From Eledone cirrhosa (lineage: Eukaryota), in the NCBI GenBank assembly GCA_964016885.1, contig OZ024751.1, forward strand, positions 20,088,001 to 20,152,000: DNA of 64,000 bases. Direction: 5' to 3'. Under the pieces are notes generated by a model, which worked only from the letters and a program-made list of their open reading frames with translations, was not told the DNA's origin and made no database searches. How positions within the stretch are numbered: position 1 is the stretch's first letter; each line of letters begins with the position of its first letter. Positions 1 through 64,000 of the stretch are shown in pieces. The translations under genes were made by a program, and so were the position numbers.

Positions 1-188
1 AATTATACACATCTGTATGTATATATTTGTGTGCTTGTATGTATGTATGCGTGTGTGCGTGTGTGTGTTTACAAGCGATGTGTTTGCTCTCAGGAAGTTG
101 TGAGCTCTATATATGCGAAAATCAAACAGAAAATAACACAGCAAAACGACACAGTATAATAGGTTAACGTCTGATATAGCAGAAAAAG

Positions 189-228
189 TATCTAAACATT
201 TCGGGCGTTAGTCCTTCATCAGAAGATA
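189..228 (-). ncRNA. Minimal hammerhead ribozyme, family H1 (extra A after core)
   Basis: Minus strand reads TATCT-T-CTGATGA-A-GGAC-TAAC-GCCC-GAAA-TGTTT-AGATA. Stem I TATCT/AGATA; one stem II mismatch. Homologous to 9850 and 53937. Confidence 0.65.
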
Positions 229-359
229 GAATAAGAAATTTAAAAAAAAGAAATAGAAATGCAGAGGATGGCGAGAAGAGGAAGAAACGAAAAAAAATAA
301 CAAAAAACAATTACTACCAGCCTGGAATATGCTTGACCATGGCTGACCTAGGGTCACAA

Positions 360-467
360 AACAAAAATATTTTGCTCAAGAACGCAATGCACCATCCGAT
401 CTAGGAATCGAACCTGTGGCCTTATGGTCGTGAGTCCAACATGATAAACTCTAGGCCACGTGACTTC
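360..467 (-). mobile_element. tRNA-derived CORE-type SINE, decayed head
   Basis: Reverse complement has a tRNA-like B box (GGTTCGATTCC) followed by TGCGTTCTTGAGCAA, matching other copies in the window. Confidence 0.65.
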
Positions 468-761
468 CAACACACGCACAAAAAAAAACAAATAGATATC
501 TCAGTTAACTGAACGTAATGGTGCGATTTGAGGGAGACTTGATTGCTATTTTTAACAGGTAGAGCGACCTAATAGAGGATCTCTCGTTAACCTAACTTGC
601 AATTTTTCTGAAGGAAGTGGTTGGTGGGGTGTAGGATGTGAACAAATAAGAAAATTTGTGAAGTATTTCTCAACGTTGATTGAAAGATAACGGCTAAACC
701 GCCTGACATTGTTATCAAATAGTAGAGCGAGAAAATAACAGTGAGGGAGAGAGAAAGCGTG

Positions 762-769
<8 letters not shown>

Positions 770-839
<70 letters not shown>

Positions 840-923
840 GAGTGAAAGAGAGGAGGAGAAATACTGTGATAATAGAAAGAGACAAAGAAGGAGATAGAAA
901 CAGAGAAGGAGGAAGAGAGAGAC

Positions 924-997
<74 letters not shown>

Positions 998-1145
998 TAG
1001 AAAGAGAGAGAGAGAGAGATATTCAGAGAGACAGAGACGCAAAGAGACTGAGACGAAGAGATACAGAGAGATGAAGAGGAAACAGAGAAACAGAGATAGA
1101 GAGACAAAGAGAGTCACAGAGAAGGAAACAAAGAGAGAAAGAGGT
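770..1145. repeat. (GA)n microsatellite region
   Basis: Pure and degenerate AG dinucleotide runs. Confidence 0.95.
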
Positions 1146-1354
1146 GGAAACTAAGGGAGGGAACTTATACATTTAGCGATATGTCAGGCTCATCAGATAA
1201 ATCATATCGGTGAAAATTCTTTTCTAAACACGAAGACATCGGAAGTGGACTGATGAAAATGTAGAGCCTTGGTGAAGACGGTAAAACAGATGGATTATAG
1301 AGAAAAGTTGAATGGCTGACAAACTGGACATTTCCGCCGGAAACACACATTCAT

Positions 1355-1404
<50 letters not shown>

Positions 1405-1516
1405 AACCCCTTTTAGAATGGAAGCAGAAATTGTTTACTTAGACTTTTAATCTGTGCTAATAACACACACATACTCACAGACATATATATATATGCACAA
1501 GCACACATTCACTCAT

Positions 1517-1548
<32 letters not shown>

Positions 1549-1754
1549 TTATATATATATATATATATATACACATGCATATATATATATATATATACTG
1601 TGTGTGTATGTGTGTATATATATATATATATATACGATAGTACATATTAAGGAATGTACTAAATAGACATTCCAGCACATGAACTTAGTATAAGACAAAT
1701 AGATGGACAGAGATTGATGCACACACACACACACACACGCACGCACGCGCGCAC

Positions 1755-1852
<98 letters not shown>

Positions 1853-1984
1853 ACACACACACACAGGCAGAGAAAAACACAGGAGGAAAGAATGCTGAAA
1901 CATTATTGTCAATACTTGTGTTGTATTTAAACTAGGTTTAGGTCGGGTACTACCCCGAATTGTAAAGCATCTGTGAATTCTAAT

Positions 1985-2240
1985 AATGTTAATGATGTTG
2001 TTGGCGATGGTGGTGGTGGTGGTTGTGACAGCGGCGATGATCATGGTTATGGTGGGGCTGGCGGTGGTGGTACTGTTGCTTTTATTGTTGTTGATAGTGG
2101 TGGCGGTGGTGGTGGTGATGGATTTGGTTATGGTGGGGCTGGTGGTGGGGGTAGTGGCGCTTCTGTTGTTATTGATAGTGGCGGTGGTGGTGGTGGTTTT
2201 GGTTTTGGTGGTGGGGCGATGTTGTTTGTAGTGGTGTTGT
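1985..2240. repeat. Degenerate (GGT/GTT)n trinucleotide repeat
   Basis: GGT/GTT/GAT triplet array with an internal ~80 bp duplication. Confidence 0.9.
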
Positions 2241-2546
2241 TTGGACCCCCGGAGGTCAGTTCTGATCAAAGACATTCTAGCCAAGGACATTTGGTACTTG
2301 AGCAAAAAAAACAACAACATATATATATATAAAAAATAAAATGTCTGCCTTAAACTTAGTTTGACCCACTCTATACCTCTGGAGTGGAATTTGACGGGCT
2401 GTATGTATGTAGTCTGATGTTCACTTAAACCTGCTCTCTTTTGGGGTCATAGTAGTAAAATAGTGTTGCTTTTTCGAATACTTTTTTATCGTATGATATA
2501 TATAGCTCATTAGATTCTATTGAAGATGAGTAAATATATGAAGGGT

Positions 2547-2660
2547 GAAGGCCCGTGACATAGTGGTTAGGGTGTTCGGCTCATGATCTTATGATTGTCA
2601 GTTCGATTCCCAGTGGCGCGTTGTGCCCCTGAGCAAGACACTTTGTTTTACGTTGCTCCA
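2547..2660 (+). mobile_element. tRNA-derived CORE-type SINE
   Basis: TAGTGGTTAG A box, GTTCGATTCC B box, then TTGTGCCCCTGAGCAAGACACTT. Confidence 0.75.
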
Positions 2661-2843
2661 GTGGATTCTGATGGCAAAAATTGGTTATATCTGTATATAT
2701 GTATGTAAGATAATATAAAGGAGCCCCCTTAGAATATAGACCCCAAATATACAAGCGGAGCTGCTGATGTATACCACAATTTCAAACTGCTAGTCTTAAG
2801 TGATACGTTGATGTAAATAATGAACTTACAATCACATGTTATA

Positions 2844-2890
2844 TGCCTTGAAAAGTCCCACCATATGGTCGAACGAAACGGCTGTCGGCA
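2844..2890 (+). ncRNA. Variant hammerhead motif (TTGAAAA core) followed by AATAAA
   Basis: TGCC-TTGAAAA-GT..ACCATATGGT..AC-GAAAC-GGCT-GTC-GGCA. Stem I TGCC/GGCA, GUC site; AATAAA at 2890-2895. Confidence 0.55.
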
Positions 2891-2960
2891 ATAAACTTGT
2901 TATAATGTCATAATAGTTCCTTTGTTCTTTTTCATTAATATATGTATGTATGTATGTATG

Positions 2961-3771
2961 TTCTTCTGGTTTTATAATTTCACAAAGTTTTACCAATAGA
3001 GATAGAGTCGGTTTCTAACATAGACACAAGACTCTCTCATTGGAATTTACACAACATCAACTAGGTAGATATGTATGTATGCATGCATGTGTAGATATGG
3101 ATGTTATTGTATGAGTGGATGTGGATGTTTTGAGTTGTATGTGTGCATGTGTATATGCTTTGTATCTGTACATGTGTATATGCAGTTATTAGATGCAAAA
3201 TTTGTGGAATGTTTTATATATTTTTACTGTTCCATTAATGGATTGTACTTGTAGTTTCCTAACTAGTTGTGTTATTTCTGTTCCTGTGAAGCCTAGCTTC
3301 TCAAGATTTGTATTGAGGCAGTTACTAACATATCCCAGTGCCCCAACAATCACAGGCATAAATCTGAAGGTGTAATCAGGGTGGAGTATCTGCAAATTTC
3401 TCATCAGTTCTGCATAAATATTCACCTTTTCACTAATCTTTGATATTATATTGGCATCTGCTTGGCAGCTAATTTCCACTACTGTGGATGTTTTCTTCTC
3501 CCTGTCCCATATCATAATATCTGGTCTGTTATGCCTGCATTTTATTGGGGTTTTTACTGGAACATTCCACCAGTACTCTTTCATATTATGTACATGGATG
3601 TCTTCCACATTGTTGTAGCTTTTAATGTGTTTATTATCGGGGCTATCTTTTTTACTAACTGCATTGTACAGTTTTTTGGCCACTATATCATGCCTCATAG
3701 GTAGATAGTACCGCGATGACATCTTTGGACAGCTGCTGATGACATGGGTGATATCCTCGATGTTAGTTCTA
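2961..3771 (-). mobile_element. 5'-truncated non-LTR retrotransposon with restriction-like endonuclease (R4/Dong-like)
   Basis: ORF C-terminus plus ~230 bp 3' UTR ending in a (CATA)n tail. The 5' truncation abuts (TA)n. Confidence 0.8.
3189..3770 (-). pseudogene. C-terminal zinc knuckle plus RLE domain of a non-LTR retrotransposon ORF
   Basis: In-frame [10 protein letters not shown] (HxxxxC half of the CCHC knuckle), RHD motif, WWN..V, NRPDI, VVEISC, K...Y: the PD-(D/E)xK RLE signature. Confidence 0.85.
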
Positions 3772-3820
3772 AATATATATATATATATATATATCCATTA
3801 TATATATATATATATATATA

Positions 3821-3909
<89 letters not shown>

Positions 3910-3933
3910 ATAGATACATACCCACATATGTAC

Positions 3934-4120
3934 GGCATACGTCAAGACGGGCGGTCTCAAAAGTGAAACTAATTTTTGACAGTTACGATTGTGAATTTGT
4001 TTGTTTTTTTACAACAGGTCTCAATAGTGAAAGTATAATGCAGACACACGCAATTGTATGGATTTCTTAATATATATATATGTGTGGGTGTGTATATGTG
4101 TGTATATATATGTGTGTGTG

Positions 4121-4199
<79 letters not shown>

Positions 4200-4785
4200 T
4201 TGTATATATATATGTGTTTGTGTCATCATCGTTTAACGTCTATCTTCCACGCAAGCATGGGTTTAGACGTATATATATGCTTGTGTGTATATATGTGTTT
4301 GTGTGTATATATATATGTGTTTGTGTGTACATATATGTGTCTGTATATATATATATATGTATGTATATATATATATTTATGCACACATGCACATTTGTAT
4401 GAATTTGGCGGCAGAGAGTTGGTGCCAACAAGTTTGGCGAGATGATCAACTGTATTTCAGCTATTTATAGGGTGTAATAAGGATTTTCATAAGGTACGTA
4501 AATTTATATTTTATATGCAACAAACGTATAACTATGTAGTTATTTTTTAAAAATTTATTTCTTTCAACACACAATGTCGTTATTTAAAAAAAAATTTCCG
4601 TACACACAATACACAAAAAAAGAAAGAAAAAATCACGTACACGCAATACTAATTAACACCATATCATTATAGAGACCTGTTGTAAAAAAAAAACAAACAA
4701 ATTCACAATCCAAATTGAAAGTAATCACTTACGTAACTGTCAAAAATTAGTTTCACTTTTGAGACCGCCCGTCTTGACGTATGCC
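3934..4785. mobile_element. MITE-like element with ~90-110 bp inverted termini and a microsatellite-filled interior
   Basis: GGCATACGTCAAGACGGGCGGTCTCAAAAGTGAAACTAATTTTTGACAGTTACG at 3934 is mirrored at ~4730-4785; similarity extends to 4022/4672. Confidence 0.7.
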
Positions 4786-5102
4786 CATATGTACATACAT
4801 ACGTATACACACACACATTCAAACATACACGTATCCACACACACATACACAATCATACATATATACATACACACATACATATATACATACGCACATACAC
4901 ACATACATACATACATACATACATACATACATACATACATACATACATACATACAATCAAACACACATATATACACCAGGGACGAAGGGTGCGTGCATGC
5001 AACGCATGCAGTGCATACGTTATAGAATCTTGGGTTGATCAATTGCGTCGTTTGAAGCAAGCAGAGTTTTGGCTGCTTACTAAATCGTAGACACATAAAA
5101 AT

Positions 5103-5174
<72 letters not shown>

Positions 5175-5929
5175 ATAACACTACATACGGCTTTGATTGA
5201 CTGGGAGGGTCATTTAGAGGGAATATAGGGGGGGGGGCTGCACGGCCCCACTTTTCACCATGGCGATTGGACTGAAGGCCCTGCTTTCCAGGTTACCCTT
5301 CGCCACTGATATACACATATGTGTGTGTATATATTCGGTTGTTGTTTTACCATAGATTTATCGTCTGCACTAGATGTGATGACATACAGGTTAAAAGAGT
5401 CCATACAGAAAATTCAATTTATATAATCAGCAGGATATTTGATTTACAATAGCATACACATATACACAACTATATATAGATATACATATATACATATACA
5501 TATATACATATACACAGCTACATATATAGGTATACATGTATACATATATAGGTATACATGTATACACAGCTATATATATAGATATACATATATACATATA
5601 CACATATACACAGGTACAGATATAGATATACATATATACATATACACAGCTATATATATATATATACATATACACATATACACATATAGATATACATATT
5701 TACATATACACAGCTACACATATAGATACACATATATACATGTACACATATACAGACCCACACATATAGATATACATATATACATATACACATATACACA
5801 TACACATATACACCAACACGTCTGTAGATTCACATATATGGAACCTCACACATATACACACACATACACAAACATTCACACTAGTACGACGTCACATTCA
5901 CATATCCATACAAATACGTTCACACATTC

Positions 5930-6026
<97 letters not shown>

Positions 6027-6027
6027 A

Positions 6028-6094
<67 letters not shown>

Positions 6095-6098
<4 letters not shown>

Positions 6099-6172
6099 AA
6101 CGAGTAGGACCCCGACGGCTGAGCTCAAGCCGTTTCGACGGCTAATTCTGGACTAAGGGTCTTGAACATTTT

Positions 6173-6176
<4 letters not shown>
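6095..6176. mobile_element. (TA)n-embedded fold-back element, GGC half-hammerhead family (short copy)
   Basis: GGAACGAGTAGGACCCCGACGGCTGAGCTCAAGCCGTTTCGACGG, flanked by TA arrays. Confidence 0.75.
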
Positions 6177-6216
<40 letters not shown>

Positions 6217-6752
6217 ATATATACACATATATATAGACACCAATATATACACACACCAATATATCTACATATACACACATCACCAACACATACACACCAT
6301 TACGTCCAGATACACACATATACACATCAATACGTCCACACACACACGCACACATATACACATCAACACATCCACACATACACACATATATACATATCAA
6401 TACGTTCACACACACACACACGCACACACATAGACGCATCAATACGTCCACACATACACAAATATATACATATCAATACGTCCACACACACACATCAATA
6501 CGTCCACACATACACACACACACACACACATACACACCCACACACACAGATATGCACCCCCACACACACTGATATGCACGCACACACACACATACATGCA
6601 CCCTACACATTCACATCTAATCGCCCACACATTCAGACAAATACATCCACACATACAGACAAATGCCTTCACACATACACACAAGTACACCTACACATAC
6701 ACACAAATCATTGTTTTGTTTTTTGTTTTCCCCTTTTTCTCACGTATGCACC

Positions 6753-6801
<49 letters not shown>

Positions 6802-6826
6802 TACACACACATATATATATACATAC

Positions 6827-6861
<35 letters not shown>

Positions 6862-6961
6862 TTCACATATATATGCATATATATATCTCCACATATATAC
6901 ACACATATATACATATATATACATATATACACATATATACATATACACATATATATATATG

Positions 6962-7046
<85 letters not shown>

Positions 7047-7222
7047 GCGTATATGCACTCGGTGTGGTTTTCTCGTTGATTTTTTCACGTACAAATTTTG
7101 CATTGATAAAGCACGTATATACACACATACGCATGCGTATATGCCGTCGGTCATTGTTTTATCAAGTAAAATCGTATATAAATAAAATATGTATGTATAT
7201 GTACGTGTATATACATCCATAT

Positions 7223-7332
<110 letters not shown>

Positions 7333-7337
7333 GTATT

Positions 7338-7389
<52 letters not shown>

Positions 7390-7580
7390 TATATACATAT
7401 ATATATATACATATATATATACATATATATATATATATACATATATATACATATATATACATACATATATATATATACATACATATATATATATATATAT
7501 ACATATATATATACATATATATATATACATATATATATATACATATATATATACATATATATACATATATATATATATAC

Positions 7581-7633
<53 letters not shown>

Positions 7634-7648
7634 AATACATATATATAC

Positions 7649-7703
<55 letters not shown>

Positions 7704-8389
7704 TATACACACACTTGAGTATGTATTAACTTGTTGTTTTTTCGAATAGAAATGGTACACAGATAAAAATACAATATACATACATTAATATGCATGGGTA
7801 TACGCATTCGGTGTGATGTAAATGATATCCATTTTGTTTTTGCTTGTTAGTTTATTTATTAGTTTGCACATATAATCATATAAAGACTAACACGTTTCTA
7901 TGTTTATACATACAGCAAAAGATCGGCTCCTGTATGTTATGACTTCAGAGCAAATTTAATTTTCAATGTCGCCGCACTTAAAAACACTATTTACTTTCCA
8001 TACATAAAGTTCTGCATCACGAAACTGAACACATCAAACAGTGGGTGTTCTTGTGTGCTCTTGTGTATTGTTGTTGTTGTTGTTGTTATTATTGCTGTTA
8101 TTGCTATTATTTCATCCCATTGCTATATATGTATATATGTATATATGTATATATGTATATAGATTCCATAAACTGGTGGTTTTTTCCCCTATTTTATTGA
8201 TAGCGCACAGTATATCTCTCTCTCTCTCTAGTGTGTTACCTTTTCAACATATTGTATTTTAAAGAGCTCAGGATTTCTTCTCCTTTGAGCACATTATTTA
8301 CAGGGAATAGCGAGGGCCTAACCCTCCGTTAATTTATCGTGATATATATATATATATATACACATATGTATATACACATATATACACAA

Positions 8390-8460
<71 letters not shown>

Positions 8461-8790
8461 CATGTATATATATTATAATTCGTACATATTTTTTTACTTT
8501 TGTGTGAAAATGTCATTTGGTAAGCTGATAAAAGGCATATTTTTCCTCGCGTTTTTTTTATTTTTTGGATTTTAACGTTTGATAGGAACAATGGGCGTAG
8601 CTTTCGAATTAACTCTAGCCTCACCTTACACAACACATCCACCCACGATACTTGTAGATGATCAAAATTGATCAAAGTTGACATCTGCATAAAATACTGG
8701 ATAATTATATATACATATATATACATATATATCCAGCATTTTATATATAGCATTTTAAGAGGGTCCGTCGAGCTGCCGATTATTGAGTCG

Positions 8791-8850
8791 GGTAGGTTCG
8801 ATACAGATCGAACCTTGAGCTGATCAGTGGCGAAACGCGCGTCACCTATC
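8791..8850 (+). ncRNA. Degenerate hammerhead (3' half intact, 5' core altered) followed by AATAAA
   Basis: GGTAGGT...GAAAC-GCGC-GTC-ACCTATC. Stem I 7 bp; core reads TCGATAC; AATAAA at 8851. Confidence 0.45.
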
Positions 8851-8894
8851 AATAAATGCAATGAAGGAGTAATCAATCGTCCTTGTTATCCTTT

Positions 8895-8950
<56 letters not shown>

Positions 8951-8954
<4 letters not shown>

Positions 8955-9096
8955 TAAAATTTCAGATTAAAGTTTAAGCAAAGAATCGCTGCTTTCACCC
9001 TTAACGGGATCTTCTGAAATTAACCATATATTTGATATTTATTTATCCTTATCGAGCCCTCTTTTGATTTTAGTCTCCAAATTTATTATTATTACT
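8951..9096 (-). mobile_element. (TA)n-embedded element with a CAGAAGA hammerhead-like hairpin
   Basis: Inverted homolog of 44977-45137; an internally deleted copy is at 51495-51545. Confidence 0.7.
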
Positions 9097-9188
9097 ATAT
9101 ATATATATATGTGTGCCTGTTGGTCATCGATCTGTCCAGTTTGTTTGTCTACCAGGATATCAGGAAAACATTTATACATTTTTCTATA

Positions 9189-9268
9189 TATTTTGTCTGA
9201 GGAGAACATGCTTTGCTTTATGTTATACATAAAACTTTGCACCTTCGAAATATATATATAATGAAATA
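9189..9268 (+). ncRNA. Hammerhead ribozyme (C.C stem II class)
   Basis: TATTTTGT-CTGAGGA-GAA-C...TTTATGT/ACATAAA...C-TTC-GAAA-TATATATA-TA-ATGAAATA. Stem I 8 bp with two GU pairs. Confidence 0.7.
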
Positions 9269-9306
9269 AATAGAGATGATATAAAATATATGTCTTTCGT
9301 TTATTA

Positions 9307-9439
<133 letters not shown>

Positions 9440-9656
9440 TGTGTGGAAAACGTAAACAAAGCAATGAAGTAACGAAGCAAACAACACAGAACAATGAAGA
9501 AATATATTAGTTTAACGCTTGATATAGTGGGAGATAGTTTTTACGTTTCAGAAGATAGAATGAGAAATAGAATAGAAAGATAGAGTGTGAGAAGAGAAAG
9601 GAACGAAAAACACTTTTATTTAGAAAAAGAACATGTGTATACAGTCAGCCATTTTG

Positions 9657-9707
<51 letters not shown>

Positions 9708-9849
9708 ATAGAGAAATTAATGTAAGCAAGAAGCCGATATATATATATATGTGTGTGTGTATGTAAAAGGTAAATAGAAATAACAACACGATCGGTACAG
9801 TATATGGAAGGGATATATTAGGTTAACTCTTGAAATAGCAGGAAGAAGG

Positions 9850-9885
9850 TCTTAACGTTTCGGACGCTAGTCCTTCATCAGAAGA
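9850..9885 (-). ncRNA. Minimal hammerhead ribozyme, family H1
   Basis: TCTT-CTGATGA-A-GGAC-TAGC-GTCC-GAAA-CGTT-AAGA, with palindromic AACGTT stem III. Confidence 0.75.
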
Positions 9886-10349
9886 AAGAAGAAAGAATGA
9901 GAAACAAGATAGATTAAGGGGACGGGCGGGTTGGAATTGGAAAAAATCATCTTATCAAAAGTGTATATTGAGTTAGAAACTCAAAGATGTCCCTTATAAT
10001 TAAAATAGCTCAAGGAAAAAAAATTTCTTGGCCGTGTAATATAATTCAATCTAATAAAGAGAGATAAACACAGATATATACATATCTGTGTTCAAATAAT
10101 AAGGGACCATATTCGCCAGGCTGAATATGATACTCACTATGAACAATACGGTTTGCCAGACTCAATTAAAAAAATAAATTAAGAAAAAGTATAAACCGAT
10201 TTGTGACAACAATCAAATACACATCCATACAGCATTTGGTAAAACTGTTTCGCATCAAGTGAAGGGAATTACCGATTTTATTGCTCGCCAGCGAATCTCG
10301 TCTATTATGATTTGAACACATATATGTATATATCTGTGTTTATCTCTCT

Positions 10350-10384
<35 letters not shown>

Positions 10385-10388
<4 letters not shown>

Positions 10389-10606
10389 AAGGATCGATCG
10401 ACTTTCGTCAAATCGGACCGAGGGAACAATGTTTCCATTGGTCTTTCCAGTTGCTAATACTATTTATCGGTCGCAACTCCAGGTAGAAGGAGCAACGTGA
10501 AATAAAGTGTCTTGCTCAAGGACATAACGCATCGCCTGGTCCAGGAATTGAACTCACAACCTCAAGACTGTGAATCCAATTATCTAACCACTCAGCCACA
10601 CGCCTT
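10385..10606 (-). mobile_element. tRNA-derived CORE-type SINE
   Basis: Homolog of 29511-29715 and 53459-53645. Confidence 0.85.
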
Positions 10607-10981
10607 ATATATATATACAAAATTTAGCACAGCATTTAGTACAGCTCTGGTTGTAGCCAAGCTAACGAATGCAATCTCGGTGTGCAGCTAAGCACTCAAT
10701 AGGGTATATTACCCTAGAGTTATAACATTACGTTTAGACAGCTTTGCAAATTGAAGACAGCGATCGATAGACGGGCCGCAGTGACCATAGCGACGAAAAA
10801 AACTGAACTCAGGATAAAATTGTTGACATCATACACAACACATGATATATACCATATAATATACATCACATATAATATATAATATTTCCGCTAGGTTTCT
10901 GTAAATCCGAAATCGACAAATCCAGGGTTCTGATACCATCAACACTATAAACACAGAGCTGGCATATCTAAGAACTGACTA

Positions 10982-11037
10982 ACTGCCTGATGAGGTCATA
11001 GCCATTCAATGGCTATCATCGAAATGTATATAGCAGT
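10982..11037 (+). ncRNA. Hammerhead ribozyme, family H2 (C.C class), followed by AATAAA
   Basis: ACTGC-CTGATGA-GGT-C-ATAGCCAT-TCA-ATGGCTAT-C-ATC-GAAA-TGTATA-TA-GCAGT; AATAAA at 11039. Confidence 0.85.
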
Positions 11038-11078
11038 AAATAAAGTATTATGAGTTCATGCAATTGACTTATGTTTCG

Positions 11079-11128
<50 letters not shown>

Positions 11129-11274
11129 CGATATGTGTGTGTGTTAGTGTATAAAGGTTACTAATTTAGGTACAAGGCCAACAAGTTTGGGGAGAGTCGA
11201 TTATATCGATAAGCACAGACCTGATGAGCCTCTGGGCTTGAGAAAAATACATTGAACGTAAATGGTTTTGTTAA

Positions 11275-11460
11275 TAATTGTTTCTACTTTAGGCACAAGG
11301 TCAGCAATTACCCAGTGCATTACTGGTACTTTATTTTATCGATCCCGTAAGGATGAAAGGCAAAGTCAACCTCGGCGGGATTTGAACTCAGATCGTAAAG
11401 GGACGTAACTATGCTGGAAAGCATGGCGTCCGACCCTCTACCGATACTGCCAATCCACAA
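11275..11460 (-). mobile_element. tRNA-derived SINE with a Nin/Deu-like central domain
   Basis: Reverse complement has GAGTTCAAATCCCGCCGAGGTTGACTTTGCCTTTCATCCTTACGGG..GATAAAATAAAGTACCAG. Confidence 0.85.
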
Positions 11461-12026
11461 TGTTAGATGAGAGTGGGGTGGAAAAATCAATTGAATGAGT
11501 AAGATGCAGGCCATTAATTTGTATTTAGATGATTGATCTCAGAAATGATGAACGTAAAGCAAAGAGCAGCGAGAGACTGGAAAGTTCCATCTTTGATTAT
11601 AATCGGCCATAGTTTTGTCTTTCTGAGGCACAAGCTTTAGCAGAAATGGGCATTGTGGAGGACCAGTAGTCCCCCATGTATGTAAATCTTCTCTCGGGAC
11701 ATAGTTAAAATTTGAATTCGGAAAGTGTTATGGCTACAATGATGTGATCAAATGCCTGCGTAAGAAGCGGGCCAATCATCTATAATTATTTGATCGAACT
11801 TAGTGAATTGATGAACAAAAAGCAAAGATCAACAGCGCGTTAATCGAGACTTGAACTCAGAAAATGATAGGCTGTAATGAGGTAAATCTTTTAATTAAGA
11901 AAGCTAACGAATATCCAACTTGTGTCTTCTCCATCCTGCTGGCCGGGACCAGAAGGTGGACTGTCCCTTAAGTTTAATTTATGGTGGCTGTGTGTGGATG
12001 TGATTTACTATACATACATGAACATA

Positions 12027-12819
<793 letters not shown>

Positions 12820-13095
12820 ACATACATATACTTTAGCTAAGTGACTTCGTTCCTGCTCTGACAAGCAGCATAGCTCAGCAGTTTATAATTGACAATAGTA
12901 TGACATATCATGATAACATGGCTAATTTTATGCTGTAATACAATTATGTTTGCAGCCGTCACAACAGCAGCAGCAACAGAGAGCTGGCTTCTCCATAGAA
13001 TGTCAATATCTCCCTTACACACACACACACACACACATGTATATATATCATATACACACACACACACGGGCATCTCTCTCTCTCTCTCTCTCTCT

Positions 13096-13141
<46 letters not shown>

Positions 13142-13277
13142 TCACACACACACATATCTCTCGCTCTCTATATATATGTGCATATATTTATATATATATA
13201 CACACATATATATGTGCATATATATATATATATACATATATATATACACATTATATATATATATACACTATATATAC

Positions 13278-13320
<43 letters not shown>

Positions 13321-13360
13321 TATATATACATTATATCTATATATATATATATATATATTT

Positions 13361-13661
<301 letters not shown>

Positions 13662-13692
13662 TGCACATATATCTAGATATACATATATGCAC

Positions 13693-13741
<49 letters not shown>

Positions 13742-13873
13742 TATGAAGAGAGAAGAAACATTTAGATATAATTAGTAATAAAATGTATCATACCTAAACC
13801 GCTCCTAAATTCCTCGACTACGTAGTTTCGTGGCATAAACAAAAACAATATATCATAAAGATATAGAGTCCCT

Positions 13874-13945
<72 letters not shown>

Positions 13946-13954
13946 TACATATAT

Positions 13955-14039
<85 letters not shown>

Positions 14040-14244
14040 ACGACAGAGCAGAGTGTTGTTGTCAGTGAAAGTGTTAAGAAGTAAGGTCAGCCTTCATTTT
14101 GTATTCCTTCAATGTAAAGCAATAAAATGAAGATGTTCGGTTACAGCAATGAAGACATTCAATGTAGACATCGTGTTAGAGGGAGTGCAGAGGCCAGATC
14201 TAGATATAACATACACACTGGGTTACACACTTAAACCACATATA

Positions 14245-15215
14245 CACACACACGCTGACACACGCTGACACATATACACACACACACGCTGACACATATA
14301 CATATATACACACACACGCTGACACAAATACATATACACACATACATATATACACACACACGCTGACACAAATACATATACACACATACATATATACACA
14401 CACGCTGACACATATACATATATACACACACACGCTGACACAAATACATATACACACATACACATATATACACACACGCTGACACATATACATATATACA
14501 CACACACGCTGACACAAATACATATACACACATACACATATATACACACACGCTGACACATATACATATATACACACACACGCTGACACAAATACATATA
14601 CACACATAGATATATACACACACGCTGACACATATACATATATACACACACACGCTGACACAAATACATATACACACATACACATATATACACACACGCT
14701 GACACATATACATATATACACACACACGCTGACACAAATACATATACACACATACATATATACACACACGCTGACACATATACATATATACACACACACG
14801 CTGACACAAATACATATACACACATACACATATATACACACACGCTGACACATATACATATATACACACACACGCTGACACAAATACATATACACACATA
14901 CATATATACACACACGCTGACACATATACATATATACACACACACGCTGACACAAATACATATACACACATACATATATACACACACACGCTGACACATA
15001 TACATATATACACACACACGCTGACACAAATACATATACACACACACACATACGCTGACACATATACACACACACGCTGACACAAATACATATACACACA
15101 CACACACGCTGTGACACATATACATATATACACACACACACGCTGACACATGCATATACACACACACACGCGCTGACAGACACATATACATATACATATA
15201 CATATACACACACAC

Positions 15216-15248
<33 letters not shown>

Positions 15249-15255
15249 CACACAC

Positions 15256-15288
<33 letters not shown>

Positions 15289-15530
15289 CACACACACGCT
15301 GACACATATACATATATACACACACACACGCTGACACATATACATATATACACACACACACGCTGACACATATACATATATACACACACACGCGCTGACA
15401 CATATACATATATACACACACACTGACACATACATATATACACACACACGCTGACACATACATATATACACACACACACGCTGACACATATACATATATA
15501 CACACACACACTGACACATATACATATATA
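14245..15530. repeat. Minisatellite built on CACACGCTGACACA(T/A)ATACATATA units
   Basis: About 45 GCTGACAC-anchored units with alternating two-unit higher-order structure. Confidence 0.95.
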
Positions 15531-16029
15531 CACATACACACAAACATGCATTCCATTATATACACACATAAGACACACACACACACAGACACACACACGT
15601 TGACATGCACCCATACTGAAGCACGCGCACTCACATAGACAAACACGTGCTCTCATATTCACACAGACACATACACACACACTTACACAAACACGTACGC
15701 TCATATTCACACACATACACAAACACACAAACACACACACACACGTCTACGCAAACACGCGTGTGTAGACCAAACGAAGTAACGATATTGTTATATATAT
15801 TTTTCACAAGTTAGAACTATTGGCAGGAAGAAACAACTTTCTTGATTAGAATTTTCTAGAAACAAATATGGCGGGGTGTGTGCGTGTTTATATATGGAGG
15901 AGGGTAGCCGGTCTCTCGGACTTTTTTTATTATGACTAAGTAATGAGTCTTGTTATTCGAGAATGTCACCTGTGTACTCACAGGATCAGACATGGTCATC
16001 TTAGCTACACTAAAGTATATCATTCTGTT

Positions 16030-16890
16030 TACAATTGTAAAAGTCATGAGTTCGATACTCAGTAGCACGTTTTGTCCTTCAGCAAGACACTTTACTTCAC
16101 GTTGCTCCAGGCCCCACGGGTGGGAAAAAAAATGAGTTATACCTCTAATTCAAATAGCCAACCTTGTCACAAAATATATCCCACTGAATCTCCCTGAGAA
16201 CCACTTTAAAAGTAGACAGACATGTCTGTGGAATACTCAGCCACTTGCATATTAATTTCACAAGCAGGCTGTTTCGTTGATCAAACACGGACACACACAC
16301 GCACACATACCCCTCAAACGCTGAATCTCCCTGAGAATTGTGTTAAGAGTATATATGTATATGGGATACTCAGCCACTTGCATGTTAATTTCACAAGCAG
16401 GCTGTTTCGTTGATTAAACAGGGACACACAAACCCCTCACACGCTGAATCTCCCTGAGAATTAAGTTCAGAGTAGACATGTCTGTGGAATACTCAGCCAC
16501 TTGCATGTTAATTTCACGAGCAGACTGTTTCGTTGATGGAACACAGACACACGCTGAATCTCCCTGAAAATTATGTTAAGAGTAGACATGTATATGGAAT
16601 ACTCAGCCACTTGCATGTTAATTTCACAAGCAGGCTGTTTCGTTGATCAAACAGGGACACACATACCCATCACACGCTGAATCTCCCTGAAAATTATGTT
16701 AAGAGTAGACATGTATATGGAATACTCAGCCACTTGCATACTAATTGCAAGAGCAGGCTCTTTCGTTGATCGAACGCGGACACACGCTGAATCTCCCTGA
16801 GAATTATGTTAAGAGTAGACATGTCTGTGGAATACTCAGCCACTTGCATACTAATTTCATGAGCAGGCTCTTTCGTTGATCGAACGCGGA
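16030..16890 (+). repeat. CORE-type SINE whose 3' tail is amplified into a 6-copy ~110-137 bp minisatellite
   Basis: CTGAATCTCCCTGA at 16184, 16321, 16444, 16554, 16677 and 16786, downstream of the SINE head TTGTCCTTCAGCAAGACACTT. Confidence 0.85.
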
Positions 16891-17639
16891 CACACACACA
16901 CAAAACACATATACACACATTCTTACCCATCATATACATATACATACACCTTATAGCGATGTAGAATCCTAATTGTTATTCATTTGATTGTAGTATATTT
17001 AATTGTTCGGTTTAGATGTTTGGTGAATGAAGCCTTGTCTATGTAGAGTTATATTGTTGGTGCGGTTAACTATCGTTTCTCCCTTTGTGTTATATACCCA
17101 GACGTGGGAGATTTTAAAGATTAAAGAATGTTAAGTGTTTTCATAGCTTTTGTTAATGTATTCTTCACGAAGAATACACCATCTTGCTTTTGTGCTCAAC
17201 TATGAATCTCATTGTAATATTTAAGAGGAGAATTTGTTGTTTATATCAAGTGTTTCTTTGTATATACACCGTTATATATCCGGTGTGGGAAGTATGAATA
17301 TACTCGTATGTTGGTTCAATTTCAATGATTCGAAGAGGTAAATTATGTTAATTGTTATACCCTAAATCTGAATTGTTATTTAGAAGTCTGGAAGTGGAAC
17401 TTGAGTACCTTATTTAAAGATGATACAGTGGGAGGGAGCATTTACATGGTTGTTTGACCTGTCTAATGTTTGGGGGTTAGATAGGGATAAGGTAGGGGTC
17501 CTAATCTGAGAAGACAATTTTGTCTTCAATGAAAGGTTCTGCCCTAAAAATGTTTAAACCCATTGTTTCGCAAAATGTATCGTGGGACTTCAGAAGGAGA
17601 CATACGATATATTACGCTGTGTACTAACTTTGTATATAT

Positions 17640-18100
17640 GTAATGGCTTATAAGACGCACTTTTTCCCCCAAAAAATGTCGCAGAAAATCCCCCTGCGTC
17701 TTATGTCAAAGGTCAGTTTGTGTTACTGGCTAGTGAAGTTCTAGTGCTGCAGTAGCCCTTAAATTAAACCACAAACATCTCCCCAAATGTAAACAAGGTG
17801 TAAATTGCTTCTACACTAACAATGACAACTCTTTTCTAAAAAAAAAATGATGAATAAAATAAACTTATTTTCACTTTCTTTTGTTTTAAAAATGCACTAA
17901 ATATTTCAACAAAAAGGAATACGACGCAGATAATAAACTAAATTTATTTTCACACTTCCTTCTGTTTTAAAAATGTACTGAAATATTACAACTAGAAAAT
18001 AGGATGAAATAGAATTGTAGAATAATAAAAAATAAGCTGACATTCGTAGGTTAAACCCATTATTTTTCTTTTAATGCCTGCCAAAATTTATGTGCGTCAA
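17640..18100. mobile_element. Possible pogo/Tigger-like DNA transposon remnant
   Basis: TATAAGACGCAC...TGCGTCTTAT subterminal palindromic motifs; flanked by a 27 bp imperfect direct repeat. Confidence 0.35.
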
Positions 18101-18234
18101 ACATATATATTATGCTATATACTAACTTTGTCCGATCGTCGTGGAGCGCGCGTTTTGGGGGGAAGTAGGACTTGGCACTTCATAATTGAGATTATATATT
18201 TTTAACAGTTCGACCAGGTTTGACCCGGTTCAGT

Positions 18235-19156
18235 ATCCCCCCATGATCAAAAGCTTTCTGGCTGTAACCACTCCGTCTTCCTTTTGAGAACAATGTATCT
18301 AGGACTACATTTTTCAATGTGTTCTTCTTACTTTTAAGAAGGTAGGAGATTATTTGAGGGCTATTTGAGTGCTATGTTTAGCATGTCAATTGACCGTACA
18401 GAAATTTCCACAAAATAGTTTTGATGTTTTGCTTTAGCCCTAAGTTAATTCTGATCAAACTGACCTGTGGTTTAAGGCATTCCAACCTTTTTGATAATTT
18501 GAAAATATATTGCCCGAAGTGTTATTCGTGCTTCAAGTCTGGAGAGTATTATTTGAGGGAATTTAACTGAGTTCAAATCCCGCCGAGGTTAACTTTGCCT
18601 TTCATACTTACGGGGTCTATAAAATAAAGTACCAGTAATGTACTGGGTAATTTTCTGGCCTTGTGCCAATAGTAGAAACAATTATTGACAGAAGGGCGAT
18701 GGATTGGCAGTATCGGTAGAGGGTCTGACGCCTTGCTTTCCAGCAAAGTTACGTCCCTTTACGGTCTGAGTTCAAATCCTGTCGAGGTTAACTTTACCTT
18801 TCATCCTTACGGGGTCGATAAAATAAAGTACCAGTAATGCGCTGGGGTAATAGCTGGCCTGTGCCAAAAGTAGAAACAATTATTAACAGATCAAGAGATC
18901 ACATATGGTCTCCTTCAATGTATTTGTCATTGCTGTTGTTGTTAAACCCTAGGCCCTACCTGACTAAGCAGCCTTATGATCAAAAGCATTACATCCCTTT
19001 TGTATAAACCTAAGAAAACATTGTCCGGAGTGTATTAAGCCTGCAGAGCATTATTTGAGAGAATTGGGATATATTTGTCATTGCTGTTGTTGCTATTGTT
19101 GTTTAACCGTATGGTCATACCTAATTAAGCTGCCCTATAATCAAAAGCATTACATC

Positions 19157-19160
<4 letters not shown>
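18235..19160 (+). repeat. Cluster of a dispersed repeat (GATCAAAAGCATT...ATTTGAGGG) with inserted Nin-like SINEs at ~18566-18885
   Basis: Several decayed copies of the same unit, also seen near 2245 and 61345; two SINE bodies are inserted. Confidence 0.65.
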
Positions 19161-19191
<31 letters not shown>

Positions 19192-19195
<4 letters not shown>

Positions 19196-19358
19196 AACGA
19201 GTAGGACCCCGACGGCTGAGCTCAAGCCGTTTCGACGGATTTAGCCGTCGAAACGACTTGAGCTCAGCCGTCGGGGTCCTACTCCCCACTCTACTACCCT
19301 AAGTATTGAATACTTTGGTGCGTTATGGTCCACCTGGTTCCTTACCACATTTCCTTCG

Positions 19359-19360
<2 letters not shown>
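19192..19360 (+). mobile_element. (TA)n-embedded fold-back element, GGC half-hammerhead family
   Basis: Inverted repeat around CGACGGATTTAGCCGTCG plus the conserved tail. Confidence 0.85.
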
Positions 19361-19390
<30 letters not shown>

Positions 19391-19635
19391 CTATACGCAT
19401 CTTATCTGTGCATTATAAACTTACAGAGACATTAACCTTGAAATTTTGTATTTGCATGCATCTTTTTGGCATGCGTATGCATGTCGAGCATACATCTTTG
19501 TATAAATATGTGTACGGGGTAGTTACATGTATATACACACGCCAAACTGCATAAAACCTTTTGTATTTTCATTGGTCAATTTTGTTCCCAAACGGACCTG
19601 AAATTTTGAATTGTTGTTATTATCAATAAAGATAT

Positions 19636-19790
19636 TTCATTATTTCTGAAGACGGCGTATATGTGTGTTTGGTATGTATATTTAATCTTGATAGTTTGTA
19701 TAATTTTGTATAATTTTGTACATAGATCTGTTGAATATGCATGCCAATTCTAACACATATATATCCTAGAAACGATCGTTAAATAATGAA
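19636..19790 (+). ncRNA. Hammerhead ribozyme with a ~116 nt stem II domain
   Basis: TTCATTATTT/AAATAATGAA perfect 10 bp stem I, CTGAAGA, long GU-containing stem II, GAAA-CGATCG-TT. Confidence 0.75.
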
Positions 19791-19844
19791 CTTTTTTTGT
19801 TTAATATAAGGAACTGTTTCATTGTTTTATTCATTATTTGTTTA

Positions 19845-19952
<108 letters not shown>

Positions 19953-19990
19953 GAAGTGGTTACAGCTGTTCCGTATAACCATGCCTATTA

Positions 19991-20028
19991 CGAGCTGAGG
20001 ATCCGTTAAGGTGAAACAATTGTTCTCG
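19991..20028 (+). ncRNA. Minimal hammerhead ribozyme (U.U-closed stem II)
   Basis: CGAG-CTGAGGA-T-CC-GTTAA-GG-T-GAAA-CAATTG-TT-CTCG. Stem I extends via ACCATGC/GTATGGT. Confidence 0.7.
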
Positions 20029-20123
20029 GTATGGTGAACTAACTGTTGTGTAACCACTTCTACCAAACTCGTCCCATGGACTGAGTGCTCTACCACTACG
20101 GATATTACCTTCCAGTGTTCTAC

Positions 20124-20153
<30 letters not shown>

Positions 20154-20154
<1 letters not shown>

Positions 20155-20357
20155 AGAAAAGAGTCAGGACCCCGACGGCTGAGCTCCGGCCGTTTCGACA
20201 GCTAGATGTGAACAGTTCAGATCCAGCTGTCGAAACGGCCGAAGCTCAGCCGTCGGGGTCCTGACTCTTTTCCTATTACCCACTCTACTATTCTAAGTAT
20301 TATTGAGTACTCTGTAGCGTTATGGTCCACTTTGTATCATACCACACCCTCTTTGTT
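20154..20357 (+). mobile_element. (TA)n-embedded fold-back element, GGC half-hammerhead family
   Basis: Inverted repeat GAAAAGAGTCAGGACCCCGACGGC...GCCGTCGGGGTCCTGACTCTTTTC plus tail. Confidence 0.85.
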
Positions 20358-20381
20358 ATATATATATATATATATATATTG

Positions 20382-20421
<40 letters not shown>

Positions 20422-20474
20422 ATTTAAAACTGCACTATTCACAAGTGTGTTTTAACCTTCATATCATGTCTCCC

Positions 20475-20545
20475 TATTTTATCTGACGAAAACGCAAATG
20501 TTATTGCATGATGATATTTGTTTTTGAAATGCGCATAATAAAATA
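20475..20545 (+). ncRNA. Hammerhead ribozyme, family H3
   Basis: TATTTTAT-CTGACGA-AAAC-GCAAATGTT...GATATTTGT-TTTT-GAAA-TGCGCA-TA-ATAAAATA. Confidence 0.8.
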
Positions 20546-20582
20546 CATGGAACTCTTTTAACCATCTTTTGATCTTATATAT

Positions 20583-20654
<72 letters not shown>

Positions 20655-21084
20655 TACTCAACGTGTCCTTGCTGTTTTAAATCAATAAAATATTATTCGA
20701 GGTAAATTAGCTGCTATTTCTAAGCAATTCAAATGTAGGCTATGGATGCTCATTCGGCTACGACTTCGGAAGACTATTCACCTGCCTCAATATATTTTAT
20801 GGTAAGTGAAAGCTATTATTTTCTTCAGTATATAGTACTATGTATCTGGCCCAGCGATTTCCACGTGCTTTATTAGACAGAAGACAATTAGTTGTCTAAT
20901 CTATGGCTTTCAAGCCATGTTCAAAAGTCTGGGTTCTTTCTGCCTGATATATTAACTGCATGACATTTTCTTATTTACCCTTTTTCTTACGTCTAATTTT
21001 TTTCTATTATTAGGGGCTAATACAAAGTGTATTGTATGTCTGTCTGTCTATACATATATATTTATCTATAAGGGTTTAGATCCG

Positions 21085-21169
<85 letters not shown>

Positions 21170-21388
21170 ATGTATATATATATATATATGTGTGTGTATG
21201 TACGATATATTCTACAGTGCAGGTCTTCATTTAGTTATAAACATTAAACATTATGTTGCCATGTTTCCCAGTGTGACGTAATGACCTAGTGTATGCTGTC
21301 TTTATCACCATGTTGAAAAATGGCGCATTTATTCTGATATATTTTTCTATTCTTCTATTCTCTAACTGCCTTCATTTTTGGTTTACTT

Positions 21389-21443
<55 letters not shown>

Positions 21444-21719
21444 TCACTCTGCGTCTCCCCTTGCATCGAGTACTCCCATGATTAAAGGTCACCTCAGTTT
21501 CAGCACCGCAGACAATATATATATATATATATATAGTTCAGCAATAGTTTCTTCTGGGCTATATTGAATGATTTAAATTAATTTTATTTATTTAAAACTA
21601 AATAACAGAAAGCTATATGAGAAAATTCTTTACATATAGCTAGAGCAACAAGATAAATAAAACATTTTATGAATAAAGAAAATAATGTTTTATTCATAAA
21701 ACAAACTTATTAACCCATT

Positions 21720-21940
21720 GCTGGTCGGTAGATTAACGGAATCGTTAGTGTTTAGAGCCAAAGGCTTTGTCGTATTTAGTTACAACTTTTTAGGTTTTGA
21801 TTTCAAATCCCACAGAGGTCAACTTTGCCTTTTATCCTTCAGAAGTCGATTAAATAAAGTACCAACTAACTACTGGGGTCGGTATAATCGACTTTTCCCA
21901 AATCGTTTGATTTGTGCCAATGTTAGAAAGAAAGAATGGT
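21720..21940 (+). mobile_element. Decayed Nin-like SINE
   Basis: TTCAAATCCCACAGAGGTCAACTTTGCCTTTTATCC..TAAAGTACC. Confidence 0.7.
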
Positions 21941-22286
21941 TTTATCTATGATTAGGGGCGGTTCGTTAGAAGATCGGTAGAGCGTCGGACAAAATGTTTT
22001 ACCGTATTCGCTTTACTGGAAAAACAAAAAAACTCAAAACAAAAAAAAAGCAAACAAACGAACTGGCGTTGACATAATCAACTCTCCTTTTGCTTTCGAT
22101 ATTGAATCGATATATGTGTATGTGTGTACATGTATATATGTGTACATGTGTATGTATGTATCTAGGTGTATCTCTATATATGAGTATATGTATGTTTATA
22201 TGTATATATCTAGGTATATGTGTATATGTATGTGTATGTGTATTTAACGACGTTTCTTTGTTGTTTTATGTCAGTCTTTGTGAGTG

Positions 22287-22486
22287 ACATTGTCTTACAA
22301 ATTGTTTGTTGAAGTCTTTAGATAGGTTTTATTTCTGGCGGATTTTATGGCTGCGGTTGTGTATATATATATATACATATATCTATATATATATATATGT
22401 GTATATATATATACAACCACAGCCATAAAATCCGCCAGAAATAAAACATATCTAAAGACTTCAACAAACAATTTGTAAGACAATGT
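22287..22486. repeat. 74 bp inverted repeat around a (TA)n core
   Basis: 22287-22360 mirrors 22413-22486 with 2 mismatches. Confidence 0.9.
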
Positions 22487-22493
22487 ACATACA

Positions 22494-22533
<40 letters not shown>

Positions 22534-22539
22534 TGTATA

Positions 22540-22624
<85 letters not shown>

Positions 22625-22762
22625 CCAAAAGTTTAACAAAGTTCATTGATTAATCAATGAATAAAGTTTTACAATAGATTAGAAGCACTCAACAGAGGTT
22701 TTCTGGACTTATTAATATTACTTCAAAATATTAATAAATATAGACATTCATGTGATCAAATA

Positions 22763-22828
22763 TATTTTATTATACATATTTCAGAGGTACTAGGCTATTT
22801 CATCAGTACGTCCTCATCAGATAAAATA
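22763..22828 (-). ncRNA. Hammerhead ribozyme (C.C class)
   Basis: TATTTTAT-CTGATGA-GGA-C-GTACT...AGTAC-C-TCT-GAAA-TATGTA-TA-ATAAAATA. Confidence 0.8.
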
Positions 22829-22869
22829 AATTGTCTGATATACCTCAACTGTGCTGATTCAATTCCAGT

Positions 22870-22944
<75 letters not shown>

Positions 22945-22994
22945 TATATATATATAATATCTATATATATATATATATATAATATATATATATA

Positions 22995-23455
22995 AATTTC
23001 GTTTCATTCTTTTCCATTTATGGTTTTCGGTGCGCCCGGCCGACTAACTCCCTCGATATGCAAATTAGGCTGCTCAGCCGTTAATATGCATAAGGAAAGT
23101 ATATACTTTCAGACGTTCGACCATCTGACAGAAAGGTATACGATGCTGACGATAGCTAATAAGCTTGAAACTAGTACATCGTTCCTGTATCAGTGTTGAA
23201 CAAAAAGGTGACGATGGTTGCCTGAACACTGTACGGCTTAATTCGGGATGTTTGTTTACAAACAAACCAAACATGATAATAAATGTTCGGTAAACCCATA
23301 CGTACATATACATATGTGTGCATGTATGTATATATATACATACTACTGTACGTCTGTATACATATATGTATGTACGTATACATACATACTTACATTTAAG
23401 TACCAGCCGTACTAAGAGTGAGAAATAGAATTTGGTTTCATTATTTTCCATTTAT
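22995..23455 (+). mobile_element. Retrozyme-like monomer (434 nt unit plus 27 nt terminal redundancy) in (TA)n
   Basis: AATTTCGTTTCATTCTTTTCCATTTAT at 22995 recurs with 2 mismatches at 23429; one internal HHR. Confidence 0.75.
23140..23182 (+). ncRNA. Minimal hammerhead ribozyme, family H4
   Basis: ACGATG-CTGACGA-T-AGCT-AATA-AGCT-T-GAAA-CTA-GTA-CATCGT, with palindromic ACTAGT stem III. Confidence 0.85.
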
Positions 23456-23480
23456 ATATATATATGTATATATATATATG

Positions 23481-23583
<103 letters not shown>

Positions 23584-23593
23584 GTATATATAC

Positions 23594-23800
<207 letters not shown>

Positions 23801-23864
23801 TATATATATACATATATATATATGTATATATACATATATATATATGTATATATACATATATATA

Positions 23865-23896
<32 letters not shown>

Positions 23897-23931
23897 CATA
23901 TATATATACATATATATATATGTATATATAC

Positions 23932-24819
23932 ATAAAAACAAATAACGAAACGAAATTAAATTTCGTTTCGTTTGTAACTCACTTTTGTATGACTGACGCT
24001 TAAACAATTAAGTTAAAAATGTACATCCACATATGTATACTGAAATACTAGTATGCATATGAATACACACACGTGTACATATGTAGATGTACCGAGTTTT
24101 TCACTGGACAGTTTACTGTGAGTGTCCAGCTATTCTGTCTGGCTTTCTGGAGAATAGAGGAAAGGTGTTTCCTCGAAAACCAGTATGACTCTAAAAACCG
24201 GTTTGTCTGTGTGTTTACATACAGAATAGCTGGACACTCACAGTAAACTGTCCAGTGAAAAACTCGGTACATCTACATATGTACACGTGTGTGTATTCAT
24301 ATGCATACTAGTATTTCAGTATACATATGTGGATGTACATTTTTAACTTAATTGTTTAAGCGTCAGTCATACAAAAGTGAGTTACAAACGAAACGAAATT
24401 TAATTTCGTTTCGTTATTTGTTTTTATCGTCTCCGCTGAACCGGTATGTACTCACGCTCTATGCAAATTAGTCTGCCCACTACTAATTTTCATAGAAAAA
24501 GCATATAACGATATGTGCTTTTACGATTCTCTAGAAAGGCCGGAAGATAGGTAAATATTGCTGATGAGATGTAACAACATCGAAACTAGTCCAATATTCC
24601 TTGTCTGGCTTTCTGGAGAATAGAGGAAAGGTGTTTCCTCGAAAACCAGTATGACTCTAAAAACCGGTTTGTCTGTGTGTTTACATACAGAATAGCTGGA
24701 CACTCACAGTAAACTGTCCAGTGAAAAACTCGGTACATCTACATATGTACACGTGTGTGTATTCATATGCATACTAGTATTTCAGTATACATATGTGGAT
24801 GTACATTTTTAACTTAATT
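23932..24819 (+). mobile_element. Retrozyme-like element: 1.47 tandem copies of a 466 nt unit plus a 207 bp inverted arm, in (TA)n
   Basis: 24136-24353 is repeated at 24602-24819; 23932-24138 is the reverse complement of 24221-24427. Confidence 0.9.
24554..24598 (+). ncRNA. Canonical-core minimal hammerhead ribozyme, family H4
   Basis: AATATTG-CTGATGA-GATGT-AACA-ACATC-GAAA-CTA-GTC-CAATATT. Perfect stems I (7 bp) and II (5 bp); GUC site at 24591. Confidence 0.92.
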
Positions 24820-24830
24820 ATATATACATA

Positions 24831-24862
<32 letters not shown>

Positions 24863-24921
24863 CATATATATATATGTATATATACATATATATATATACA
24901 TATATATATATGTATATATAC

Positions 24922-25002
<81 letters not shown>

Positions 25003-25059
25003 CATACATATATACATATATATACATACATATATACATATATATATATACATATATAC

Positions 25060-25090
<31 letters not shown>

Positions 25091-25105
25091 CATATATACA
25101 TATAT

Positions 25106-25136
<31 letters not shown>

Positions 25137-25190
25137 TACATACATATATACATAATATACATATATACATATATATATATAAATATATAC

Positions 25191-25277
<87 letters not shown>

Positions 25278-25457
25278 CATATATACATATATATATACAT
25301 ATATACATATATATATATACATATATACATATATACATATATATATATACATATATACATACATATATATATATATATATAGGCGTACGCATCTGTGTGT
25401 GTATGTATGTATGTATCTATAAATATATGTATGTATCTCTGTACATGTGTGTGTGTG

Positions 25458-25536
<79 letters not shown>

Positions 25537-25649
25537 CAGTGTTAGTATTTATTAGTATGTGTGTGACATTTTTTTAACAAAATAATTTTTCAATAAACAT
25601 ATTCATTGATGTATTTAACTTTGTGATGTTGAGATCTGAGGACTGTCTT

Positions 25650-26190
25650 GTTAGTGTTGTTGTTGTTGTTACTGTTGTTGTTGTTGTTGTTACTGTTACT
25701 GCTGTTACTGTTGTTGTTGTTGTTGTTACTGTTACTGCTGTTACTGTTGTTGTTGTTACTGTAATTGTTCTTGTTGTTGTTGTTGTTGTTACTGTTATTG
25801 TTATTGTTGTTGTGGTTGTTACTGTTACTGTTGTTGTTAGTTGTTGTTGTTGTTGTTGTTATTGTTGTTGTTATTGTTGTTGTTGTTAATGTTGTCTTCT
25901 TACTGTTCTTACTGATGTTATTGTTGTTACAGTTGTCTTCTTACTGTTGTTATTGTTGTTGTTGTTACCGTTATTGTTGTTATGGTTATTGTTGTTGTTA
26001 CTGTTGTCTTCTTACTGTTATTGTTGTTACTGTTGTTATTGTTACTGGTATCCTGTTACTATTATTGTTGTTGCTATTGTTGTTGATGTTGTTGGTAGTG
26101 GTAGTGGTGGTGGTAGTGGTCGTGGTGGTAGTGATGGTGGTGGTAGTGGTGGTGGTGGTAGTTATGGTGGTGGTGGTAGTGGTAGTGATG
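25650..26190. repeat. (GTT/ACT/GGT)n degenerate trinucleotide array
   Basis: Visible triplet periodicity. Confidence 0.9.
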
Positions 26191-26293
26191 TATGTGTGGT
26201 GTATGTATGTGTGTATATATATATACTCTCAAGAGCGTGAAACTAATAAACCTTTGTTCGTACTGCCTCTCTGTTTTGTTCCCGTTCCATTTT

Positions 26294-26444
<151 letters not shown>

Positions 26445-26508
26445 GTGAAAAAAAAAAATATATATATATATATAGTGAAAAATGGAACGGGAACAAAACA
26501 GAGAGGCA

Positions 26509-26564
<56 letters not shown>

Positions 26565-26924
26565 GCCAGGCCTATCCATCATCAGTGGTCTACTAACCAT
26601 CATAGGTATTTCTTCGCATTACAGACCATATACCTCAAGCTAGGGCGATATAATAACTAAATTAAGTTATTGGGATAGAAAGAGTTGGGTGGAGAAAGAG
26701 AGACAGGTAAACAAAATACCTGTGATGGCTAGTAGACCACTGAAGATGGATATTCCTGGCTTCTATTTCTAATTCTTCATTTATTATATATATATATCAT
26801 ATTTGCAATAACACAGCTCGCCATTTTTCATTTATATATATATATATATATGAGTATATATCTATTTTTTTTATTTTCCGTGTGTGTGTATTTTCCGTCA
26901 TATATATATAGAGAGAAAAGAGTG

Positions 26925-26995
<71 letters not shown>

Positions 26996-27013
26996 GGGGG
27001 GGAGATGGAGAGC

Positions 27014-27080
<67 letters not shown>

Positions 27081-27100
27081 ACAGACAGAGAGAGAGAGAC

Positions 27101-27139
<39 letters not shown>

Positions 27140-27259
27140 GAGAGAGAGAGAGAGAGAGAGGGACAGAGAGAGAGAGAGAGAGAGATGATGTCTGCTGTGT
27201 TTCATGTGTTGCTAAATTTGATAACAGATAACTGACAATGTCCGTTACTATGTGGATAT

Positions 27260-27960
27260 ATACGGTGTGTATATATGGTGTGTATAATGTATATATGGTG
27301 TGTATAATGTATATATGGTGTGTATAATGTATATATGGTGTGTGTATAATGTATATATGGTGTGTGTATACTGTATATATGATGTATGTATAATGTATAT
27401 ATGGTGTGTGTATAATGTATATATGATGTATGTATAATGTATATATGGTGTGTGTATAATATATATATGGTGTGTGTATAATATATATATGGTGTGTGTA
27501 TAATGTATATATGATGTATGTATAATGTATATATGGTGTGTGTATAATATATATATGGTGTGTGTATAATATATATATGGTGTGTGTATAATGTATATAT
27601 GGTGTGTGTATAATGTATATATGGTGTGTGTATAATGTATATATGGTGTGTATAATGTATATATGGTGAGTGTATGGCGTCTATATAGTGTGTATATGGT
27701 GTGTATATATATAGTGTGTATATGGTGTGTATAGTGTGAGTATATGGTGTATATATAGTGTATATATGTAGTGTGTAGGTGTATATATATATAGTGTATA
27801 TATAGTGTGTAGGTATATATAGTGTGTATATAGTGTGTAGGTGTATATATAGTTTATATATAGTGCGTAGGTGTATATTTAGTGTATATATAGTGTATAT
27901 ATAGTGTATATATAGTGTATATATAGTGTATATATATATATATATAGTGTGTGTAGGTGT
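27260..27960. repeat. 22 bp minisatellite (GGTGTGTGTATAATGTATATAT) grading into related units
   Basis: About 20 tandem units followed by degenerate AGTGTATATAT units. Confidence 0.9.
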
Positions 27961-28434
27961 ATATATAGAAGGATTTATTGGGGTTTTTGAGAGAAAGCTA
28001 TTTCTGTGAAAGTCCACTTGATTAATATTTGTAATGAATATTTACGTCTATGATGACGTCACTGGATAAGTGATCACGTGGCGTGTGTGTGTGTATGTGT
28101 GAGTGCATGTGTGTATGCGTGTGTGTGCGCATGCATATGTGTGTGTGTGAGCGTGTATGTATCTATGAGTGTATGTGAGTGGATATATATAGGTAGGTGC
28201 GAGTGTGTGTGTGTGTGTGTGTATGTGTTTTTGTTGTGTCAACGCGCATGCGTGCATGCGTATGTGCGTGTGTGCGTGTTTCCAGAAATAGCATGGTAGC
28301 CATATTGGTCTTGAATGATCATTGATCTCTTATGTTTGCTTGGTGATAATTGCATTGATTTGTGAAGTCTGCCATAACTTCATTTGATATAGAGTCTTCG
28401 GGGAAGAACGGAAGAATCGTTTTTATGAACAAAT

Positions 28435-29130
28435 TAATTGTTTCTACGTTAGGCACAAGGCCAGAAATTATCCCAGTGTATTACTGGTACTTTATTTTAT
28501 CGACCCCGTAAGGATGAAAGGCAAAGTTAACCTCGGCGGGATTTGAACTCAGAATGGCAAGGGTCGTAACTCTATGCGTCAAAGCATGGCGTCCGACCCT
28601 CTACCGATACTGCCAATCCACCACCCGGGATTTGAACATAATAATATATAGGCACAAGGCCAGCAATTTGGGGGGAGGGGAGAGGAAAGTCAATTAAATC
28701 GACCCAGTGCGTGACTGGTACTTTATTTTATCGACCCCAAATCGACAACAATAATAATTGTTTCTACTTTTGGCACAAGGCCAGCAATTATCTCAGTGTA
28801 TTACTGGTGCTTTATTAGAACTCAGAACGTAAAGTGACACAACTCTATGCCACACACACAGCATGACGTCGGCGATCCGACGTTCTACCGGTACTGCCAC
28901 TCCACCTCCCTAAAAGGATGTAATAATCGTTTCTACTTTAGGCACAAGGTCAGCAATTTGCAGGAGAGGGAAAGTCGATTAAATAGTCCCCAGTGCATTA
29001 CTGGTACTTTATTTTATCGACCCCAGAAGCATGAAAGGCTAAGTTAACCTCGGCGAGATTTGAACTCAGAACGTAACAATATACCGCAAGACATATTGTC
29101 CGTCGGACTCTCTACCAATATTGCCAATCG
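28435..29130 (-). mobile_element. Cluster of ~4 Nin-like SINE copies
   Basis: Repeated GGCACAAGG..ACTGGTACTTTATTTTATCGACCCC..GGATTTGAACTCAG. Confidence 0.85.
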
Positions 29131-29269
29131 TAAAGGGCCGTAACTCTATGCCGTGGAGCAGGATGTCCGATACTCAATCGATTTTGCTAAATAACAATAA
29201 TAATAATGATTTCTGTATTGAGCACAAGGGCCCTTACATACAATACGAAAGACATGGCTAGCACATATA

Positions 29270-29378
<109 letters not shown>

Positions 29379-43479: not shown

Positions 43480-44045
43480 ATAATGGAATATAACAGAAAA
43501 CAATGGACTTCCGTCGGTTTCGACGACGAATGTTCTAGTTGTGCGATCAACGGAACGAATTGATCACGAAATTAGCATTTCGAATGGCTAAACATTCCAG
43601 AGATACTTGTACCTATTAACCTAATTCTCAGGGAGATCCAGTGCGTCACAATATCACGCAGACGATAATGGAATAGAATAGAATAGAATAGAATAGAATA
43701 AAAATAGAATGGTCCTCCATCGGTGTCGGCTAAGATATTCCAGTTGTTCGTTCAACAGAACGGTTTGCTCTTTAATTGATCAAGTGGCTGAGCATTCCAC
43801 AAGTACGAGTAGCCATTAACCTAATTCTCAGAGAGATCCAGTGCATCACAATACCACACGATCGATTCTGGAATAGAACAAAATAGTATAGAGTGGCCCT
43901 CAGTCGGTTTCGACGATGAGTGTTCCAGGCGTGAAATCAACGTTTCAAGTAGCTGAGCATTCTAATTCTACAGACATGCATATATATCCTTAATGTAAAT
44001 TCTCAAGGAGATTCGATGTTTGATGTGATTCAGTATGTGACAAAG
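43480..44045 (-). repeat. Three diverged tandem copies of the CORE-SINE 3' tail
   Basis: TCGGTTTCGACGA..CATTCC..AATTCTCAGGGAGAT units; reverse homologs of the 16184 array unit. Confidence 0.7.
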
Positions 44046-44149
44046 CTAACTATTTGAGTTTATGAAGAGTGTGGCATTAAAACCGAAACGTTTCAGACAT
44101 ACACAAGTGCAGAGAGGGAGGGGAGAGAGAGAGAGAGGGGAGAGAGAGA

Positions 44150-44231
<82 letters not shown>

Positions 44232-44929
44232 AAACTCACTACATCTTCTTTGAAATCTAATATTATTCTAAATTCTAACTCAACCCTTGTTGGGGCATAG
44301 ATACGTGTGGAAGTTGTAAAAGATACACAGATTGGGGAGGCAGTGATGTAGCGGTTTAGCCACCAACGAACCTGCTCATAGTAAACATAGAACGTTTGTT
44401 GCGAAGTTCGTTAGGCTGGTGAGTAACGAGAATTGCAAAGGTAGTGACATGGAAGCTACGAAACTCATCTGTCATCTATCACAGGTAGATGAAATTATCA
44501 ATTTACGGATTTAACTGTTTTGTTTGGTTTTTTTTTACTGTAATATTAAATAATTTAATCAAAAATATTTATTTATACAGTTAATATAAAGGATGATATA
44601 TTCATTCACAGAGATACTATAAATTAGCTTATAAATTAGGGTGAAGACCCTTAAAAAACGGATAAAGAAGTTGCCATCGGCCGCTATGAAGAATCGAACC
44701 CTATATCTCCCAGATACCAATGGCAATATATGTTTCCATCTTTTAAGGTTATGTGAGTATCTTGGTCAGCCCATGAACCTTTAACGCCGAAGAAGAGATA
44801 TTATCTCGAAAATTAAGGACATTTAAACAAATCTAAGGTAAAAGACTAATTGTCAACAATAACTTTTGCATTCTTTATTCTATGTCCAAACCTGCATTGT
44901 TTTGGCTTTATTATACATATACAAACGTT

Positions 44930-44976
<47 letters not shown>

Positions 44977-44980
<4 letters not shown>

Positions 44981-45137
44981 ATAATAAATTTGAAGACTAA
45001 AATCCAAAGAGGGCTCGATAAGGATAAATATATATCAAATATATAAGAACCGTAGAGTAAATATTTATCAGAAGATCCCGTTAAGGGTGACAGCAGCGAT
45101 TCTTTGCTTAAACTTTAATCTGTTATTTTAATAAATA
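44977..45137 (+). mobile_element. (TA)n-embedded element with a CAGAAGA hammerhead-like hairpin
   Basis: Homolog of 8951-9096. Confidence 0.7.
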
Positions 45138-45162
45138 TATATATATATATATATATATTTTA

Positions 45163-45228
<66 letters not shown>

Positions 45229-45343
45229 CGTAGGTTGACTATGAAGGAAGGATGCTAAATCTGTGAATCTTGCATGCATTAATTTCAACTTCTTACGTAT
45301 CTTGGTCAGATTCCGAAGTTTTCAGCGTATATGCGTATGTGTA

Positions 45344-45430
<87 letters not shown>

Positions 45431-45465
45431 GGAGAGAGAAATTGAGAGAGAGAGAGAGAGAGTAT

Positions 45466-45625
45466 AAAACGTTCATAGGCTGACTATGAAGGAGTGATGC
45501 TAGAACTGTGAAATCTTGTATGCATTAATTTTAACTCTTCTTATTAATAACTGCATTGTTTCTTTCCAGAGACTATGTTGAAAAAATAAACTTCATTTGT
45601 TCATTCCATGAGAGTATCTTCGTCA
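45466..45625 (+). mobile_element. Mariner-type MITE, partial
   Basis: Homolog of 61458-61659; fragments also near 45227 and 44755. Confidence 0.7.
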
Positions 45626-46589
45626 GCTTACGAACTATTCAGTCTACCTTTGCATATTTAATTGCACTTAAGTTTCCTTACGTTGGCCGTGAGGAAGTAA
45701 TTTTGTATTTATACAGTAACAGTTACAACATTCCATAATTTCCAATATGGACTCTTTAATTTCTTTATTAGATAAATCTTTATATTACATATTCATTGGT
45801 TAAGCTATATAACGTATTTTTCTAAAAACCATATTTACCTCTCTCATGGTTTTTATTTCATAATTTCTTTTATTTTATTTGTGGCGTTATTCTTTTAGTT
45901 AGTTTTTTTTTATGATTTAATGGAATAAATAATATATTTCTCCATAATACTTATCTCTCCTCGTTCAGGTTTCGTTAGTTTTAAATGAGTTCTCCTTTAG
46001 GGTTTTGCATACTCACACGCACAAACACACACACACACATATATATATATAATGGTTTGTATGTGTGTGTGAGTGTATATATACACACACACAAACACAC
46101 ATGCAAACACACACACATACATTTTTTTTTTTTCTGTTACTGTCATTTGCTTCACTGATAATTTAGTTCTGGGGGAAAAGTTAATAATTTTATAAAATAT
46201 GATATCAAATGTTTTTATTCAACGTAATTTTATCCTTAGAAATTCTTCTTTAAAATATAGTTATCAAGCTATTACTATTACAGACACAACTAAAGCTTCT
46301 TTCATTACGTAGCAATATTATTTTTATTATTATTTAAAGATATGGAGCTCTGCAACATTTCTTGTGCTTTGCTTCGCACCATTATGTCAGTTTCGTTTAA
46401 ACAGAAACTCGTTCATAATTCCCAAATATCCATATATTCATAAGCCGTAAGTATGTATATTTCATTAATCCTATACATATAATGTTCCATTAATCATATC
46501 TAATGGGGTTGGGAAAAACAAACTTCTTATCAAAAATTACTTATAACGTTTGTGCCACTGTGACTACTTGGGACAACATTAATGGACTC

Positions 46590-46890
46590 ATATTCATGTA
46601 ACATGGGGCCCTTCCCCATTTTGCACGCACTGTCCGTGAGTAGCTTGATGCCATATTTTCAGGGCGTTGTGCTGGGTCATTGAGGTCCACATGATTGGCC
46701 AACAACAGGCCCTGACTTAACACCATACGGTTTTTTCCTGTACGGGTGGGTGAAGAAAAATGTTTACAACTCAAAACCAAAAACTCTGTCTGAATTGGAG
46801 GAACACATTAGTCATGTAGTGATCAACATACCACATGAGTTCCTGATGAAGTTAGTCGAGGATATACCCAGACGATTACAAACACTGATG
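46590..46890 (+). pseudogene. Tc1/mariner-superfamily transposase fragment with stops and a frameshift
   Basis: IFM*HGALPHFARTVRE*LDAIFSGR / GPHDWPTTGPDLTPYGFFLYGWVKKNVYNSKPKTLSELEEHI matches FQQDGAPPH...WPPRSPDLTPxDFFLWG. Confidence 0.85.
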
Positions 46891-46921
46891 GAATGTAGAA
46901 TTTTAACACTGTACTGTACTT

Positions 46922-47102
46922 CTGGCAGTATTAGTAGAGGGTCGGACGCCATGCTTTGCAGCATAGAGTTATGCCCCTTTACGGTTTGAGTTCAAATGCC
47001 ACCAAGGTTAACTTTGCCTTTCATCCTTGCGGCGTCGATAAAATAAAGTACCAATAATGCACTGGGTAATTGATGGTTTTGTGCCAAAAGTAGAAACAAT
47101 TA
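46922..47102 (+). mobile_element. Nin-like SINE
   Basis: Matches other copies in the window. Confidence 0.85.
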
Positions 47103-47454
47103 TTTTGTTGAAAATAAAACATGTTTTATGAACATCTACCTATAATTTATAAAGTTATAAACAATTTTAAATATAAAGTTTCTTTCCACCCACTCTGTGC
47201 ATTGTACATAAAATCTAAAGCTCTAACCCTCACCCACATTTATCTTCTATATTATTTATCGACCCTAAGGACAAAGAGTAAGGTTTACCTCGGCGGGATT
47301 TTAAACTCAGAAATTAAAGAACCATAACAAAATGCTGCAAACGATTTTGCCAATTTCATCTCACCCCACCATTCGCTTGGACTAAATAAGAATAATTACC
47401 CCTACGAGACAGGTGAGTCTTTATGTGGTTACTTGACCTGCTAGAAATATTGCC

Positions 47455-47585
47455 CAGTTCGGATCTAGCTGTTGAAACGGCCGGAGTTCAGCCGTCGGGG
47501 TCCTGAATGTTTTCATATTACCCACTCTGCTACTTCAAGTACCGAGTACTCTGGTGATTAATGGTTTAACTGGTTTTTACCGCCT
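47455..47585 (+). mobile_element. GGC half-hammerhead family, single arm
   Basis: GAAACGGCCGGAGTTCAGCCGTCGGGGTCC plus tail. Confidence 0.7.
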
Positions 47586-48518
47586 CTAATCTGATACATA
47601 CATACATACATACATACATACATACATACATACATACATACATACATACATACATACATACATGGTGGCTGCCAACTCGTTTTCGAGTACGGCCACTACT
47701 TTACATCCATGTAGGAGAACCCCTACCGATGGGCTGAACGAGTGTGACTTTTTAGTCCAGCCAATGACTTGAAAACTCTGGTACAAACACTACACTTGTG
47801 ACAATGATTGACACATAGTGCTGGGCCCATGGTACCATGTGATGACAAGTGCAGAGAGATCTCCAGATATAAAGCAATGCCTGTGCCGTTAAGCTTTTAT
47901 AGTGAGCAAAGGCACTGCACAAAGCCAGTCACACTCTCTTAACCAACATACATACATACATATATATATTGTTTTTTTTCATATATATATACCTATATAG
48001 TTGCGAATGTGCGTGTGTGTGTGTGTGTGCGCGTGCGCGTGAATATGAGTGTGTGTGAGTGTGCGAGTGTGTGCGAGTGTGTGAGTGTGTGAGTGTGTGC
48101 GAGTATGTTAGCGCGTGTGTGAGAATGTATGTGAGCGAGTGTGAGCGCGTGTGTGAGCGCGTGCATGTGTGTGTGTGTGAGTGTGTGAGTGTGAGTGTGT
48201 GTGTGAGTGTGTTTGAATGTGTGAGAGCGTGTGAGTGTATGTGTGTAAGTATGTGAGTGTGTGTGTGTGAGAGAGTATGTCTGTGTGAGTATGTGAGAGT
48301 GTTAGTGTAAGTGTCTGTGAGTGTGTGAGAGGAGCGTGTGAGTGTATGTAAGTATGTGAGTGTGTACGTGTGTAAGTATGTGAGTGTGTGAGTGTGTGAT
48401 TAGAGTGTGTGAGAGTGAGTTTGTGTGAGTGTGTGTAAGTGTGTGTAAGTGTGTGTAAGTGTGTGTAAGTGTGTGTGTGTGTGTGTGTGAGTGTGTGTGT
48501 GTGTGTGTAAGTATGTGT

Positions 48519-48557
<39 letters not shown>

Positions 48558-48596
48558 TGTGTGTGTAAGTGTGTGTAAGTGTGTGTGTGTGTGTAT

Positions 48597-48630
<34 letters not shown>

Positions 48631-48859
48631 GTGTGTGTAAGTGTGTGTGTGTGTAAGTGTGTGTGTGTAAGTGTGTGTGTGTGTAAGTGTGTGTGTGTGT
48701 GTGTGATATGCTATGCTATTCCAGCCAACTGTTTTCAGCAAAAGCTGTGCAGATTTATCAATCCCTCTCGCCGCCGTCTTTCTGATTTATATCTTACATA
48801 AATGTTACGTGACAATGTCATGACTGAGTTGGGATTTATGGCAGAGCATGTGTTGATGT

Positions 48860-50605
48860 CACACCAGCTCCACCACCACCACCACCACCACCACTACTAC
48901 CACCACCACTACTACCACCAGCACCACCATCATCACTACTACCACGATCACCATTACAACTACCACCAGCACCACCACCATCATCATCACTACCACCGTC
49001 AACACCATCATCATCACTACTACCACCATCACCATTACAACTACCACCAGCACCACCACCATCATCACTACCACCGTCAACACCATCATCATCACTACTA
49101 CCACCATCACCATCACAACTACCACCAGCACCACCACCATCATCACCACCATCAACACCATCATCATCACTACCACCGCCACCACCATCATCACTACCAC
49201 CACCACCACCACCACCACCACCATCATCACTACCAACACCACCACCATCATCACTACCACCACCACCACCACCATCATCACTACCAACACCAACACCACC
49301 ATCATCACTACCACCACCATCACCACCATCATCACCACCACCACCACCACCACCATCATCACTACCACCACCATCATCACCACCACCACCACCACCACCA
49401 TCACCACCACCATCACTACAATCCCCCATCATTTAAACCACGGTAATCATCACTAAGATAACCATCAATACCAGACGTCATCACTACTACCATGACGACG
49501 ACCACCACCAGAACCACTATCACCATCAACACCACCAGAACTACTACCAACACTACCACAACTACCACCTCAACCACTACAATCACCAACACTACCACCA
49601 CAAGAACCACTATCACCACCAACACCACCACAAATACCACCTCAACCACTACCGCCATCAACACTACCACCACCAACCTACCACCACCACCACCAACACT
49701 ACCACCTCAACCACTAACATCACCATCACTACCACCACTACTACCACCACCACTACCACCACCAACACTACCACCTCAACCACTACTATCAACACCACTA
49801 CCACCAACACTATCACCTCAACCACTATCACTCAACCACTACCATCACCACCACTACCACCACTACCACCACCACCAACACTACCACCTCAAACACTACC
49901 ACAACTACCACCTCAACCACTACTGCCACCAACACTACCACTACCAACAGTACCACCAACCAACACTACCACCACAAGAACCACTATCACCACCAACACC
50001 ACCACTAACACTACCACCACCACTACCATCCCCAACACTACCACTAACACCACCAACACTACCACTACCACCACAGGAACCACTATCACCACTAACACCA
50101 CCACCACCAACACTACCACCAACACTACCACTACCACCACAGGAACCACTATCACCACTAACATCACCACCACCAACACTACCACTAACACCACCACCAC
50201 TACCACCAACACTACCACTACCATCACCACCACCAACACTACCACCAACACTACCACCACCATCAACACTACCACCAACACTACCACTACCATCACCACC
50301 ATCAACACTACCACCAACACTACCACCACCACCAACACTACCCCCAACACTACCACTAACACCACCAACACTACCGCCACCATCACCACCATCAACACCA
50401 CCACCAACACTACCACCACCACCAACACTACCCCCAACACTACCACTAACACCACCAACACTACCGCCACCATCACCACCACCAACACTACCACCAACAC
50501 TACCTCCACCACCAACACTACCACCAACACTACCACTAACACCACCAACACTACCACTACCATCACCACCACCAACACTACCACCAACACTACCACTACC
50601 ACCAA
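48860..50605. repeat. (CAC/CAT/TAC)n degenerate trinucleotide and minisatellite array
   Basis: 1.7 kb of triplet repeat; the poly-His/Pro/Thr ORFs are artefacts. Confidence 0.95.
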
Positions 50606-50659
50606 GTGGACCCAACAGTATCAAAGTATTAAGTGACAATTGTAAAACAGCAGTAACAA

Positions 50660-51390
50660 TGTATGTATGAAGCTGTATCTCCTGAGGGAGTCGTAGGGAC
50701 GCCATGTTGACACACGGCAGGTTTTGAGCACTTTAAACATGGCGGGGTATATCACATCTCTTGGTCTGACTGTGAATATAAGGGAGAGAGGGGGAAAAGA
50801 GGTGGCAGAGGGAGTGAGAGAGACAGAGAGAACGAGATAGAGAGGAAGTGAGAACGAGATAGAGAGGAAGTGAGAACGAAATAGAGAGGGAGTGTGAACG
50901 AGATAGAGAGACAGAGAGTGAGAACGAGGTAGAGAGAGAGAGAGAGTGAGAACGAGGTAGAGAGAGAGAGAGAGTGAGAACGAGGTAGAGAGAGAGAGAG
51001 TGAGAACGAGGTAGAGAGAGAGAGAGTGAGAACGAGGTAGAGAGAGAGTGAGTGAGAACGAGGTAGAGAGAGAGAGAGAAAGAACGATATAGAGAGGAAG
51101 TGAGAGAGAGAGAGAGAGAGAGAGAGTGAGAACAAGATAGAGAGGGAGAACAAGATAGAGAGGGAGTGGGAACGAGGTAGAGAGAGAGAACGAGATAGAG
51201 AAAAAAAGGAAGTGAGACAGAGATATCGAAGAAGGAAGCAGATATACATGAAGTGAGAAATGATAAGGAACTCGCAGGAGAGCTGGACAGCAGAGGGACA
51301 GCAGAGGGACAGCAGAGAGACTGTCGTCAGAGAAGAAATCCCCACCCCAGACGAGTGTTTCGGCCCTAAATATCTGAAACACTAACAAAA
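50660..51390 (-). mobile_element. Element with an expanded CT-rich minisatellite and the shared hairpin 3' tail
   Basis: Tail GCCGTGTGTCAACATGGC..CCTACGAC is homologous to 12300-12356; GAGAACGAGGTAGAGAG minisatellite at 50820-51200. Confidence 0.6.
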
Positions 51391-51418
51391 AGAAAGAAAG
51401 AAATATATATATATACAG

Positions 51419-51498
<80 letters not shown>

Positions 51499-51600
51499 AT
51501 AATAATAAACTTTGCTTAAACTTTAATCTGTTATTTTAATAAATATATATATATATATATATATAATTAACAACAAAGAACGCTTAGAGCATAGGTATAT

Positions 51601-51658
51601 CTTTACTTGCTGACAGTGTTTCGTCCACACTATAAGTGGGACTCATCAGAGCATAAAG
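51601..51658 (-). ncRNA. Canonical-core hammerhead ribozyme
   Basis: CTTTA-TGCT-CTGATGA-GTCC-CACTTATAGTGT-GGAC-GAAAC-ACT-GTC-AGCA-AG-TAAAG. Confidence 0.9.
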
Positions 51659-52725
51659 AGTGATTACATATTACACAAGCAATAACAAATCCAAGACATT
51701 GAAGAAATAAAAAATAAACATTGAAAAATAATAAGAAGTGCTAACAGTCACAGTTGGGCAGGGTGCTGTTAACATACAGTTACATACAAGCATACGCATA
51801 AGCATGAGCACCCGCATGCAACCACACAACAGGCAGCCATATGCAACACATATAGTATAGACTAATACAAATAACCAATACAATAACATATAGACTAATA
51901 CAAATAACTAATACAATAACATATCATGGACGAGTATGCAAAAGCTAAGAGATGAATGGTGGATATACAATGGGTAAAAATACAATGGGTAAAAGTAAGA
52001 TAAACAAAGGATAGAAATAGATTAACCATAGATAAAAAATAGATTAACCATGGATAAGAGAAAGAGAATAGATAAGGAATAGACAAGAATAGATAAGATA
52101 GATAGGAGTAGATAAAAATAGATAAAAAATAGATAAAAAATGGATAAAAAATAGACAAATAATATATATAAAAAATATAAAAAATATATATATAAAAAAT
52201 ACAGATAGTAGAGATAAAGGGTAAAGAATAAAATAAAATTAAATTAAAATTAAAATTATATAAAATAAAATACAATGAAATAAAATAAAATAAAGTAAAG
52301 TGAGATAAGATATATATTTAGAATATATTTCTTGAATATATCAGGGGCACACGAACGCCTTAAGTGTTACAGTTAGCCATATCACAACAATCAAATGCAC
52401 AAATGAGATTTATAATCAACAGGTGCTATGTCCACACTCGATTGAGTTGACCATTGCAATGCAATGGAGACATCCCAGGTTAGGCAGTCACAGAAGTTCA
52501 CACTCTAAAGTCACGGGTGTGCATTCACACAGTTGAGCGGTGGGGCAATCACAAAAGGTTCACACTCAAGGCAGGAATCCATTGGTCAACAGAGGCATAT
52601 CCACATCACCAGCGAGGACGTATGCAAGGAAGGTAGGTAAATTCACGGGCAGATAACTGAGTGTCACAACGTCACAAGGTAGCAAGCAAAATCGTTTACA
52701 TATATATATTATATATATATATATA

Positions 52726-53037
<312 letters not shown>

Positions 53038-53062
53038 TATATATATATATATATATATACAG

Positions 53063-53110
<48 letters not shown>

Positions 53111-53200
53111 CAGTATATATATATATACAGTATATATATATATATATATATATACAGTATATATATATAAATATATATTAAATATATATATATATATATA

Positions 53201-53425
53201 ACTAGAAAATAGAATAGCTTTTACCGTATTTTTGGCTAATGGAATTTTAGCCTGATAATGGGGTTTAGAACCCTCATATAAATGGAAAAAGATGAGTATT
53301 GACGTACATGGGAGTCACGTACGTCAATACTCATCTTTTTCCATTTATCTGAGGGTTCTAGACCCCATTATCAGGCTAAAATTCCATTAGCCAAAAATAC
53401 GGTGAAAGGTATTCTAATTCCTAGT
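53201..53425. repeat. 107 bp-arm palindrome adjacent to (TA)n
   Basis: 53201-53307 mirrors 53319-53425 with an 11 nt spacer. Confidence 0.9.
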
Positions 53426-53458
53426 TTCAAGACATGCTTACTTGATCTTACTATATAT

Positions 53459-53645
53459 AGGCGCGTGGCTGAGTGGTTAGAGATTTGGATTCGCAATCGT
53501 GAGGTTGAGAGTTCGATTCCCGGACCGGGAGATGCGTTATGTCCTTGGGCAAGGCGCTTTATTCTACGTTGCTCCTTCTACCTGGAGTTGCGACCGATAG
53601 ATAGTATTAGCAATTGGAAAGGTTTTACGAAAGTCGATCGACTGT
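53459..53645 (+). mobile_element. tRNA-derived CORE-type SINE
   Basis: GGCGCGTGGCTGAGTGGTTAG..GAGTTCGATTCC..GTCCTTGGGCAAGGC. Confidence 0.85.
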
Positions 53646-53659
53646 CGATAAATATAGAG

Positions 53660-53824
53660 CACCGGTCGTTTCGACAGCTAGAACTGTTCGTATCTAGCTA
53701 TGGAAACGGCCCAAGCTCAGCCGTCGGGGTCCTGAATCTTTTTTATATTACCTACTCTACCACCCCAAGTATCGAGTACTCTGGTACGTTATGGTCCACC
53801 TGGAATCTTCCCACACCTTTTCTG
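53660..53824 (+). mobile_element. GGC half-hammerhead family, short fold-back
   Basis: GTTTCGACAGCTAGA..TCTAGCTATGGAAACGGCC..GCCGTCGGGG plus tail. Confidence 0.75.
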
Positions 53825-53936
53825 ATATATATATATATATATATATGTATGTAAAAGGTAAACAGAAATAACAACACAATCGGTACAGTATATGGAAGGT
53901 ATATATTAGGTTAACGCTTAATATAGCAGGAAGAGG

Positions 53937-53974
53937 TTCTTAACGTTTCGGACTCTAGTCCTTCATCAGAAGAA
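53937..53974 (-). ncRNA. Minimal hammerhead ribozyme, family H1
   Basis: TTCTT-CTGATGA-A-GGAC-TAGA-GTCC-GAAA-CGTT-AAGAA. Confidence 0.75.
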
Positions 53975-54188
53975 AGAATGAGAAAGAAAATAGATTAAGG
54001 GGACGGACGGGATGGAAGTGGAAAAAATGTCTTTAGATAAATCTCGGGTTCAATCGGGGGGGGTAACCACAGTAAATAAGATACTCAATACATAGTAGAG
54101 TATAAATATTTAATATAGAAAAGGCTTCTATTTCATTCGGGAGAAATCGTCAGGAATGAAACAGTTCTCGTCCTCCTTTAAGAGCCTT

Positions 54189-54232
<44 letters not shown>

Positions 54233-54287
54233 AAATACATAAAATAAAATAAATAAGTCAAATATTTAAAATTTGGGTTCGTTTATT

Positions 54288-54342
54288 ACTCCTATATATA
54301 TTTCGGTGACAGCCATCCTTGGCTGTGACCTCTTCAGACAGT
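54288..54342 (-). ncRNA. Hammerhead ribozyme, family H2 (C.C class), followed by AATAAA
   Basis: ACTGT-CTGAAGA-GGT-C-ACAGCCA-AGGA-TGGCTGT-C-ACC-GAAA-TATATA-TA-GGAGT-AATAAA. Confidence 0.8.
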
Positions 54343-54428
54343 CCGAATTGGTGTGGTAGAGACGGGTACACATGTTGAGGTCTTTAACTCCGTCAATACT
54401 CCGATATGCCCAGTTCCTGGTTGGGTTG

Positions 54429-54492
<64 letters not shown>

Positions 54493-54635
54493 TGTGAGAA
54501 AAACCACAGACCCTCCAACTCAACTCACCTTTTGAAAAGCAGAAGAACTGCGAAACCGGTAAGGGAACCAAATAAATATATATATATTTTTTTTTAAATA
54601 AGACTCCAGTTGCATTTTCGATTTCATCTCTTTTT

Positions 54636-54712
<77 letters not shown>

Positions 54713-54840
54713 AAAGTTTTATTTAAAATTGTTGGGTTACAACAAGTAAGTATTTTATAACCGATATAAAGCACTCGACAAGTTTTTGGAGTAGATATAC
54801 GATAGTAAACAAATGGAAACTATATTTATAAAACCATATT

Positions 54841-54906
54841 TATTTCATTATACATATTTCAGGGATACCATATTAAAAATATGGCATGCCTTCGTCAGAT
54901 AAAATA
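54841..54906 (-). ncRNA. Hammerhead ribozyme, family H5
   Basis: TATTTTAT-CTGACGA-AGG-C-ATGCCATATT..AATATGGTAT-C-CCT-GAAA-TATGTA-TA-ATGAAATA. Confidence 0.85.
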
Positions 54907-55081
54907 CAATATATAAACTGTTTTATAAATAATTTTGACGTACCATAAATATAAGCGACCATTAAGGTAGGAAGCTGGCCTACCTTAATGGTCGCTTATA
55001 TTTATGGTACGTCAAAATAGTGCAGTTTTAAATCAACTGCACTATCCACAAGTGTTTTTTAGCCTTCATATCATGTTCTCC

Positions 55082-55152
55082 TGTTTTATCTGATGAAAAC
55101 ACAAATATTATTGCATGATGATGTTTGTTTTTGAAATGCGCATAATAAAATA
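55082..55152 (+). ncRNA. Hammerhead ribozyme, family H3
   Basis: Same fold and sequence as 31610-31680. Confidence 0.8.
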
Positions 55153-55788
55153 CATGGAACTCCTTTAACCATCTTTTTATCTTATATTATGTATACTCCA
55201 GTCCTACAAACTGTAGAGTGCTTCTTATCCGATATCTGCATTGCTTTATTGTACTACAATAAAACTCACCTCCTACATTATATATATATATATATATATA
55301 GGGAGTTAGAAATAGGAAGAATCACACTAGAATTGGGGACGGGTAATTCTTTTTATATATCGACCTCGAAAGGATAAAAAAAAAAAGTTCAGCAGGTCAG
55401 GATTAGAAATCATTTAGCGCATAGAGAGAACGTGAGAACAAATATCGCAAAACACTCTATCCGACTTCTTTAACACTTCTACCACTTCACCTACCTCTCC
55501 TGTAACTATATATCACGGTTATAACGTCTCCATCATACATAGCACAGGAGTTCATGTCATCAATCAAAGTAGGCTTTCAAAACAGGTTTATAGAATAAAA
55601 ATAATATATAATAATATATAAAACAGCTATACCCTTGTAAATTTATGGCATGTTAAAAAAGAATGACGGTGTGTCTAAGCGCATTTATATATGGGAAACT
55701 ATAGACATGTGTAGCATGTATGTATGCATATGATTATACACATATATACATATATATATATATATATGTGTGTGTATATATATATATA

Positions 55789-55853
<65 letters not shown>

Positions 55854-56088
55854 ATGCATATATATATAGATATATGTGTATGTATATATATATATATATA
55901 AACATATATGTATATTTATATAAACATATATGTATATTTATATACATATATTGTATATGTATTTATATACATATATGTATGTGTATGAAATACACATATA
56001 TATATATATACATATATACACACACACACACACACATACCTCATACATATACAATTTACGTATGCTCACCTATACACACATTTATAGA

Positions 56089-56151
<63 letters not shown>

Positions 56152-56336
56152 TTATACATACATATGTGTACATATACACGTACACACATATATATATATA
56201 TAGAGAGAGAGAGAGATGCATATATAGAGAGATACATATATATACTTAACTATATGTGTGGGCGCGCATGTAAGTGGCTGTCTATGCAAATCTTATTATA
56301 TCTGCATATCTATAAATCTTAAACATCTAATGTATA

Positions 56337-56380
<44 letters not shown>

Positions 56381-56393
56381 CATATATATGTAT

Positions 56394-56508
<115 letters not shown>

Positions 56509-56510
56509 TA

Positions 56511-56586
<76 letters not shown>

Positions 56587-56592
56587 TATGTA

Positions 56593-56666
<74 letters not shown>

Positions 56667-56708
56667 TATGTATATATATATATATATATATACATATATA
56701 TGTATATA

Positions 56709-56768
<60 letters not shown>

Positions 56769-56772
56769 CATA

Positions 56773-56811
<39 letters not shown>

Positions 56812-56888
56812 GCGCACTTGCATATTTGTGGCTGTGTGTATACATACATATGTATATATACAATAAATATATATTACAAACATATATG

Positions 56889-56962
<74 letters not shown>

Positions 56963-57066
56963 TTGCATTAAATTTATATATGCAGACCACACGCATGCAA
57001 AAAATGCACATACCCCATATATATATATATATATAATTATGTGTGTGTGTATGCATATGTGTGTGT

Positions 57067-57149
<83 letters not shown>

Positions 57150-57839
57150 TGTTTACAGATTTACACAGACATATTTATTACGTACCACATTTAGAATGAA
57201 AATCATGGAAACATTAACCCAATTTTACCGTTCTCTCCCCCCCCCCTCTCTCTATCTATCTCTCTCTATCCTCCTTCTCTCTCTCTCCATTTATCTATCT
57301 ATCTCTATTTTTTTCTTTCTCACCCCCTCACTAGCTGTCTCATTCTCTCTCTCTCTCTCCTTCTCACCCTCTACTTCTTAGTAACTATATTTCTCACCCA
57401 TTTCACTTCCTCCCCCTCCTGCCTATCCTCTCACTCTCCCCTTCCCCTCTCACTTTCCATATACAAACAAACAGTGTGAGGTAGAACGTCGACCCTACGT
57501 ATGTTATATGTTAGCAAGGTGTTGGGATCACAGTGATATCTCTAGTATAAACATGTAACACTGTGTTGTTGTATCTCTATCTCCCCCTCCCCCTCACCTC
57601 TCCTCCTCCTCCTCCCTCTGTCTCACATCACATCACATCAATACTTCTGAAACACGTACGCCCCCGCTCGCTGTTGCCTCCTCCACCTGCCGCTGCCGAA
57701 ACCGCCACTACTTCCTCACACCGCCTCCTCAGAGCCCTACCCCGCCACGCCCCACCACACCTTGCTTTATCACGTTGACGTCGCTTTCGAACGCTGCCGC
57801 CACCTCCAACCAACGCCGCCGCCGTCTGTCTGACGCTAC

Positions 57840-64000: not shown

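Follow-up and report, generated by a model that had tools for sequence, protein, structure and literature searches.

A hammerhead retrozyme family in Eledone cirrhosa that very probably moved in the manner of a non-autonomous Penelope-like element

Introduction

The window analysed here, a 64,000-nt stretch of contig OZ024751.1 from Eledone cirrhosa, holds a 434-nt unit with an internal hammerhead motif, followed by the first 27 nt of a second unit. The question that this locus raises is how such a piece of DNA came to lie there, and whether its short overlap records a circular RNA template. An earlier note on this DNA had described it as a diverged sister of a 466-nt unit in the same window, with a structure under selection and a circular template.

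According to the accessible part of a Xenopus preprint by Li, Clavereau and Pollet (2026; 10.64898/2026.07.22.740005), animal retrozymes are argued to be non-autonomous derivatives of Penelope-like elements (PLEs). In the portion of PMC8557442 used here, PLE copies form partial tandems, are truncated at the 5' end, bear an inverted arm and have a tail at one end only; certain clades target (TA)n, and MRC1 is treated as a non-autonomous PLE. The available text of PMC11167929 reports that purified PLE protein cut both strands at AT-rich DNA in vitro and that, with mostly uncut RNA as its template, it initiates cDNA at two positions within the RNA, by which the tail is defined. We propose that the 434-nt unit is very probably a non-LTR retrozyme with a hammerhead motif that moved like a non-autonomous PLE, and that the copy in the window probably owes its place in an (AT)n tract to the RT-endonuclease of a PLE.

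Results

The features of the locus are collected in Table 1. The two copies of the direct repeat, the second at 23429-23455, are 25/27 identical at a spacing of 434 nt, compared with a best match of 21/27 in 200 shuffles of the unit, and the description of an imperfect 27-nt repeat that bounds a single unit with a type I hammerhead inside it is accurate. Since both mismatches lie in the 3' copy and are absent from most sister ends, they are read as decay. The unit has a GC content of 0.38, and its longest sense frame is 59 aa, so that protein-coding capacity is absent; its 125-aa antisense frame has no Pfam match, and no RT plus GIY-YIG reading frame occurs in or adjoining the unit. Compared with the majority of its 29 nearest relatives, the window copy differs at 11 positions, one of which (23189) is a private change that breaks a distal stem I pair of the ribozyme. 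The flagged single copy is an ordinary, mildly decayed family member.

Table 1. Features of the retrozyme copy and of its flanks, in positions of the window.
Feature	Position	Strand	Remark
(AT)n target tract, left flank	22872..22994	.	
5'-truncated retrozyme copy (a 434-nt unit and 27 nt of the next)	22995..23455	+	3' stop is the family's second fixed 3' end
27-nt repeat, 5' copy, unit start	22995..23021	+	read as a chance 5' truncation point
Conserved hairpin with ATGCAAAT	23057..23092	+	fold z -2.6, sister z -4.0
Type I hammerhead, extended stem I	23125..23193	+	core CTGACGA at 23146
Long-range helix, 5' arm	23231..23237	+	pairs with 23406-23412
TA-rich long hairpin	23298..23379	+	both families have one
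Tail, reaching from fixed 3' end 1 (about 23395-23398) to end 2 (23455)	23399..23455	+	includes the terminal hairpin and the 27-nt repeat in its 3' copy
(AT)n-rich target tract, right flank	23456..23931	.	common to the neighbouring insertion
Sister 466-nt insertion, inverted arm	23932..24141	-	stops at its own end 2, with tail
Sister 466-nt insertion, direct arm, partial tandem	24136..24820	+	stops at its own end 1, without tail; hammerhead core at 24561

The host genome of 3.0 Gb is rich in microsatellites. A DNA search for the family gave 3,548 candidates, and all 40 that were scored are 94-100% identical over q1-306, where q1-q461 are positions counted from 22995; the window copy itself shares 94-97% identity with the 39 other scored copies over these first 306 nt. 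Exact ribozyme cores of the 434-nt lineage number 24,691 genome-wide, a pattern for both families with a stricter upstream context has 23,430 matches and a 22-nt anchor in the 3' half has 37,061, with zero control matches in each case. The lack of an alignable genomic family, which the earlier note had considered as a ground for rejection, is therefore not the case. The family comprises at least four subfamilies with units of 420-520 nt, which form head-to-tail tandems of 2-7 units with the unit length depending on the subfamily; most copies are dispersed and shorter than two units. The 466-nt sister family, whose 40 scored copies are 99-100% identical and which forms long arrays, is younger than the 434-nt lineage. 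The two are 57-62% identical with all modules colinear, and the shared layout claimed previously is borne out, as all landmarks are present and in the same order at about 60% identity. Contigs from four sequencing runs, whose kind is unrecorded, contained family variants only. A further sister subfamily, diverged and with a unit of 470 nt, makes up a long array at C1:95.64-95.68 Mb (L263, L269-L276), in which higher-order periods of nine units and of six units (2817 bp) are visible.

In the hammerhead motif, stem I (ACGATG/CATCGT) is formed by 23140-45 and 23177-82, stem II by 23153-66 and stem III by the palindromic ACTAGT at 23170-23175; GAAA is also present, and the cut is predicted after 23176. 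The core is intact in 39/45 copies that were anchored outside it. The stems had been described as completely different from those of the 466-nt unit and yet paired: the pairing holds, with the changed pairs compensated, but three of the six stem I pairs and two of the five stem II pairs are identical. That comparison had also omitted the closing pair of stem II beside the core, which is U.U in the 434-nt lineage and G-C in the 466-nt unit. No Rfam family matched the window copy or its sister at the gathering score. At E<=10, the ribozyme of the 466-nt unit matched HH9 (38.9 bits, E 8.9e-8, cut-off 52) and that of the 434-nt copy matched no hammerhead family; miRNA-like matches under the cut-off were discarded as AT-hairpin noise. 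The palindromic stem III would probably make dimers the form in which the ribozyme cleaves most efficiently, and the window copy presumably could not release a unit-length circle alone because it carries a single ribozyme. As the parts of the sources used here report, one of nine predicted retrozymes of the Xenopus preprint cut in vitro, and in the axolotl HHR_Amex2, which has U.U at the base of stem II, 22% of the monomer was cleaved within one hour, the dimer being more active (PMC7229834).

Upstream of the ribozyme, both families have kept ATGCAAAT followed by TATATA (23100-23105 in the window copy). We take the former to be an octamer and the latter to deserve the label TATA, that is, possible promoter elements by prediction.

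Several lines of comparison bear on whether the RNA structure is conserved. In an ungapped alignment of 14 hand-picked ribozyme variants of both families, 93% of the cells pair, compared with 33-49% in slid controls, and in 8 of the 22 pairs both partners have changed. Taken by itself, this number of two-sided pairs did not beat its shuffle control (160/500), and most of these changes separate the 434-nt from the 466-nt family and may thus represent few events; two pair changes arose within families, where A-U became U-G in stem I and, in stem II of the sister, A-U became U-A. In the long-range helix 23231-37/23406-12, a C-G pair of some subfamilies is replaced by U-A in others (46 vs 17 of the 66 units read), and in the 466-nt sister the helix is different again with the pairing kept. 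Folded as a circle, the 434-nt monomer gives -123.5 kcal/mol vs -91.9 +/- 4.7 for 30 shuffles (z -6.8). Four natural monomers, each set against 30 shuffles, reach z -6.0 to -10.8, so that the circularised folding suggested before finds them highly self-paired. A circular fold that scores well is a prediction, and circularity does not follow from it. Taken together, the ribozyme covariation, the covarying long-range helix and the colinear folds agree with the view that structure is under selection, the stem changes being compensatory where non-compensatory changes had been named as contrary evidence; as far as aligned sequences can tell, a structure conserved across both families is well supported.

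The ends of the insertions were evaluated in an unselected sample of 59 loci (71 rows), namely all insertions with the 3' anchor that lie within the initial 19.3 Mb of contig C1. Three rows that continued into the next unit were dropped, and the remaining 68 arm ends were classified by eye. Two fixed 3' sites about 57 nt apart accounted for 61/68 arm ends, which were followed by AT-type repeats: 27 stopped at end 1 (about q396-408), 34 at end 2 (about q455-461) and seven elsewhere. Where head-to-head insertions had the anchor in both arms, 11/12 had one end of each kind, one was interrupted and none had two like ends; in the 466-nt sister family, 9/9 head-to-head insertions had one end of each kind, including that at 23932-24820. 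Any target-site duplication is masked by the (AT)n flanks. By analogy with PLEs, the combination of fixed 3' ends, scattered 5' ends and a one-sided tail corresponds to the PLE "tail" footprint.

The 5' ends, unlike the 3' ends, are scattered. All 29 nearest copies extend upstream past the start of the window copy (q1), and raw reverse-strand counts of AT-flanked 5' junctions are about even over four 30-nt windows: 152 at q163-193, 133 at q111-141, 126 at q61-91 and 130 at about q1-29. An apparent excess of 5' ends at unit positions 1-35, about fourfold in the 59 loci, was set aside given these flat genome-wide counts (130 vs 126-152), and is a modest excess at most. No clear pile-up occurred at the ribozyme cut site, with 7-8 of 38 listed loci within 2 nt and about six expected, and none was seen at the candidate start site that follows the TATA-like box. 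The suggestion that one unit plus a short overlap points to a circular template is not upheld by these data, and the overlap was rejected as evidence for a circle, since partial tandems and read-through of genomic tandems would give the same overlap. The 27-nt overlap is one 5' truncation point in a partial tandem.

Many PLE families occur in the genome: a search gave 10,597 GIY-YIG candidates, and 150/150 of those scored were above the cut-off; RT or GIY-YIG domains were found in three PLE frames. The PLE L124, whose intact 1096-aa frame includes an RT domain, repeats the arrangement seen in the retrozyme family: its inverted end lacks a tail, and its direct end has one of 33 nt, which ends in CATTTTCCA before (AT)n. 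Partial tandems, of which L124 is an example, are a product of autonomous PLEs too (PMC8557442). An autonomous PLE with the retrozyme's own ribozyme or terminal sequence was not found among 30 GIY-YIG loci and follow-ups, a small fraction of the 10,597 candidates. When the 3' ends of 11 PLE loci were compared by local alignment, the signals were scattered and weak, and the best of them (z 3.3-4.4) were not repeated across copies of any PLE family. PLE fragments lying beside family copies at seven loci (L030, L095, L108, L135, L151, L161, L162) were rejected as parents: they had inserted separately or were nested, and AT runs or ribozymes of another kind intervened. Further ACTAGT cores (233 and 241 matches), followed as a lead to a parent, were decayed family members or unrelated singletons at the loci examined.

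At L239 (4048-4650 and 5385-6622) and L098 (1023-1800), retrozyme arms lie head to head with truncated PLE coding fragments, and at L026 (990-3135) an arm lies in line with such a fragment, in each case with no AT run; these junctions name no partner, because the PLEs belong to different families. By eye, ribozyme-like motifs with non-canonical cores, in which the palindromic ACCGGT replaces ACTAGT, were observed in several PLE families downstream of the frames of L061-L085 and at the ends of L122 and L124.

Elsewhere in the window, eleven more hammerhead-like motifs of other families were observed (9197+, 10987+, 20483+, 22820-, 29421+, 31618+, 39949-, 40107+, 41998+, 54898- and 55090+), of which that at 29421 is identical to the ribozyme downstream of the PLE frame in L090, L125 and L126. 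Directly upstream of the retrozyme copy, across the (AT)n tract, lies a different hammerhead-bearing fragment (22625-22870, minus strand) with weak matches to the 3' regions of the PLE loci L067 and L078, and at 22280-22490 an inverted repeat of about 75 nt per arm surrounds an AT run, possibly two facing element ends. Tandem repeats occupy 16302-16896 (periods of 110-123 nt) and 34444-34838 (149 nt). A 202-aa frame at 3189-3797 on the minus strand had no significant Pfam match; by eye, we presume that it resembles the endonuclease end of a retroelement.

Discussion

The insertion anatomy can be accommodated by a mechanism in which a PLE protein would nick AT-rich DNA and cDNA would begin at one of two internal sites flanking the terminal hairpin of the RNA. 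From there the enzyme would copy in reverse across the uncut ribozyme and past the unit junction, and would detach at a variable point. For the window copy, the outer site would have been the point of initiation, and synthesis would have ended after 461 nt, when 27 nt of a second round had been copied. As the copy crosses its own cut site and the unit junction, its template would have been uncut or religated, that is, an uncut tandem read-through transcript or a religated circle. Several points count against a PLE mechanism: no autonomous parent turned up among the loci searched, the tail is longer (about 57 nt in the 434-nt lineage, about 70 nt in the 466-nt sister) than the 30-40 nt given in the accessible part of PMC8557442, and certain arrays grow at the DNA level too.

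Among known systems, the closest are the metazoan non-LTR retrozymes of Cervera and de la Pena (2020; PMC7229834), especially the axolotl Rtz353/HHR_Amex2. In the portion of that report considered here, these share a short AT-rich unit that codes for no protein, is repeated in tandem and carries a single type I hammerhead, as well as a self-paired fold, the occurrence of two sister families side by side and the presence of PLEs in the same genome; HHR_Amex2 has the same two-pair stem III and U.U mismatch at the base of stem II. By contrast, the unit of 434 nt is slightly above the 170-400 nt RNAs reported there, most copies here are dispersed insertions of one to two units, and the present family is characterised here at the DNA level. 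The two-fixed-end footprint seen here has no description in the same portion. The retrozymes in the accessible part of the 2026 preprint likewise occur as monomers, dimers and multimers and together with PLEs, and use of the PLE enzyme is proposed for them. The evidence there is homology to PLE terminal repeats (pLTRs) and co-distribution in vertebrates, whereas here it is insertion anatomy, and a homologous pLTR was not found among the loci searched.

The family also resembles Poseidon PAc (PMC11167929) and Naiad/Neptune/Chlamys and MRC1 (PMC8557442), as far as the available parts of these sources describe them, in its partial tandems, 5' truncation, inverted 5' arm and one-end tail, and PLEs of both sources in their AT-rich or (TA)n targets and in a ribozyme upstream of the start sites. 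It differs from them in its longer tail (57-70 nt) and in having no RT/GIY-YIG frame. Compared with the canonical metazoan type I hammerheads in the portion of PMC4209133 used here, helix I of about 6 bp, helix II of about 4 bp and the short palindromic helix III, suited to dimer cleavage, are alike, and the position of both families under the Rfam thresholds (the sister against HH9 included) is different.

Whether the template had to be a circular RNA of one unit, which arises when the transcript cleaves itself twice and is ligated and which is copied by rolling-circle reverse transcription, is a separate question, and we regard this reading as possible but rather unlikely. Copies read through the cut site without clear pile-up, and young arrays share array-private variants across all units or both arms (9/9 units in the C3 array, both arms of L257, and L163), as a circle would predict; however, uncut transcripts of homogeneous tandems predict the same patterns, and the shared private variants fit a circle or a homogeneous source array equally. 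The monomers fold well as circles (z -6 to -11), although the score comes largely from local hairpins that form in linear RNA too. Related retrozymes are circular in coral, mussel and axolotl according to the consulted part of PMC7229834. In the present genome, by contrast, some single insertions contain units of different sub-lineages (L248, L262), and an excess of A>G changes, considered as a putative RNA-editing mark of circles, was weak at 49 vs 24 (p 0.02, at sites that are not independent). The alternating A-B units of L244, which might have been taken as proof of a dimeric circle, are an exact 842-nt duplication of already decayed units.

Two other origins concern the unit itself. It might be the severed end (pLTR) of an autonomous PLE, scattered as 5'-truncated fragments and not an independent element, given that the pLTRs of the PLEs L090, L125 and L126 carry similar ribozymes, that one PLE pLTR ribozyme combines U.U at the base of stem II with a palindromic stem III, and that retrozymes are derived from pLTRs in the accessible text of the 2026 preprint. 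Yet the units of 420-520 nt follow each other head to tail with no coding sequence in between, no examined copy ran into a PLE frame through its own pLTR, and several subfamilies evolved separately; this reading is largely refuted and in our judgement very improbable. An even lower probability attaches to a satellite or minisatellite that spreads by DNA-level recombination with the ribozyme motif as a passenger. Exact block duplications do occur in arrays (L244, and 4-unit and 9-unit repeats), and a 2817-bp period extends over >14 kb at C1:95.67 Mb, but DNA-level expansion makes none of the dispersed copies below two units, fixed 3' ends, 5' truncations and inverted arms observed here. Mobilisation of a non-autonomous retrozyme by PLE machinery accordingly remains our preferred reading.

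Conclusions

PLEs have been proposed before as the movers of animal retrozymes, on the grounds that the two occur together and that pLTRs are similar. With its two fixed ends and single tail, the footprint of this family, which encodes no protein, links such mobilisation to PLE chemistry and names RNA sites for testing; in the literature, as judged by titles and the openings of abstracts, no description of such a footprint in retrozymes was found. More tentatively, and with a probability that we place on the low side, an enzyme dimer of a PLE might copy one circular retrozyme RNA into both ends of an (AT)n break from the two fixed sites astride the terminal hairpin, in a branched fold that compensatory change has kept between families only 60% alike. 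If this is true, the insertions would be a natural read-out of how PLEs form tails and tandems, and the tens of thousands of them would provide a minimal test substrate.

Follow-up and report, generated by a model that had tools for sequence, protein, structure and literature searches.

A young non-coding hammerhead repeat of Eledone cirrhosa, with signs of Penelope-type priming at both ends on a probably circular RNA

According to the accessible parts of two papers, metazoan non-LTR retrozymes are tandem repeats without coding capacity; each unit carries one type I hammerhead, the GC content is low, the predicted circular fold is stable and Penelope-like elements co-occur (PMC7229834; bioRxiv 10.64898/2026.07.22.740005). 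Both propose that circles serve as templates for the Penelope enzyme. Since 2014, proposals to explain tandem Penelope elements and animal retrozymes have had ribozyme-cut RNA reverse transcribed in a rolling circle (available portions of PMC4209133 and PMC7229834), and the available text of the 2026 preprint describes the mechanism as still to be worked out (bioRxiv 10.64898/2026.07.22.740005). Endonuclease-bearing Penelope-like elements form partial tandems with an inverted 5′-truncated copy, a tail that is often one-sided, two internal start sites and hammerheads with a palindromic helix III, and they target microsatellites or AT-rich DNA (accessible parts of PMC8557442, PMC3846280, PMC11167929 and PMC4209133). 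Non-autonomous Chlamys elements such as MRC1 are non-coding, multicopy, arranged head to tail and moved by Penelope enzymes (PMC8557442, in the part available).

The 466-nt family described here resembles these elements in structure and is probably moved in the same way. Its circles are predicted from DNA, whereas those in the accessible retrozyme literature were demonstrated by northern blot. Its hammerhead resembles that described for axolotl and newt, with a helix III of one pair and a palindromic tetraloop. Unlike the endonuclease-bearing elements, as far as the available descriptions go, its unit has no ORF, its tail measures 74 nt rather than 30 to 40, the pairing of one tail end with one short end is nearly strict, and both arms of an insertion can span many units. 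The Chlamys elements generally resemble their autonomous family at the 3′ end and are described, in the accessible part of PMC8557442, without canonical hammerheads; the 466-nt unit has a hammerhead and no homology to the one partner compared. Likewise, 24 of 57 frog retrozyme families have homology to transposable elements, nearly all of them Penelope-like, as opposed to none for the 466-nt unit with one element compared. Head-to-head arms with two fixed priming ends, haplotypes that cross from arm to arm, Penelope fusions and putative editing marks repeated across units are features of this family that the available parts of both retrozyme papers do not describe, and a search of titles and abstracts, with most subscription journals outside its reach, returned no paper with such evidence. 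The class of element is nevertheless already known: it is a non-LTR retrozyme inserted like a non-autonomous Penelope element.

The focal insertion and its hammerhead

The focal element occupies positions 23932 to 24819 of the 64-kb window, i.e., the whole stretch of DNA that was analyzed. It contains a 218-bp direct repeat (24136 to 24353 and 24602 to 24819, period 466) and a 207-bp inverted repeat (23932 to 24138, the reverse complement of 24221 to 24427), both exact and without mismatch, as the initial annotation had given them. We numbered the unit from 24592, the first base 3′ of the predicted cut. In these terms the element consists of two arms joined head to head, an inverted arm on the minus strand (23932 to 24138; 0.44 unit, positions 96 to 302) and a forward arm on the plus strand (24136 to 24819; 1.47 units, positions 11 to 466, then 1 to 228), which overlap by 3 nt of unstranded microhomology at their junction (24136 to 24138). 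The forward arm begins at unit position 11, in agreement with the annotated start of the first copy 11 nt past the cleavage site. Its outer end is the fixed short (S) end of the family and that of the inverted arm is the fixed "tail" (T) end; together they bound the 74-nt tail (unit positions 229 to 302; 24354 to 24427, plus strand), inside which lies a 13-bp hairpin (24387 to 24415). Unstranded (TA)n microsatellites on both flanks (23453 to 23931 and 24820 to 25381) form the left and right parts of the target site. Target duplications are unreadable within (TA)n, at this site as at others.

No frame of at least 120 aa lies inside the element, those touching its edges being (TA)n read-throughs, and the ORF listing of the window contained no partner element. 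The focal element is a single insertion of a non-LTR retrozyme, a young hammerhead repeat of 466 nt that codes for no protein. These observations support the earlier proposal of a young retrozyme-type element primed at (TA)n. The accompanying remark that the unit reaches or exceeds the known maximum for metazoan retrozymes has to be dropped, as 466 nt is within published ranges; the accessible parts of the literature give repeats of 150 to 450 bp (PMC7229834) and consensus lengths of 51 to 972 bp (bioRxiv 10.64898/2026.07.22.740005).

The type I hammerhead motif (24554 to 24598, plus strand; predicted cut after 24591) comprises a 7-bp stem I, the CUGAUGA core (CTGATGA at 24561), a 5-bp stem II, GAAA, and GUC at 24589 to 24591. 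All core bases are present in what the initial annotation called a perfect hammerhead. However, helix III has only 1 to 2 bp, formed by the palindrome ACUAGU (ACTAGT in DNA), and an Rfam search gave no match at the gathering score. Hammerheads with a short palindromic helix III are inefficient alone and active as dimers, according to the available part of PMC4209133. The predicted dimer fold of the unit did not yield the active form, and 8 of 9 frog retrozyme dimers showed no cutting in vitro. Among 241 units that cover stem II, a compensatory change affects both sides in 16 and a single side in none; these 16 double changes may descend from one inherited event. Self-cleavage of the unit RNA and its closure into circles are predictions made from the DNA. 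In a large subfamily (50 units, e.g., L063 to L065), GUU replaces GUC at the cut site (unit position 466), and its arrays are still young.

A separate insertion, a diverged sister retrozyme of about 1.06 units (22995 to 23455, plus strand), adjoins the focal element. It aligns end to end with the 466-nt unit, ends at the homologous T site, and has its own hammerhead (core at 23146) and, at 23058, the octamer ATGCAAAT that the focal element carries at 24461 to 24468 (plus strand). An snRNA-type promoter is known in newt; that the octamer has a promoter role is purely our guess.

Elsewhere in the window, a loose pattern picked out hammerhead-like motifs of other families on the plus strand (10987, 11221, 20483, 31618, 40107, 41998 and 55090) and, at about 22820, 32287, 39949, 51649, 53969, 54337, 54898 and 60370, on the minus strand, some of which may be due to chance. 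Other tandem repeats are found at 16302 to 16896 (periods of 110 to 233) and 34444 to 34838 (149 bp). A 202-aa frame at 3189 to 3797 (minus strand) presumably resembles the C-terminal part of a non-LTR retrotransposon protein.

Fixed outer ends and scattered inner junctions

In the 3.0-Gb genome, the 31-nt ribozyme core has 1,633 exact copies and a 24-mer near unit position 228 occurs 3,571 times. A looser pattern for this ribozyme type gave 40,638 matches, from several sister families, versus 21 in the control; arrays of the sister families have periods of about 424 to 496 nt. The unit contains 170 G+C out of 466 nt, and its predicted circular fold (−156 kcal/mol) was reached by none of 60 shuffled sequences. 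Tandem arrays range from 2 to about 30 units. No copy examined at the mapped loci flanked a longer internal region as an LTR, the arrangement that, in the initial annotation, would have refuted an RNA model for the focal locus.

We mapped 31 loci chosen by similarity and 38 found by pattern along one contig, and a hand tally gave 110 arms from 66 insertions, some of them at loci chosen because they held a full unit or a ribozyme. Five loci were left out (L041, L074, L080, L096 and L097) because of an end beyond the fetched stretch, an N gap, interruption or divergence, as were the second arm of L060 and extra segments in L036, L038, L049, L079 and L099. A few ends were adjusted by eye, e.g., the inner end of L087 and the outer end of L090.

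The outer ends of all 110 curated arms fall at unit positions 205 to 234 (S) or 291 to 303 (T). In each of the 44 curated two-armed insertions the arms face head to head, one with an S end and the other with a T end; 16 of 17 further two-armed loci follow this pattern, and the focal locus obeys the same rule. A short second arm of the opposite end class was found at 7 of 19 apparently one-armed loci, and 5 of 6 sister-family loci have the same pair of ends, the sixth being ambiguous. The exceptions are L099, with a segment ending at 396, L147, and the chimera L037, which has two tail ends. Nearly all outer ends are flanked by (TA)n or otherwise AT-rich DNA. An inverted truncated copy and a tail at a single end are Penelope hallmarks (PMC8557442, PMC3846280), and in work with a purified Penelope-like protein both strands of AT-rich DNA were cut and extended, with starts at two internal sites of the RNA that delimit the tail (PMC11167929), as far as the accessible parts of these papers go. 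Penelope-type priming at both ends of the target is therefore well supported, and we hold it to be highly probable.

The same architecture with differing inner junctions recurs at 60 of the 61 two-armed loci tallied, which argues against both an assembly error and the spread of a simple DNA satellite through recombination. The focal locus does sit within long (TA)n tracts, and none of the listed contigs from public sequencing runs spans its inner junction. However, such contigs show position 302 followed by (TA)n, in runs that may come from the assembly's own sample; among nine loci inspected for a target-site duplication, one of 8 bp was present at L054, with a longer one at L091; and stem II covaries. 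We consider either explanation extremely improbable. A similar unit is also present in two sequencing runs of other organisms. No RNA data set was among the sequencing runs listed as containing the unit, a result that has no bearing on its expression.

Unlike the outer ends, the inner junctions of the 110 arms are scattered around the whole unit, near uniformly after correction for exposure. The initial annotation had raised the possibility of varied permutation points among copies, which is the case for inner ends, whereas outer ends are fixed at two internal sites, as in Penelope-like elements, a pattern that leaves the RNA model standing. Microhomology of 1 to 8 nt is present at 21 of 41 arm junctions, an approximate count.

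This distribution bears on the model first advanced for the focal locus, in which a single priming event was followed by a stop near the cleaved 5′ end, and the cDNA folded back and copied itself. One arm is contained in the other at 34 of 44 two-armed loci, the focal locus among them, a single haplotype is common to both arms, and self-priming has been proposed for Penelope inverted repeats (available part of PMC3846280). A slight excess of junctions at positions 1 to 30 (12 versus 6.6 expected, p = 0.04 uncorrected, nine bins) also goes in this direction, as does the arm of L147 that ends at the cut site inside a 4-nt microhomology. Nevertheless, positions 1 to 15 are not enriched (5 of 110 versus 3.25 expected), no junction of the 110 falls at positions 1 to 3, and the second arm invariably ends at a fixed site of its own (302 at the focal locus). 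In 10 of the 44 insertions each arm includes unit sequence that its partner lacks, which means that neither can be a copy of the other, and at L037 and L045 the arms derive from two different elements. Fold-back would suit the focal locus taken alone and, judged by these junctions, is not compatible with the family; we regard it as very improbable.

The nature of the template

The cut site is passed by 92 of the 110 arms and at least twice by 46, in head-to-tail tandems; the focal locus carries one ribozyme only. Cut linear monomers alone were thus not the template. The claim that the ribozyme site was copied through from a circular or multimeric RNA is borne out by the same count, in which some loci had been picked for a full unit or ribozyme. 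Head-to-tail arrays might still be built from a pool of cut linear monomers if the enzyme jumped from end to end, and template switching does occur (L147) and a few arrays are mosaic (L041). Such jumping is at odds with the 247 crossings of the cut site, none of which has an indel within 3 nt, and with the single haplotype carried by most arrays although the family has many. It appears very improbable.

Rare variants give further indications. At 9 of 41 two-armed loci they are present in every unit of both arms. At 4 of 41, a variant is common to both arms in only some units, which means that some templates were not monomers. The focal locus carries a rare C at unit position 123 in all three passes and on both arms (24714 and 24248 on the plus strand and, inverted, 24111). 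Genome-wide this variant occurs seven times, at the focal locus and at L048 only, and L048 has two further differences from the focal haplotype in all its units. The position-235 variant has 10 exact copies at its own array and 16 single occurrences, of which the five fetched are on other haplotypes; that at position 251 has 4 copies at its own array, and its 5 single occurrences, each of them fetched, differ from that array in haplotype; and that at position 432 has 17 copies at its own array and another 13 spread over four loci, none of them on the same haplotype. For all four variants, the assembly yielded no source array of the same haplotype in an exact-pattern search, which misses copies with nearby changes. 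The source array may be absent from this single assembly.

These data have to be weighed against two-ended Penelope priming on a linear, uncut multimeric transcript of an array, with uniform and long arrays arising by later duplication and conversion. Source arrays of 2 to about 30 units would be plentiful, the weak helix III predicts poor cutting (accessible part of PMC4209133), most of the frog dimers stayed uncut, and ribozyme cutting is unnecessary for insertion in vitro, where uncut RNA is the main substrate (available part of PMC11167929). L053 and L102 carry unit-specific variants in the same register on both arms, a pattern that points to multimeric templates there, and block duplications that are visible in arrays L062 and L094 can also spread a variant. 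On the other side stand the missing same-haplotype sources, the fixation of rare variants in both of the mutually inverted arms of insertions that are short and young, an outcome that duplication of a single arm does not give, and L143, whose 6.7 units over two arms show no difference from one another. A linear multimer is a possible template, yet on balance an unlikely one. A circle would explain why the sequence of a single unit was multiplied on both arms. This falls short of proof, and a circular template seems likely to us.

An edited template may be recorded at one locus. Across the family, A>G changes outnumber T>C changes only slightly (14 versus 10, p = 0.25), and a family-wide editing signature was rejected as not significant. 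At the two-armed locus L123 (G000:C5:63087000-63096900), which was found through the search for A>G changes, A>G changes on the ribozyme strand make up 8 of 12 recurrent variants versus 14 of 203 singletons, with the search site left out of the count (p = 2e-7, post hoc). Its nine sites all follow A or U and are no more paired than other adenosines (0.66 versus 0.63). Along the T arm, two types of unit take turns over all five positions. The last two units of each arm are of these types, identically ordered, and the long S arm is partly reshuffled. A double A>G change at 272 to 273 recurs on four haplotype backgrounds. An edited dimer circle would account best for L123; the alternative is a parent array with a two-unit period.

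A candidate enzyme and the proposed mechanism

Two fusions connect the 466-nt unit with Penelope-like elements. In L045 (590 to 2627), a T arm meets, head to head and without intervening (TA)n, the final 1,170 bp of a coding element; this stretch is the 3′ portion of a young, putative GIY-YIG element and stops at that element's own short end. In L147 (1710 to 1890), an arm continues through a 5-nt microhomology into the last ~35 nt of the tail of a second, related element. The two loci suggest machinery common to the unit and Penelope-like elements, without singling out the family that moves it. In L037 (685 to 2524), an arm of the 466-nt unit is joined to a sister-family array.

The candidate partner is the element fused in L045. 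It contains an open frame of 882 aa (L107:1432-4077, minus strand) that includes a CX4CxxC linker, its tail measures 60 nt, and all 40 copies scored, out of 1,285 candidates, were near-identical. Its Pfam matches to reverse transcriptase and GIY-YIG domains are weak and under the curated cut-offs. Both ends are visible in 8 of its insertions, and 6 of these pair a short end with a tail end. Comparison of the unit with the repeat of this first candidate, the one element compared, revealed no homology, the best match being 17 nt of low complexity. The guess that the two share a tail hairpin failed on comparison. Two other arrangements were seen at arms of the unit. At L057:723-1754, a Penelope-like frame of a different type, which has no Pfam match, is followed after 80 nt by an arm that runs in the same orientation. 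At L063:2680-3750, the inner end of an arm abuts another kind of tandem repeat, of about 390 bp.

We propose, with a probability of roughly 0.7, that a Penelope-like enzyme cuts (TA)n and uses each of the two DNA ends to prime reverse transcription of a single, probably circular RNA. Tandem arrays would be transcribed, and paired hammerheads would release monomers or short multimers that would then be ligated into circles. After the (TA)n tract is cut by the Penelope-like enzyme, one enzyme would start at about position 302 and another at about 228, with variable run lengths (0.44 and 1.47 rounds at the focal locus), and repair would join the two cDNA ends. Duplication at the DNA level would further lengthen long arrays. 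In its most specific form, a double rolling circle, the enzyme pair would work on one closed RNA, a monomer or dimer that is sometimes A-to-I edited; the two cut ends would be primed at sites 74 nt apart, and the enzymes would chase each other around the circle. We rate this reading as a whole as slightly better than an even bet.

Taken alone, the focal locus is a modest example, the stronger evidence coming from its sister copies. If true, the double rolling circle would be genomic evidence for a circular-template step that has so far only been proposed, in the accessible literature, and it would name an RNA and a candidate enzyme for in vitro testing. The family is young and abundant, and this lets a mechanism be read from DNA, with its two start sites, its candidate enzyme and its marked templates.
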